Positions 1 through 64,000 of a DNA stretch of 64,000 nt are shown in pieces. Within the stretch, counting starts at the first letter, position 1. Each line of letters starts with the position of its first letter. The notes under the pieces were generated by a model. That model saw only the letters and a list, made by a program, of their open reading frames with translations. It was not told the origin of the DNA and made no database searches. The position numbers and the translations under genes are program-made. Location: positions 3,872,001 to 3,936,000 of the forward strand of contig OZ250169.1 in the NCBI GenBank assembly GCA_965237955.1, in the 5' to 3' direction. This stretch comes from Candidatus Marinacidobacterales bacterium. Lineage in GTDB: Bacteria; Acidobacteriota; Vicinamibacteria; Marinacidobacterales; SMYC01.

Positions 1-1118
1 ACGAGAATTGGGGGAGCGACGTCGGGCATCTGTGGATCGGCGGGGAAATTCCAGAACTTCTCGAGAATGTCGATGTTGCCGTTGAGCTCGGCTCGCAACC
101 GGTGCCGTTCGACCAATTGGGTTAGCGGGTTTGGATCCCGCTCGGGTGGGATGTATATCGTAGCGGTGGCCGGTTGGAGGTAGTTTGTGAGGTGATCAGC
201 CGCGACCTCTCCACCCCAGACGGCGCCCAGTTCGTTGAGCTGCGCCGTTTTCCACCAGTCTGCATCTTGGGCTCGGAAGCGGCGAGGGTTGAGTTTTGGG
301 CGAAGCTTGATCGGGTAGTTGGTAACCCAAATTTCGAACAAGCGGAACGGCTCGAGAATACGCCGGTTTCGCTTGCGTTGCCCATCAATGTTGCGGCGAC
401 CCAGCTTGGGGCGCCCGCCGGTGAGATAGCCCATCTTGTGGAGATCTTGGAAAACCCGTCCTACGGCGCCGAGGGCGACCCCGGTGGCATCCGTGATCTC
501 CCGGTACGGTGCATTCAACAATTGAGGCCGACATAGCAACGCGAACACCACGCGCAACGCGGTCGCCGTGCCCACGCCGCGCACACCCGCTGCTGTGGTG
601 GTGCCGCGTTTGGGTTTCTGCCCAGTGATGAATACGTACAGTCCGGGGAATCGGAGGTATGCGTTTCCGACCGCGTCGATAAAGGGTACGTCCAGTTCAC
701 GGCACTTCCTGGCGATCACGTCGGTGATGTAGGGAGCAAACAGTAAGCCGGGTTCGTCGAGTCGGTCTTTGACCAACCTGATTGCTTCGACTCGATCCAA
801 CGTAGTCTGTGCGTGCACGGCGACGCGATACTCGCGACCTTCGAGGCGGAGCTCCAAGGCGACATCAGCGGGACGGCCGTTCCCTCCCGGGGCAGCGGGC
901 AACATTCGGGCTTCCAGGCCAGTGGCCTGTCTTAGAGCTTCTAGAGCTAGTCCCCTGGATCTTTGATTACTATACAAAGTTAGGCTTTTCGCCAGCCCAT
1001 AAGATTCATAAGATTCATGCACTTAGAAGGGTTTCGGCAAGCTCTGCTTTATCTAGTTTGTTCTGATACAGGGGACTAGCTCCAATTGGTCCGGCGGTAA
1101 CTTTACTTTGGGTGGCAT
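1..1118 (-). pseudogene. abiEi: Type IV toxin-antitoxin AbiEi-family antitoxin, interrupted after codon 14 by a MITE; 3' end runs off the window
   Basis: Manual minus-strand translation: MPPKVKLPPDQLEL|ALEALRQ...PFIDAVGNAYL...RVVFALL...YREITDATGVALGAV...WGGEVAA...APPIL. Removing the MITE and one CTAG restores the frame. Absent from the ORF track because no stop lies in the window. Confidence 0.85.
947..1079 (+). mobile_element. MITE copy 1 (133 bp including both CTAG)
   Basis: Ends CTAGTCCCCTG...CAGGGGACTAG; near-identical copies at 24222 and 55294; no transposase. Confidence 0.93.
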
Positions 1119-1136
1119 TTTCCCAGCAGGCCTTTT

Positions 1137-1189
1137 TGTTCATTATATAGTAATGTTCACGTAACGTGAACATTTTAATTTAATGAACA
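1137..1189. promoter_or_regulatory. abiEi promoter with nested palindromic operator
   Basis: TGTTCATTA-N6-AATGTTCACGT-A-ACGTGAACATT-N6-TAATGAACA, overlapping a minus-strand TTCACG-N17-TATAAT (-10 at 1142-1147). Confidence 0.75.
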
Positions 1190-1362
1190 TTGTAAGGTCA
1201 ATAATTAAGCAAGCTGTTTAAATATAGATATTTTAAAATGGTTATATTGTGACGCATCGACGGAAGACAAATCAGGACTCATGCTTAGAATCAGGCCCTA
1301 TTAATGAACATTCTAAAGAGCTGGAAAATTGAGCAATCCCAATGTCCTGGCTGCTTCCAGGG

Positions 1363-1410
1363 CCGTATGGTGCAGAAACTCGGCCGATCATCCGTATGGT
1401 GCAGAAACTC
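1363..1410. repeat. 19-bp direct repeat, resembling a transposon terminus
   Basis: CCGTATGGTGCAGAAACTC at 1363-1381 and 1392-1410. Confidence 0.8.
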
Positions 1411-1607
1411 CCCGTTGCTGGAGAACCCCGTCCTCAGTCTCCGATCTCCTTCCGCACCACATCTTCTTTGCGTCAACAGGGAGAATAACCGCATTAATCG
1501 CCGGTTTCGGTTCGGCGTGGATTGGGATTGGAAACGGGCCCGCTTTTGTGAATACTGTTTCCCTTGAACTGGCAGTGGTCCCGATGAGAACTACGGAGGA
1601 GGGGACG

Positions 1608-2636
1608 ATGACCGTGCGAGTGTTATGGGCACCGCTCATCTTGTGGCTATTTTGCTCGAGCGCCCTGGCACTCGATGGCACACTGCTCGTTTCCAACAGA
1701 TCCGGGGGAAGTATCTCATTCATCGATCTGACTACGGGTGTAGAGATTGCGCGCGTACCTGTCGGCCCGATCATTCCCCATGAGGTGGCGGTGTCGCCCG
1801 ACGGGCGATTGGCCCTGACGGCAGAGTACGGCCCCAACTCCGACCCCGGCCGCCGCGTGATCCTCATCGACGTCGCGACGGCCAGCATTATCGGGCGCAT
1901 CGATCTCGGCCCTGACTCGCGGCCCCACACGGCTCGGTTTCTGCCGGATGGACAACACGCCGTCGCCACCATGCAGGATTCGGATCAGCTTGCACTGCTG
2001 GATCTGGCCAGCATGCAGGTTGTGCGCAAGTATCCGACCGGAGGCCGCGAGGGCCACATGGTACGGCTGAGTCCGGATGGCTCGCGCGCCTACGTCACCA
2101 GCCGGGGCGCGGAGGGTACGCTGTCGGTGATCTTTTTGAATGAGGAACGGGCACCTGTTGTCATCGAGACCGGACTGGGTGCGGAAGGACTCTCCGTGAC
2201 ACCCGATGGCAGCGAAGTCTGGGTGGTGAATCGGGCGGTGGAGTCGATCTCGATTATCGATACGGAGTCACTAGAGGTGGTCGCGACCATCGGCTCCCGG
2301 CCCCTCGCAGGGCGGATCGAGATGAGTCCCGATGGGCGCGCGATCGTACCCAACGGGAGTAGCGCGGCGCAGGTCCCACAATACCTGCGAGTGTTCGATG
2401 TGGAGTCCAGGCAAATGCTCACAGAGGTGCCGCTGCGCGACGCTCAGCCCCAAGCAGGCAACTTCGGTGTGCTCATTCACGATGGCTTGGTTTTTGCGAG
2501 TGATCCCCGGGCCGGCACGATCCACACTTTCAACTTGGATGCGATGAATCAGCGGGAGGTGCTGGTGATGAATCACGACGCTCCGGACGGGATGGCCTGG
2601 ACACCGGTCCGCGTGAACGTTATGACTAAGCCATAA
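1608..2636 (+). CDS. Secreted YncE/YVTN-type beta-propeller protein
   Basis: RBS GGAGG before ATG 1608; signal peptide; repeated (V/L)SPDG...(V/A)YV blades. Confidence 0.8.
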   Translation: MTVRVLWAPLILWLFCSSALALDGTLLVSNRSGGSISFIDLTTGVEIARVPVGPIIPHEVAVSPDGRLALTAEYGPNSDPGRRVILIDVATASIIGRIDLGPDSRPHTARFLPDGQHAVATMQDSDQLALLDLASMQVVRKYPTGGREGHMVRLSPDGSRAYVTSRGAEGTLSVIFLNEERAPVVIETGLGAEGLSVTPDGSEVWVVNRAVESISIIDTESLEVVATIGSRPLAGRIEMSPDGRAIVPNGSSAAQVPQYLRVFDVESRQMLTEVPLRDAQPQAGNFGVLIHDGLVFASDPRAGTIHTFNLDAMNQREVLVMNHDAPDGMAWTPVRVNVMTKP

Positions 2637-2654
2637 GGAGTTGGAGTAGACGCC

Positions 2655-2920
2655 GTGAATAAGATCGCCGTCGTGCTGTTGTCGCTGTTTAGTTGGCCCT
2701 TGGCGGCGCAGGACGCGCCCCGCTTCGAAGTCGACCCTTCTTGGCCCGGGTCCTTGCCCGACGGCTGGATTAACGGGCAGGTTGGCGGCGTCTGCGTCGA
2801 CGCTCACGATCACATCGCTATCGTCGATCGCCGGAACATCACCGAAGAGGGGACTGAAACCTCCATCGCGCCACCGCCGATCCTCATGTTCGACATGATC
2901 GGTAACCTGGTGGCGTCAGG
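2655..2920 (+). pseudogene. N-terminal fragment of an NHL-repeat (PAL-like) secreted protein
   Basis: Signal peptide, FEVDPSWP...GQVGGVCVD..DH..I.DR, then similarity is lost after about 88 aa. Confidence 0.65.
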
Positions 2921-3351
2921 TGTGGTTCGCCACTACAGCAAAAAACCTTCACTTCTGATTCCAGAGGCCGTTGATGTCGAGCACGTCGTCGTCGATGAGC
3001 CCGTTGCTGCGGTCTACGAGCGTTGCGATGGCCGGCATTGGCCAACAGCGCCGGCGGTCCAGTAGTCTGCCAAAACTCGGTCGACAACGAAGAGGCGCTA
3101 CTACAACGGTGCGCCGGGAGGTTGTCGTGAAGCAAATCGTCGAGCATGTCGGAAACTGCCACGGTCCTGGGCATTCTTCTCTGTGTCGTGGCGGGAGTCG
3201 CACGCGCCGTGGGGCTCACCATGTCGTAGGTTTCGAGGCGATGACCCTCTACGTGGGAGGCATGGGGCTCATGCTCATGGCGTGCCTCGCGAAACTCCAC
3301 CTGCCGTCGAGTCCGGGAAACTGAATCGTCCTCTTAGCGACGAACCCCGGA

Positions 3352-4119
3352 CTACGGCATATATCGTCCGCCGTTGACGTGAACGGTCTGGCCGGTGACG
3401 TAGACGTCGCTCGGGTCGCTGAGGGCGAGGACGGTGCGGGCGACGTCGCGGCTCGTGCCGACGGGGCGGTCTTGACCTTTCTCGCCGCGGTGCGGGTTGG
3501 ATTGGCCGGGGCGGCGCTCGGTTGCGATGAGTCCCGGCACGACGGCGTTTGCGCGGATGCGTCCGAGTCCTTCTTCAGCGAGCGCACGCGTGAGCCCAAT
3601 GAGCCCGCTCTTCGCCGCGATGACGTGGGCGCGGTCCTTCGCGGGACGATGAGCGCTCAGGCCACCGAGGTTGACGATCGCGCCCATACGGTCCTCGGGC
3701 AGTCTTCGAAAGAGCTCGCGCGAGGTGAGAAATGCTCCGGTGAGGATGACGTCGATCGCGCGCGACCAACTCTCACGGCTGAGCTCCGCGAAGGGCTCGT
3801 GCGGTCTCGTAGCTGCACCATTCACGAGGATCGAAACAGTTCCGAGACGCTCCTGCACCTTCTCGAAGAGGTCGATGACGGAGGATTCGTCGGCGACGTC
3901 GAGGAGCTCGCCCATGGCGTCGCGTCCGTCGGGCCCGTTGGAATTGAGCCGAGCGACCGCCGAAGTGATCGCCTCTCGATCCGAGAGGCCGACGATGCAG
4001 ACGCGAGCGCCAGCGCTTCGGAACGCTTCCGCGATCGCGAGTCCGATATTACGGCTGCCACCGGTGACGATCGCGGTCTCGCCGCGGAGGTCGACGTTCC
4101 AGCTCATGGCGGTGCTCAC
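3352..4119 (-). CDS. SDR family oxidoreductase
   Basis: TGGSRNIG Rossmann motif, VNGAA, HVIAAK (atypical YxxxK), YVTGQTVHVNGG. Confidence 0.9.
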   Translation of the reverse strand: MSTAMSWNVDLRGETAIVTGGSRNIGLAIAEAFRSAGARVCIVGLSDREAITSAVARLNSNGPDGRDAMGELLDVADESSVIDLFEKVQERLGTVSILVNGAATRPHEPFAELSRESWSRAIDVILTGAFLTSRELFRRLPEDRMGAIVNLGGLSAHRPAKDRAHVIAAKSGLIGLTRALAEEGLGRIRANAVVPGLIATERRPGQSNPHRGEKGQDRPVGTSRDVARTVLALSDPSDVYVTGQTVHVNGGRYMP

Positions 4120-5546
4120 GATGCGAGGAGGCGCGTGAGCTCACGCACGGACTCGAGCTCCTCGAGGTGGCTTACGGTCTCGACGATTTGCTCGGTGCGC
4201 TCGGCGTCCCAATTCGCGAACCGCGCGCACCCGCGGAACTTGTCGGCGACCTCGTCGTAGCTCATGGGGTTCGCGGGGCTTCCTTTACCGAAGTCGGCGC
4301 GGCCCGACATGGTTCTACCGTCCTTCAGTCGAATGTCGATGATGGTGGTCATCTTGTTGTAGCCTGCCGCCTCGGCTTCGGGGTGCACCCCGAAATGCAC
4401 CTTGCGGATCATGTCCTGGACGTCGGACCGGTTCACGACCTCGTCGAGGAATTCGGTGAGCCCGCCGCGGCGCTCGAGCAGCAAGATGGCCATGCAGAAC
4501 TCCATCGAGAACTTCGCCTGGAGCTCGGTGGTCGGCTGATGGTGGATGAGCGCGTTCGGCATGTTGTGATTGGTGCCGACATCGACGCGTTCGACGTCGT
4601 CGGGGGCGATGTCGTGCTCGAGAATGAGCTCGAGCATCGTGGTCATGCCGGGGTGGGTGAGGGATCCCGAGGGATGCGGCTTGATGGAGACACCAGGGTC
4701 GAGAAGGGTCCAAGGCTCTCCGAGCTTTCCCTGGATCGCGTCGAGCGCGTAGCCTCCGCCGTGCGCTTGAAAGAACCCTCGGGGGGATTCGAGGATGCGG
4801 TCGGTCGCGGTGAACCCATCTCGAGCGAGATCGGTTGCGAGAACGCCGGACTCAGCTGCGCGGCCGGCGTGGAACGGTTTCGTCATGGTGCCGAAGTTCT
4901 CCCGCAGCCCGCCCGCTTGGCTCGCCGCGACTGCTAAGGCGCGAAGCGTCGGCGCGAGGCCGAGTCCATAGAGCTTCGACGCGGCTGCGGCCGAGGCGAG
5001 GGTTCCGCAGGTCGCCGTGGAGTGAAAGCCGTGCTGATAGTGCCTCGGGGACATGGCTTCCGAGACTTTGCACTCAACCTCGACCCCGAGATGGTAGGCA
5101 AGGGTCAACTCTCTGCCCGACGCGTCGTCTTGCTCCGCGATGGCGAGAGCGGCCGGCAGGCAGGGTGCGGTGGGATGGGTGAGTAGCCCATAGACACGAT
5201 CGGCGCCGACGGCAAGCTGTGTGTCGTCGTAGTCGTCCGCGTGCACGCCAATGCCGTTGGCGAACGCGGCGAAACGCGGAGGGATTTTAAAGTCCGTCCC
5301 GATGACGCTGGCGTCACCGGTAAGCTTCTGCGATTTCAAATACCTCTGGATGATGTGGCCACTTGCCGCAACCGAACCCGAAAGCGCGAGCCCCAGCCCG
5401 TCGAGGATCGATTTACGGCCGAGCTCCAAGAGCTCCGCGGGCAGCGCGTCGAAGCCCGTTTCGACGACGAACGTAGCGACCTCGCGGGTGAGCCCCTCCC
5501 CTCGCCGGGTGTCGATATCGGGAGTGAAGTGTTGAATTGGTGGCAT
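4116..5546 (-). CDS. MmgE/PrpD family protein
   Basis: HADDYDDT, THP, GFHSTAT, GTMTKPFHAGRAA, AKFS, KGSPANPM. Confidence 0.92.
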   Translation of the reverse strand: MPPIQHFTPDIDTRRGEGLTREVATFVVETGFDALPAELLELGRKSILDGLGLALSGSVAASGHIIQRYLKSQKLTGDASVIGTDFKIPPRFAAFANGIGVHADDYDDTQLAVGADRVYGLLTHPTAPCLPAALAIAEQDDASGRELTLAYHLGVEVECKVSEAMSPRHYQHGFHSTATCGTLASAAAASKLYGLGLAPTLRALAVAASQAGGLRENFGTMTKPFHAGRAAESGVLATDLARDGFTATDRILESPRGFFQAHGGGYALDAIQGKLGEPWTLLDPGVSIKPHPSGSLTHPGMTTMLELILEHDIAPDDVERVDVGTNHNMPNALIHHQPTTELQAKFSMEFCMAILLLERRGGLTEFLDEVVNRSDVQDMIRKVHFGVHPEAEAAGYNKMTTIIDIRLKDGRTMSGRADFGKGSPANPMSYDEVADKFRGCARFANWDAERTEQIVETVSHLEELESVRELTRLLAS

Positions 5547-7057
5547 TACCAACCTTTCGAACTTTGTCGAAGCCGTTTCACGAATGTGCGTGTCAACCTA
5601 GTAAGTGGCGTAAGTGACGTAAGGATACTTCCAAGGGCCAGGACGAAGAAACCCATCGCCACCGGGCGGCCGAAGAAACCGCTCCAATGGTGATCGAAGA
5701 GAATCATCGATTGAGCAAGCGATGTCTCGACGAGCCCGCCGAGAACGAGCCCCATGATGATGGGAGCCGCGGAAAACCCGTGCCGCTTGAGGACGAAGCC
5801 AACGAGTCCCGCCACGAGCATGATCCAGACGTCGACCATGGACTGCTCGACCCCGTAGGCGCCGACGACACAAAGCGCGAAGACGGTAGGCCACAGCAAG
5901 GAGCGAGGGACCAGGCTGATTCGGGCGAGGAGCTTGGCGCCCGCGAGGCCGACGACGAGAAACAGCAGGTTCGCGAGAAGCATGGAGAAGAAAATCCCGT
6001 AGAGCAGATCGGGCTGTTCTTGAAACAAATAGGGGCCTGGTCTCAGGCCTTGGACCTGGAGGCCCCCCATGATGACTGCTGCCGTCGCGCTTCCCGGAAT
6101 GCCGAGAGCGAGCGTCGGGACCATCGACCCTCCGGTTGCGGCGTTGTTCGCGGCTTCGGGACCGGCGATGCCCTCGATCGCCCCTTTGCCGAACTGCTCG
6201 GGCTCCTTCGACCAACGTTTGGCCTCGTTGTAGCCGATCATGGCGGCCATGGTGCTGCCTTCCGCGGGGAGCACACCCACGAAGGTACCAATAAAGCAGG
6301 ATCGCAGGATCGTACCCTTCACCGTCCGGAAATCTTCCCATGACGGAAGCTTCGTCGCCGACACGCCGATCCGCTCGAACTTTGCGCCTACAGTCCCGGC
6401 CTGAGTTAGCACCTCCGCCACCGCGAACAAGCCGATCAGCACCGGGATGAAATGGATCCCGTCGTAGAGCTCGGGAATCCCGAAGACGAAGCGCTCCACT
6501 CCCGTGGTCAAGTCCACGCCGACGGTCGCGACCATCAGCCCGAGACACCCGCCAATCAGATTCTTCAACGGGGCGTCACCGCCGATCGTCGAGAGCATGG
6601 AGAGTCCGAATACGGCGAGGGCGAAGTACTCCGCGGGTCCGAAACTGTAGGCCACCCGTGCCAGGAGCGGAGCCGCGAAAAGCAACACGATCACGCTGAA
6701 GACACCGCCAAGGGTCGAAGCGAAGGCCGCCATGCCCAGAGCGCGTCCGGCCTCGCCCTTGAGTGCCATTGGATAGCCGTCGAACGCCGTCGCCGCGGCC
6801 GGCGAAGCACCGGGCGCGTTGATCAGGATGGCCGTGATCGAGCCTCCGAAGGTGCCGGCGCAATAGAGCGCCGAGAGCAGCGCGATCGCGGGCACGGGTT
6901 CAAGGTAGAGCGACAACGGCAGCAAAAGCGCCACTGCCATCGAAGACGAAAGACCAGGTAGCGCGCCGACGAGAACCCCTCCGAGGGTTCCCGCGACGAT
7001 TAAACCGACGACGACGGGATCCGTCACCAGCGCGACAGCAATCTCTAAATCGGGCAC
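5546..7057 (-). CDS. tctA: Tripartite tricarboxylate transporter large permease
   Basis: GALPGL, GGSITAILINAPG, GPEAANNA, LALGIPGS. Confidence 0.95.
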   Translation of the reverse strand: MPDLEIAVALVTDPVVVGLIVAGTLGGVLVGALPGLSSSMAVALLLPLSLYLEPVPAIALLSALYCAGTFGGSITAILINAPGASPAAATAFDGYPMALKGEAGRALGMAAFASTLGGVFSVIVLLFAAPLLARVAYSFGPAEYFALAVFGLSMLSTIGGDAPLKNLIGGCLGLMVATVGVDLTTGVERFVFGIPELYDGIHFIPVLIGLFAVAEVLTQAGTVGAKFERIGVSATKLPSWEDFRTVKGTILRSCFIGTFVGVLPAEGSTMAAMIGYNEAKRWSKEPEQFGKGAIEGIAGPEAANNAATGGSMVPTLALGIPGSATAAVIMGGLQVQGLRPGPYLFQEQPDLLYGIFFSMLLANLLFLVVGLAGAKLLARISLVPRSLLWPTVFALCVVGAYGVEQSMVDVWIMLVAGLVGFVLKRHGFSAAPIIMGLVLGGLVETSLAQSMILFDHHWSGFFGRPVAMGFFVLALGSILTSLTPLTRLTRTFVKRLRQSSKGW

Positions 7058-7065
7058 TTGGAGAT

Positions 7066-7551
7066 CTAACGGAGCACGCCCTCGGGAAAGCGCATGCCGA
7101 GACCGACGGCGAAGATCAGGTAGATGCTCAATGGAAGACCTACGGCGAGGAGCGCGATCCTCAGGGCGCGGCGCTCACCCCAGCAAACCGGGAGCACGAT
7201 CGACGCGAGGCACACCGTGGCCAGCATGCCGAGCCGTGGGACGAGCATGACGGTAAGCGTGATCGCGGCCGCCGTCACGAAAACCGCGGATGAGACTTTT
7301 TCTCGGGGCTCTCCTCTTCGTTTCGAGCCACTCACGACGAGCACTACGCTCAACGCGGCGATGACGGCTAGCACCAATCGCGGGAAGAACGTCGGCGGAA
7401 TGTTCTGAGACAGCATCGCGGGCACTTCTCGAAACGTCGTCGTATTCCACCCAACGAGGCCACACAACGCGAGGAGCGCGGCGCCGACGTAAACGTCCGG
7501 ATGCAGCTTCGAGCCTTTCCTCTCGGCGGCTTCGTTACTCATGGGTGCCAC
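7066..7551 (-). CDS. tctB: Tripartite tricarboxylate transporter small permease
   Basis: Four TM helices, PTFFPR, C-terminal FPEG; lies between tctC and tctA. Confidence 0.9.
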   Translation of the reverse strand: MAPMSNEAAERKGSKLHPDVYVGAALLALCGLVGWNTTTFREVPAMLSQNIPPTFFPRLVLAVIAALSVVLVVSGSKRRGEPREKVSSAVFVTAAAITLTVMLVPRLGMLATVCLASIVLPVCWGERRALRIALLAVGLPLSIYLIFAVGLGMRFPEGVLR

Positions 7552-7580
7552 GTGCTGTAGCGAACGGCCCTAGTCTTGGT

Positions 7581-8561
7581 CTAGTTCTCGATGATGCCGA
7601 GTTCGATCATGGACTTGCGTGCCTGTCGGTAGAGTCGTGCGATCTGAGCGTCCCATACTGCTCTCCCGGCGACGGAGCTCACATCGAGGCCAGCCCCCTT
7701 CAAATAGCCCTGGTACGTGGGATGCTCCATGCCTTTCAACAACGCTTTCTCGAGGACTTGGATCCGATCCTTGGGTGTGCCCCGCAAAACGACGTAACCT
7801 CGTACAGTCGAGAATTGGACGTCGTAGCCGAGCTCGACGGTTGTGGGTACGTCCGCGATGGCCGCCATGCGCCGGTCGGCCATCACCGCCAACGCTCGGA
7901 AGTCGCGCCGCCGGATCTGGTCCAACCCCTCGGTGAGGTTCAGACCTGCGGCATCGATATTACCGCCCATGAGATGAGTTACGACTTCTCCGCCCCCGCC
8001 GAACGGCACAACACTCAGACGCGTATCCGCCGTTTTGGCGAGGACGGCGCCGGCGACGTGGTCGACCCCTCCAATCTGGGTCGCGCCCCACTTGATGGGA
8101 CGGCGACGTCCGAGCTCGATCAGGTCTTGGAGTGTCTGGATGTTCTCGCTCGCGCGAACCATGACGACGATGGGATCGTCCGTCGCGCGCGCGATGCCGA
8201 CCAAGTCCTCGATCTTGAGCGGACCCTGACCGCGCGCGATGGCGAAGAGATGCGTTGGAGTGATGCCCATGAGCGTATGGCCGTCGCGCGGCCGCACACT
8301 CACGTAGCTCATTGCCACGAGTCCTCCGCCGCCGACCTTGGGCAACACCGCCATGTCGACCCCGAGCGCCTCTCGAGTACCGACGAGCATCGTGCGAGCG
8401 GTGGAGTCGGTCCCGCCCCCGGGGGAAGCGTGGGTAACGACGTCGATGGGTCGGGATGGAAACGATTCCGGTGGCGCGGCATTTGCGAGCATGGCGCTTC
8501 CAACCAGCAGACCGCCGGCGAGCCAGGTTGTGGCGGCACGAGTAGCGCGAAAGTGGAACAT
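7581..8561 (-). CDS. tctC: Tripartite tricarboxylate transporter substrate-binding protein (Bug/TctC)
   Basis: FPSRPI..V...PGGGTD..AR, VPFGGGG, DVPT..ELG; signal peptide. Confidence 0.92.
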   Translation of the reverse strand: MFHFRATRAATTWLAGGLLVGSAMLANAAPPESFPSRPIDVVTHASPGGGTDSTARTMLVGTREALGVDMAVLPKVGGGGLVAMSYVSVRPRDGHTLMGITPTHLFAIARGQGPLKIEDLVGIARATDDPIVVMVRASENIQTLQDLIELGRRRPIKWGATQIGGVDHVAGAVLAKTADTRLSVVPFGGGGEVVTHLMGGNIDAAGLNLTEGLDQIRRRDFRALAVMADRRMAAIADVPTTVELGYDVQFSTVRGYVVLRGTPKDRIQVLEKALLKGMEHPTYQGYLKGAGLDVSSVAGRAVWDAQIARLYRQARKSMIELGIIEN

Positions 8562-8858
8562 CAACCCTCCCTGAAATGGCTCGCTTAGGCCCCTAGCTCG
8601 CGACGCGCGCAAGGATAGCATGCGCTCGAAGCACCTGTCTTTCTTGAGTTCGTTCTTGTTTTTGGACACGACGAGTTGACCGAGGCTTTCCCAAGAGCCT
8701 TTTGATGTGAAGTTGGAAGGAGACGTTGCTTTTGGAGTATCGAGACGAGTCCGAGCAGGAGTGGCCCGACGGACTTCACTTGTTCAGGAGCGACGCCATG
8801 TCAACAATGAGAACCGACGACAGCACCGAGCGAAGGGCCACCAGCGCATCGCGCAGGA

Positions 8859-9914
8859 CTACGGCCTCACTCTGACGTATTTCTGCAGCGTCCGGGGGCG
8901 GGGCTCCCCGCCGTACAGGTTGCCGTCGCGATCCACCGCAACGAACTCCGCCCCATTCCCCGTGGTCTTACGCGGATCCCCCCACGGATAGAGAACGAAG
9001 GCGTTCACCCAGCCGGTTCGGGCGTCCCCAATCCTGATCCCCATCTCCCAACCTGGATTCTGCACATCGTCCGACTCCGAGTCGGCCACATAGATCTGGT
9101 CGTTTCTATCGAAGAAGATCCCGCTCGGTCGCCCGAATTGCGTCCAACTGGACAGGAAGTTCCCGTCCTGGTCGAAGATCTGGATCCGGTTGTTCGACCG
9201 GTCGCCCACGAACACCCGCCCTCTGGAATCGATGGCGATGGCGTGCAGCGTCCGGAATTCGCCCGGCCCGTAGCCGGTCTGTCCCCAGGTCTTGATGAAC
9301 GTCCCGTCACTCGAGAACTTCACCACGCGGTTGTTTGTATCGTTGCCATGGCCATCCGCGACGAAAATGTCACCATTGTCAGCCACCACGACAGCGCTCG
9401 GGGCGTTGAAGCTGGACGGACCGTCTCCGGGAACTCCCGGGGTGCCGAGGGTCATCAACACCTCTCCGTCCGGGCTGAACTTGATGACCTGGTGTCCTCT
9501 TGTCCCCTCTGGCGTTCGCGCGGCGCTCACCGCGTCGGTCACCCACACGTTTCCGTCCTGGTCCACGTCGATCCCGTGGGGCCATATAAACATCCCGCTC
9601 CCGAAGCTCTCCACGACATTGCCTTCCAGGTCGAACTCGAGGATCGGGTCCAGATCCGAATCGAGACACTCGTTGCCGAACCGGGCCGGCCAGTCGGTCT
9701 GGTAACATCGCACCACCGCCCAGATATGCTCGCCCTCACGGTCGACCGTCACCCCGCCCACCGCTCCCATCTTCCTCCCGTCGGGAAGCTGGGCCCAGCC
9801 ATCAACAGCGCGATACGGATTCGGGAGGACCTGGGCGAAGGCCTCGACTCCAGTGCCGAGCCCTGTGACGAAGACCAAAGTTACCGCCAACCTCATTCGA
9901 CTTGCAGTCGACAT
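8859..9914 (-). CDS. NHL-repeat peptidyl-alpha-hydroxyglycine alpha-amidating lyase family protein
   Basis: WPHGIDVD, FNAPSAV, IFVADGHG..TNNRVVKF, VGDRSNNRIQIFD; signal peptide. Confidence 0.88.
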   Translation of the reverse strand: MSTASRMRLAVTLVFVTGLGTGVEAFAQVLPNPYRAVDGWAQLPDGRKMGAVGGVTVDREGEHIWAVVRCYQTDWPARFGNECLDSDLDPILEFDLEGNVVESFGSGMFIWPHGIDVDQDGNVWVTDAVSAARTPEGTRGHQVIKFSPDGEVLMTLGTPGVPGDGPSSFNAPSAVVVADNGDIFVADGHGNDTNNRVVKFSSDGTFIKTWGQTGYGPGEFRTLHAIAIDSRGRVFVGDRSNNRIQIFDQDGNFLSSWTQFGRPSGIFFDRNDQIYVADSESDDVQNPGWEMGIRIGDARTGWVNAFVLYPWGDPRKTTGNGAEFVAVDRDGNLYGGEPRPRTLQKYVRVRP

Positions 9915-10019
9915 AATCACACCTCGCCTCGAAAAGAATGACCAATCCGGGATTTCCATTGTGGCCGGCTCGAATCCCACCATTTAGTGTACGTGGAGAC
10001 CTGAGTCAAGCGCTTTCTC

Positions 10020-11423
10020 CTAAGAAACTACCGCCTGAACGACGTCGCCCGTTTGAGTGTCGATGAGAGCGAAACCGAGGTCAGCGGCGCGTTGGGTCAG
10101 GCGGCGCACGGCACGGGAGCGATCTTGAGCGTTGTAGGCGGCGGCCCCGGGGTCTTGATAGACGAGCCCATCCTTGAGAGTGCGGTAGACGAGAATGGCG
10201 AGCTTTCGAGCGGTGGCGGTGATGGCTTTGGATTTACCGACGCGATAGGCGAGACGTCGATAGTAGGCGCCGAGAGCGGTCTGTGTACGCCCGAGGCTGA
10301 GTGCGGCCATGCGGAGAATGCCAGCGGCGCGGTTTGCAGAGGGTTGTGTTTTCGAGCTGAGGAGTCGCCCGCCGGAGATTTTGTTATTGGGCGCGAGGGT
10401 AAGCCAGGAAGTGAAGTGCTTTTCAGTAGGCCATCGGTTCATATCGGTGCCGATCTCGGCGAGCAAGCGAAGCGCGAAATAGGGTCCGATGGCGTCGATC
10501 TGGGAGAGGTCGACCCCGGCGATCTGGTGGAGGAGAGGCCAGAGCTCGAACCGAGGTTCGTTCACTCGGGGCTTGCGCGATTTTCGAGGCGGTGGCAAGG
10601 AGGTGTTCGGGGTTGAGCGTTGAGCTAGAAGCTGCAGGTGCGATTCGATGGCCACGTCACAGGTTTGGATCTGGAGCTGAAAAGCATCAAAGAGTTCGAG
10701 GTTCTGCTTGAGAGCGAAGAGGTGCTCGGGGCGATAGTTGCCGGTGAGTGCAGCGGCGATCTCGGCCTCGGAGGACTGACAACGGTGGTCACGGTGCTTG
10801 GCGAGCCGATGGGGGTCGGTTTGTCCGGCAACGATGTCTCGTAGAATCCGCATGCCAGTGACACCCGTGATATCAGTGACCACAAGGTGGAGTTGAAGAT
10901 TCATTTGCACGAGAGCCTTCTGCATGCGCTGGATATGGGTTACCGCACTCTGAACGAGAGTCTCTCGGTGGCGGAGGTAGCCACGCAGGGCGGTGATGGC
11001 TGCTTCGGGTCGAAAGCTTCCGCGGAGCAACCCCACGCTGTGCAACTCCCGGAGCCATTCGCAATCGCTGACATCGCTCTTGCGCCCCGGGACGTTTTTG
11101 ACGAGGCGCGCGTTGACCAAGAGGACCTGGAAGCCACGGGCTTCGAGGATTTCATACAGGGCGATCCAGTAGACGCCGGTCGACTCCATCGCGACGCTCG
11201 TCACGCCGCAAGTCGCGAGCCAGTCGGCGAGCCGATGAAGATCGGCCGTGAAACTCCTGAAGGAACGGACCGGTTTAGGATCGCGCTCCGGTGGAACTGC
11301 GACGAAATGCTCGGCCGAGCCGCAATCGATCCCAGCGACATTCACGTTGATTTGCTTCAGGAGGGATGGAGAAGTCCGCTTCTTGGGTTGACGACGATTG
11401 TGCTTCATCAGATGCTCCTTCAT
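10020..11423 (-). CDS. IS110 family transposase (DEDD recombinase)
   Basis: VAGID, AMESTGVYW, RKSDVSD, IDAIG, ISGG catalytic serine motif, ATARKLA. Confidence 0.95.
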   Translation of the reverse strand: MKEHLMKHNRRQPKKRTSPSLLKQINVNVAGIDCGSAEHFVAVPPERDPKPVRSFRSFTADLHRLADWLATCGVTSVAMESTGVYWIALYEILEARGFQVLLVNARLVKNVPGRKSDVSDCEWLRELHSVGLLRGSFRPEAAITALRGYLRHRETLVQSAVTHIQRMQKALVQMNLQLHLVVTDITGVTGMRILRDIVAGQTDPHRLAKHRDHRCQSSEAEIAAALTGNYRPEHLFALKQNLELFDAFQLQIQTCDVAIESHLQLLAQRSTPNTSLPPPRKSRKPRVNEPRFELWPLLHQIAGVDLSQIDAIGPYFALRLLAEIGTDMNRWPTEKHFTSWLTLAPNNKISGGRLLSSKTQPSANRAAGILRMAALSLGRTQTALGAYYRRLAYRVGKSKAITATARKLAILVYRTLKDGLVYQDPGAAAYNAQDRSRAVRRLTQRAADLGFALIDTQTGDVVQAVVS

Positions 11424-11430
11424 ACTTCGT

Positions 11431-11588
11431 GAAGCATCCGGGAACAGGGATGGGCATTCGTTACATTCTCCTAAACGGGATCACGCTCACGCGTGTCACC
11501 ACTGACAGTGCCGAAACATCCCCGGGCCATGCTTAGTTACGGGCTGGATCGCACCAGTGTTGAGTCGGCCTCGGTTCCCGGATGCTCC
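11431..11588 (-). ncRNA. Putative IS110 bridge/seek RNA
   Basis: 13-bp closing stem (11433-45/11574-86); two TGGTG-hairpin-CCCGT-guide modules; guides match 11664-73 and 10015-23; TACAAT -10 at 11593-98. Confidence 0.75.
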
Positions 11589-12055
11589 CGCTATTGTATG
11601 AAACGGACGCTCCATGCAGCACTGGAGTTTCTACCCAGATAGATCGCGAGCCCTGCGCGTACGATGCTTAGTTGAAACTCTCCACGGCTCAGGGTTCGTT
11701 TATAGTAATGATGGTTTACGCGGGTCGTGGATGCGCGAGTAGAGTCGAGGAGGCGGGAGGAGAGTCACCGCGCCGGGGAGCAGCGCGTCCGCCGAAGATG
11801 GTTCCCCGAAGTGCCTCGGGCGTCGCACGAGCGTTTTTTTTGGAGCCATCCGTCCCCAACGTGAGGAAGGAAGATGACGATGTCAGGTCGTACGCTTTCT
11901 TCTTCCCCGGAGCTCGGCTCCCACACATACCTTGCGTATCGTCCTTTGAGCCACGGGGCTCGGGGGACGCTCGGTCCTCCGAGCCTGGAGGTTGCTGTAC
12001 GCCGGTCAGTCGAGATTTCGTATTAATCGTTCCCAGCTCTTCTCGAGGAGGAAGC

Positions 12056-14188
12056 ATGATGAAGCGATCCCGGATCGGTTGTTGCGTCCTGGCTCTAGCG
12101 GCCCTCTTAGGAGTCGCGTCCGCCGGCTCCGCGCAGATGACGGGCCTCGAGAACGGGGAGTGGCATTACCTGGGCGGCGACGCCGGGCACACCCGGTCCA
12201 ATCCGCAGCTGAAACAGATCAACGCGTCCAACTTCTCCGATCTACAGGTAGCCTGGACCTGGCGGGGGGACAACTTCGGGCCGAGCGTCGAGTACACGTT
12301 CCGGTCCACGCCGGTCTTCGTGGACGGTGTGTTGTACACGGTCGTCGGTCAGCGGCGGCAGGTGGCGGCGATCGCCGCCGCCACGGGCGAGACGCTCTGG
12401 GTATTCCGGGAGCCCGAGACGATGAGGTATCTGCGCTCGCCGAGGACGGACTTCGGAAAGGGCATCGCCTACGCGGAGGTGGACGGACGGGGCGTGATCT
12501 ACTTCACGTCGCCCGCCTTCTTCCTCTGGGCGCTGGACGCCAAGACCGGGCGGCCCCTGGAGGACTGGGGTACGCTCGTACCGTTGGAGGATTTCTCCCG
12601 GACCGGCGTCGTTGATCTGATACCGGACCTCGTGGCGGACTGGGAGCCCTGGCTGACCCGGACGACCGGGCCGTACGACCCGGACCACGGGATCCCGAGG
12701 CAGCTGGGCATGGTCACCAGCTCGTCGCCGCCCATCGTGGTGAACGGGGTGGTCGTGGTGCTTGTCGGCCACGAGCCCAGCTATGACCAGACCCGGATCG
12801 AGAACGTCCCCGGCGACATCATGGGCTACGACGGCAGAACCGGAGAGCACCTCTGGAAGTTCCACGTCATCCCGCGGCCCGGCGAGTTCGGCCACGACAC
12901 GTGGGAGAACGACGCCTGGCGGTGGTCGGGCGACATGTCGTCGTGGGCTCCCGCGTCCGCCGACCCGGAGTTGGGGCTCGTGTACATCGTGACGAACGCC
13001 TCGACCGTCCAGTCGTACGCGGGCCATCGCCCGGGCCACAACCTCTTCGGCGGCAGCGTCCTCGCGTTGGACGTCAGGACGGGCGAGCGGAGGTGGCACT
13101 TCCAGATCCACCACAGTGACCAGTGGAACTACGACATTCCCGCCGCGCCCATCCTGATGGATCTCACGGTGGACGGACAGCGAATCCCCGCGTTGATCCA
13201 GAACACGAAGCAGGGCCTCATCTTCGCGTTGAACCGGGAGACCGGTAAGCCGATCTGGCCTATCGAGGAGCGCCCGGTCATGCAGACCCAGGTCCCCGGC
13301 AATTATACGGCGCCCACGCAACCCTACCCGACCCGGCCGGAACCGCTGGACCCCATCGTATGGAACGGGATCACCGACGAGTTCGTGATGGACTACACGC
13401 CGGAGCTGAGGCGGCGCGCCATGGAGATCCTGAGCGAATTTCGGGTCGGGGGCCTCTACGTACCGCCGCTCCCCTATCCCCACAACAACGACTACCGCAA
13501 CGTTGTCGGCTGCAGGGGCGGGTTGAACATGTACCATCCGCCGGTTGCGGATCCGACGACGGGAATCATGTACGCGTCGCACAGGCGGGGCTGCAGCGCC
13601 CCCTCGTTCCTGGTGCCCACGAACGGGGAGGACGTGGAGCGGGGGTTGCCCGGACTGAGTGCGGTGAGCTGGAGGGGGCGGGAGCGGCATACGTCCACCA
13701 CAGGTACCACGGTCGCAGCGTGGGCGCCCGGCGGCCGCCGCGCGTTTCTGCCGCTTATCGAGGGCCTGCCGGTCTACAAGCCTCTGTACCAAGGGCTCGC
13801 CGCCTACGACATGAACACGGGCGAAAAGCTCTGGGACATTCCGGTCGGCGAGACTCCCGAGCGGATCAGGAACCACCCTCTTTTGTCGGGAGTGGATATT
13901 CCCAATACGGGAGGAACCGGCAACTCCATCCAGATGGTCGTGGGCGACCTCTTGTTGCAAACCATGGAGGACCTGCGGGGCGATGCCGAAGTGAGCGAGA
14001 ACGGCATGCCGCTCCTGCATGCCCGCGACAAGCGGACGGGTGAGATCCTGGCGAGCGTCGAGCTCCCGATACCCGGCCAGTACGGGATGATGACCTACAT
14101 GCACGAAGGAAAGCAGTACATCGTGGTGCAGGCGGGCAGCGCGAAACGCAACCAGCCGGGCTCGCTGGTGGCGCTGACGCTGCCGTAG
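12056..14188 (+). CDS. PQQ-dependent dehydrogenase (quinoprotein glucose dehydrogenase-like)
   Basis: GAGGAG RBS; signal peptide; W..LGGD, QINASN...L.VAW, HHSDQWNYD, MTYMHEGKQYIV. Confidence 0.88.
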   Translation: MMKRSRIGCCVLALAALLGVASAGSAQMTGLENGEWHYLGGDAGHTRSNPQLKQINASNFSDLQVAWTWRGDNFGPSVEYTFRSTPVFVDGVLYTVVGQRRQVAAIAAATGETLWVFREPETMRYLRSPRTDFGKGIAYAEVDGRGVIYFTSPAFFLWALDAKTGRPLEDWGTLVPLEDFSRTGVVDLIPDLVADWEPWLTRTTGPYDPDHGIPRQLGMVTSSSPPIVVNGVVVVLVGHEPSYDQTRIENVPGDIMGYDGRTGEHLWKFHVIPRPGEFGHDTWENDAWRWSGDMSSWAPASADPELGLVYIVTNASTVQSYAGHRPGHNLFGGSVLALDVRTGERRWHFQIHHSDQWNYDIPAAPILMDLTVDGQRIPALIQNTKQGLIFALNRETGKPIWPIEERPVMQTQVPGNYTAPTQPYPTRPEPLDPIVWNGITDEFVMDYTPELRRRAMEILSEFRVGGLYVPPLPYPHNNDYRNVVGCRGGLNMYHPPVADPTTGIMYASHRRGCSAPSFLVPTNGEDVERGLPGLSAVSWRGRERHTSTTGTTVAAWAPGGRRAFLPLIEGLPVYKPLYQGLAAYDMNTGEKLWDIPVGETPERIRNHPLLSGVDIPNTGGTGNSIQMVVGDLLLQTMEDLRGDAEVSENGMPLLHARDKRTGEILASVELPIPGQYGMMTYMHEGKQYIVVQAGSAKRNQPGSLVALTLP

Positions 14189-14366
14189 CCGGGTACTTTC
14201 GGCGCACATATTGGTGCTTCAACCGAGTTAGGTGTGCGCTCCCGACTGCTCGACAACCGGCTAGGCATCGAGGTCGTGACCTACCCGACCGGGACCCGCC
14301 GATCAGGATGCACGGAATCTGAAGCGTGCCGTCGCGGCCGGCTGCTTCATCGGAAAATACTCGGGC

Positions 14367-14864
14367 TCACGTCGCCGGGCCGCAGCTCAGCGGCGGCGTT
14401 TCAGACGGAGAAGCGAAATGCAACGACAATTCATCATTGTGAGTGCGTTGGCAGACAGGACATCGATGGACGTAGCGCCACTCGCGTCGGATTCTTTTGG
14501 GTGATGCAGGCTTGGCGAGGCTTTTCGGTACGGGAAGGCGCGTTTTGGGCTCGTAGCTGGCGGCGCGCATGAGGGCTTTCCATTCGGGACCGTGGGGGCG
14601 AATCCGGTCGCCGTGGCGTTCTCGCGCGGCGAGGTGGGCGAGCTCGTGGCAGAGCACCTCGTCGAGAAGCGTGGGCTCGGCGGACTCGAGATAGGACGCG
14701 ATGCGGATGAGGTATCGTCGCGGGTAGCAGCGGCCGAGGCTTCGGGTGAGACGCGGGCTCCATTCGATTGCGGCTCGTTGGGTGAGCTCCGGGGTCTTCC
14801 AGACGTCGAGCCATTCATCGAGGGCGCGGATGGTGACGCTCGAGAGGGGAACGTGATTGGCCAC
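14367..14864 (-). CDS. SprT-like zinc metalloprotease domain protein
   Basis: RSLGRC, HELAH, PHGPEW, C-terminal CPVC. Confidence 0.8.
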   Translation of the reverse strand: MANHVPLSSVTIRALDEWLDVWKTPELTQRAAIEWSPRLTRSLGRCYPRRYLIRIASYLESAEPTLLDEVLCHELAHLAARERHGDRIRPHGPEWKALMRAASYEPKTRLPVPKSLAKPASPKRIRREWRYVHRCPVCQRTHNDELSLHFASPSETPPLSCGPAT

Positions 14865-15000
14865 GGAGAAGCTAACACGGAGGGTCGGTGTCGCTCGGTG
14901 CCGGCGCCCTCGCTTCCAGGATGCCCATTAATCTCGCCGGGGAGGGAGGATAACCGACGGGTTTCTCGTCTCTATCTCATCAAGGAGGTAGAATGACGAT

Positions 15001-15597
15001 ATGGCCAATATGGCAACGGACACGCGCGCTGTTGCTCAGCGCCGGTTTACGGTCGAGGAGTACCACCTCATGGCGGAGACGGGAATCTTGTCTCCGGTCG
15101 AGCGGGTCGAGCTCGTCCGAGGGGCGGTGTGGAAGGTGAGCCCCAGGAATCGCCGTCATGTCATCGCGACCCGGCGCGTCTTCAACTTTTTCCTCGAGAG
15201 GCTCGAAGGCAGAGCGAGCGTCTATAAAGAAGACCCGCTCGTATTGAAGGAGCTCGATTCGGAGCCAGAGCCCGATGTGCTAGTTTGCTCGAACCCGGAC
15301 TTCGAAGCTTACGGGACTGAAGCCACGAAGCCGCTGCTCGTGGTCGAGGTGGCGGAGTCGTCACTGCGGGACGACCTTGGCGACAAGGCGGCGCTTTATG
15401 CCGAGGCTGGAATCCCGGAGTATTGGGTAGTGAACCTGGTCGACCGAGTCCTCGTGGTGTTTCGAGAACCTGGTGACGGGAGCTACCGGACACGCTTTAC
15501 GCTCGAGCCGGGCGCGCGCGTCGCGCCGGGGTCGTGGCCGGATTTGGAGCTCGATATCGCATCGCTCTTTTCGGAAGGGGCCGAAAGAGGCCGGTGA
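15001..15597 (+). CDS. Uma2 family PD-(D/E)xK endonuclease-fold protein
   Basis: FTVEEY, RVEL, EPEPD, LLVVEVAESSL..D..K..LYA.AGIPEYWVVNL. Confidence 0.92.
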   Translation: MANMATDTRAVAQRRFTVEEYHLMAETGILSPVERVELVRGAVWKVSPRNRRHVIATRRVFNFFLERLEGRASVYKEDPLVLKELDSEPEPDVLVCSNPDFEAYGTEATKPLLVVEVAESSLRDDLGDKAALYAEAGIPEYWVVNLVDRVLVVFREPGDGSYRTRFTLEPGARVAPGSWPDLELDIASLFSEGAERGR

Positions 15598-15714
15598 AAT
15601 CCCCGCGCGCGCGGGCTGAGTTTTCGGCTCGACGCTCTGTTCACGTGGGTCCGAAGCACAGGCGCGAACGGTATCCATCCAACCTTCTAGCTCCACGCCT
15701 GTGGGCTTGGCCCG

Positions 15715-16637
15715 TTGTCGAATGCCGCTCCCCACGATCGTTTCCTGAGCGCCTCCGAGTCGTTGCCGGGTCGAGGGTCTCCGTATGTTGTCCCATGGGG
15801 CGAGTCCGAATACTTCTGGGAGGGCGCGAGTCCGCCTAGACGGTTTGAGCTCTTTACGGGTGGTAGTCCTCTTGGGGCGATTGCGCCCGTGGCGGCTTCG
15901 AAATGGAAATCGTTTCCGCCCGAGCTTTCGGAATCGCTGGCAGATCGCCTGCGCAGCACCTCTTCCGTCGACGTTTCGGTGGATGGAGGACCGCGGGCTA
16001 CCCTCCTCATTCGCGAAGAGGGGATGGCTCAAAAGCCATCTATATTAATGATGCTCAGTGCTGAGGAAATCCTTCGCGACTGGTCGCCGCTTCTTTCCGT
16101 TGAGCAGCGACAGGCCTTTCTGGCCGACAAGGCGCAGGAGCTCATGGTGCGGGAAGGCATTCTTGCAGAGCGCACCGATCCGCTCCGGACCGTCTTTAGC
16201 ATGTTTGACCGTTTTCCCGCGGTCTTCTACAGAGGGCCACGCGTTCTCGATGCTGCGCGAGCACGTCGTCGCCGCTATCGAGGCCGGACGGGAAAAAGAA
16301 GCGGTCTATCGATTGTTCGGGGAGAAGTACGACCCGCTGCCTTCGCTCATTCGAACCGTACTCGGGGATCAGGAGGGAGATGTCGTCAATCGCCACATCA
16401 CCCTGCTTCCGGCCCTAGATAAGACACGTTGCGCCAGCTCGAGAATGCGTATGCCCCTTCTTTCAGCAGCACCGCAGGGAACGGAAAGAACTTCGTCAAC
16501 AACTCCACCACGTCGAAGCGTTGAAAAAAGACTTCGCGTTCGGAAACCGTGAGCTTCAGGGAGAGTTCATCAGCTGGTTCGAGCGGATGTTTTTTGCCGA
16601 CATGAGGCCGGCAGGCCAGGCTGAGGTTAGACCCGAT
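15715..16637 (+). pseudogene. Frameshifted C-terminal remnant of a conserved protein preceding an SF2 helicase
   Basis: Coding-like segments in three frames (LSAEEILRDWS..., LFGEKYDPLPSL, FISWFERMF). Confidence 0.45.
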
Positions 16638-17815
16638 ATGCGGAACATAGAGCCCGTTTCGCTCAAGACCGCTCGCAAGCTCATCGATTTTGGCAGCGGC
16701 GTCATGTCGAAGGGACTTGCCGAGGAACAACTCCAGGGGGGCGGTCTCCTTGCACAACATTCTCAACCAGCGCGGCTTTGCGTACCTCGCTGACGAAGTC
16801 GGGATGGGAAAGACGTACGTTGCGCTCGGCGTTCGTGGGGCTTTTGCGGTTCTTTCATCCTCATGTTCGCATTCTCTACATCACGCCGCGGGAGAACATT
16901 CAGCTCAAGCGGAGAAAGGAGCTCCACAATTTCGTAAGGAACGACTGGAAGTGGACGGACCCGCGGGTCAATAGCATCCAGGGCATCCAGGAATCCCCGC
17001 TGGTGGATGTGGCGGTCTGCGGCAATCTGGCCGATTGGGCCCGGCAGGCGGTGCGTGCACCGGACCGGGACTTTCTCCTTCGGTGAGTATGACGAGCTTC
17101 AGCTTTCCCCTGAGCAACGACTCTCGACAGTGGCGGGAGAAGCGCAAAGAGATTTTGCGGCTCGCTTTCTTTTTGGAGCGCTCCGCGATGGACCTGCGTG
17201 ACAAGGAGACGTTCAAGTACACCTACGCGCAGGCGGTGAGCGCGCTTTTGCCTCATTACGACCTCGTGGTGCCCGAGCGCTCAAGACGAAGCGCATAACT
17301 TCAAGCACGGGCGGAAGTCCCACGCCGCGAGAAATCGCGTACTGCGACAAGTGCTCGGCCTCGGTGAAGAGGCGTTCGAGCCGCGTGTGCCGAACTATTC
17401 GCCGCGGTTCGATCGGGTGCTTCTTTTATCCGCGACGCCTCTCGAGAATGATTACGAGCAGCTGTGGCGGCAGCTCGACCTCTTTGGATTTGGTCAGTCT
17501 GTCAAAGATTTGTGCGACCCCGAGTTGGAGACACCGGAGAAGAAAGAGATTGCCTCGGGCTTTCTCGCGCGGCGGTTCATTACTCACTGGGCTACGGATT
17601 GGGGGCGAGCTCCATACGAAGAACATGTATCGGCGGGAGTGGCGGGGAGGAGGCTGCGACCAACACGACGACCCGCTCGAGGTGCCTGACGACCGGCAGC
17701 GACTCATCGTCGCTCTGGTGCAGAAGAAAGTGGCCGAGGTTCTTCAGGATGAGCGATTTGGGGCCAGCTTTCAGATGGGGATGCTGGCATCGTTCGAGAG
17801 TTTTTTTCGAACGGC
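16638..17815 (+). pseudogene. SNF2-like SF2 helicase, multiply frameshifted and truncated
   Basis: YLADEVGMGKTYVALG (Walker A), DEAHNFKHG, LLLSATP in different frames; no helicase C-terminal domain. Confidence 0.85.
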
Positions 17816-17980
17816 CAGTCGAGCACGGCGAAGCTTGGAAAACGTTCGACGCTTACTCCTGTTGTCTCTGACGTTCGTCCACAGGTTCGCGCTATACGCG
17901 CTACGTCGGCGGCGCCGCGTGCGTGGTGTGCTCTCGGCGCGTTAAGATGACCCCAGTTGGCATTCAGAGGAGAAACTTTT

Positions 17981-18994
17981 ATGCGTATCACTTCGACCAG
18001 GCTGTCCCTCGGTCTCGTCATCTCTCTCGCTTCCGCGCTGCTCTCGACGCCGTCGTTCGCCCAGACGACGCACGAATTCGAGGCGACGACCTATTACAAC
18101 ACCTTCTCGTTCGCCCACCCGCCGGCGCTCCGGATCAGCCCGGGCGACCGCGTCGTGACCAAAACGATTGACGCAGGCGGCAGCGACGAGCACGGAAACA
18201 AGGTCGCGTCCGGCCCGAACCCGCAGATCGGGCCGTTCTACATCGAGGGCGCGGAGCCGGGCGACGTCCTGGTCGTGCGATTCGAGAAGATCGAGCCGAA
18301 CCGGGACTCGGCGTATTCGAGCACGGTGCTTGCGCCTTACGCCGCCGACCCGGCGTTTCTTCGATACGAGGGGCTCAACGAGCAGCAGCGCGAGATCTGG
18401 GAAGTGGATCGCGATAACCGCGTGGCTCGCCCGACGACGCCCGCCCTGCGCGCGCAGGGAATCGAAATGCCGTTCCGTCCCATGCTCGGGTGCGTCGGTG
18501 TGGCACCGCCCCGCAAGGAAGCGGTCAGGACCGCGACACCCGGGGAGTTCGGCGGCAACCTCGATTACTTCGGCATGGTTGCCGGGGTGAAGGTGATGCT
18601 GCCGGTCTTCGAGCCGGGCGCGCTGCTGTTCATCGGCGACGGTCATGCGCGACAGGGTGAAGGTGAGGTGGTCGGCAATGCGCTCGAGATTTCCATGGAC
18701 GTCGAGTTCTCGGTCGACTTGATCAAGGACAAGGAGATCGGCTGGCCGCGGCTCGAGACGGACGATTACATCATCGTGCTCGGGAGCGCGCGGCCGCTGC
18801 TGCAGGCCCTCCAGCACGCGACGACCGAGCTGCAGCACTGGCTGATGGACGACTACGGCTACGACGAGCGCGGCTCGTCGCTGCTGATGGGACACGCGCT
18901 GGAGTACGATGTGGTCCAGGTCGTCGACCCGCACTTCACGATCGCCGCGAAGATGCGGAAGGAGTTTCTAACTGCGCCTCGCACTTCGCGGTGA
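17981..18994 (+). CDS. Acetamidase/formamidase family protein with signal peptide
   Basis: GPFYIEGAEPGD, PMLGCVGVAP, FGGNLD, GDGHARQGEGEV.G.ALE. Confidence 0.92.
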   Translation: MRITSTRLSLGLVISLASALLSTPSFAQTTHEFEATTYYNTFSFAHPPALRISPGDRVVTKTIDAGGSDEHGNKVASGPNPQIGPFYIEGAEPGDVLVVRFEKIEPNRDSAYSSTVLAPYAADPAFLRYEGLNEQQREIWEVDRDNRVARPTTPALRAQGIEMPFRPMLGCVGVAPPRKEAVRTATPGEFGGNLDYFGMVAGVKVMLPVFEPGALLFIGDGHARQGEGEVVGNALEISMDVEFSVDLIKDKEIGWPRLETDDYIIVLGSARPLLQALQHATTELQHWLMDDYGYDERGSSLLMGHALEYDVVQVVDPHFTIAAKMRKEFLTAPRTSR

Positions 18995-19431
18995 ACTGTA
19001 CACGCCGTCATGCGGGCGGCAAGAATGGTGGGACCAATACGAAGCGGCGCGGCGCAAGAAGAGGCGACGGACGCAAGTGGCGGGCGATGAGCTCGACCCG
19101 GTGGAGGCGGAGGGCACTGATTCCGACGCGCTTCATGTAGGCCACGAGGACGTCGAGGATCCTGGCGGAAACGATACGTTCTTTGCTTGGTTCTTTCGCG
19201 GAGATGGACCGGCGGGGTGGCTCTCGGGTGCGGCGTTTTACGCACGAACAGGTGGACGTTGATACGACGCTCACCGTGGTTCTTGAGAGCCTGGCCCACC
19301 TTGCCCGTCTTCGGCGTCCGGTTCGGACTCTGCCACTGGAACCCCGTCGGCGATAGAAACTGGTCGTCGTAGCGATGATGCTCCTCGCGCTGGCCGGATT
19401 TTCTCTGAGGGGAACCGCTTAGCCGCTTGCT

Positions 19432-19655
19432 TCAGCGTTGGGTCGCTCGGATACCGGCGGCCCGTTGATCCAGTGTTTCGGCTTCTTTGTCCCGTTTGGT
19501 GGCTCGATACATCTTCGCCAAGTTCTCAAGGCTCCTCGCCACAGCGGGATGATCCGGGCCGAGGGCCTTCTCCCATATCGCCAGCGAGCGTTTGTAGAGT
19601 GGCTCGGCCTGTGCGTACTGGCCTTGTGTTTCGTAGAGCAAAGCCAGGTTGTGGC
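19432..19655 (-). pseudogene. Tetratricopeptide repeat fragment
   Basis: QGQYAQAEPLYKRSLAIWEKALGPDHPAVARSLENLA; no N-terminus. Confidence 0.8.
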
Positions 19656-19835
19656 CAACAATCTGTTGCGCCGGCGCCCCGGGAGTCTGATGGTGGTGCG
19701 TTCACCAGGACAGGTGACACCTGCACCACCGTCTAAGGATGGTACCTAAGAAGGGCTTAGAGCCTTCATTCCTAATAGGGCAAGATCGCTTGCCTTATTT
19801 CCTGCCTTATTACTCGAGGGAAATAGGGAGTGGCA

Positions 19836-20020
19836 CTAGCAGCCGCATGCTGTGCGCGTGGGTAAAGAAGAAATGCGTCGGCACAGCGCAATCGCCGCAC
19901 TGATTTCTTCGATTTCATCTGCGCGTAGGTTTCCGAGCTTCGATGTAAACCGCCCCACGGACACCGACTTGACCTGGAAGCGATCCGCCGCCGACGGCTT
20001 TGCTAGGCCGTTTGTAGCGT
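19836..20020 (-). pseudogene. PemK/MazF toxin C-terminal fragment
   Basis: NGLAKPSAADRFQVKSVSVGRF..KLG.L...IEEI..AI. Confidence 0.7.
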
Positions 20021-20058
20021 TTTCGGGTGCGGCGCCACCACATGACTCGCTGTCGTTC

Positions 20059-20490
20059 TCAACCGCGAGCAACGCCAAACAGCACCAGCAACGCGACGAT
20101 CAGGGCGCCGACTACGAAGGGCCAGACGCGGAATCGAGAGCCGGATTCCGCCGCACTCAAATCGGCAAGCAGTTCCTCCACTGTCTGGTAGCGATCGAGC
20201 CGGCTTACCTCGAGACATCGGAAGACCGTTTTTCGAATCGAGGACGGAATCCCTCGACTCAGACGAACCGGTGTGCGGCGCCGCCCCACGAGCTTTCGAA
20301 GGAACCCGCGGAGCGAGCTTTCCGGCCGATACGGAAGCTTTCCGGTCAGCGTTTCGTAGAACACGATACCGAAGGACCAGATGTCGGACCGCTCGTCGGC
20401 GCGGTCTCCCCGCGCTTGCTCTGGGGACATATAAGCGGGCGTCCCCATGATGCGGCCGAGCTCGGTGATCGCGACACCCTCGTCCGAGAC
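20059..20490 (-). pseudogene. Ser/Thr protein kinase C-lobe fragment with TM helix
   Basis: [24 protein letters not shown]; N-lobe missing. Confidence 0.8.
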
Positions 20491-20631
20491 GATGCCGAGG
20501 GCCACCATTTGCCGCCGAGCACGTTTGGCGAGACGCGCGAGCGCGCTCTTGGGAGCGTTGTGCCCGGACTGAAGACCATGAAGGATCCATAGCAGATCAC
20601 CGCGCGCCTTCATCGGCACTCTTTCGAACAC

Positions 20632-21056
20632 CTATCCGACCACCAAGCCCGACTCGAGAGTGAAGATGCGAAAGAGCTTCTCGAACCGTGGATCGCGTGG
20701 AAGCAGTCCCTCGTTGATGGCGAATATCTTGGTGAAGAAAGCAAAGGCGACCGACTGATAACCGATGAACACCGCCAGGGCAGCGTACAACAATGTATGT
20801 ACGTCGAAAGAAACCCCGGCGACCTCCCGAGGCCCCGGGAGTATCCACAGACCGACGCTCAGACCAGCCACCATGAGCAGCAAGCCGGGGTACAGGAAGA
20901 GCCACCGCGGACTATAGAGGAACAGGAAGCGCAAGTGGCGCCACCCGTCGCTCCAGGTTCGTAAATGGGGGCGGCGGCTGCGACCGTCGGGAAAAAGCGG
21001 TGTGGGAACTTCCGTGATACGCATTCCGAGCAGAGTCGCCTTGACCATCATCTCGG
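20632..21056 (-). pseudogene. Glycosyltransferase family 2 C-terminal fragment truncated by IS5
   Basis: EMMVKA...RITEVP..L.PDGR.R.PHLRTWSDGWRHLRFL. Confidence 0.8.
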
Positions 21057-22143
21057 TGCCTTGGTGCACAACTCCGATAGAGGCCGAGAGCTCGCTTGGC
21101 CCCGACTCCCATCATCCGATCATCTCGCTATCAGGCATCCCGAGCGCCGTCATCGTGTTGAGAATCTTGCACCCGATCCTTGCCTCGACTCTCTGTGCCG
21201 CCAACCCTCTCGCTCGCATCGCTGAGCCCACGATAGCCTTGTAGCGATGGAACGTTGTCTCGACTTTGCTCCGTTTGCTGTAGCCCGATTCTGTGTGCCA
21301 CTTTCGTTTGCCGAGCCGAGCTTGTGCTGCAATGTTGCGATTGCGCTGTCGGCTGCTCGCCGGCCCCGATGCGAGCTGGGCGCCCTTGCGCGGCGGTATC
21401 AGCACCCTCGGCGAGCAATGAGCGCTGTGATTCTCGATTGCCTCATAGACGCCGCCGGCGTCGTATGCGGTGTCAGCTCTGGCCGATGAGATGGGACTGT
21501 CGATCTGTCCGACAAGCGATGCAACCCGCGATGAATCGCGGGCTCTTTTGCTCGTCAGCTCGCCGGCGACGACTTCGCCACTCTGCTCGTCGACACACAG
21601 ATGGAGCTTGCGATAGTCCCTGCTCTTTGGTGCTCTGCGCAGCTGGCCGGCGTGGACAGCGAGACCGCTGCTGTCGATCAAGATGTGCAACGGCGTCTTC
21701 TGCTTGTCTTGGTAGAAGGGGACCTTACCCAGCTTCGCCTTGCGCCTCGAGATCGTGGTGTGATCGGGCACATCATTGTCTAGCTTCATCAGAGCGAACA
21801 ACGATCGCAGCAATCCCTCGCTCTGCCTAGATGACAGATGAAACACCATGCCCAGGGTGACAGCCGTCTCGATGGCGTGGTTCGAGTACTTGCGTTGACG
21901 GCCCGGTTTCCTCCTCCTCGGCCGGGGCGCGTCCCAGTTCACAAGCTTGCCGGCGGTGAGCGAGATCCAGACGGTCAGGCTCCCACGGTTGCGTAGACCC
22001 GCCTCATATTCACGCCAATTCCTCACGCGATAGGCCTTCTTCACATACTTCCGCTGAGTGCGTTTGAAAATGCTCATGGGGAACCTCGAATCCGTGAGTA
22101 AAGGACAATTGTGGACCGAGATCGCGAGTTGTGCACCAAGGCA
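21057..22143 (-). mobile_element. IS5 family (IS903-like) element copy 1; transposase 21112-22077
   Basis: 18-bp perfect TIR TGCCTTGGTGCACAACTC; NW.EY..L.NRGSLT.W, PDHTT, IDSSG, DTAYD, RSKVET; no TSD. Confidence 0.93.
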
Positions 22144-23154
22144 GAGTCCAGGCCGACCTCCGACGGCGAAGGACATCCGTGAACTCATTGTGCGCGTGGC
22201 GCGGGAGAACCCGACGTGGGGATATACGCGCCTGCGAGGCGCACTCAAGAACCTAGGACATGAACTCGGACGCAACACTATCAAGAGGATCCTCGCCGAG
22301 CACGGTATCGCGCCTGCGCCGGAGCGGGGCAGGAGCATGTCGTGGAGCACCTTCATCAAGGCTCATTGGGGTGCCATCGCTGCGACAGACCTGTTCACCG
22401 TCGAGGTGGTGAACCCGTTCGGGCTCGTCCGCTACCATGTCCTGTTTGTCATCGATATCGCCACTCGCTGCGTGTGCATCGGTGGGATAACGTCGGACCC
22501 CAACGGGGAGTGGATGAAGCAGGTGGCAAGAAACCTCACTGACATGTGGGATGGTTTCCTCCTTGGCAAGCGATACCTCATCCACGACCGGGACCCGCTA
22601 TTCACCGAGGCGGTACGTGGGCTGTTGAGAGATTCAGGCGTGAAGCCCCTTCGCCTTCCCGCTAATAGTCCGAATCTGAACGCATATGCGGAAAGATTCG
22701 TTCTCTCCATACGTCGAGAGTGTCTCGACCGCTTCGTACCTCTCAGTGAGCGACACCTGCGCACAGCGGTAACCGAATACGTAGTGCACTATCACACAGA
22801 ACGGAACCACCAAGGTCTCGGCAACGAGCTCCTCACACCTCTGCCGGCAAGCGCGAATGACGCTGGCCCCATCGTGTCGCGAGAGCGACTTGGGGGCATT
22901 CTCAACTACTACTGCCGTGACGCGTAGATGGTCGCCGGCGACGGTAGCCCCTCGGCGGGCTCGACCGGCGTAGCGTGGAAACCGCTTCAGGAACACGCTT
23001 CGATATTCGCTCTCGACTAGGTGGTCATCTGCATGGTGACGACCCGCCCGCCCAAGACGATTGTAAAGCCCACGGCCCTTGGCCCGGTCGCAAACACAGA
23101 CACTAAGTTGCTGATTTATGGCCTATTTCAAAGGGCCGAGTTTTGGCACAGGAC
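22144..23154 (+). mobile_element. Integrase-core (rve) transposase element, 5'-truncated by IS5; CDS ends at 22927
   Basis: [37 protein letters not shown]; terminus GAGTTTTGGCACAGGAC. Confidence 0.8.
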
Positions 23155-24221
23155 GGGGGATCGCTCATCTGGAACCTCGACGGCCTGCCCGTAAAGCAAC
23201 TCAGCGGTGATTTGCCCATCCCTCCGTGGGCGCGCTGCGCCGAGGGCCAGGGAGGCAAAGTTGGCGATTGGCAGACAGGCGGCCCGCAGGTCAGAGTTGA
23301 GTTCGTCTGCTCTGTCTACTGCTGACCAATGACATCCGGCGTCAGGCGGAAAGCACTATCGACGGTCGTGCGCGAATCATAACATCTGAGAGAGGCGACA
23401 TCTGGCCGGCTACGCCGCGGTAGCCTCGGCCTCGATTCTGGGCTTCTCGGGTGGCATCTTTTCCGCTGCCGCACGGCCCGGTCAACGCCTGCACCCCTAT
23501 TTGGCGCCAACTTGGCACTCGAAAATCGAGATTAGAGATGAATACCGGTGCTTGCGCTGTTTGCTGTTGGTGATGTGTCGTATCCCTTTGCAAAAAAAGC
23601 GCTTACGCTCCATTTAGCGCGCGGCGAAGGTCGCGAGCGCTATTTTGTCTGTAATTTAATGCAGCGTAAAGTCTTAGCGTCATCTCACCAACACTTAATG
23701 GCGGAAGCACCCGCAACAGCACCCAAAACTCGCGGTCGACATTCGAGAGCCGCAGCCGTTTCACCGAACGGCGGAGCACGGCGAGCTACTGGCGAAAAGC
23801 GACATTCTCGAGAGCCAGCTCGCGACGAGCCTTGAAGGCAGAGACGAGCGCGCGAACAAACGACGAAATCATGCCGGCATGGTCCCGGCAGACCGGAGAC
23901 TAATCAAGTTCGGTGCGCGCGGATGAATAAATAGAAGGCACAGCCATGACGGGACAGCATCGACCCGACTGAGATATCGGCTTGGAACTCGTGGCGGACG
24001 CCGCCACGTCGATGATGGTCTTTCTCTCTGGCGAGCCGAAGGGAAACGATTTGCGTGAAACCGGCTCCACTCCTCCGGCTTCAACCAGCCCTTGTCAGCA
24101 CCGAATGACTGAGATACAACGTGGTACTAACCGTGGGGTCAGGTCATTTGTGTGCCATGGCGGCATTCTTGCACACGTGAGCGTGGTTTGCCTATAGTGC
24201 TGTAGCGTGCTCCATACCGCG

Positions 24222-24354
24222 CTAGTCCCCTGTATCAGAACAAACTAGATAAAGCAGAGCTTGCCGGAACCCTTCTAAGTGCATGAATCTTATGAATATT
24301 ATGGGCTGGCGAAAAGCCTAACTTTGTATAGTAATCAAAGATCCAGGGGACTAG
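24222..24354 (-). mobile_element. MITE copy 2 (inverted), directly upstream of an RBS
   Basis: Reverse complement of copies 1 and 3 with 1-2 substitutions; CTAG on both sides. Confidence 0.93.
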
Positions 24355-24369
24355 GAGGAAAACATCTAA

Positions 24370-25086
24370 ATGAGCAAAGATAACTGGAGTGATCTTGCGT
24401 CGGCGCTCAACTCCAAGCTAAAACTGCAAGCCACACCTATTGCCATCACTTTTTCCAACGACTTCCAAGGAGTTCCGCCATTCGAGGGACCGACCCCGGC
24501 GCCGATGCCCGATGGGCGGACTGGCAAGGTCCCTGCGGGCTGCGTTTTCTGGATGAAGGCAACGGACCGTACGTTCAGCACCGTCGCCGAAGATCACGGC
24601 AATTGCAGTGTCGGAAGCTTGACGCACGGCCTCAAGACAATGGACGAAGTAGCCGGCAATAGCGACGTGGCTGCGCTCCTAGATAGCGGATGGGTCACGA
24701 TGGATGTCGTCCCGCAAATCCCGGTGGTTAAGACCAAGTACCGCTACATTACCTATGGACCGCTCGTGGAGAGCTCGGATCCGGACGTGGTCGTCGTTCG
24801 CCTCAACGCAACACAACTTATGGTCCTTCATGACGCAATCCCCGGTCTTCGCTTCGAGGGAAAACCCCAGTGTCACATCGTCGCCATCGCCAAGGAGCAA
24901 GGTGAAATCGCGGCCAGTGTCGGGTGCATGCTAAGCCGGATCCGTACAGGGATGTCACCCAGCGAAGTGACGTGCGCGATCCCGGCCTCCAAGCTGGGCG
25001 ACGTCATCGAGGCGCTCGATTCCACTTGCGTGGCGGACGGCAAGGTGGCGACGTACGCTGCAGAAGATGGAAAGCGATTCGCCTAG
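24370..25086 (+). CDS. DUF169 domain-containing protein
   Basis: PIAI.F, GCVFW, DH.NCSVG, PDVV, PQC, SVGC..SR..TG. Confidence 0.8.
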   Translation: MSKDNWSDLASALNSKLKLQATPIAITFSNDFQGVPPFEGPTPAPMPDGRTGKVPAGCVFWMKATDRTFSTVAEDHGNCSVGSLTHGLKTMDEVAGNSDVAALLDSGWVTMDVVPQIPVVKTKYRYITYGPLVESSDPDVVVVRLNATQLMVLHDAIPGLRFEGKPQCHIVAIAKEQGEIAASVGCMLSRIRTGMSPSEVTCAIPASKLGDVIEALDSTCVADGKVATYAAEDGKRFA

Positions 25087-25292
25087 GACCCTAAGTCGGT
25101 CAAACCCCGTGAGGTCAAAATACTCATGTGCGTCGTGTCCAAAAATACAAACGAACTCAAGACCGGCTTGCCGGGACGTTTCGGAATAGACGTGTCTACG
25201 CTTGGTTCGCAGCACTTGAATGACCGGGTTGATTTCTCCGGGATTGCAGGCTAGCGTAATCTCTAAACAGACAGCGAGGAGAGGAGAGACAA

Positions 25293-25814
25293 ATGCAGCC
25301 ACTTTACGATCCCGAGGGTGTTCGGCCCATGTGGGAGGAGCTTGCCCAATGCGGGGTCGAGCCCGTGCAAACAAGAGAGAACGTCGACGAGGCCTTGAAG
25401 AGGCCTGGGACAACGCTCGTGGTGGTGAACTCGGTTTGTGGATGTGCTGCCGGCTCGGCACGCCCGGGTGTGACTCGCGCCCTGCAACACAGCACAATTC
25501 CCGATCACCTCACGACGGTCTTCGCCGGCGTGGACCGTGAGGCCACGGAGCGCGCCAGAGAGCACATGGTCGGCGTTGCTCCGAGCTCACCTTCGGTGGC
25601 CCTTTTCAAAGACGGCGAGCTCGTGCACATGCTTGAGCGACGGCATATAGAGATGATGAACGACGAGATGGTGGCGCAGAACCTGACCGAGGCTTTCGAC
25701 AAGTACTGCTCTCGACAGGGACCGTCCGTCCTCAGAGAAGAGTACGAGAAGGTGGTGCACGCCCGGCAGTGTGGCTCCTCGGTGCCGCTGTTCGATCCCC
25801 TCTCAAACCACTAG
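25293..25814 (+). CDS. BrxA/BrxB family bacilliredoxin
   Basis: VNSVCGCAAGSARP, TVFAGVD.EAT..AR, PSSPS.ALFKDG, ERRHIE. Confidence 0.9.
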   Translation: MQPLYDPEGVRPMWEELAQCGVEPVQTRENVDEALKRPGTTLVVVNSVCGCAAGSARPGVTRALQHSTIPDHLTTVFAGVDREATERAREHMVGVAPSSPSVALFKDGELVHMLERRHIEMMNDEMVAQNLTEAFDKYCSRQGPSVLREEYEKVVHARQCGSSVPLFDPLSNH

Positions 25815-26067
25815 CAGGCGCTCTTCTCCCAGGCAAAGTCCAGTCCAGTTCCAAGGGCGCTTGAACCCAGGGAGCGTTGTTCTCTCTCAAGCTGGCCTCG
25901 GATGGTCTTGCAGACTCTAACCAGCTTGTCAAAGACGTCCAGTCCGAAGGGCCGGAAGGCGACATCTGTCTTTTCCGTGAGGTAAACGGCGGCGCACTGG
26001 CTGTCGAACACGCTCACGCGGTGCGTATTCCAGCCATCGTGAACGCCGAATCCAGAGCAAGCTGAAC
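25811..26067 (-). pseudogene. Internal fragment of a large AAA-family ATPase
   Basis: VSVFDSQCA.VYL..KTDVAFRPFGLDVFDKL. Confidence 0.55.
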
Positions 26068-26433
26068 AGCGAATCCGGTGAAGCCGAACGCTCATCGAAG
26101 CGATGAAGTGTTGGGTGACCTCCTTCCCACTGATTGAAAACGTGAACCTATCTTACCTGCGTGTTGTGTAGCAAGGGGCGGCAGGTCGGTGCCGGAGGGA
26201 GCGGGCGTAAGGAAAGACGCGAAGCGACCTTCCCGCTCCCGTAGGCAGCGACCTGCCGCGGCCGAACCCCGGGCGATGTGGGGCTGGTTTCGGGGGGTTG
26301 CTGGGGTATGGCCTGGCTCGAGAAGACGCTTCCTGAGGCATTCTCGCGCGTCGTTTTGGCGCCGCATCGTCTGGCCCCGGGTTTGGCGGTTTCACCCGTT
26401 TTTATCGCATCGACGCTGTGGTCCCTCGCTCGC

Positions 26434-27192
26434 TCATGCATCGGCGTTGTCAAATGCCTTTGGCGCAGCCTTGGTCTTTCTCAGAGAAGCTCCTTTGAGA
26501 GTGATGCGGTGCGCGCTGTGGAGAATGCGATCGCAGATAGCGTCTGCCTGGTTTGGGTCGCCAATCGCTTCGTGCCACTGCTTGAGCGGAATCTGGGTCG
26601 CGATGAGTGTGGAGCCACGCTCGGCGCGGTCTTCGATGACCTCCATTAGATCCCGTCTCTCCGATTCTTTCAGCGGGTGAAGCAGCCAATCATCGATAGC
26701 CAGTAAGTCCAGCTTGGCGAGTTTCGTCAAAAGCCGGGCGTAGGAACCATCACCACGAGCGACCGCGAGCTCGTGGAGCAAGCGCGGTGCTCGCACGTAG
26801 CATCCGGTGAAGCCGCGACGACAGGCCCGCTCCACGAAGGCGCAAGCCAAGAACGATTTGCCAATCCCCGTCGGGCCGGTGATGAGCAGGTTATGGCGCT
26901 CACCGACAAAGCGGCAGTTGCCCAGGCTCAAGATCTGTTCGCGGTTTAAGCCTCGAGGCGCTTGGAAGTTCACGTTCTCCAAACATGCCGGATAGCGGAG
27001 CTTTGCCGCTCGCAGTCGTCGAGAAAGCTTACGCTGTTCGCGGGCGGTCCACTCGGCATCGACCAGGAGTCCCACACGTTCCTCGAAGCTCAGCTCCTTG
27101 TATTCGCTCGAGCTCAACTGGGTTTCGAACGCGGACACCAAGCCGAACAACTTCATGGCGTTCATCTTTTCTATCGTTTCGGGTGTCAGCAT
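26434..27192 (-). CDS. istB: IS21 helper ATPase
   Basis: GPTGIGKS, LLAIDDW, ADAICDRI. Confidence 0.95.
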   Translation of the reverse strand: MLTPETIEKMNAMKLFGLVSAFETQLSSSEYKELSFEERVGLLVDAEWTAREQRKLSRRLRAAKLRYPACLENVNFQAPRGLNREQILSLGNCRFVGERHNLLITGPTGIGKSFLACAFVERACRRGFTGCYVRAPRLLHELAVARGDGSYARLLTKLAKLDLLAIDDWLLHPLKESERRDLMEVIEDRAERGSTLIATQIPLKQWHEAIGDPNQADAICDRILHSAHRITLKGASLRKTKAAPKAFDNADA

Positions 27193-28742
27193 CGGGACTC
27201 TCCTCCTTCGTAGTGATCCGCGCCTCGGATGTTCTCGTGCTCCTCTCGCGGTTTCGCTTCGGCGTCCGATTCGAGCACCACACGATCCAGACCAGCCGAG
27301 AGAATGTTTTTCACCGTGCGATAGCTGTAAGAGCTCAAAGCTTCCGCTCGTGCGCAAGCGGCCTCGAGACGCTCACTGCCCCAGCGGCTGCCTAGTCGCA
27401 TGACTCCCAGGCAAGAGCGAAATCCCTGCTCCGGGTGAGGCCGACTCTCTAGAATCCCCGCAACCAGCCTTCCCGTGGCGCGACCTGACTGCTCCGCCCA
27501 GTGGAGCAGCCGCGACGGCGTCCACTCCAGGTGCTCCCGATGCGAACGTGGCATATGCTCCGGGTTCGTGGAGTAGTGCCCCTTTCCTTTCTTGCGGGGA
27601 TGCGACGCGACGCGCTTTCCCTTGAACAGGACCTCCACCACCGAGGCCGTCACCCGTGCCTCGACTTTCTCGTGAATGAGCTGATAGGGAACGCTGTACA
27701 AGTTGTTCTCCACCTCCACGTGGTAGTCGATGTTCACTCTGCACCGCTTCCACGTCGATAACTCGTAGCTCTCCTGCGGTAGCGGTTTCAGTACGGGCCG
27801 GTCTAGCCTTTCGTACAACTCCCGCCGACTCACACCGAGCTTCTGCATCGGACGCGCATTCAGGACCTCTAACTTCTCCCAGATGGCTTCGTTCAGTTCC
27901 GCCAGGCTGAAGAACGTGCGATGACGAAGCACCGCCAGGATCCAGCGCTGCGCCACCTGCACTGCCGACTCCACCTTCGCTTTGTCTTTCGGCTTGAACA
28001 CCCGAGCCGGGACCACAACCGCACCGTAATGCGTCGCCAGCTCTTCGTACGTCCGGTTGATCCCTGGCTCGTAACGGTCCACCAAATCCACGCCGCTCTT
28101 CAAGTTGTCCGGAACCCAGATCTCCGTACTGCCACCGAAGTAATCCGACATCCCCTTATGGGCCTTCGCCCACGATTCCAGCGACTGGTTCAGTGTCGCT
28201 TCGACGTAGGTGTAACTGCTCGCGCCCAACGTCCCGACGAACAGCTCCATTTCGACGAGCTCTCCCGTTTTCGGATCGACGATGTGAGGCTTCTTCCCCG
28301 AAAAATCGACGAATGTCTTCTCGCCTGCTCGATGCCGTTGACGCATCGTCGGGTTCAGCTTCTTCTTCCACTGACCGTACAGCTCGCAATAACGGCTGTA
28401 GCCGTACGCTCCCGGCTTATTCTCCGCGTACTCCACCCACAGCTGCAGCAACGTCAGCTCTCGGTGACGCCTCAGCTCCTCGTGGATGTGGGCATAGTCC
28501 AGACCCGGCCGTGCGCCAGACGAGCCCGGCGGCGGAAACAGCCCTGCCTCCAGCTCCCCGTCGCTCAGCTCCTCCGGGAGCGGCCAGCTCAGACCACCCT
28601 TCTTCGCCTTGGCCAGGTACTCACTCACCGTTCCAACCGCCACGCGAAGTGCCTTTGCGATCATGCGGTGAGTAAAACCCAGCTCGTACTTTAACCTTAG
28701 AACCTCTCGTATTTTTCTCATCGATAACCTCTTAGCTGCCAT
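27186..28742 (-). CDS. istA: IS21 transposase
   Basis: MRKIREVLRL, FVDFSG, VPDNLK, PKDKAKVE, DYHV, HENIRG. Confidence 0.95.
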   Translation of the reverse strand: MAAKRLSMRKIREVLRLKYELGFTHRMIAKALRVAVGTVSEYLAKAKKGGLSWPLPEELSDGELEAGLFPPPGSSGARPGLDYAHIHEELRRHRELTLLQLWVEYAENKPGAYGYSRYCELYGQWKKKLNPTMRQRHRAGEKTFVDFSGKKPHIVDPKTGELVEMELFVGTLGASSYTYVEATLNQSLESWAKAHKGMSDYFGGSTEIWVPDNLKSGVDLVDRYEPGINRTYEELATHYGAVVVPARVFKPKDKAKVESAVQVAQRWILAVLRHRTFFSLAELNEAIWEKLEVLNARPMQKLGVSRRELYERLDRPVLKPLPQESYELSTWKRCRVNIDYHVEVENNLYSVPYQLIHEKVEARVTASVVEVLFKGKRVASHPRKKGKGHYSTNPEHMPRSHREHLEWTPSRLLHWAEQSGRATGRLVAGILESRPHPEQGFRSCLGVMRLGSRWGSERLEAACARAEALSSYSYRTVKNILSAGLDRVVLESDAEAKPREEHENIRGADHYEGGESRC

Positions 28743-28802
28743 TTCCTAGATCGTCCTCCTTCCGGGTACGACCTAGAGTTGCCTTGAAACGTGCTATCGA
28801 TG

Positions 28803-28962
28803 AGCGTTCGCGATGCCGGAACCGGCGTTCACGTTGCCTGGAATCCGTGTTCACCTTCCCCGGAATCGATGTTCACGATCCCCGGAATCCGTGTTCACGA
28901 TGCTTTGGAATGGATGTTCACCTTCGGCTGGAATCTGCGTTCACGATGCCCCGGAATACGCA
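28803..28962. repeat. Seven 21-23-bp tandem subterminal repeats of the IS21 end
   Basis: GTTC(A/G)C cores at 28806, 28827, 28849, 28871, 28893, 28916, 28939 with GGAA(T/C) between them. Confidence 0.85.
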
Positions 28963-29353
28963 GCCGCGGAGCAAAGAGCGTCTTACGCCCGCGAAACTTT
29001 CGGTAAACAGGGAGCACTTGTTTATGGAGAGCATTTAGGACCTCGGGCTCAACGCCGCTGGCTGCTTCAAGGAATCTGCGACGCGCGAATAGGAGGTTCT
29101 TCTTTGTTATGGTAGTAATCTCCACGCGCCACATTGGGTAGGTAGTTGCTGCTTATTGCCCCGTTTGTGTGCCGATTGTGTGCCAAGTCAGCCTCGCTTA
29201 CCGAAACTCAAACTATCTCATCAATAGTACTCCAAGGCTGAAGATGATGCCTGACAATGTGTTACGGCACTCAGGCCAACTCGGACGAACTCAGGGGGCA
29301 AGCTGTAAGGGATTCGTAATCAGCATGCCACTCAAGTGGCCAACGTCCAGGGG

Positions 29354-30630
29354 TGTTAGCGGCGGGCGTAAATTGCACACTTATGGCGGACGAAAATTGC
29401 ACACTCGGCCATCCGTAAAAGGAGGCCGTTGTCGTGTGTCTGGAGTGCCAGACATGACGGCGCGCCTTCAATCAGAATGGCGTTTCCGGAGTGGAGGCGC
29501 CGATGTACGGAAGGGAGAAACGAGTGTTACTACGAGAGTATTTGGAGCAGGGAATCAAGAAGGTCGGCGCTAGCAGACAAGCTAGGAATCAGCCGCCGAA
29601 CGGTCCACCACTGGATAAAGACGGGTCAACTGGACCGAGAGTTGGACGAGGAAACGGTGCGCTACAAGAAGCGTCCGCGGATCGAGCGCAGGATCGACCC
29701 GTACCGGGAGATCCTTCATTCGCGCCTGCACGAGTTCCCGGAGCTGAGTTCAGTACGCCTGCATGATGAGATCCGTGCCGCGGGCTATGAAGGCGGCTAC
29801 ACGCAGGTCAAGGAGTACGTGCGGCAGATTCGCCCACAGCCACCGGCGGAGCCGCTGGTGCGTTTCGAGACCCCACCAGGCCACCAAGCTCAGGTCGATT
29901 TTGCACACTTTCGTTTGCCATGGGGTCGTCGGTGGGCACTTCTCGTGGTGCTCGGATACTCGAGGCTGCTATGGCTTCGGTTTTTCAAGCGACAGGACAT
30001 GCGGACGTTGTTCGCGGGGCTTGAGCAGGCCTTCCTATTTTTTGGAGGAGTTCCCAAAGAGCTCCTTTTTGACCAGATGCGTTCGGTCATCGTCGAGGAT
30101 CACCGCCGGGAAGGTGGCCCTCTCGTTGAGAACCCAGAGTTCGTCCGCTTCGCCCACCACTGGGAGTTTCGAACAAGAGCGTGTCGCCCGTATCGGGCGA
30201 AGACCAAGGGCAAAGTGGAAAGGCCAATCCGCTATGTGAGAGGAAGCTTCTTCTACGGTCGCCACTTTATCAACGATGACGACCTCGATGCTCAGCTCGA
30301 GCGTTGGCTGAGTGACGTCGCCAACGTCCGACTCCATCGCACAACCAACGAACGACCGATAGAACGATTCGCGCGCGATGAAAGGGCCACTCTGAGACCG
30401 CTCGTTGAGCGGCCATATCGCTCTCTTGTACTGCCAAACCAACCCGCGAGAAGAACTCCAAAAGCCTGCTTAACCACACTGCCTTCGATGGATGTCGAGC
30501 ATCGTCCCCTCGAAGTCTACACGCGGCTCGTTGGAGGTGGACAATGAAGGCGAGCACAATATCGCGACGTGAGCAGATCCGTACGATGCTGGCCGACCTA
30601 AAGATGCCTGGCGCGCTCGAAGCTGTCCGG
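29354..30630 (+). mobile_element. Second IS21 element: frameshifted istA (29503-30547), istB truncated after ~28 codons
   Basis: TGT terminus with AAATTGCACACT x2; RFETPPG.QAQVDF, DQMRS, TKGKVER; LKMPGALEAV then breaks off. Confidence 0.88.
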
Positions 30631-30688
30631 CTAAATCTCATAGGAAATACACGGAGGCGACGGCGTCATAGGGTTCGCCACCCATGGC

Positions 30689-30906
30689 TCGGGGTCTACT
30701 CCCATGAATGCGCAGTTTTCGGCCGGCGTTGACAAGGGGGAGCGCGTCTCCAAAACGTCTCCAAAACTGGGGAGGACTCCAGAGGACTCAGGAGGACTGG
30801 AGAGGACTCGGTTTGGTGCTGAAGGCCTTGACGCTGAACCACTTAGTGACGAAAGTCGCGCGCCATCAGTTAGTTGAGAAATCAGCCGCATCGGGGTCTA
30901 CTCCCA
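30689..30906. repeat. 16-bp direct repeats flanking an att-arm-like segment
   Basis: TCGGGGTCTACTCCCA at 30689 and 30891; internal GTCTCCAAAAC x2 and GAGGACT x4. Confidence 0.7.
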
Positions 30907-30909
30907 CCA

Positions 30910-31045
30910 CGTCAACACCGACACCGTTGCCCGGTGGAATCGGGATCGATTCCGACGGTACCTGGACTCGGATCTCCCGCAGGCGCTTTCCAGGCCGGCC
31001 GCGGATTGATGCCGAGATTCGTCGGCTCATCCGGGATGTCACTGG
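30910..31045 (+). pseudogene. Relic of an integrase-core transposase N-terminus
   Basis: WTRISRRRFPGRPRIDAEIRRLIR. Confidence 0.55.
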
Positions 31046-31065
31046 GCGTGCCATGTGTTTCCCCA

Positions 31066-32766
31066 TTACCCAATGTTCCCCAAATCCAACTGCTTCGCGG
31101 CGTAATCGCACGCGCGCGCGGTGAGCGCCATGTAAGTGATGGACGGGTTCACGCACGCGGACGACGTCATGCACGCGCCATCGGTAACGAAGAGGTTCGG
31201 CACATCGTGCGCTTGATTGTGGCCGTTGAGCACCGACGTCTTCGGATCCCGTCCCATCCGTGCCGTTCCCATCTCGTGGATGACGAGCCCGGGCGTGTTG
31301 TCCTCAACGAAAGTCTCGATATCGGTCGCACCGGAAGCGTCCAGCACTTCGGCGGCGGACTTGGCCGCGTCTTTCATGAGCGCGCGCTCGTTCTCACCGT
31401 AAGTCATGTGGACCCGGATCGCGGGAACACCCCACTTGTCTTTGACCTCAGGATCGATCTCGACGTAGTTGCCCGCGCTCGGCAGGCACTCACCAAAACC
31501 AAGGAGGGTCAGCTTCCACGGTCCGTAGTCACGGAGCGCGTGTTTGAAGTCGGCGCCGAAGCCGGGCGTGTCGAGACCGTGCTCCCAGCGCTCGCGCGAG
31601 CCACGGCCCTGGTAGCCGTAGCCACGGAGAAACCCAGGGCTCTGGCTCTCGACGTTTTTGAATCGCGGGACGTAGATACCGTTCGGACGGCGTCCGTAGT
31701 ACGTCTTGTCTTCGTTGCCGGGAATAGTCCCCAAGGCGCCGCCGCCCATGACGTGATCCATCAAGTTCCGGCCCACCTCGCCCGACGAGTTGCCGAGGCC
31801 GTCGGAAAAACGCGCCGTCTTCGAGTTGAGCAGAATGCGCGCCGACTCTATCGCGGAGGCACAGAGAAAAACGACTTTCCCATAGACCTCGAAACTCTCG
31901 TGCGTCACGGCATCGATGACGCGGAACCCCTTGGCGCGATCGTTCACTTCGTCATAAATCACGCTGTGCACGACGCTATAGGGACGTAGCGTCAACCGTC
32001 CCGTCGCACGTGCGACCGGGAGCGTCGCGTTCAAGCTCGAGAAGTACGACCGCGTGATGCAGCCGCGATTGCACGGTCCGCAATAATGACAAGGCGCGCG
32101 TCCGTTGTGCGCTTCGGTGAGCACGGCGCAGCGGCCAATCGTGAGCATGCGCCCATCGGCGAACTTGCCTTTGAGCGCATCGCGAACGTGACGCTCCGCG
32201 CAATTGAGCTCCATCGGCGGCAGAAACTTACCGTCGGGAAGCTGAGGCAAGCCCTCTTTCTGACCGCTGATCCCAACGAACTCTTCGACGTAGTCGTACC
32301 ACGGTGCAATGTCTTCGTAACGGATGGGCCAATCGACGCCGACGCCATCTTTCGCGTTGGCTTCGAAGTCGAGGTCGCTCCAGCGATACGTCTGACGCCC
32401 CCACGTGATCGAGCGCCCTCCGACTTGACGCCCTCGAATCCAGTCGAACGGTTTGTCCTTGGGGAAGGTGTACGGGTTCTCGCGGTCGTTGACGAAAAAC
32501 TTGCTCGACCACTCGGTACACGCGTAGCAGTTCTTCTGTATAGGCTGGTCTCGAGACTGACGGGCGCGATTGCGAAACCCGCGGAACTTCAAATCCCAGG
32601 GCTGCACGTGCTCGACGTAGTCTTGGGCCGGGTTAACAGGCCGACCCGCTTCGAGAACGAGTGTTTCGAGTCCTCTTTCGGTGAGCTCCTTCGCGGCATA
32701 GCCGCCGGTGATGCCCGAGCCCACGACGATGGCGTCGTACTCTTTACGTTGCACGAGAGCGACCAC
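31066..32766 (-). CDS. GMC family oxidoreductase (glycoside 3-dehydrogenase-like flavoprotein)
   Basis: VVGSGITGG, VGGRSITWGRQ, CHYCGPC.RGC, IHEMGTARMG, NPSITYMALTAR. Confidence 0.92.
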   Translation of the reverse strand: MVALVQRKEYDAIVVGSGITGGYAAKELTERGLETLVLEAGRPVNPAQDYVEHVQPWDLKFRGFRNRARQSRDQPIQKNCYACTEWSSKFFVNDRENPYTFPKDKPFDWIRGRQVGGRSITWGRQTYRWSDLDFEANAKDGVGVDWPIRYEDIAPWYDYVEEFVGISGQKEGLPQLPDGKFLPPMELNCAERHVRDALKGKFADGRMLTIGRCAVLTEAHNGRAPCHYCGPCNRGCITRSYFSSLNATLPVARATGRLTLRPYSVVHSVIYDEVNDRAKGFRVIDAVTHESFEVYGKVVFLCASAIESARILLNSKTARFSDGLGNSSGEVGRNLMDHVMGGGALGTIPGNEDKTYYGRRPNGIYVPRFKNVESQSPGFLRGYGYQGRGSRERWEHGLDTPGFGADFKHALRDYGPWKLTLLGFGECLPSAGNYVEIDPEVKDKWGVPAIRVHMTYGENERALMKDAAKSAAEVLDASGATDIETFVEDNTPGLVIHEMGTARMGRDPKTSVLNGHNQAHDVPNLFVTDGACMTSSACVNPSITYMALTARACDYAAKQLDLGNIG

Positions 32767-32767
32767 G

Positions 32768-33373
32768 CTACACCTCGATCTTCCTGACGGGAGCGCAGCC
32801 GTCGTATGAGCCGGGGAAAACCTCGTGTTGAAGCTCCTGCTCCATGCCGACCTTGGACGTGTAGTAGCCGTAGAGCGTGAGCCATTTCATCACTGCGAAA
32901 AAAGGTTGCTCGGCCGGCGAGTCCGACGCCACCATCGGGCCGCCGATCTGTAGTCGTGGATTCTGGAGCTCGAGAGCTTCCTCTTCGAGCTTGCTCAGCG
33001 CGGCAACTTGCGCCGCTTCGTCGAGATCGACGAACCGCTGAGCGTCCGACCCGTTCATGTCGAGTCCGGCCAGACCGCGCTCGAAACTCGTGCGCTCATC
33101 CTCGCTGAACCAATCCGTTAGCATGACGTCGACGAACTCGTTCACCTTCGCCGCTTTCGCTCCCGGCGTATCGGTCTCGGGAATGATGAGCTCGGAGACG
33201 ACGATCACCGTCTCGTTCTGAAGCGGATCGAGGCTTTTGAAAATGTGGCGATCGATCTCGCCGAGATCTTGAAGTTGGGCGTGCGTCTCGCTCGCGAGCG
33301 CAAAGAGCTCGGTAGCAGAAAGCTGAGCCAGCGCCGCCACTCCCATCGATTTCAGAACCTGTCGTCGATCCAT
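32768..33373 (-). CDS. Gluconate 2-dehydrogenase subunit 3 family protein (Tat signal)
   Basis: MDRRQVLK, IIPETDTPGA, KWLTLYGYYTS.VG. Confidence 0.9.
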   Translation of the reverse strand: MDRRQVLKSMGVAALAQLSATELFALASETHAQLQDLGEIDRHIFKSLDPLQNETVIVVSELIIPETDTPGAKAAKVNEFVDVMLTDWFSEDERTSFERGLAGLDMNGSDAQRFVDLDEAAQVAALSKLEEEALELQNPRLQIGGPMVASDSPAEQPFFAVMKWLTLYGYYTSKVGMEQELQHEVFPGSYDGCAPVRKIEV

Positions 33374-33436
33374 GGCTACCTCACTGCCTGACTTGGAATG
33401 CGAAGATATCACACAAGCCCACTCGGAAGCCGACTG

Positions 33437-34193
33437 ATGTACTATTCCGCTACGATACGCCCCATGCTTTGGTTCCTGCTCTGCGCGATGCTCGCGCCGC
33501 CAACAGAAAGCCTTTCGGTGTTGATCTACAGCAAAACCGCGCCCTACTACGGGCGGGACTTCGAATACCGCCACGAGGCCATCCCCGAAGCGACGGCGGC
33601 GATCCGGGCTATCGGCGAGCGCGAGGGATGGATCGTCGAGGCGACCGAAGACGCCTCTCGATTCAACGACGAGACGCTCGCGCGCTTCGACGTGGTTGTC
33701 TTTCTGTTGACGACGGGCGATGTTCTGGGCGTCAAGGAGGAGGCAGCGTTCGAGCGATTCATCCGCTCGGGTAAGGGCTACGTCGGCATCCACTCGGCCT
33801 CCGACACCGAGCACGCATGGCCGTGGTACGGGGAGCTCGTGGGCGCTTACTTCAAAGACCACCCGTCGGTTCGAGAAGCAACCTACACCGTCGAAGACCG
33901 CTCGCACCCTGCGTCGAAGGACCTGCCCAAACGGTGGACGCGCACTGACGAGCACTATAATTTCCATACGAACCCGCGCCCAAACGTCCACGTCTTGATG
34001 GCGCTCGATGAGTCGAGCTACGACGTCGGCGACAGCGCCATGGGGAGACCACCCGATCGCGTGGTATCACGACTACGACGGCGGGCGAGCATTCTACACG
34101 GCGCTCGGTCACGTGAAAGACTCCTACGACGATCCTTTGGTCCTTGGCCACCTCGAAGGCGGAATCGCCTGGGCGGGCTCGAAGGAGCCGTAG
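33437..34193 (+). pseudogene. ThuA-domain protein, frameshift near 34047
   Basis: YRHEAI, GKGYVGIHSASD, DEHYNF; C-terminus DHPIAW...GRAFYTALGH in another frame. Confidence 0.8.
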
Positions 34194-34449
34194 GGCTACC
34201 CTCGTATGTGATAGCTTCTGTTCTTGGCGCAAGGAGGAAGGCCGTGATATTCTCGGCCACGTGGTCAATCTCTACTCCACCAAGACTGCGCTCATCGATG
34301 GCGAAGTAGAGCTCACCTACGCGCGGGCGCACGAGCGTGTTCACCGTCGTGATTTCGAAGAGCGAAAGGCAGGTTATCCCTTCGTCACGTTGCTACCCGC
34401 CGATCGCAAGGCGCCGAAATCGATTCGATAGCAAAAAAAGGAGAAACTC

Positions 34450-35664
34450 ATGAGCTCACTCGACCGCCGCACTTTCTTGAAGACCACCGCGGCTAGTCTC
34501 GCGGTTGTGCCTGCGAGCCGGGCGCTGGCAGCGCCCTCCGACGACGACCCTCTGGGTGTGCGCCACGACTTCCCAGTCACCGACACGCTTACCTACCTCA
34601 ACACTGCCGCCCGCGGACCTTTTTCGAGAGCGGTGAGGGATGCCACCGTCGCTTATGCGGACGTGAAGATGCGCACGGGTTTCGCCGCCCGCAGGGACCA
34701 GATTCGAGAGGAGGCGCGCGAGCGGTTTGCCGCGCTATTCGGCGCCAAGCCCGAAGAGATCGCCATTCTCTACTCCACGAGCGACGGTGAGAACATCGTC
34801 GCCAGCGCTCTCGACCTCGGAGCTGGCGACAACGTCGTCATCGACGAGCTCCACTTCGTGACGAGCTTCGTCCTGTACCGAGAACTCGAGAAAGAGAAAG
34901 GCATCGAGCTCCGTATCGTGCCTCAGCGAAACGGTCGCTCGGACATGGAGGATTTCGACGCCCGCATCGATGGCAAAACGAAGCTCGTGTCGGTGGCGTG
35001 GGTCTCGAATCGTAACGGCTTTCGCGAGGACGTGCGAGGCCTGGCGGAGTTGGCGCACCGCAAGGGCGCTTTCCTCTACGCCGACAGCGTCCAGGCCATC
35101 GGAAACTTCCCCACCAGCCTCACCGAGGAGGGCGTCGACTTCGCCACCACCAACGCGAACAAGTGGCTGTTCGCGAGCTACGGCGCCGCGCCTTTCTTCG
35201 TCCGTGAGGAGCTCCTCGATCGGATCCACCCGGACCGCTACGGTCACGGGCAGACCAAGGAGTCGCTCGACAACTACCACTACCAACTGCGAACGACGGC
35301 GAGCAAGTACGAGTACGCGGCCCCCGCGTACAACATCGTCTATCAGCTGAACGCGGGCCTCGGGTACTTGAAAGAAGTCGGCCTCCACCGCATCGAAAAG
35401 CACACCGTGGCGCTCGCCCACGAGCTAAGAGACGGGCTTGCGAGTCTCGGATTCGACATCTGGACGCCTCCCAAGAACAACTCCCCTATCGTCAGCTTCG
35501 CTCACGGACGAGAGACTGACGAAATGAAGAAGCTCTTCGACAAGGAGGGCATCGTCGTCACCTTCCGCGAGAAGGAGGGTTCGGTGATTCGGTCGTCGGT
35601 CTCGCTGTTCAACAACCGAGCGGATATTCAGAAGCTGCTGAAGGTGCTGGAGACGATCGCTTAG
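34450..35664 (+). CDS. Aminotransferase class V-fold PLP enzyme with Tat signal
   Basis: RRTFLK, YLNTAA.GP, DSVQAIG, ANKWL. Confidence 0.88.
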   Translation: MSSLDRRTFLKTTAASLAVVPASRALAAPSDDDPLGVRHDFPVTDTLTYLNTAARGPFSRAVRDATVAYADVKMRTGFAARRDQIREEARERFAALFGAKPEEIAILYSTSDGENIVASALDLGAGDNVVIDELHFVTSFVLYRELEKEKGIELRIVPQRNGRSDMEDFDARIDGKTKLVSVAWVSNRNGFREDVRGLAELAHRKGAFLYADSVQAIGNFPTSLTEEGVDFATTNANKWLFASYGAAPFFVREELLDRIHPDRYGHGQTKESLDNYHYQLRTTASKYEYAAPAYNIVYQLNAGLGYLKEVGLHRIEKHTVALAHELRDGLASLGFDIWTPPKNNSPIVSFAHGRETDEMKKLFDKEGIVVTFREKEGSVIRSSVSLFNNRADIQKLLKVLETIA

Positions 35665-36072
35665 TGGTGCTTCCGCCATCAAGTGATGGAATGGACTCGC
35701 TGGCATGGCTTCGTTTCACCAGCCTGGACGGTGCGGTACTCGGCGATAGCGCTCGAACAATAGCGGCGGCCGAGGTTTTGCAGCGATGCAAAGAGGAATA
35801 CTCGTGATTCGGGGACGAGTTTAGCGCGGCACTCGCCGGTCGCAACTGTCCGCCTTTTGTCCGTGTTCCCTATCCAACCGCACCCGACTAGCACCATGCG
35901 AAAGGCGCGTGTAGACGTCGAAAGGGTGTGGTTCATAGGGTTGAGTGGGGACCGGTGGGGGGGCGTGATGTACCACCCACCCAAAGAAATATCTCAGCAA
36001 GAGACTCGCGTGGATGTGTCCCCCTCGGAGTCGCTGCCCGGATCTGCCCCGAAGCGGACCAGAACGCCCTGC

Positions 36073-38496
36073 TCAGAAGGCCGTGAACCCGAGCCAGACA
36101 CCCCAAGCGATGAGCAGCAAGCCCGTTACTCTTCCGACCGCGACGCCAGCGAGCATCACCTTCTCCTTGAGAACGAACAACGCCAGGCCAACTATCCAAA
36201 TTAGGTTCATTACGCCCCCATAGAACAGGAGAGCCATTAGAAACCAACAACACCCGAGACAGAACACACCATGCTCAATGCCCATCCTGAATGCCCCCCC
36301 GACCCCGGGCCACCAATGCGTAGACAGAAAGCTAATCGGGGACCTGCAATGGCGCAGGCATACTGTTTTTAGTGGGGTTAGTTGCCAGACACCGGCCGCT
36401 AGCAACAAACCCGAACCCAAGAGGTTGCTTGTCGACATCATCATGGCGGATAGAAGTTCTCCGCGCTCGAGCCCCCATTGCGCAATTACCGCAACCAGAC
36501 TGAACGCTCCCCAGATAGCCAAATAGCCGGCGATGAACGCTGTCGTGGTCGAATGAAGTCGGTGTGGACCGGAGGTTGGCCTCGCGTTTTCATTACGCTC
36601 CAGTCCCTTTCGGGTTACCGCAGCGTGCAAAAGCACCATAGGCGCTGCGCTCGGCAGCATCATTGCAATCATCATGAGCCACCACATCGAAAACATGAGA
36701 AGCGCATAGCCGGGCGTCCACGTGACCGGTGACATCAACAGAGGATGTCAAGGAATTAGTTGAAACCATCATAAGCGACTCGTGGTCATTTCCAGCTCTA
36801 CGCCCCTGACCTTACGCGGCCTCAGGCATCTCGTCCTCTCGTTGGATCGCATCGATGGCCGCAACCACTACGTCGATGGATGCGTGCCCCTTGACTCGTC
36901 TGAACTGTTGTTCGCAGTGCAGCAGCACAGCGGCGAGCCATCGCTGGCGCATTTTGCTGTTACGGTAGCGTTTGATGTTGCGCTCGCAACTACGAACCAT
37001 GGAGAACATACTCTCTATAGGATTCGTCGAGTGCAGGCTCTGGCGCAGTAGAGCGGGGACCTTCAACTTGTGGAGCATCAGCACCTCCTCGAGTGCCTCG
37101 AGGAGTGAGTCTGCCGCCGACTCGTTGATGTCGCGAAGCCAGCGCTCGAACTCCTGCAACATCTTCTTCGCGTCCTTGTAGCTGTTCTGCTCCAAGGCAG
37201 TCGCGAAGAGGTGGTGTACCTGCTTGCGGTAGCGTTTGGGCAGGTGGCGCTGGATGTTGCGGTCTTTGTGCAAAGTACACCGCTGGTGGATGAGCTTCTT
37301 GCCGTATCGGTCTTTGAGCGCCTTGATGATCCCCCCGCCACCATCGGTTACCCAGAGGATCCGTTTGGAGAGCTTTAACCCCCGTCGCTCCAACTCTTCC
37401 AGCAATTCCTCGCAGATCTCGTGGTTCTCCGTCGCCCCTTCCCAGAAGCCCAGGGGGAGCTTTTTCCCTTCACGGTCCACGCCGAGCGCGACCACGAACG
37501 CCTGACCGCCGCGGTGGACCGTGTCTAGGTACATCGCGAAGAGCGGAAACTCTTCGAGACTGCGCTCCTGGAACTGCTTCAGCTGCTTCGCCGTCGCCTC
37601 GACCAGATGGCGGGACACCGAGCTCGGCGTCACACCGAAAGCCTTGCCTGCCGCCGTCACCGTCTCTTCGTACTTGCGAGCAGACATTCCCCGAAGCACC
37701 TCCGACAGGAGTTCCTCCGAAAAGCCCCCGCGATTCTTGAGCTGCTCGTAGGTTCTCAGCCCGACCTCACCCTCCGGGCCCCGCAATCGAGGGTGCTCGA
37801 CAGGGAGCTTCTGGTCACCGACATAGATCGACCCACGTTGACTCGCCCATTTGCGAAGCCCGGACGACGTAGGATGGTAGTCTGGCCCAGATCTCTCTTC
37901 GCGCTCCATGTACATGAGCGTCTCAGCTACCAGGCGTCCGACATCGAGCATCGCGGCGTCCAGCGCTCGCTTGCCCTCCAGCATCACATGCACAACTTGA
38001 TCCGCCCACCACTCTTGCTCCTGCGTCGCCCTCAGCATCTGTGTTGCATTCTTTCTCTTCTTCGTATCTGCTCTCACCGGGTGGCTCCTTTCTTTTTGAT
38101 CGCCAGCTTTGACACCGACGATCTTGAAGGGAGTCACTCACCGATTTCAACTAGATTCAGGATATCCTCCATCAACATGTCTGCGGTGCTCGAGCGGCCG
38201 TTCGACGCCGTCATCGTCTCGTGGCCGGGCATGCTGGCCATGCTCGGTATCGATGAGTCCATACTCATTTGGGAAGGAATAAGTACGGCCATCTCGTGGG
38301 GATACATGCCGGTGCCCGCCCCGGCTAAGAGATACAGCCAACATGCTGTAATGACAGTCACGAGAACGCACGTCACTACTTGCCGGTCTCGACGAAGGCC
38401 CGCCTCAAGAACGTCAGAAGAATTCACGGGATAACGCTTCGTCTTGGTTAGAAAAAACCCGACGTAGTGTCGGGCTTTCTCCATAGCGCTCGTCAC
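36073..38496 (-). pseudogene. DUF2182 metal-binding membrane protein split by IS256
   Basis: MWWLMMIAMMLPS, TPLK..CL.HCRSP, CLGCCW.LM; N-terminal part lies beyond the IS; start uncertain. Confidence 0.85.
36741..38169 (-). mobile_element. IS256 family element; transposase ORF 36812-38137
   Basis: Imperfect TIRs GAGGAT.TC...TAGTTGAAA; 8-bp TSD CATCAACA; VTDG, QRC.LHK.RN, STNPIES. Confidence 0.95.
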
Positions 38497-38584
38497 AAAT
38501 TAAGCTGGTTTACGGCCTAAGGCTTTCTCTTCGATGACGAACTCACCGTTCTGCCCCACTGCCGTCATTCACGGGAGCGCGGAC

Positions 38585-39253
38585 TCATACGCCAAGCCAT
38601 GCTGTGAGCCTTGATCTTTCGCGGACCAAGCCATCCTGATTGAAGTGGTGAACACAATAATGCGCCCATGAATCTTCGAACGCCATCTCCATATCACCCG
38701 TCACCGAGGTCGTGCCTAGTCCGATCTCTGCGTAGGTAAACTCGAAACTGCCACTAGGGCGTGCCAACGCAATGTGGAACGGTTGACCATTAAACTCGTT
38801 GATTATCGGTCTGCCGCTGCTTCTCATGATGCCCGGTATATCAACCCTTGCGGTTCTGAGTTCCAAGTTCGCTTCGAGACCAATCGGCAGGAACAATGTC
38901 TCGCAAAATTCCGAGCATGTGGCCGCGAATACGGAGAAAAGATTGCTCAATGGTTCGCATGCGCCGCCCGAGATAATTGTTTCAAGTGCAGCCCGTTGAG
39001 CTTCATCCGCGCGTTCTTCGATAACGATCTGGCGTTTTCCGTTTCCCTCCCCGATTTCCCCAGGCCACTTGTACAGCCCCGCCCAATTCAGCCCCGCGAG
39101 CGGCGTATCGTTGAAATGGCCTTCAACGATGTTACCGACGAAGGCCGACTGACAATAGCCGTGGGTGCTCGGCAAGTTGAACTGGCAACCGCAATTCACA
39201 GCGCAATTGCAGTTATCATAAGTTTCGCTCTTGAATAGCCATTGATCAGCCAT
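38585..39253 (-). CDS. DUF1326 domain-containing protein
   Basis: NCNCAVNCGC, PSTHGYC, WPG...EGNG, ERAD..QR.AL; adjacent to DUF2182. Confidence 0.88.
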   Translation of the reverse strand: MADQWLFKSETYDNCNCAVNCGCQFNLPSTHGYCQSAFVGNIVEGHFNDTPLAGLNWAGLYKWPGEIGEGNGKRQIVIEERADEAQRAALETIISGGACEPLSNLFSVFAATCSEFCETLFLPIGLEANLELRTARVDIPGIMRSSGRPIINEFNGQPFHIALARPSGSFEFTYAEIGLGTTSVTGDMEMAFEDSWAHYCVHHFNQDGLVRERSRLTAWLGV

Positions 39254-39479
39254 CTCGCCGAGCCTCCACTAGTCCGTCATTCAGTGTACCTCTGAAAGCA
39301 TATGCTGGGGCGTCACCGCTGTCTAGAACGACTTGAACTTAGAGAATTAGATCCAGCACGCTGCTTGGAAACGGGTGGAATTGCGCCCGACGGGTGCGGA
39401 AGGAGGTTGCAGGTGGGCGCGGGTATGCGGAAGAAGCAGCCGCTGGGGAAGTGAGCCTAGGACAGGCTGTCACCCTTTG

Positions 39480-39806
39480 TCAGTCGCAGCCGCTAGCGAT
39501 GATCAGGGCGCGGCAAACTCTCGCCATTTTCTCCGCCGTCACAGAACCCACGAAGCGAACGAGCTCGTGTTGTGTGACGGTGAAAACGTTGCACAGATTC
39601 ACGCACGACGGCTTCTTCAGTCCTTCGTCCACACCGACTTCAACTTCTGTCGGTGCGCCGCGCAGTGTCGACGTGACCGCCACCACCGTAACGGTGTGTA
39701 GAGCCCGAATGAGCGACGGGCGGCTCAGGAGAAGAACAGGACGACGTTTGTCTGGCTTGGGACGATCCAGAAGCCAGAGTTCGCCTCGGTTCAGTCCTCG
39801 GGCCAT
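39480..39806 (-). CDS. PemK/MazF family toxin
   Basis: RGELW, DKRRPVL, VTST.RG.P.EV, GL..PS.VN. Confidence 0.9.
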   Translation of the reverse strand: MARGLNRGELWLLDRPKPDKRRPVLLLSRPSLIRALHTVTVVAVTSTLRGAPTEVEVGVDEGLKKPSCVNLCNVFTVTQHELVRFVGSVTAEKMARVCRALIIASGCD

Positions 39807-40033
39807 GCCTGAGTGCCCACAAGATCCGCAACCTCGTCGAGCATCTTGTCCGCGCAACCCTCATAGGCGCGGCTGAGCTCGTCATCGATCTCGTGGCGTC
39901 TCTTGGCCTTAAGATAGAGCTGGATGGCCGAACGAATAAAAGCCGACCGGCCGCGCTCCTGGACTTCCGGCTCCCGGTCGATTCGCTTCAGAAGGTCTTG
40001 ATCCATAGACACCTGGATCGCTTGCATCGACAT
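39791..40033 (-). CDS. Ribbon-helix-helix antitoxin
   Basis: IQVSMD..LL..ID...GRSAFIRSA; overlaps the toxin start. Confidence 0.85.
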   Translation of the reverse strand: MSMQAIQVSMDQDLLKRIDREPEVQERGRSAFIRSAIQLYLKAKRRHEIDDELSRAYEGCADKMLDEVADLVGTQAWPED

Positions 40034-40039
40034 AATGGT

Positions 40040-40061
40040 ATTATACTACATATCTATGTGG
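40040..40061 (-). promoter_or_regulatory. TA operon -10 box and palindromic operator
   Basis: Perfect TATAAT at 40040-45, 6 nt before ATG 40033; ACATA-TC-TATGT palindrome just upstream. Confidence 0.6.
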
Positions 40062-40162
40062 TGACTTATGTTGGGTGGTCCGACTCCGAACCTGTCGAGT
40101 AGCCTGGACGTTGCCTGCCCGCCGGACCCGCTAGTAATGAAACTCGTGGTGTCCACACCCAA

Positions 40163-41884
40163 TCAGGGACTCTTGCACACCATGTTCAAAACGGCCTGAC
40201 GTCCCTCATTGCGGACCGCTCGGAGCGCCCGCTCCAGCGCGGGGCGGACCTCCTCCGGTCGCGCGACTCGCTCGGCGTACCCACCACTTGCCTTGACAAG
40301 CAGCTCAAAGTGCGGAGACGGCTCGAGGGTGCTGAGAGGCACCTGGTCGAGTCTGCGCGTCCAACTTTCTGGATACATCCTCGAGTTCGCTTCCTGAACC
40401 GCACCCCATGCTTTATTGTTGAAAATGATGGTGAGGACCGGTAGCGCGTAAGCGTGGGACACAAAGTGACATGGGATTGGATTACCAAACATGTAAGCTC
40501 CATCACCCACAGTCGCGATCACGAGGCGCTCTGGCGCGGCGAGCTTCGCGCCCAGTGCCGCGCCGAGTCCCCATCCGAGACCGCTCGCCGAGGAGCTGCC
40601 AAAGAAGGTTCCAGGCGTTGTCAGCTCGACCTGGGTGGTCACAAGATCGTACTCATTCACGATTATCGTGTCATCATCCTTGACGTCGTCGATACATCGT
40701 GAAATCCACTGCGGGTCGAGCGGACTGTCGTCGCGAGCGCGCTCCGAGGCCGCGCGCCACTCGTCGCGTTGGCTATCGTGAAGACTCTTCAACCGCTGAA
40801 ACCTCTCTTCGACTCGACGTCGTAGAGTCTCCCGATGGGGAGTGAGGGCGTCGGCCAACAGTTGTAGTGTCACCGCGGGATCGGCCTGGATCAGAATGTC
40901 GCTCGGGAAGCTTCGCATGGGGTATCGCGCGTAGAGTGGGTCGACTCCGATGTGGATCACTTTGCCGCGCACCGGTGGGTCGTTGTCACACGGCAACCAC
41001 GGGACGTCGCTTTCGATCGCGACGATCACATCGGCTTCGTTCACGAACGGCTCGGTCGAGAAACCCAGATGGAGCGGATGCGTCGTGGGAAAACACATCG
41101 CCCGGCGGTTGAACTCGATCACCGGGATGGCAAGGCTCTCGGCAACCTTCACCAGGTTGGGTACGCAGCGCGGATCGCGGCCCGACATGGTGGTGACGAT
41201 CAATGGATGGTCGGCCGCTACCAAGGCCGACGCTGCGGCTTCGATTGCCTGTGGATCCGGGTGCAAGCGATGGCCGGTGTGACGTCTCGGTGGGGAGCTC
41301 ATGACGAGCTCGGTTTGCGGTTCGCTCAAGACCTCTCGGGGCAACGTCAAGTACACCGGGCCGCGGGGCTCGACCATCGCGATCTCGAGGGCTCGGTCCA
41401 CGACCTGTTCGAGTTGTGAGAACTGGCGCAGCTCGTAGTCCCACTTCACGTACTCCCGGACCATGGCCGCTTGATCGAAGGTCTCCTGAGCCCAATGAAT
41501 GTAGAGATTACGTGAGCCAGGAGCCCCGGCTTCGGTAATGGGTGTCCGACCGGCGGTAAAGAGAATGGGCACGCGGTCGCGTGAGGCGTTGATGATCCCG
41601 TTGAGTGCATTCGCCGTACCGACGTTGACGTGCACCATGACCGCCTGTGGCTCACCAGTGATCATGTAGTAGCCATACGCCATCGCCACTGCAGCGTTCT
41701 CGTGAGGAACCGTGATCGGGATCGGCGCATCACGCGCCTCGACGGCAGAACGCGCGAACGCCTCGATAATGGGCGCAAAATCGGTGCCTGCGTTGCCGAA
41801 GAAATACTTGATCCCACGGTCCCGCAATAATGCGAGATAGGATTGCGCCGTCGTTTCGACGTCGATCCGTTTCTCGGGCACCAC
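40163..41884 (-). CDS. Thiamine pyrophosphate-requiring enzyme (acetolactate synthase-like)
   Basis: FGNAGTDF, PHENAAV, HVNVGTAN, GDGAY...FNN. Confidence 0.9.
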   Translation of the reverse strand: MVPEKRIDVETTAQSYLALLRDRGIKYFFGNAGTDFAPIIEAFARSAVEARDAPIPITVPHENAAVAMAYGYYMITGEPQAVMVHVNVGTANALNGIINASRDRVPILFTAGRTPITEAGAPGSRNLYIHWAQETFDQAAMVREYVKWDYELRQFSQLEQVVDRALEIAMVEPRGPVYLTLPREVLSEPQTELVMSSPPRRHTGHRLHPDPQAIEAAASALVAADHPLIVTTMSGRDPRCVPNLVKVAESLAIPVIEFNRRAMCFPTTHPLHLGFSTEPFVNEADVIVAIESDVPWLPCDNDPPVRGKVIHIGVDPLYARYPMRSFPSDILIQADPAVTLQLLADALTPHRETLRRRVEERFQRLKSLHDSQRDEWRAASERARDDSPLDPQWISRCIDDVKDDDTIIVNEYDLVTTQVELTTPGTFFGSSSASGLGWGLGAALGAKLAAPERLVIATVGDGAYMFGNPIPCHFVSHAYALPVLTIIFNNKAWGAVQEANSRMYPESWTRRLDQVPLSTLEPSPHFELLVKASGGYAERVARPEEVRPALERALRAVRNEGRQAVLNMVCKSP

Positions 41885-42018
41885 CTCACTCCGTGGGCGC
41901 CGGTCCGCGCCGGCCTGCAGTAAGCTCATATTACCATTCACTCGTGGGGCTGGTTGCTGGGGTAATGGATCTGATTTATGCTCTCGACAGCTTGGGAGAA
42001 GAGCCTGTTCACAAGGGC

Positions 42019-42850
42019 CTAGTCCCATGGAACAAAAAAAGCTAGACAACACCGGCCCTTCTGTGATCTGCTAAATGCATGAAACACAAGGGCCGGCGAA
42101 AAGCCGAATTGAAGCTGTCGTCTCAAGAAAGCGAAGCGCTGACGCGACTGGCGCGACGCAGCCGTAGTTCGCCGCACCAAGCCTTCCGAGCGAAGATCGT
42201 GCTGGATTGCGCGGCGGGTCTGACGAATATGGAAGTTGCTAGGAAGATGCACACCATGAGGAGCACGGTGGGCAAGTGGCGAAGACGCTTTGTAGAACAA
42301 CGAATGGAAGGGTTGTACGACGAACCTCGGCCGGGAGCGGCTCGCAAAATCGGCGATGACCAGATCGAGGAAGTCGTGACCAAGACGCTGGAGACGACTC
42401 CAAAGGGGAGAACCCATTGGAGTACGCGCTCGATGGCCAAGCATCTTTGGCTGAGTCATTCGACGATTGGACGTATTTGGCGAACGTTCGGGCTTCAACC
42501 GCACCGCTCGGAATCGTTTCGTCTCTCGCAAGACCCACAACTGGTCGAAAAAGTACGCGACGTTGTTGGCCTGTATATGAACCCACCGGATAACGCGGTC
42601 GTCCTGTGCGTCGACGAGAAATCGCAGATTCAAGCGCTCGAGCGTGCTCAACCTGTCCTGCCCATGAGCTTGGGCCAGCCCGAGCGACAAACCCACGACT
42701 ACATTCGGCATGGAACGACTGACCTGTTTGCCGCACTCGACGCCGCAACAGGTGAAGTCTTCGGAAAGTGCTACGCGCGACATCGAGCGCTAGAGTTCAA
42801 GAAGTTCCTCGCTGAGATCGAAGCAGCCGTTCCCAGCGAGTTGGACATCG
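42019..42850 (+). mobile_element. IS630 family element, 3'-truncated; transposase starts at 42079
   Basis: CTAG-start terminus; [35 protein letters not shown]; third catalytic region missing. Confidence 0.88.
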
Positions 42851-42859
42851 GCCGCTGTC

Positions 42860-43720
42860 GGTCTGCGTTTCGCAGAAGAGGTCAACGAGCGCGCTGACGG
42901 AGAGCTCGTCATCGAGTTCAAAGGCGCAAGCGAGGTTTTCCCCGTATTCGACCAGCCCGAGGCGTTAGTGAGGGGCGTCATCGACGTTTGGTATGGCGCC
43001 CCGAACTACTGGGCAGGGGTGGTCGCGGGCGGTTATGTAACGGAACTTTCGCCTCTTCCCATTCCCGATGGCGGGCCTGGTCACGAACTGTTCGAGTTGA
43101 TGGTCCAGCTGTACGCGCGCAGGGGTGTTCGGTATCTCGGGCACTTCTCAGGTGCTCCGGGCACGGGCAATCACTTCATGTACGTCCAGCAGAGGATCGC
43201 ATCCATTGCCGACCTCGAGGGCATGAAGATCAGGGTTCCACCGTTGACGCGCTTCTTCGTCAACGGGGTGGGCGCCGAGCCGGTCACACTCCCGCCGGGA
43301 GAGGTTTACCTCGCCCTGGAACGCGGCACGGTGGAAGGCTTCACCTGGCCCTATTACGACGGGTTCACCAATTTCGGCTGGCATGAAGTGTCGAAATTCA
43401 TCGTCTCACACCCGCTGTATCGCAACGGGGCGAGCATCACGATGAATCTCGAGACATGGAACAGCCTTCCTGAGGACATGCAACACATCGTGTTGGATGC
43501 CGTGCGTGACATTCAGGTCTGGGCGCTGGAATGGATTGCGGCACAACAACGGGTGCAGCTCACGACGATGACAGCGGGCGGCATGGGTGTCATCTCGTTC
43601 TCCGAAACCGATGCTCGGCGCTGAGACGAGACCGCCAGCGCGACGTTGTGGGCCCAGTTTAAAAAGGTCATGAGCGCGGAGGATTTCAACAAAGCCAGGA
43701 CGCTCATGGGGTACAAGTGA
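42860..43720 (+). pseudogene. dctP: TRAP substrate-binding protein, N-terminus lost, internal TGA at 43622
   Basis: DLEGMKIRV, GEVYLALERGTVEG. Confidence 0.8.
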
Positions 43721-44235
43721 GACTTAGGATCACTCGTGTCTTCGATGCCATTGTGAATGTCAGCGCCGCATTGGCCGGCGGTCTGCTCGTGGCCCTCATG
43801 CTGGCGACCACCGTCAAGGTATTCTTTCGATACGTCTTGGGCGAAGGGCTTAACGGCGTCGATCAGATCAGCGGTACGCTGCTGCTCTACATCGCTTTTC
43901 TCGGGGCTGCGTGGGTAGCACGCGAAGACAAGCACGTGCGCGTCGATCTTCTGGTCAAGGGCCTGAGTCATCGATTACAGCGCTGGTTGGGCGTGGTGAC
44001 CTCCATCATCGGCGCCCTGACCTGCTTGATACTTGCGGCCTACGGCGCCGTGGAAGCCGCCACCTCCTGGCAGCGCGGCATATTCATTCCGGCTGAAATC
44101 GAGTTTCCGAGAGCCATCAATTTGGCCGTGATTCCGTTCGGCAGTTTCTTGCTGTGCCTTCAGTTCATCAGGAGTGCCCGGCGCTCGTTCATCGGCGAGA
44201 GGGTCCATGCCGCCAACAGCGAAAGAGGTGGGTAG
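43717..44235 (+). CDS. dctQ: TRAP transporter small permease
   Basis: VFFRY, FLGAAW..REDKHVRVD; four TM helices. Confidence 0.88.
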   Translation: MRLRITRVFDAIVNVSAALAGGLLVALMLATTVKVFFRYVLGEGLNGVDQISGTLLLYIAFLGAAWVAREDKHVRVDLLVKGLSHRLQRWLGVVTSIIGALTCLILAAYGAVEAATSWQRGIFIPAEIEFPRAINLAVIPFGSFLLCLQFIRSARRSFIGERVHAANSERGG

Positions 44236-44237
44236 GC

Positions 44238-45549
44238 ATGGAGTGGTGGGCGTGCATGCTGTTGTTCTTCGGCGGTCTCATCATTCTGTTACTGACGGAG
44301 CTTCCGGTCGTGTTCGCCTTCATGCTGGTCAATGTCGTCGGGGTCTACCTACTCTGGGGCGGAACCATTGGTCTCGAACAGCTCATTCTCAGCATCGATA
44401 GCTCCGTTTCGACGTTCGTGCTGGTGCCGGCCGATGTTCATTCTCATGGGCACGGTGATGTTCCATCCCGGTGTTGCCTTCAAGATGATAGATGTGCTCG
44501 ATCAATGGCTCGGGGCCATCGCGGGCCGGCTGTCTTTGCTCGCGGTAGCTGCCGGTGCGCTGTTTGCAACGCTCACCGGAGTCGCGATGGGTAGCGTGGC
44601 CATGCTGGGATCCACACTCGGGCCGGACATGGAAAGATGAGGCTACAGCAAATCCATGTCGCTCGGACCGATTCTCGCCAGCGGGAGCCTCGCCATCATG
44701 ATCCCCCCGAGCGCCCTTGCCGTGATCTTGGCCAGCTTCGGCAAGTTCTCCGTGGGTAAGCTCTTGATGGGGATATTGCTCCCAGGCTTGCTGCTGGCCG
44801 GTGTCTACACGGTCTATATCATCGTGAGGTGCACGCTTCAGCCAAGTCTGGCCCCCGCCTACGATGTCGCCCCGACGCCAATAGGACGTCGCATTGCAGA
44901 CACCTGTCGCTACGTGGTGCCGCTCGTGTCGGTCATCTTCGTCGTAGGCGGAACCATCTTTGCCGGTGTCGCCACTCCGACGGAAGCTGCCGCTATCGGT
45001 GCGCTCATGTGCTTCGGGCTCGCGGCAGCCTACGGGAAATTGAGCTTTCAGGTCATCAAGAATGCGGTGGGCACGGCAACATCTATTTCGGTCGTGGTCT
45101 TGATCATCCTCACTGGCTCAGCCGTTTTCGGCCAGCTGCTGGCCTTTGCCGGGGTCACTGTGGGCATCACCCAGCTGGTTGGAAACCTGTCCGTACCCCC
45201 CACCATCATCCTTCTCTCGTTGCAGCTCGTCGTGCTGCTGCTGGGCATGTTCATCGAGCAGACTTCCATCGTCATGGTCACGATCCCGATATTCATGCCC
45301 ATCGTCGGCGCCCTGGGGTGGGACCCGATATGGTTTGGCGCGATCATGCTGCTCAACCTGGAGATGGCGACCATCTCCCCGCCTTTTGGATTGTCGCTGT
45401 TCGTCATGAAGAGCATCGCCTCACCGGACACCTCGATGGGCGATATCTACCGGGCGGCTCTCCCGTTCGTGGGGCTGAACATTGTCGTGATGGCAATCAT
45501 GATCGCGTTTCCGCCGATTGTGCTGTGGCTTCCCGACTTGATGAGATAG
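44238..45549 (+). pseudogene. dctM: TRAP transporter large permease with a frameshift and an internal stop at 44638
   Basis: MIPPS, ATPTEAAA, DPIWFG, SPPFG.SLFV. Confidence 0.85.
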
Positions 45550-45551
45550 CA

Positions 45552-45587
45552 GGAGAAGACGCCTCCATCACTTCGGGCGTCTTCTCC
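45552..45587. terminator. Hairpin immediately after dctM (possible terminator)
   Basis: 12-bp stem GGAGAAGACGCC/GGCGTCTTCTCC; no U-tract. Confidence 0.4.
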
Positions 45588-45589
45588 CG

Positions 45590-45730
45590 AGATGGCAATC
45601 TCGAAGACGTTCTTTGCAAGATCCACAGCGATCGTCGTATCTTTCATTCGGACTCCTCCTTTTCGATGCGTATTCGACTGACTTTGGCACATCGATGCCG
45701 TCTATGTCAGCGGAGGAGTCCATTCCATCA
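45590..45730 (-). mobile_element. IS1111-group (IS110 family) left-end remnant
   Basis: Subterminal IR ATGGACTCCTCC, RBS AGGAGG, MKDTTIAVDLAKNVFEIA then truncation. Confidence 0.75.
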
Positions 45731-45804
45731 CTTGATGGCAGAAGCACCCGTGAGAGAGCGGGGCTGCCTCTTCGCCAAGGCTGTGGCCAAGCAGGGCCAT
45801 TCCG

Positions 45805-48800
45805 TCAAACCGAATCGTCGGTCATTGGGGCTTTCTTGGTCAGAACCGGTTTCAGGTTCCGGCGTTTGAGCTGCTCGTTCAACGCTACGAGATCGCTCTC
45901 CAGAACACCTTGCAGATTCCGAAGATGTCCGTCCAGCTCCGGCGAAAGCTCCTCGAACACCTTGTAGGCAGCGTCCGTTGGGCGCGCATCGCCGTTCTCC
46001 ACGCTGTACCTCAGGTAGGCCAGCCGGTTGTTGATTCTAATGGAGAAGTTGAACGGATCCTGAGGGCTTTGGTTTTTGACCTGGTAAATCTCCTGCTCGA
46101 TCGTCGCGATCTTTCCGAGCAGACTCTGGGCGGTGCGGTTCAGCCTGCTGTCGCTGGACTGTTCGAGTCGGTCGTTGACCTGGGCGCGGATGTCGCGAAT
46201 CTGGATGACCGCTTCGTGGGCCGCGCTCGTCTTATCTCGGATCTTGGAGGCGAGATCGAACTGCTTCTTTAGATCGGCCACGGTGACGCCCTTGAGCCGC
46301 GGGTCCATCTGTATCTCGAACGACTGCGTCACGGTCTTACCGGCCGCGGTAAGGCGGACCTGGTAGCGTCCGGGAGGGGCCTTCGGCCCGCTCTGCGGCG
46401 AGGCACCACTGATGACCATCCCCTCGAAGGTCGGCGCGCCTGGATAGCGTAGATCCCACTCGAATCGGTTCAGGCCGGCGTGGACGGTTGGCGGCGGCCG
46501 GCGGAAGGAAGGCGCGGGGCTCGGCTTCTTCTCGTCCTCGGGCGTACCGGCGACTTTACGGATAACCTTGCCCGTGTCGTCCAGGATCTCGGCGGTGACC
46601 TTATCCACCGCGTCCTTGAGATAGTACTGGACGACCGCGTTGCCCAACCCCCGCACGGCGGGGTGAGGCTCGAAGAGGGTCAGGGAGGCTTGATAGACCT
46701 CCGGCGTGATCTGGCGCAGGGGATCGATGTCGTCCAGGATCCAGAAGCCCCGGCCGTGCGAGCCGACCACCACGTCGTGGTCCTTGACCACGAGGTCGCG
46801 AATCGGCGTGTCCGGCAGATTGAGCTGGAGCGACTGCCACTGGTCGCCGGCGTCGAAGGACACGTACACACCGTGCTCCGTACCCAGGAAGAGAAGGTCT
46901 TCTCGCACCGGATCCTCCCGCACCGCCCGCGCAAAGTGGCCCGCTGGGATGCCGTTGACAATCTTCGTCCAGCTCTTGCCGTAGTCGCGCGTCCGGAAGA
47001 CGTACGGCTCGCGGTCGTCCACCTGGTAGCGATTGGCCGCCACGTAGAGCGTGCCCGGGTTATGCCGCGACTCGTCGATGATGCTGATGCGGCTGAACTT
47101 CGGCATGTCGGGAGGCGTGATGTTCTCCCAGTTCTTACCGCCGTCTCTGGTGATGTGCATCAACCCGTCGTCCGAGCCGGTCCAGATGGTGTTCACGTCG
47201 TGGTAGGAGGGGGCCAGGGCGAAGATCGTCGCGTAGATCTCCGGTCCGTCCATGTCCATGGTGATGAGGCCCCCGGTGGGTCCCAACGTTTCCTCGTCGG
47301 CGAGAGTGAGATCGGGGCTGATCTTCTCCCAGCTCTGTCCATCGTTGGTGGTCTTCCACAGGTGCTGCGAGCAGGTGTAGAGGATGTTCTCGTCGAGGGG
47401 AGAGAACATATTGGGATAAGTCCACTGCCACCGCTCCGGATACGCGCTCGACGGCTCGCCGAGGAAAAACCGCGGGTAGACCTGGATGTCCCGGATCTGG
47501 CCGTTCGACCGGTCGTAGCGCGTCAAAAGCCCCCCCCGGCTGCCGGCGCCGCAGGCGTAGAAGATGTCCAGGTTGGTGGGGTGCTGCGATATCCACGCGC
47601 TCTCGGCGCCGCCCACCTCGTAGTACCAGCCGTGATTCGGGCCGCGGGCTTGCATGTAATCCCAGCCCCCGCTGGGCACGCACACCGTGGAGTTGTCTTG
47701 CTGCGCGCCGCAGACGTGGTACGGGAAGTCGTTGGTCGCGATGACGTGGTAGAGCTGGGTGGTGGGGAAGTCCTGCTCGGACCAGGTCTCCCCGCCGTTG
47801 ATGGAGACATTGCCGCCCCCGTCGTTGGCATTGATCATTCTGAGCGAGTTGTTTGGGTCGATCCACAGGTCGTGGTTGTCACCGTGAGGCACCTCAATCC
47901 GGATGTCGAAGGTCTTGCCGCCGTCGGTGGACTTGTAGAAACTGGTGTTGAGACCGTAGACGGTATCCCGGTCCAGCGGGTCCGCGTAGATCCGGGTGTA
48001 GTAGAAGGCTCGCTGACGGAGCTTTCGCTCGTCGTTGGTCCGTATCCAGGTGGCTCCGGCGTCGTCCGAGCGAAAGACACCGCCCTCGTTCGCCTCCACC
48101 ATGGCCCAAATCCGATTGGGGTCCGCCGGTGAGACCGTCACCCCGATCTTTCCGATCGGCGGCTCGGGCATGCCGGGATTTTCGGTGAGCTCGGTCCAGG
48201 TGTCGCCGCCGTCCGTGGACTTGTATAGCCCGGAGTCCGGCCCGCCACTCGACAGAATCCAGGCCTTGCGGTAGACCTGCCAGAGCGATGCGTAGAGAAC
48301 CTCCGGATTTTTCCGGTCGATGATGAGATCCACCGCCCCCGCCTTGGGACTCACATAGAGGACTTTCTCCCAGGTGTTGCCCCCATCGGTGGAGCGAAAG
48401 ACCCCGCGCTCCTCGTTGTCGCCGTAAGGGTGTCCGAGCGCCGCGACATAAACGATGTCGGGATTGGTGGGGTGCACGCGGATGCGAGAGATCGCCTGTG
48501 TATCCGCCAGGCCCAGGTGCCGCCAGGTCTTGCCGCCGTCGGCGGTCTTGTAGACGCCGTCGCCCTGGGTGATGCTGCCGCGGAGCTGGGTCTCGCCCAT
48601 GCCAATGTAGACGACGTCAGGGTTGGTTTCCGCTACGGCCACCGCGCCCACCGAGGAGCTGGTCACCTGACCGTCGGTGACCGGGAACCAGGTGTCGCCG
48701 CCGTCCGTGGTCTTCCAGAGCCCGCCGCCGGTGGCGCCGAAGTAGTACTCGTTGGGCCGGCCGGGGCTTCCCGAGCAACCGATCGACCTCCCCCCGCGGT

Positions 48801-49161
48801 TGGGTCCGATGTTGCGCCAGGAGAGGGTGCTGAAGAGCTCCGCGTCGAAGGTGATCTCCGCCGGGGAGGCGGATGAGCGGGCGTGTAAGGTGCCGCTCCC
48901 GGCGAAGCCGGACATCTCGAAGACCATGTCATAGGTCCCCGGCTCGAGGTTCGGAAAGCGGTAGCTGCCGTCGACCTCGGTGGTGGCCACCCTCTCGCCG
49001 ATGATATCTGTGCCGGTCAGGGTTATGGTGACGCCCGGGAGAACGAGCCCCTGCGCGCCCTTGACCACACCATCCAAGATTCCAGTGGTGAGCTGGGCTC
49101 CAAGCAAGGAGCAAAGCCCCAGGAAAATAATGGCTAAGATTAACAGTTGTTTACGGAACAT
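45805..49161 (-). CDS. Secreted VPS10/sortilin-type (BNR-repeat) glycosyl hydrolase-like protein with N-terminal carboxypeptidase-regulatory-like domain
   Basis: WRNIGPNRGGRS, many (S/T)xDGGxTW Asp-boxes, HGDNHDLWIDP, HGRGFWILDD. Confidence 0.88.
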   Translation of the reverse strand: MFRKQLLILAIIFLGLCSLLGAQLTTGILDGVVKGAQGLVLPGVTITLTGTDIIGERVATTEVDGSYRFPNLEPGTYDMVFEMSGFAGSGTLHARSSASPAEITFDAELFSTLSWRNIGPNRGGRSIGCSGSPGRPNEYYFGATGGGLWKTTDGGDTWFPVTDGQVTSSSVGAVAVAETNPDVVYIGMGETQLRGSITQGDGVYKTADGGKTWRHLGLADTQAISRIRVHPTNPDIVYVAALGHPYGDNEERGVFRSTDGGNTWEKVLYVSPKAGAVDLIIDRKNPEVLYASLWQVYRKAWILSSGGPDSGLYKSTDGGDTWTELTENPGMPEPPIGKIGVTVSPADPNRIWAMVEANEGGVFRSDDAGATWIRTNDERKLRQRAFYYTRIYADPLDRDTVYGLNTSFYKSTDGGKTFDIRIEVPHGDNHDLWIDPNNSLRMINANDGGGNVSINGGETWSEQDFPTTQLYHVIATNDFPYHVCGAQQDNSTVCVPSGGWDYMQARGPNHGWYYEVGGAESAWISQHPTNLDIFYACGAGSRGGLLTRYDRSNGQIRDIQVYPRFFLGEPSSAYPERWQWTYPNMFSPLDENILYTCSQHLWKTTNDGQSWEKISPDLTLADEETLGPTGGLITMDMDGPEIYATIFALAPSYHDVNTIWTGSDDGLMHITRDGGKNWENITPPDMPKFSRISIIDESRHNPGTLYVAANRYQVDDREPYVFRTRDYGKSWTKIVNGIPAGHFARAVREDPVREDLLFLGTEHGVYVSFDAGDQWQSLQLNLPDTPIRDLVVKDHDVVVGSHGRGFWILDDIDPLRQITPEVYQASLTLFEPHPAVRGLGNAVVQYYLKDAVDKVTAEILDDTGKVIRKVAGTPEDEKKPSPAPSFRRPPPTVHAGLNRFEWDLRYPGAPTFEGMVISGASPQSGPKAPPGRYQVRLTAAGKTVTQSFEIQMDPRLKGVTVADLKKQFDLASKIRDKTSAAHEAVIQIRDIRAQVNDRLEQSSDSRLNRTAQSLLGKIATIEQEIYQVKNQSPQDPFNFSIRINNRLAYLRYSVENGDARPTDAAYKVFEELSPELDGHLRNLQGVLESDLVALNEQLKRRNLKPVLTKKAPMTDDSV

Positions 49162-49807
49162 ACGCCCTCCTTTCAATTCACAGCGTGTTACTTGCCCGAA
49201 AGGGCAGTGTAATCGGGAAAGGCGACGGTGATTCCCCGGCGTAACGAAAAGGAGGCTGCTCGGCCATCTTCGACCCTTTTTTTCAGAGAATGACAAAGAG
49301 GTGATAGCAAAACCCCCGCTTGGCTGCTGCAATGGCTGGGGCGCCTTCTTCAGCATCTCCGCCACCTCGCCGATGTAGCGAGAATAAGGGTGTCATTATA
49401 ATTGAGCCTCTTCTGCCATTTCAGTGGATCCTCTCGAGTGTGAGACCGCCGCAGTTTAGGTAGACGAGACTGATGAGAGCTTCGGCAGAGTGGAGCCCGT
49501 AGCTGCGGTTGTCTCTCATCATTATTAAAATGACCGGGCCTGTCCCTTCCGTAGTAGGAAGACGAAGCTACCGGAACACGCGGCGCTTTCGGCTACAATG
49601 AGTTTCACCACCGAAACGGAGCCTTTTGCGCAGCATGGAAGCGTCGCAACGTCGCCGGTGGGTGAAGTGGCTGGCCGCCCCCGCGCTCGCACTCACGAAT
49701 GTGAGGCGTTATCATCATCCCCCGCACGCAACGTAGATAGCGTTAGAAGGCGGCGCAGCCGATCTAGGTGTCATCGCAAAGTGAGACCGCTCCCGGAGGC
49801 CTGAAAC

Positions 49808-50797
49808 GTGGAATACCGGAGACTGGGCAATACGGATATCGAAGTCTCGGTGATGGCGCTCGGCTGCTGGGCCTTCGCGGGCGGCGCGGTCTGGGGCGAT
49901 CAGGATGACGACATATCGATCGCGACGGTGCACGCGGCACTGGACACAGGGATCAACTTCTTCGACACGGCAGAGTTCTACGAGAAAGGCCATTCTGAAC
50001 GCGTCCTCGGACGCGGCCTGGAAGGCCGGCGCACAGAGGCGGTCATCGCGACCAAGGTGAGTCCGAATCACCTGACCCCGGAAGGGATCGCATCTGCCTG
50101 CGAGGAGAGCCTCGTGAACTTAAGGACGGACTATATCGATCTGTACCAGATCCACTGGCCGAATCACGACATCCCGATCGAGACGTCCTGGCGCGCGCTC
50201 GAAGATCTGGTGCAAGACGGGAAAGTCCGCGCTCTGGGTGTAGCAAACTTCGCCATCGGTGATCTATCCGATCTGATCGAGGTGGGCCGGCCGGAAGCGA
50301 ATCAGCTGCCCTACAGCTTGCTATGGCGGGCGATCGAGTTTGAAATCCTGGCGCTCTGCCGCGAGCGTGCAATCGGGTTGATCTGCTACAGTCCGTTCGC
50401 GCAGGGGCTGCTGACGGGACGCTACGCGACGGCGGACGAGGTGCCGGATGGACTCGCGCGGACGCGATGGTATGCGAGCACCCATCCACTGGCCATTCAC
50501 GACGAGCCCGGATGCGAAGAAGCCGTTTTCCGCGCCCTCGCGGGCATTCGCGACGTGAGTGAGCAGGTCGGCGCTCCCATGGCGAGCGTGGCCCTCGCCT
50601 GGGTGAGGCAGCAGAGGGGGATAACGTCGTTTCTGGTGGGGGCCCGGAATCCGCAAGAGCTCGAGCGCAACCTGCCATCGCTTTCGCTGGAGCTGGACGC
50701 CGTGACGACGGCCGAGTTGGAGCGCTTGACACAGCCGGTCAAAGACGCGATCGGTCGGAACCCTGACATGTGGATGTCCAACTCCCGGATGCGGTGA
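49808..50797 (+). CDS. Aldo/keto reductase
   Basis: FFDTAEFY, IATKV, DYIDLYQIHWP, YSPFAQGLL. Confidence 0.93.
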   Translation: MEYRRLGNTDIEVSVMALGCWAFAGGAVWGDQDDDISIATVHAALDTGINFFDTAEFYEKGHSERVLGRGLEGRRTEAVIATKVSPNHLTPEGIASACEESLVNLRTDYIDLYQIHWPNHDIPIETSWRALEDLVQDGKVRALGVANFAIGDLSDLIEVGRPEANQLPYSLLWRAIEFEILALCRERAIGLICYSPFAQGLLTGRYATADEVPDGLARTRWYASTHPLAIHDEPGCEEAVFRALAGIRDVSEQVGAPMASVALAWVRQQRGITSFLVGARNPQELERNLPSLSLELDAVTTAELERLTQPVKDAIGRNPDMWMSNSRMR

Positions 50798-50989
50798 GTT
50801 TTTTCTCTCGCTCAGTTCATGGCTAGAGAACGCAAGGGCGCAACGGCGCCGACCGACAGGGCACCAATAAAGGATAGGAGATTCTATACGGCCGGCGCGC
50901 CGGATTCGCGAGAATTCTCCCCGGGGGCGAGGGGGTTACGCGTTGGGGCGGTCGGGAATCGAGGGAAAAGGGGAACACCGACCTCGACC

Positions 50990-51200
50990 TGCTACTTGAT
51001 CAACGATCGCGACTCGAAATTCTGCGCGTCGTTTCAGCTGACCATCGAAGCGGTGGGTATCAAGACAGTCAAACTGCCTGCGAGAAGCCCGGATTTGAAT
51101 TCATTCGCGGAGCGCTGGGTGAAGTCAGTGAAAGGATGAGTGCCTGTCGAAGCTCATCCTCTTCGGGGAAAGGTCCCTTCGACTCGCGCTGAAGGAGTAG
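50990..51200 (+). pseudogene. Integrase-core transposase fragment
   Basis: YLINDRDSKF...LPARSPDLNSFAERWV. Confidence 0.7.
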
Positions 51201-51300
51201 ACCAAGCGCATCTAGGCGTTCGCGCGGGCCGACGTCGCTATGAGCGCGACCCGTTTCTGAAGCTTCTTATCTCGGGCCCCTTCTCTTTCGTGGCGTGGGG

Positions 51301-52094
51301 TCACGCCGGTACCGCGTCGCGCGCGATGTCCCCTGCGTCGTCGATTGAGCTCACGCCCCAGCACAGCTCGATGAGCTGTCGGGTTCGAGCGCCCGAGAGC
51401 ACACCTTCCGCCTGGCCTCGGAATTTCGCTTCCAGATCGGCGTCCGTCATCGGACGCTCCAGGCTTCCGATGGCGTGTAAGACGTGCTTGTCGATCGTCC
51501 GTCCGTCCTTGAGCGTCACCGAAACGTAGGCTTCGTCCTCCTCGACGGCAGGATCCACCGCCGCCGAGACGCGGTCGCGGACCGCCACGATGGTCCGGTC
51601 GCGGACGGCGTCATCGGTGTATTCCTTTTGACCGGCTGAACCTCGCACGAAAGCCACCGCGGCCGAGTGAAACACGCTGAACTTGCCCTCGAGCCCGGTG
51701 GACGGAGTTTTCTTGCCCGTGAGCTACAACACGAGCGGGTTCACCCGGAGCTCGACCCGGGTGATGTCGGACGGCTCGAGAGCGTGCTCGTTTCTGAGCT
51801 GGACGCATCCGTCGATGATGGGGTGGATTACGATGCCACAGGCGAAAGGTTTGTACGTGTTGCGCTCGACTTCGAACGTCTCTCCGAGTCCCTTCGTGAC
51901 GTGGGTGAAGTCGTGCTCGGCGGACATCGTGTTGGCGAAGCCGCGCGTCGCTTCGAGGCTACGATCGGAGCTCGTGAAGTTCTTGGACGCGAGTAGCGCG
52001 GCCGTCACCCCATTCTGGGCGGCTCGGCCGGGGTGAAAGGATTTACACATCGTGCCGAACATCTCGCGAAGCCCCGCCGATTGCGTCGCGGCGA
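51301..52094 (-). pseudogene. MmgE/PrpD family C-terminal half, truncated by IS5 and frameshifted
   Basis: FGTMCKSFHPGRAA, YKPFACG..IHP, GSLERPM. Confidence 0.85.
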
Positions 52095-53181
52095 TGCCTT
52101 GGTGCACAACTCCGATAGAGGCCGATAGCTCGCTTGGCCCCGACTCCCATCATCCGATCATCTCGCTATCAGGCATCCCGAGCGCCGTCATGGTGTTGAG
52201 AATCTTGCACCCGATCCTTGCCTCGACTCTCTGTGCCGCCAACCCTCTCGCTCGCATCGCTGAGCCCACGATAGCCTTGTAGCGATGGAACGTTGTCTCG
52301 ACTTTGCTCCGTTTGCTGTAGCCCGATTCTGTGTGCCACTTTCGTTTGCCGAGCCGAGCTTGTGCTGCAATGTTGCGATTGCGCTGTCGGCTGCTCGCCG
52401 GCCCCGATGCGAGCTGGGCGCCCTTGCGCGGCGGTATCAGCACCCTCGGCGAGCAATGAGCGCTGTGATTCTCGATTGCCTCATAGACGCCGCCGGCGTC
52501 GTATGCGGTGTCAGCTCTGGCAGATGAGATGGGACTGTCGATCTGTCCGACAAGCGATGCAACCCGCGATGAATCGCGGGCTCTTTTGCTCGTCAGCTCG
52601 CCGGCGACGACTTCGCCACTCTGCTCGTCGACACACAGATGGAGCTTGCGATAGTCCCTGCTCTTTGGTGCTCTGCGCAGCTGGCCGGCGTGGACAGCGA
52701 GACCGCTGCTGTCGATCAAGATGTGCAACGGCGTCTTCTGCTTGTCTTGGTAGAAGGGGACCTTACCCAGCTTCGCCTTGCGCCTCGAGATCGTGGTGTG
52801 ATCGGGCACATCATTGTCTAGCTTCATCAGAGCGAACAACGATCGCAGCAATCCCTCGCTCTGCCTAGATGACAGATGAAACACCATGCCCAGGGTGACA
52901 GCCGTCTCGATGGCGTGGTTCGAGTACTTGCGTTGACGGCCCGGTTTCCTCCTCCTCGGCCGGGGCGCGTCCCAGTTCACAAGCTTGCCGGCGGTGAGCG
53001 AGATCCAGACGGTCAGGCTCCCACGGTTGCGTAGACCCGCCTCATATTCACGCCAATTCCTCACGCGATAGGCCTTCTTCACATACTTCCGCTGAGTGCG
53101 TTTGAAAATGCTCATGGGGAACCTCGAATCCGTGAGTAAAGGACAATTGTGGACCGAGATCGCGAGTTGTGCACCAAGGCA
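52095..53181 (-). mobile_element. IS5 family element copy 2; transposase 52150-53115
   Basis: Same 18-bp TIRs and identical protein to copy 1; a few nucleotide differences; no TSD. Confidence 0.93.
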
Positions 53182-53307
53182 GCTCGTAAAGGCTTCGAAC
53201 CGCGTTGGATATTATGGAACTCAATCAGGACGGCCTTTGCGAGTCTGGCATCCGCCCTGTTAATAGTTCTACTATTCAGACTTTGAAGAGCAAGGACGTA
53301 GCGACAT

Positions 53308-53460
53308 ATGATCTGTGTCACTGGAGCAGGTGGGACCGTCGGTAGCGAGCTCATCAAAGGGCTTGAATCAGCAAAGGCCCCGTTCCGCGCGGCCTACTTC
53401 TCGAAAAAGAAGGCGGAAGCCGCACGGGCGAAAGGGATCGACGCCGTCATCATGGACTAC
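53308..53460 (+). pseudogene. NmrA/SDR-like N-terminal fragment
   Basis: MICVTGAGGTVGSELI then truncation. Confidence 0.65.
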
Positions 53461-53545
53461 GTCTTGTGGCTCTGTGCCTTCGTCTTCTACGAGTCGAAAG
53501 CTTAATCCACGCTCTCAAGGTTGGGCAGGCCTCAATACATAATGT

Positions 53546-53692
53546 CTATCTGTTCACTCCCCGGGCCCCACCCAGGGCCTGGGCGATGGTCACCTCTCCC
53601 AGCTTCTTGTCCCCGTGCTTTTTCACCAGGGCCGTCGTCCTCGGGCGCCAGGCTTCGATCTTCTGGCGCAGCTTCTCCTTCAGCTTCGACAT
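53546..53692 (-). pseudogene. Citrate synthase (eukaryote-like type) N-terminal fragment
   Basis: MSKLKEKL..KI..WRPR...LVKKHGDKKLGEVTI.Q.LGGARG. Confidence 0.7.
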
Positions 53693-53837
53693 GGAGTCCT
53701 CCTGGGCTGAGTGATGCCGGGGGCACGCCAGTGGGAAGGTCGCACGGGTGGACGCTAGCACCCCAGCGGGCCTTCGTCCATAAGCCGAGGATCTCACACC
53801 CGCCCCCTGCCTTTCTCGTGCTAAGTTCCCGAGGAGC

Positions 53838-55187
53838 GTGAGTGACATGAAGAGATCCCGCCGCCAATTCCTGGAAGGCTCCGCGCGCGCGGCGGCCGGG
53901 CTGGCCCTGATCGCACCCAGGGCGGCCCTCGCGGCTCGGCCCGTCGCCCCGAGCGACAAGATCCGCTTCGGCGTGATCGGAGTCCGGGGCATGGGGTGGT
54001 CCAACATGCGGTCGGCCCTGAAGATCGACGAGGTGGAGTGCGCCGCGATCTGCGACGTCGATCAGCGGGAGTTGGATCGACGCAAGGAGGAGAGGGTCGA
54101 GGCCGGAGGCGCGGCGCCCCGGCTCTACGGGGACTACCGGAAGCTCCTCGACGACAAAGACCTCGACGCGGTCATCATCGGCACCCCCGACCACTGGCAC
54201 TGCCGGATCCTCCTGGATGCCCTCGACGCCGGGAAGCACGTCTACGTGGAGAAGCCCCTCGCCAACTCCATCGAAGAGGCCAACGTCATGCTGGCGGCGG
54301 CGCGGCAGTCCGACCGGATGGTGCAGGTCGGCCAGTGGCAGCGCAGTGGTCCCCATTACGAGGAGGCCCTGGAGGTGGTGCGCTCCGGCGACCTGGGGAA
54401 CATCCGTCTGGTGAAGGTCTGGGCCTATCAGGGCTGGATGAAGCCGGTGCCGGTGGAGCCCGACGCGGAGGCGCCCGAGGGAGTGGACTACGCCATGTGG
54501 CTCGGCCCGGCTCGAACTCGACCCTTCAATCCCAACCGCTTCCACTTCAACTTTCGGTGGTTCTGGGACTACGCCGGAGGCCTCATGACCGACTGGGGCG
54601 TCCACGAGATCGACATCGCGCTGTACGCCATGGGAGCCCGAGCCCCGAAGTCCGTCATGGCCTCCGGCGGAAAGCTGGCCTACCCGGACGACGCCTCCGA
54701 GACCCCCGACACGCTGCAGGCGGTCTTCGAGTACGACGACTTCAACATGCTCTGGGAGCACGCCACGGGCATCGACGGAGGCAACTACGGCCGGACCGAG
54801 GGAATCGCCTTCATCGGGAACAACGGCACGCTGGTCGTCAACCGAGGCGGATGGGAGCTGCTCCCGGAGGCAGAGGAGGTCGACGAGCGGCGGCGGTACA
54901 AGATGGAGGCACTTCCCCAGGTCCGACGAGGTCGCAACGAAGATGCGCTGGGCAACCATACCCGCAACTTCGTGGAGGCCATCCAGAACAACGACGCCAC
55001 GGTCCTGAAGTGCGGCATCGAGAGCGGGAGCGTCGCGGCGGTCAACGCCCACATGGGGAACATCGCCTTCAAGGTCGGCCGAAAGATCTACTGGGACGCG
55101 GACGCCGGGAACTTCGGGACAGACAAGGAGGCCAATGCCCTCCTGCGGCCGGAGTATCACAACGGCTGGGTGCTGCCAAGGGCCTGA
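53838..55187 (+). CDS. Gfo/Idh/MocA oxidoreductase with Tat signal
   Basis: SRRQFL, IGTPDHWH, YVEKP, WLGPA, DWGVH. Confidence 0.93.
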   Translation: MSDMKRSRRQFLEGSARAAAGLALIAPRAALAARPVAPSDKIRFGVIGVRGMGWSNMRSALKIDEVECAAICDVDQRELDRRKEERVEAGGAAPRLYGDYRKLLDDKDLDAVIIGTPDHWHCRILLDALDAGKHVYVEKPLANSIEEANVMLAAARQSDRMVQVGQWQRSGPHYEEALEVVRSGDLGNIRLVKVWAYQGWMKPVPVEPDAEAPEGVDYAMWLGPARTRPFNPNRFHFNFRWFWDYAGGLMTDWGVHEIDIALYAMGARAPKSVMASGGKLAYPDDASETPDTLQAVFEYDDFNMLWEHATGIDGGNYGRTEGIAFIGNNGTLVVNRGGWELLPEAEEVDERRRYKMEALPQVRRGRNEDALGNHTRNFVEAIQNNDATVLKCGIESGSVAAVNAHMGNIAFKVGRKIYWDADAGNFGTDKEANALLRPEYHNGWVLPRA

Positions 55188-55293
55188 GACAACCTGGCTC
55201 GGCGACACGCTACCCTCCAAAACGGGACCGTACCGCGTCCGGAGGATCGGACTCGACGGTTCCGTGCTTGAGCAAGTGCCCCGCGCACAGTTC

Positions 55294-55426
55294 CTAGTCC
55301 CCTGGATCTTTGATTACTATACAAAGTTAGGCTTTTCGCCAGCCCATAATATTCATAAGATTCATGCACTTAGAAGGGTTTCGGCAAGCTCTGCTTTATC
55401 TAGTTTGTTCTGATACAGGGGACTAG
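55294..55426 (+). mobile_element. MITE copy 3
   Basis: One substitution versus copy 1; CTAG on both sides. Confidence 0.93.
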
Positions 55427-55492
55427 GCTAACGCGACTCCGCCGTTTGTAAAACGATCTTCTTTCTGGTGTGATTGAAGCTGGAGGCGTCGC

Positions 55493-55790
55493 TTGCTTGG
55501 TAGAGTCGGTTCGTCCACCGCCGCCATCCTTTTGGTCGCCTTCTCGCTTTTCGGTCAGACTTTCCAGGCCAAGGTCGTCGGGATCTCCGATGGCGACACG
55601 ATCACGGTCTATGACGGGACCAGGCAGACTCGAATCCGCCTCGAAGGGATCGACTGCCCGGAGAGCGGCGCGGACTTCTCCAATAAAGCAATAAAGCAAA
55701 GCAGCTCACCTCCGATCTCGTCCTCGGCAAGCGGGTGCGCGTCGAGGGCAAGGAGCGGGATCAGTACGGGCGTCTCGCTCCAGAATGGAT
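55493..55790 (+). pseudogene. Thermonuclease (SNase) fragment, frameshifted
   Basis: VVGISDGDTITV, IRLEGIDCPE; RDQYGRL in another frame. Confidence 0.8.
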
Positions 55791-55904
55791 CGCCGGGCCC
55801 GGTACGACCAGTGGTCGTGCTCGAGGCGTGACATCGCCTCGCGAAACTGCTCCTGCATCTCTCCTTCTCGGTCGGGGAAATTCCCAAACCGTCAACTATA
55901 GCGC

Positions 55905-57194
55905 TCAGCCTCCGAGCTCGAGCGCGTCCGCTCCGAGAAGGGTGTGGAGGAGCACGTTCGCGCCCGCCTCAATGTCCCTGGGACGCGAGAACTCCTTAGG
56001 AGAGTGGCTGATGCCGTCTATGCTGGGGATGAAGATCATCCCCACCGGTGCCAGGAGCGCGATGGTCTGAGCGTCGTGGCCGGCGCCGCTCGGCATCCAG
56101 AGCGTCGAAAGCGCGAGCCCCGCCGCCGATTCGGCGACGAGCTTTCTCAGGCGATCGTCCGTGGGTGCGGCGCGGCTGACGTCGTATAGCTCGAGCTCGA
56201 TCCGCGTGTCGTTCTTTGTCGCCAGCGCCCTTCCCTCCTTTTCGATCTCCCGAAAGATGCGGTCGATCTTGGCCATCTCGAGATCCCGGATCTCGAGAGA
56301 GAGCATCGCCCGCCCGGGGATGACGTTCGCCGCGCCGGGATGGGCCTCGAGCTTTCCCACCGTACCCACTTGCCGCCCGGGCATCGAGGTGACGACCCGG
56401 TTCACCAGGTCGATGAACCTGCCAGCCGTGAGCATGGCGTCACGACGCTGGTCCATGGGGGTGGTTCCCGCGTGATTGGCGAAGCCGGTGACGGTGACGC
56501 TCCAGCGTTTGACACCGACGATGCCTTCGACGACACCGATGTCGATGTGTTGCTGATGCAGCAGGGCCCCTTGCTCGATGTGGAGCTCGAGATAGCAGGC
56601 GATGTCCCCGGGACGCCGCCGCACGGCGTCGAGCTTCGCGGGATCGCCGCCGATGAAGGCGATACCTTCGCCGATGCTCTTGCCGCTGTGCGTGGGGAGA
56701 GCGAGCTCGTCCTCCGTCACCTCAACCGCCAGCGCGCGACTTCCCGTCGCCCCCCTTTCCTCGTTCTGAAAGATGACGACTTCCAGGGGATGTCGCGTCC
56801 GGAGAGAAGCGTCCGCGAGCGTCTGGGCCACTTCGATGGCGCCCATCGAGCCCACTTGTCCGTCGTAGTTTCCGCCATGCGGAACGGAGTCGATGTGCGA
56901 GCCGAACATCAGGGGCGGCACGTTCGGGTCCGTGCCCCGCCGGCGTCCGAGGATATTGCCCGCGAGGTCAATCTGAACATCGAGTCCCGCCTCGCGCATG
57001 AGCCCCATGGCATAGTCTCGACCCTCGCGATCGGCATCGCTATAGGCCACGCGGCTGATACCACCTTCGGGCGTGCGTCCGAACTGTGCCAGCTCATCGA
57101 GTCGGCGGTTCAACCGCGCGCCGTCTACCCGAAGTGTTGCGCGTTGGTAGAGGCCTAGAGCCCCGAGGCTCATTAGAAACTCACGACGGTTCAT
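55905..57194 (-). CDS. M20 Zn-dependent hydrolase (N-carbamoyl-L-amino-acid/allantoate amidohydrolase type) with twin-arginine motif
   Basis: GSHIDSV..GG.YDG, NEE, ELHIEQG, NHAGTTPM, SGAGHDA; MNRREFL. Confidence 0.92.
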   Translation of the reverse strand: MNRREFLMSLGALGLYQRATLRVDGARLNRRLDELAQFGRTPEGGISRVAYSDADREGRDYAMGLMREAGLDVQIDLAGNILGRRRGTDPNVPPLMFGSHIDSVPHGGNYDGQVGSMGAIEVAQTLADASLRTRHPLEVVIFQNEERGATGSRALAVEVTEDELALPTHSGKSIGEGIAFIGGDPAKLDAVRRRPGDIACYLELHIEQGALLHQQHIDIGVVEGIVGVKRWSVTVTGFANHAGTTPMDQRRDAMLTAGRFIDLVNRVVTSMPGRQVGTVGKLEAHPGAANVIPGRAMLSLEIRDLEMAKIDRIFREIEKEGRALATKNDTRIELELYDVSRAAPTDDRLRKLVAESAAGLALSTLWMPSGAGHDAQTIALLAPVGMIFIPSIDGISHSPKEFSRPRDIEAGANVLLHTLLGADALELGG

Positions 57195-57295
57195 CGTCCG
57201 CTGAGTCTACCGTGTTTGTGCGTTACGTGCACGCCGGAAAAAATGGGGCACGGAAACTGACAGCCGGACCAAGAAAAAAGGCGGGGCGCCACTTA

Positions 57296-59222
57296 GGGCC
57301 GGCGACAAAATAAGTTCCCGTTTTCAAGACGGTCGGATGGTGTAGTTCCATTTGGGTAGAGTCTGGTCCTTTGTAACGGAAAGCGCCTGCATCCGCTCGT
57401 CAGTGATTTTGACGCCCTTCGGATAACGACGCCGGATAAGGTGTGCGCGTACTCGCAAACCGGAAGAGGTGGTGGTCGTGCGGATGTATTTGAGGATGGT
57501 TTCGTAGCTGTCGAGAGGCCTGCCCGCCCAGTTCTTGCTGATCTCGCTGAACAGACGGTGCTCCACTGGATTCCACTTGGATGTACCGGACGGATAGTGG
57601 GCTATGGTGATAGCGATGTCGTGGCGATTGCAAATCCGCGTTTGAAGCCCGTGCTTCCAACCCCGACACCGATAGCCATTGCTGCCCCCGGCGTCTGCCA
57701 ATATCGCGAGGTCACGGGCTGCAGGATAGCGTCGCCGTCCTTCCGTTCGCCACCACTTCTCGATGGCATTCACGGCGAAGTCCGGGGTGTTGTACGAGGT
57801 ACCAATGAACACTGTCCCGCGGTTCGCGAGCAGATCGTAGACGCCGTAGGGGATTGCGATGCCGTTCGATTCGGAACGGAAGTCATGGTCTTTGACGAGA
57901 GTCGGCTCGCGGTTCCAGGCCTGCCCGCCGTTTTTGAATAATCCCACCAGCTCCCGTTTCTTCGTGTCTACGCTGATGATGGGATGACCAGCTGCGGCAA
58001 AACGCTCGCGCAGTTCGGCGATACACGCGAATTGGGTATCGCGATCTTCGGACGTGGCACCGCACAGCTTCTTGTGGTTCACCCGCAACGAGAAGCCGAG
58101 CTGTTTGAGCAGTCGACCGACGGTTTTGCTGCTGACGTTCACACTGAGGCTTCTTAGCTCGCAAGCAATCTTGTCGGTGGTCCGCCGCGTCCATTTCACT
58201 CCCGTCATCGGATCGCCCGCGGTGTCGTGCTTCATGAGTTCTTCGATCTTGGCGATGACTTCTGGCGTTTTTTTTGCACGGCGCGCCGTCCGCCACCCTT
58301 TCGCCGAACTCCGTCGAGCTCAACATCTCTCATTAGCAATTCCCTACGACCTCTGGCTACCGTGCTCGGATCCATCCCGAGCAGTTCGGCAATCTGTTGG
58401 TCGCCACCGTGACCGAGCTTCATGGCCTCGACCCCCGCGTAGAGACGGCGCTGCTTTTCATCGAGCAGGCTGTAGAAAAGAACGATCGCAGCCTTCAACT
58501 CCACGGGGAGCACGCGGACTCCCCCGACCCAGCCCAACGTGGAAGGTGACGCCTCATGTACCTGGCGGGCCGAGAGCTGTTGCTTGCGCGTGCTCACATC
58601 GGTGGCCAGATACAGATATCGGCCGAACACCTGCTCGCGCGCCAATCTTTTCTCTCGGACCAGTTTCAACAGAGGAGCCTTGACGTCAACCTGCACCTCG
58701 TCCTCGAGCTCGTCGACGTAGTAGCCTGCCTCACAGGCCGCGACCAACGCTTTTACCGTCGCAAGCAACGTCCCGTACTTCGAGAACCACACTGAGCGCA
58801 ACGACCAAAGACCTTTTCGATCGAACTGGGCGATCTCGTCCAACGTGTAGTAGCTACCACGGTGGGAGTAGCTTGTCCGATACGCCAACTCATTGAGCTT
58901 TCGGAAGACGGTCGAGTCCACATCGGTACCCAACACTGCCTTCAAATCATCGAGGGTAGCTATTTTGTGCTTCCTCAACAGGCGGTCGAGATCTTCAGAC
59001 TGATAGCTCGTAGGTCTCATAATAGGAGAAGTGCTCCTTGATAGGCGTAATCCTCCCTAAAATGAGGACCGTTTGTCAAACACGCGCTGGTTGCTGAAGA
59101 TCTACAAATGTTCCGTTTCTAGGGAGCTTGCCAGGCTCTCGTGATGCCAGACGACATCGCGATCACGATCTGAAACAGGAAGAGTGTGCTCAAAACTAGA
59201 CAGTTATTTTGTCGGCGGCCCT
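57296..59222 (-). mobile_element. ISAzo13 family element; ORFs 58232-59020 and 57324-58235 probably joined by -1 frameshift
   Basis: TIR GGGCCG(G/C)CGACAAAATAA; ISVDTKKRE, DHDF, DAGGSNG, HYPSGTSKWNPVEHRLFS; A8 run at the ORF overlap; possible TTA duplication (ambiguous by one base). Confidence 0.9.
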
Positions 59223-59229
59223 TTAGGGT

Positions 59230-59340
59230 GGGCCATTTTAGATGAGCGAAGTGGACCAAGCCGAGTGGACAAAAACAAACCCATACTGTTTTTCATGAAT
59301 GCCGGTGCCGATCATCCGCTGCAACGACGGATTAGCCAGC
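59230..59340 (-). other. Degenerate attC site
   Basis: Minus strand GCTGGCTAATCCGTCGTTGCAGCGGAT; 8/10 match to the inverse core expected from the cassette start; right arm decayed. Confidence 0.5.
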
Positions 59341-59424
59341 TCCTTGCACTGCCGGTCCCTTCAAAAGCTAGTCCGCTCGGGTAAACTCTGCCCTCAAATC
59401 GAACCTCTTTACGGAATTAGAGCT

Positions 59425-59724
59425 TCAGCGCACGACCGAGTAGGTCCGTATGTCGGGCGGCTCCGCCATGATCGGCTCCAGCTTGGGTAGAGCCTCCTTG
59501 ATATGGTCACTTGAGAGGTGGGCGTCAAAAGCAGAATCGCTTTGCCACTCTTCCACGAAAGTGAAGTCCGTCGGATCTTCTCTGTTCTGGAGAAGCTGGT
59601 AGGTGACGCAGCCGGACTCTTTACGGGTGGGCTCGACGAGCCCGCTAAGGAGTTCCCTTACCGCGCTCACGTTATCGGAGCTAGCTTTGATTCGGGCAAC
59701 AACTCTCAATGAATTCTCAGGCAT
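59425..59724 (-). CDS. Putative quinol monooxygenase (ABM domain), gene cassette
   Basis: PTRKESGC..Y.L, F.FVEEW.S..AFDAH. Confidence 0.88.
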   Translation of the reverse strand: MPENSLRVVARIKASSDNVSAVRELLSGLVEPTRKESGCVTYQLLQNREDPTDFTFVEEWQSDSAFDAHLSSDHIKEALPKLEPIMAEPPDIRTYSVVR

Positions 59725-59764
59725 TACTCCTCCTTTCACAGACCAATATCACACCGGTCAAGCT

Positions 59765-59845
59765 GCCTAACGATACACGTCAGCTGCGGACGCCCGCAAT
59801 CGAGGAAGCATTGGCGGCGTCCGACGGCTGCACGTGATGTTGTAC
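59765..59845 (-). other. Integron attC site
   Basis: Minus strand GTACAAC...long imperfect palindrome...GTTAGGC, 81 bp. Confidence 0.85.
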
Positions 59846-60233
59846 AGCTCTATGTTCAATTTATGACCTACGCCGCGAAGAAACCGAACCTACGGTCTAC
59901 GGACACGTAATCCGTAGGTTGAAACCTAAGCCCCAAGCGACGCGAAACTCGATTCGCCGCTGATTGATCGCACGTCCGGTCGAAAGTAGAATACCCGGAC
60001 GTTTCAGGGTGTTATCGTGCTACGCAGCATCACCGCGCACTATAAGAACGCTCGCGGCCCGTCAGGGCCCACGCCAAGTCCAGCTTGGCAGTCGAGTTGC
60101 ACACCCGGTCCGTCTCGAAGACGACCTGCTTACATGGGCGAGTCGAGCAGCCGATCGCGATACATGGCTGATGATCCACGGAAGGATCCAGTTACTGTTC
60201 GGCGGCCTGCGAACAACCATGGAGGAGTAAATC

Positions 60234-60755
60234 ATGTGTACCGCCGCGATCGCTTATTGCCTGTGCATCGGCTTCGCCTCGCCGGATGCTCGACATTGTC
60301 AGCAGGAAGCCCAAATCCTTACCCCTGGGACGCGCGTTCGCGTTGCCGCCCCGGCGCAACTGACGAAGCCGCTAGTTGGAACGCTCACCGCCGCCGCCGC
60401 CACGTCTTTGACTGTTGAAACGTCAAAGCAGACGGTTGTGGTCCGACGTGATGCGATTGAAATATTGTGGCGTAGCGAGCGACGCAGTTCAAAGAAGCGT
60501 GGTGCCGTGATCGGGGCGTTAGTGGGGGTTGGCGTCGCTGCCATCGTGGCTGCGACTGACTCGAGCAACGATTTCATTTTCACGAAGGGGGAATTGTTTC
60601 TCGCGACAAGTGTCTTGTTCGCTCCGATAGGTGCTGGCGTGGGTGCGGCGGTGGCGCCCGGCGAGCGATGGGCCACAGTGCCGACCTCGCCCGTGGCAGC
60701 GGCACATTGGGCGAGGGAGCGAGGTCTACAATTGAACGTTAGCATTCGGTTTTGA
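60234..60755 (+). CDS. Hypothetical secreted/membrane protein, inverted within a cassette
   Basis: GGAGGA RBS; PG.RVRV beta domain followed by glycine-zipper helices. Confidence 0.65.
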   Translation: MCTAAIAYCLCIGFASPDARHCQQEAQILTPGTRVRVAAPAQLTKPLVGTLTAAAATSLTVETSKQTVVVRRDAIEILWRSERRSSKKRGAVIGALVGVGVAAIVAATDSSNDFIFTKGELFLATSVLFAPIGAGVGAAVAPGERWATVPTSPVAAAHWARERGLQLNVSIRF

Positions 60756-61042
60756 GAGCCGCTCGAATCGTTTTCTTTGAGTAGCGGAAGATCCTTACGC
60801 GTCCCGTCCCTCGTCGCCGACGACACCACCAACCGAGAACGGAGCTAAACAAGCTAGACTTCGGCCGTTGAACTCCCTTTGCAGCGGACGTGGCCTGTCT
60901 CTTCGAGAAGGGCAGTGACGTCATGAACATCTCATACTTCGGGAACAATGTGCCCGCGCCAGACGGCTGGCCACGACGCTGAAACGACCTGTTAATCGGT
61001 AGGGTGAGCCATTCCTACACACGGCGGGCGGGGCATTGGCCT

Positions 61043-61138
61043 GTACAACGTGCGGGCTCAGCGGCGAGCGGCGCTCGACGTGAGTCTCGGCATTCGAAAA
61101 AGCATATCGCCGATCGTCCGTTGCAGCGCGAGTTAGCT
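61043..61138 (-). other. Integron attC site
   Basis: Minus strand AGCTAAC..GCTGCAACGGAC...CGCTGAG...GTTGTAC, 96 bp. Confidence 0.85.
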
Positions 61139-61154
61139 GTCCATTTGCGACGAC

Positions 61155-61543
61155 CTAGTGAATGATTTCGGCTGTCCAGCGGTCACGTCCAGCCCAAAAC
61201 GGACATTCGGGGCAATGTTGCCTCTCAGGGTAGTCGACTCCCTCTTCGTGTGGACAACCGATGATCCTGTCCGCCATGACCACTGATTTCACTCCATTAC
61301 TTTCGATGAAGTCGATGACCTCAAGGCCAACGTCGCGATCTAACTTGATGTCTATGCCTTCGGACCGCCAACGCTTCATTACATCCGGTTCAGCATCTTC
61401 AGCCCGACAATCCCAACCGCAATCTTGGTTGCCAATTTGTCGTCCGGACCATATAACGCAACCGTTGCTACGGGATATCCGCGAAAGCCCCTTCTAGCCT
61501 TTTTGCGTAACAAGGAAGACGGTTGTTTCTTTTTGCTTTTCAT
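61155..61543 (-). pseudogene. Conserved hypothetical cassette protein, frameshift near 61400
   Basis: GYPVATVALYGPDD..ATK and GCPHEEG.DYP..CPECPFW in adjacent frames; fills the space between two attC sites. Confidence 0.7.
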
Positions 61544-61566
61544 GAATGTCGATCTCACCCCAGTAC

Positions 61567-61651
61567 AGCTAACGACCCACGTCAGCTGCGGACGCCGACT
61601 CTTGAGCGGGTAGCATGTATCGGCGTCCGACAGCTGCACGTGATGTTGTAC
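61567..61651 (-). other. Integron attC site
   Basis: Minus strand GTACAAC...GTTAGCT, 85 bp; arms nearly identical to the site at 59765. Confidence 0.85.
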
Positions 61652-61712
61652 TGCCCTACTTCCAGAAGAATTCGAAGCTACGACCTAGGGATGGCCAATC
61701 CGTAGGTTGAAG

Positions 61713-63277
61713 TGTATTGGTTCAGCGTGAAGATGACAGCGAGGTTGGACGTTAACGCAACGCCCGGCGGCAGGATGTCCCCTATCGCCCCCAGGGATCG
61801 TACCAGAGTGCTCGGGGGCGTCAAGGGTAAAGCGCGCTGCGCGCGCCGGCTTCGCCGCCCTTGACGCCCCCTGCGCTCTCTGGTACTCAATGCTTGTGGG
61901 CGAGAGGGAACGGAGTGGGGCTCCTGGGATCAGAGTGTTCATGCGGGCACCTTGTTCGCACGGCGCTCACGCCGCAGCTTCCGAGCCTGCTCGAGTTTGC
62001 GGTCTCGCTCCGACCAGATCTGGGTGGCCTTGCCATCCATGAAGTCCAGCGGCGCAATGTAGCCGATCGCGCTGTGCAGGCGAACCCCGTTGTAATATTC
62101 GACGAATCGTTCCATCAAGCGGCGAGCCTCTTCGAGGCTCGTGGGGCTGGCAGGACGCAGGGCGTCCGATTTTATCGTCTTGTGCCAACGCTCGATCTTC
62201 CCGTTCGATTGCGGGTAGTACGGCGCGGTCCTCACGTGCGTCATCCCTGAGATGCGGATGAATGCCTTGAAGTCCTTCGCGATGTACTGCGGACCGTTGT
62301 CCGAGATGATTCGAGGCCGCGCATCGGGGTACCGCTCCTTTGCTCGCTCCAAGATGCACTCCACATCCGCTTCCGTCATCGACTCACGAATCTCCCAGTG
62401 AACCACCGCGCGGCTCGCACCATCCAGAAACGAGCAGAGGTAGTAGAACGTCCCACCCAGGTTCAAGTACGAGATATCCGTGTGCCAGTGCTGGTGCGCT
62501 CGCAGCGGCTGAACGAAGCCCGTTCCCTTCTTCGACGGCTTCGGGTTCCAACGGTCCAGACGACCCGCCTTCGACAACACCCGGTACGTCGTCGAGGGGC
62601 TAACTGCCACCACGTCTTCGTCCAGCATCATGAACGTGAGTCGGCGATACCCGTCCAGTGGGTGGCAGTCGAAGTAGTCGATCACGGACTGGCGCTCCCA
62701 TTCTTCGATCCAGTGATCCCGCAGCACCAGGCCGTTGTGCTCATTCACCTTCCCGTACCGCTTGCGCCAGTCGTAGAACTTGCCCCGAGCGATCCCGCAC
62801 CACTGAACGATCTGCTGGACCGGAAGCTGGGTCTTGGTGGCGATTGTGTTCACGAAGTCGACAACCTCGTCACGACGGTCATGGGGAATCCAGGCACCAC
62901 TCAGGCTTCCCCAAGTTTTTTTTGAGTGTCACGTACTCTTCGGTCACCTCAGCGATGATCTGATCCTTACGGGCCACCTTCGCCTCGAGACGGGAGAGCT
63001 TCTCCTCTAGCTCCTTCTCACGGCTCGGCGCACGACGGAACGAAAACACCGTATGGGCTCCAGCCAATAGCTCCCTTTGCCATGTGTAGAACAGGCTCGG
63101 CTGGATTTCTGCCTCGTTGCATACCTCCGAGACCGGCTTTTTCTCGGCAACGTGCTGGCGCAACAGCTCTGCCTTTTGCTCCGCAGTGTGACGACGACGA
63201 CCTTTGCTCATGACAGCTCCTTTTTCCATGTGCGTATTTTAACTTCAGGACTGTCATGTTCCAGCTGAACCGAAACA
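61713..63277 (-). mobile_element. IS3 family element (orfA 62879-63211; orfB ends at 61939)
   Basis: TG...CA imperfect TIRs; 4-bp TSD GAAG; A8 slippery run; WHTDISY, SDNGPQY, SNGKIER. Confidence 0.93.
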
Positions 63278-63343
63278 GAAGCGATGCCCGTGCGGACCTT
63301 GGCTGCAGTTTTTACCTACGCCATAGGTCGTCAACAGGAGACT

Positions 63344-63706
63344 ATGATGCACGAGAAAACGAGAAAGGCGCTTCTAGCTGAGGCGCTGAGCCGGCGCGAA
63401 TGCGGCGAGCTTCTCGGCCTACACCCCGACTCTGTCACCCGGGCGCTGGGCGATGGCCTCGCGTCCGCCGTCGTGCGGTGGGGCGGTCGCGGCAAAACGA
63501 TGGCGTTCTCGCGCTTGATGGTGCTTCGTTGGCAGCGCGCCCGGCTCTGCACACGGAACGGCGGGAGGCCGTGTCGCGAGTGCAACCTCGTCCTCGACCG
63601 CGCCGCGGCCGTCGCGAGTCACTTGCTCGAGAAACGTCACGGCGTCCTGGATTCCTGCAGCGACGATTGCGGGTATCCCGGAGGTATTTGTCAACCATGC
63701 GCTTGA
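63344..63706 (+). CDS. Small HTH protein (Xis/AlpA/Nu1-like) with Cys-rich C-terminus
   Basis: AGGAG RBS; LSRRECGELLGLHPDSVTR HTH-like; CREC, CSDDC, CQPC. Confidence 0.55.
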   Translation: MMHEKTRKALLAEALSRRECGELLGLHPDSVTRALGDGLASAVVRWGGRGKTMAFSRLMVLRWQRARLCTRNGGRPCRECNLVLDRAAAVASHLLEKRHGVLDSCSDDCGYPGGICQPCA

Positions 63707-63888
63707 TAGCTTGGCTTCGCTCGCTCCTTCGTCGCCTCGCGACTTCGCCCCAACCCGCCGTCGAAGTGGCGGCAAGTGCGGACGCAGTTCTCCGGAGGTT
63801 ACTACTCGAAGGAGCTTACCCGCGAGAACCTCGTAGAGCGCACTGGACGAGCTCGCGGCGGCAAGCGGTGGCTCGAACGCGGTTCTAA
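63697..63888 (+). CDS. Small hypothetical protein overlapping the upstream gene
   Basis: ATG 63697 overlaps the end of the HTH gene; MRLIAWLRSLL... Confidence 0.4.
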   Translation: MRLIAWLRSLLRRLATSPQPAVEVAASADAVLRRLLLEGAYPREPRRAHWTSSRRQAVARTRF

Positions 63889-64000
63889 GTGGAGGTGGAG
63901 GGATTCGCGAGCGGGTTGTTGGCGCCGGGCACGAGAGTGTTGAGGATGTCCGGGAATTGCTCAAGCTTTGTGGCGGCCCGAGCCAGCAACGACGGATCGA

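What the first reader, a model, noticed from the sequence alone, without database searches (positions are those of the whole stretch)
11431..11588. Bridge-RNA-like guide with readable target and donor loops and handshake-type bases
Seen: the minus-strand RNA is closed by a 13-bp stem and has two TGGTG-hairpin-CCCGT modules followed by AACTAAG-CA and TTAGGAG-AA. These match the junctions ATGCTTAGTT (11664-73, 10 nt) and TTCTCCTAA (10015-23, 9 nt) around a CT core. The first 7 nt of each read target or donor; the next 2 match the partner DNA, as IS621 handshake guides do. Unlike IS621, the CT strand is antisense to the RNA, one element end is nearly absent (the stop codon lies in the donor half-site), and the recombinase is larger (467 aa). 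The second guide strand of each loop could not be matched by eye. Inference: a programmable recombinase with variant RNA architecture.
Basis: partly seen in the sequence, partly recalled or inferred. Interest (0 to 1): 0.78.

Follow-up and report, generated by a model that had tools for sequence, protein, structure and literature searches.

The report
IS110 jumping gene with mirrored bridge RNA
This is a recently active jumping gene of the known IS110 kind. Its own folded RNA spells out both its landing site and its own ends, and it likely guides insertion as the E. coli element IS621 does, but with the RNA and enzyme genes facing the opposite way.

Summary
Window 10017-11668 (minus strand) is a 1,650-bp IS110-family element.

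- **Copies:** it has 10 near-identical copies and 3 empty sites in its own genome.
- **RNA:** the left end encodes a 156-nt two-loop RNA (11432-11587).
- **Family:** a covariance model finds this RNA upstream of the recombinase gene in 78 of 79 sources searched, and the guides change together with the junctions.
- **Second target guide:** I found one on the 5' side of the first loop, pairing with the right flank. It holds only statistically across the family and does not fit this element's own sites. No second donor guide was found.
- **Inverted repeat:** a 7-11-bp subterminal inverted repeat is conserved.

The loops are built like those of IS621. The strand polarity is the reverse: AG core on the sense strand, the guide order reported for IS1111 seekRNAs.

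Verdict: a real bridge-RNA system and a variant of a known kind, not a new mechanism. This scan has reported IS110 bridge RNAs before on other DNA.

The parts
10017..11668 (-). Whole insertion sequence with the AG core (CT on + strand) counted at both ends; 1,648 bp between the cores
   Evidence: Ten copies and their diverging flanks; empty sites
11667..11673 (-). Left junction: left-target half-site AACTA (11669-11673) plus core AG (11667-11668); C at 11674 is also invariant
   Evidence: CAACTAAG precedes the element in 10 of 10 copies; identical to guide 1 positions 1-7
11626..11632 (-). Left arm of the subterminal inverted repeat (AGAAACT), 35 nt inside the left end
   Evidence: Inverted repeat of 7 bp or more in 36 of 40 loci against 2 and 0 of 40 in controls; the sequence covaries
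11593..11598 (-). Predicted -10 box TACAAT, 6 nt upstream of the closing stem (prediction only)
   Evidence: 70 of 82 TANNNT boxes lie 21-35 nt upstream of helix P2 in 71 distinct homologues. The two-hexamer sigma-70 scan found none
11432..11587 (-). Bridge RNA gene, closing stem to closing stem; RNA ends not mapped
   Evidence: Covariance model R1: 132.7 bits, E 2.8e-34, the only hit in the window; helix counts
11559..11565 (-). 5' side of the target loop: ACUCAA plus C, the family's right-target guide position
   Evidence: In the family these columns pair with the sense strand at right-flank +6 to +1 and core G. In this element it matches its own flank at only 1 of 6
11530..11538 (-). Guide 1 (3' side of the target loop): AACUA-AG-CA = left flank 5 nt, core, first 2 nt of the element (handshake)
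11466..11474 (-). Guide 2 (3' side of the donor loop): UUAGG-AG-AA = last 5 nt of the element, core, 2 nt that equal the right flank in this copy
   Evidence: the right flank starts with AA in 6 of the 10 full copies
10020..11423 (-). Recombinase ORF (467 aa from the first ATG). A second in-frame ATG at 11408 follows AAGGAG and would give 462 aa. Stop TAG at 10020-10022
   Evidence: Pfam PF01548 and PF02371; NCBIfam NF033542, 251.5 bits; profile match to IS621 and ISCro4 transposases
10023..10029 (-). Right arm of the subterminal inverted repeat (AGTTTCT), positions -11 to -5 from the core
10017..10023 (-). Right junction: donor half-site TTAGG (10019-10023) plus core AG (10017-10018)
   Evidence: Shared by all 10 copies, flanks differ after it

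Best explanation
Window 10017-11668 is an IS110-family insertion sequence whose left end carries a conserved two-loop RNA gene. That RNA likely acts as a bridge RNA, directing the encoded DEDD/serine recombinase to join a predicted circular form of the element to AACTA-AG sites.

Shown:
- The element ends, the AG core shared by target and element, and the absence of terminal repeats and of a target duplication.
- The RNA family and its helices.
[quoted passage not shown] They would therefore pair with the antisense strand, which carries 5'-CT-3'.
- Family-wide co-variation of these guides with the junctions.
- A weaker family-level signal that the 5' side of the target loop pairs with the sense strand of the right flank.

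Inferred by homology with IS621:
- The RNA is made from a promoter inside the left end, and the recombinase is presumed to bind it, as IS621's does.
- The CT-carrying strand would be cut and exchanged first. The two 3'-terminal guide bases (handshake) would pair only after exchange and favour insertion.

On this reading the RNA-DNA geometry is that of IS621, and the RNA and recombinase genes are inverted relative to the recombination sites. In this genome only the left half-site (C-AACTA-AG) is matched at natural insertions, so insertion here would be a half-site event.
For: - Recombinase family: Pfam and NCBIfam hits. A profile of 25 family proteins hits the IS621 transposase (E 1.1e-14) and ISCro4 (E 2.8e-11), with the GID, E-x-TG, D-xx-D and SG motifs aligned.
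- Ends: 10 copies and 3 empty sites. An independent paralogue (52% aa, 6 full copies) has different guides, GGGTCAGCT and CGGTCAGAA. Each matches its junction (aGGTC-AG-CT and CGGTC-AG-ga in the reference copy) with one mismatch.
- RNA family: model R1 hits 78 of 79 sources; in the 77 homologue loci the hit lies upstream of the recombinase match on its strand. P2, stem-loop 1 and stem-loop 2 are 98.9, 99.3 and 96.5% paired, with compensatory changes in 4 of 5, 3 of 4 and 8 of 10 pairs. The whole structure beats 500 of 500 shuffles and all slid controls.
- Guide and junction co-variation.
- Second target guide: 130 of 228 cells paired against 95.2 expected. With permutation inside clades, AG clade 83 of 156 against 60.8 +/- 5.0 (1 of 5000 permutations as high) and AA clade 47 of 72 against 41.1 +/- 2.7 (124 of 5000).
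- Layout equals the IS621 3' side (GU linker, 9 nt ending AG + 2) as described in PMC11208158.
- RNA-library contigs from 3 of 4 metatranscriptome runs laid (2 studies) cover 11448-11688, at higher word depth than the ORF contigs in the same runs: 21.8 against 5.1 or less, 5.9 against 2.4, 4.3 against 2.9 or less.
- Nine intact ORFs and 10 RNA genes that are identical apart from one substitution in one copy point to recent activity.
Against: - No RNA 5' or 3' end, strand or protein binding is shown. The RNA evidence is contigs only; two of them run on into the upstream flank, and X2 has no contig over the RNA region.
- The fold energy is not significant. Rfam has no match. The sigma-70 scan finds no promoter.
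- The closing stem P1 and helix P3 are only 53% and 57% paired on the model-based alignment, and P3b 23.5%. P1 is supported only per sequence: run of pairs 8.8 against 6.5 shuffled; 8 or more in 56 of 73 against 16 of 73.
- The 5' guide does not fit this element's own sites. It scores 1 of 6 here, and a mean of 1.94 of 6 over 17 right junctions against 1.70 for random genomic positions. No genomic site lies within 1 mismatch of the ideal 13-mer.
- No second donor guide was found in any register.
- 96 of 107 AACTAAG sites in the genome are empty, so seven bases do not explain the choice of site.
- Junctions in 36 of 38 family loci were found through the guides, which is circular.
- Which strand is cut first is inference only.
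Confidence: 0.82

Rival explanations
1. Same bridge-RNA system, but the geometry is truly mirrored and the cargo is not inverted. [quoted passage not shown]
For: - The order 'top-strand-complementary 5', bottom-strand-complementary 3'' is the one reported for the IS1111-type elements ISEc11, ISPa11 and ISKpn4 (PMC11187229, section 9).
- The family has IS1111-like subterminal inverted repeats.
- IS621 accepts non-CT cores at lower efficiency (PMC11208160, passage).
Against: - The 3' side reproduces the IS621 RTG layout base for base (GU linker, AG at positions 6-7 of nine, 2 handshake bases). This is most simply read as the same RNA-DNA geometry on a CT strand.
- The 5' guide covers only one core base, and a conserved A stands where the second would pair.
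Confidence: 0.13
2. The region is not a trans-acting guide. It is a structured 5' leader that regulates recombinase expression, or a set of DNA-level internal copies of the ends bound by the protein.
For: - There is no terminator between the RNA and the ORF.
- The fold energy is not exceptional.
- No RNA ends are mapped.
- The inverted repeat shows that DNA-level end motifs do exist.
Against: - The guides change with the flanking host DNA, not only with the element ends. A leader or a protein site has no reason to track host DNA.
- The helices keep pairing through compensatory changes.
- The protein family is the RNA-guided IS110 family.
Confidence: 0.04

Closest known systems
IS621 of E. coli and its bridge RNA (PMC11208160, PMC11208158; PDB 8wt6)
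   Same: - DEDD RuvC-like plus Tnp domain recombinase with aligned D/E/D/D and SG motifs.
- RNA encoded in the left end upstream of the recombinase gene.
- Two loops, each with an internal stem-loop.
- 3' side made of a GU linker plus 9 nt carrying AG and two handshake bases.
- Dinucleotide core shared by target and donor, no target duplication.
   Different: - Very distant protein: no pairwise match, and about 140 aa longer between the two domains.
- The CT core lies on the antisense strand, so the guide order relative to the element is reversed.
- The 3'-side guide is the long, strict one (7 nt).
- The 5' guide covers one core base only.
- 7-11-bp asymmetric subterminal inverted repeat instead of 2-3 bp.
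- Right non-coding end of 0 nt.
- A -10-like box inside the left end, not a junction promoter (prediction).
IS1111-type elements with seekRNA (ISEc11, ISPa11, ISKpn4, ISPst6; PMC11187229)
   Same: - Guide order: the segment complementary to the top (sense) strand lies 5' of the one complementary to the bottom strand.
- Subterminal inverted repeats of 7 bp or more.
   Different: - In those elements the non-coding RNA region lies downstream of the recombinase gene, and the recombinases are 330-350 aa. Here it is upstream and the protein is 462-467 aa.
- The repeat arms here sit 4-5 nt from the core on the right but 31-42 nt on the left.
ISEc21 (IS110 type with upstream seekRNA; PMC11187229, section 12)
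   Same: - Upstream non-coding region.
- Some relatives of the present element also target a conserved spot in IS3-family transposase genes.
   Different: ISEc21 has the IS621 guide order (bottom-strand match 5', top-strand match 3'), and no long inverted repeat is reported for it.
Catalogues of divergent bridge RNAs (Durrant 2024, Fig. 6 and Extended Data Fig. 10; preprint 10.64898/2026.10.21.760802, section 8: 86 models, 32,190 bridge RNAs)
   Same: They report many IS110-adjacent RNAs whose structures deviate from IS621 yet co-vary with target and donor. This family is probably among them.
   Different: The text I could read gives no account of this family or of reversed polarity with an upstream RNA. 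Figures are not held and the preprint's supplements are closed, so I cannot tell whether it is already described there.

Membership tests
IS110 family RNA-guided transposase (NCBIfam NF033542; Pfam PF01548 + PF02371) | N-terminal DEDD RuvC-like domain and C-terminal Transposase_20 domain | tested here: met
   PF01548 E 5.5e-22 (residues 30-174) and PF02371 E 1.2e-11 (residues 306-389); NF033542 251.5 bits against a cut-off of 140
IS110 family RNA-guided transposase (NCBIfam NF033542; Pfam PF01548 + PF02371) | Catalytic D, E, D, D and the serine of the SG motif | tested here: met
   The family profile aligned to IS621 chain 8wt6_A puts GID, ME-STG, SDvsD and iSGG opposite GID, IEATG, TDTVD and ESGS. 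The residue roles come from PMC11208158
IS110 family RNA-guided transposase (NCBIfam NF033542; Pfam PF01548 + PF02371) | No terminal inverted repeats, no target duplication, site-specific insertion around a short shared core | tested here: met
   Junctions of 10 copies and 3 empty sites; only AG is shared by target and element ends
IS621-type bridge RNA | Non-coding RNA gene in the non-coding end next to the recombinase gene, with two internal loops each holding a stem-loop | tested here: met
   Model R1 hits upstream of the gene in 78 of 79 sources; helices P2, SL1 and SL2 are 96.5-99.3% paired with compensatory changes
IS621-type bridge RNA | Each loop carries two guides that pair with opposite strands and overlap at the core | tested here: inconclusive
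   - Target loop: the 3' guide is strong. The 5' guide is supported only statistically across the family and is not matched in this element's own sites.
- Donor loop: only the 3' guide was found
IS621-type bridge RNA | [quoted passage not shown] | tested here: not met
   The 3'-side guides are identical to the sense strand, and the core reads AG on it. The IS621 rule is taken from PMC11208160 passages
IS621-type bridge RNA | Handshake dinucleotides at the 3' end of the 3'-side guides that match the partner DNA | tested here: met
   - Guide 1 positions 8-9 equal the element's first two bases in 38 of 38 and 23 of 38 loci, against 32.5 and 10.6 expected.
- Guide 2 is weak: 21 of 38, then 8 of 38 against 8.8
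IS621-type bridge RNA | RNA is expressed, bound by the recombinase and required for recombination | not testable with these tools
   Only contigs from RNA libraries cover the region; they show no ends, strand or binding
IS1111-type element with seekRNA | Subterminal inverted repeats of 7-17 bp | tested here: met
   7 bp here, 7-11 bp in 36 of 40 loci, co-varying. The arms are placed asymmetrically
IS1111-type element with seekRNA | Top-strand-complementary segment 5' of the bottom-strand-complementary segment | tested here: met
   against PMC11187229 section 9
IS1111-type element with seekRNA | Long non-coding region downstream of the recombinase gene; recombinase of 330-350 aa | tested here: not met
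   The RNA gene is upstream and the right non-coding end is absent; the ORF is 467 aa

The most novel reading that the evidence does not exclude
A large, phylum-spanning clade of IS110 elements keeps the IS621 RNA-DNA geometry but carries its RNA and recombinase genes inverted relative to the recombination sites.

- It drives the RNA from a promoter inside the element.
- It needs only one 7-8-nt half-site to insert in nature.
- It uses an asymmetric subterminal inverted repeat, 40 nt apart across the circle junction, to present the donor site, possibly as a hairpin in a single-stranded circle.

This would be a distinct, naturally half-site-guided class of bridge recombinase.
Probability: 0.25. 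Interest if true: 0.65.

Novelty: new variant of a known kind. Interest (0 to 1): 0.45.

Why it matters
Bridge recombinases are being developed as programmable genome-rearrangement tools from a handful of IS621-like orthologues. This family is a well-defined, widespread relative.

- **Spread:** 613 confirmed relatives in the part of the genome collection that was scanned. It occurs in Acidobacteriota, Alphaproteobacteria, Cyanobacteria and on Enterobacteriaceae plasmids.
- **Mixed features:** it combines features used to separate the IS110 and IS1111 groups (upstream RNA, long subterminal repeats, reversed guide order). It therefore bears on how the two groups are related.
- **Half-site insertion:** its natural insertions match only one half-site. 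This bears on the half-match off-target question raised for IS621.

It does not change the known mechanism.

Tried and rejected
- **Rfam.** The E-value scan of 9500-12200 gave six matches, all far below gathering score and none in 11431-11588.
- **Promoter scan.** The two-hexamer sigma-70 scan found none.
- **Substring tests for a second guide.** Longest-common-substring tests showed nothing, and the single-cell matrix showed no diagonal for it. Only the summed diagonal test found the target-loop 5' guide.
- **Second donor guide.** I tested the 5' side of the donor loop, the stretch between the loops and the 9-10 nt after guide 2 in all registers. The best scores (z 4.0-5.1) were in registers that do not hold up locus by locus, and I treat them as clade composition effects.
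- **Two matches seen by eye.**
  - GCCCAU (11450-11455) is complementary to ATGGGC in the common right flank.
  - GACUCAA resembles TTGACTC further out.
  - A 6-mer match is expected by chance in this search space, so both are rejected.
- **Left inverted-repeat arm as a -35 box.** Its spacing to the -10-like box varies from about 10 to 28 nt, so this is rejected.
- **PDB search.** phmmer of the protein against PDB sequences found nothing; only the family profile reached IS621.
- **Actinobacterial IS110 relatives** (L120, L121; 32-34% aa).
  - L120 shows a 9-nt same-sense match of its RNA region to its right end.
  - The left junctions could not be fixed.
  - How far the polarity extends is therefore open.
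- **Earlier findings.** Look-ups by place and by sequence returned nothing.
- **X2.** This run had no contig over the RNA region. That is not evidence of absence.

Full report
**What is there.** The minus strand of window 10020-11423 holds a 467-aa ORF.
- It carries the two Pfam domains of IS110 transposases: PF01548 at E 5.5e-22 and PF02371 at E 1.2e-11.
- It scores 251.5 bits against the NCBIfam model 'IS110 family RNA-guided transposase', cut-off 140.
- A second in-frame ATG at 11408 follows an AAGGAG box, so the protein may be 462 aa.
- phmmer finds no solved structure.
- A profile of 25 family proteins finds the IS621 transposase (E 1.1e-14) and ISCro4 (E 2.8e-11) in two stretches, with the GID, E-x-TG, D-xx-D and SG motifs aligned.
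- About 140 residues between the two domains have no counterpart in IS621.
- Recombinases of 395-455 aa with a large variable region are described for the IS110-proper subgroup (PMC11187229, section 6).

**Ends of the element.** The window's genome is one 8.13-Mb contig.
- It holds 10 full-length copies at 98.6-100% identity, plus nine fragments. Nine copies keep the whole ORF.
- All 10 RNA genes are identical except one substitution in one copy.
- Read in the recombinase sense, every copy starts ...(C)AACTA-AG-CATCGTACG and ends ...GTTTCTTAGG-AG. After that the flanks differ: AAAGCG, GACTCG, AATGGG, GTTCTT, TTTGGC and others.
- Three empty sites read TTCAACTAAG followed directly by AATGGG or AAAGGA.
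- The element is therefore 1,648 bp between two AG dinucleotides (CT on the window's + strand). AG is the only sequence shared by target and element ends.
- There is no target duplication and there are no terminal inverted repeats.
- The stop codon TAG lies inside the last five bases, so there is no right non-coding end.

**The RNA.** The sequence 11432-11587 (minus strand) has these parts:

| Part | Content |
|---|---|
| Closing stem | 14 pairs |
| Helix P2 | GGCC with GGCC |
| First loop | 5' side G-ACUCAA-CAC-U, a stem-loop closed by GG(U)G/CCC, a GU linker, then AACUAAGCA |
| Helix P3 | GGGGAUG with CAUCCCU |
| Second loop | a stem-loop closed the same way, a GU linker, UUAGGAGAA, and about nine further bases |

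- The fold energy alone is not remarkable (z -1.59).
- Rfam has no matching family.

**Related elements.** A scan of one genome per species found 613 relatives in the seventh of the collection that was read. I kept 78 loci at 47-81% amino-acid identity, from Acidobacteriota, Alphaproteobacteria, Cyanobacteria, Chloroflexota and others.
- A covariance model built from 33 upstream regions hits 78 of the 79 sources searched.
- In the 77 homologue loci the hit lies upstream of the recombinase match on its strand. One locus has a second hit further downstream.
- The one source without a hit has no upstream sequence. I did not search locus L044, which also has none. Three hits are weak or truncated.
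- The model hits the window once, at 11432-11595 (132.7 bits).
- On that alignment P2, stem-loop 1 and stem-loop 2 are 98.9, 99.3 and 96.5% paired, with compensatory changes in 4 of 5, 3 of 4 and 8 of 10 pairs.
- The whole structure exceeds 500 of 500 shuffles and all slid controls.
- The closing stem, P3 and a four-pair extension score only 53, 57 and 23.5% there, because the model did not include them.
- Per sequence, the closing stem gives a run of 8.8 pairs against 6.5 for shuffled arms; a run of 8 or more occurs in 56 of 73 against 16 of 73.

**Guides.** Guide 1 (AACUA-AG-CA) is identical to the sense strand at the left junction: five flank bases, the core, then the first two bases of the element. 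Guide 2 (UUAGG-AG-AA) is identical to the last five element bases, the core, then two bases that equal the right flank in this copy and in 6 of the 10 full copies.
- A paralogous element in the same genome (52% identity, six full copies) has different guides, GGGUCAGCU and CGGUCAGAA. Each matches its own junction (aGGTC-AG-CT and CGGTC-AG-ga in the reference copy) with one mismatch.
- Across homologues, a same-sense match of 9 nt or more between the RNA region and the upstream end occurs in 37 of 67 loci, against 11 and 12 of 67 in controls. It is nearly always the nine bases after CCCGU.
- The second guide matches at or just after the stop codon.
- In 38 loci with both junctions, the guide columns match flank -5 to -1 in 36-38 of 38 and element -5 to -1 in 37-38 of 38.
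- Guide 1 positions 8-9 equal the first two element bases in 38 and 23 of 38 loci, against 32.5 and 10.6 expected.
- Guide 2 position 8 equals the first flank base in 21 of 38 loci (partly circular). Position 9 shows no signal: 8 of 38 against 8.8.
- For 36 of these 38 loci the junctions were located through the guides, so the counts are not independent of the guides. The two multi-copy elements are independent.

**A second target guide.** Single-cell tests showed none. Summing along diagonals did.
- The six variable bases on the 5' side of the first loop pair with the sense strand at right-flank positions +6 to +1. The following conserved C (U in the clade with an AA core) pairs with the second core base.
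- This gives 130 of 228 cells paired against 95.2 expected.
- Permuting inside clades gives 83 of 156 against 60.8 +/- 5.0 for the AG clade (1 of 5000 permutations as high), and 47 of 72 against 41.1 +/- 2.7 for the AA clade (124 of 5000).
- Single loci show compensating pairs, such as AUCGCU with GGCGAC and AUGGCU with GGCCAC.
- For the window's own element the guide does not fit. It scores 1 of 6 here and a mean of 1.94 of 6 over 17 right junctions, against 1.70 at random positions. No site in the genome lies within one mismatch of the ideal 13-mer.
- Natural insertions here therefore match only C-AACTA-AG. Yet 96 of 107 AACTAAG sites are empty.
- No second donor guide was found in any register.

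**Other conserved features.**
- *Inverted repeat.* A 7-11-bp inverted repeat joins positions -13 to -4 before the right core (AGTTTCT here, 10023-10029) with positions +31 to +42 inside the left end (AGAAACT, 11626-11632). It is 7 bp or longer in 36 of 40 loci, against 2 and 0 of 40 in controls, and its sequence co-varies. The two loci with the shortest repeats are ones where my right junction was probably misplaced. Its function is unknown. End recognition, or presenting the donor site as a hairpin in a single-stranded circle, are guesses.
- *Promoter.* A TANNNT box (TACAAT, 11593-11598) stands just upstream of the closing stem. 70 of the 82 such boxes found lie 21-35 nt upstream of P2 in 71 distinct homologues, against 2 in a control window. 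This suggests a promoter inside the left end, but the two-hexamer scan finds none.
- *RNA libraries.* Contigs from three of the four metatranscriptome runs laid (two studies) cover 11448-11688, at higher word depth than the ORF contigs of the same runs. Two contigs run on into a flank, and contigs show neither strand nor ends.

**Comparison with what is known.**
[quoted passage not shown] The top strand is the sense strand with a CT core (PMC11208160, passages).
- *IS621 3' side.* It is a stem-loop, linker G72-U73, a nine-base region whose G77-G80 pair with the core and right target, and handshake bases 81-82 (PMC11208158, passages).
- *This RNA.* Its 3' sides have that same layout, but they are identical to the sense strand. 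The strand they pair with, which carries CT, is antisense to the RNA and recombinase genes.
- *My reading.* The simplest reading is the same RNA-DNA geometry with inverted cargo. A truly mirrored geometry is the rival, and only mapping of the first-cut strand can decide.
- *IS1111-type seekRNAs.* Relative to the element, the guide order is the one reported for these RNAs and is opposite to ISEc21 (PMC11187229, sections 9 and 12). Long subterminal repeats are also an IS1111 hallmark. But the RNA gene here is upstream and the protein is long, which are IS110-type features. That paper notes exceptions of this sort in ISfinder without analysing them (section 6).
- *Catalogues.* A 2026 preprint reports 86 models covering 32,190 bridge RNAs, many unlike IS621 (section 8). 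This family is probably included. I could not see its figures or supplements.
- *Literature searches.* Two full-text searches turned up no paper whose listing describes this arrangement. That is not proof that none exists.

**Verdict.** It is a recently active IS110-family element with a bridge RNA, best called a variant of a known kind: IS621-like loops, reversed polarity, long asymmetric inverted repeat, no right non-coding end, and half-site matches at natural insertions. The mechanism is inferred from IS621. RNA expression, protein binding and strand order are untested. The scan has already reported IS110 and IS1111 bridge RNAs in other genomes.

Noticed in passing
own genome G000:C1:4255252-4256911 and five more full copies (L034 holds one): A second IS of the same RNA family (52% aa identity) with its own guides GGGUCAGCU and CGGUCAGAA. 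Its preferred left half-site (nGGTC-AG, preceded by TAGTTTC) is almost its own right end, and one copy sits directly after the right end of another (C1:5053055-5054049 followed by 5054036-).
   Followed up: partly
L119:940-960 (Citrobacter freundii plasmid NZ_CP054279.1) and loci L064, L093, L110 and others: The clade with an AA core and guide UAAAA-AA-CG inserts at ...GACAT(A/T)TTAAAAAA. In L119 this lies inside an IS3-family orfA (HTH_Tnp_1, E 2.6e-19) at its A-rich stretch (DILK|K), which I recall as the programmed-frameshift site of IS3 elements. The model scores 72.4 bits there.
   Followed up: partly
window 11674-11700 and 9976-10016; own genome C1:313563, 3680237, 5462481: Five of the ten copies and three empty sites share a roughly 40-bp repeated context, GAGCCGTGGA...TTTCAACTAAG|AATGGGCTTGACTC. 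In the window the right flank continues TTGACT-17 nt-TAAAT, just upstream of an NHL-repeat beta-propeller gene (8859-9983, minus). The element therefore sits immediately upstream of a promoter-like site.
   Followed up: partly
own genome, e.g. C1:5883493-5883978 (428-aa frames) and C1:3010817-3011248 (361-aa frames): At least two further multi-copy IS110-family groups distantly related to this recombinase (27-34% identity over parts): about 8 and about 16 places. Their RNAs were not examined.
   Followed up: no
own genome C1:2893405-2895096 and C1:631803-633464: One copy has an extra GAG at the right junction (TTAGGAG-GAG-aatggg) and one has an extra C before the left half-site (tttCCAACTAAG). 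These are small junction variants of unknown origin.
   Followed up: no
L120:1340-1410 and 2750-2765 (Streptomyces plasmid); L121:1310-1330 (Rhodococcus plasmid): IS110 relatives at 32-34% identity show the same UUGGCG...CCC(C)GU-N9 module. L120 has a 9-nt same-sense match (GTATCAGGA) between its upstream region and a site 36 nt past its stop codon. Sense-strand-identical 3' guides may therefore extend to the actinobacterial IS110-proper group. The left junctions could not be fixed.
   Followed up: partly
L043 and L065, donor region +2 to +11 against the 3' strand of stem-loop 2: By eye, the first bases of the left end (GGATCACGCG in L043) are complementary to the 3' strand of the second stem-loop (CGCGUGAUCC). 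In this window's element the match is interrupted (GCGU..GAU). This was not tested statistically. It could be a split donor guide or chance in GC-rich palindromic sequence (read).
   Followed up: no
L044 (99% identical copy in another assembly) and runs X1-X7: A MAG titled Candidatus Marinacidobacterales carries a 99%-identical recombinase fragment at a contig end. Of the RNA-library runs that hold parts of the element, X3-X6 are labelled sponge metagenome (X1, X2 and X7 carry a coded organism label).
   Followed up: no
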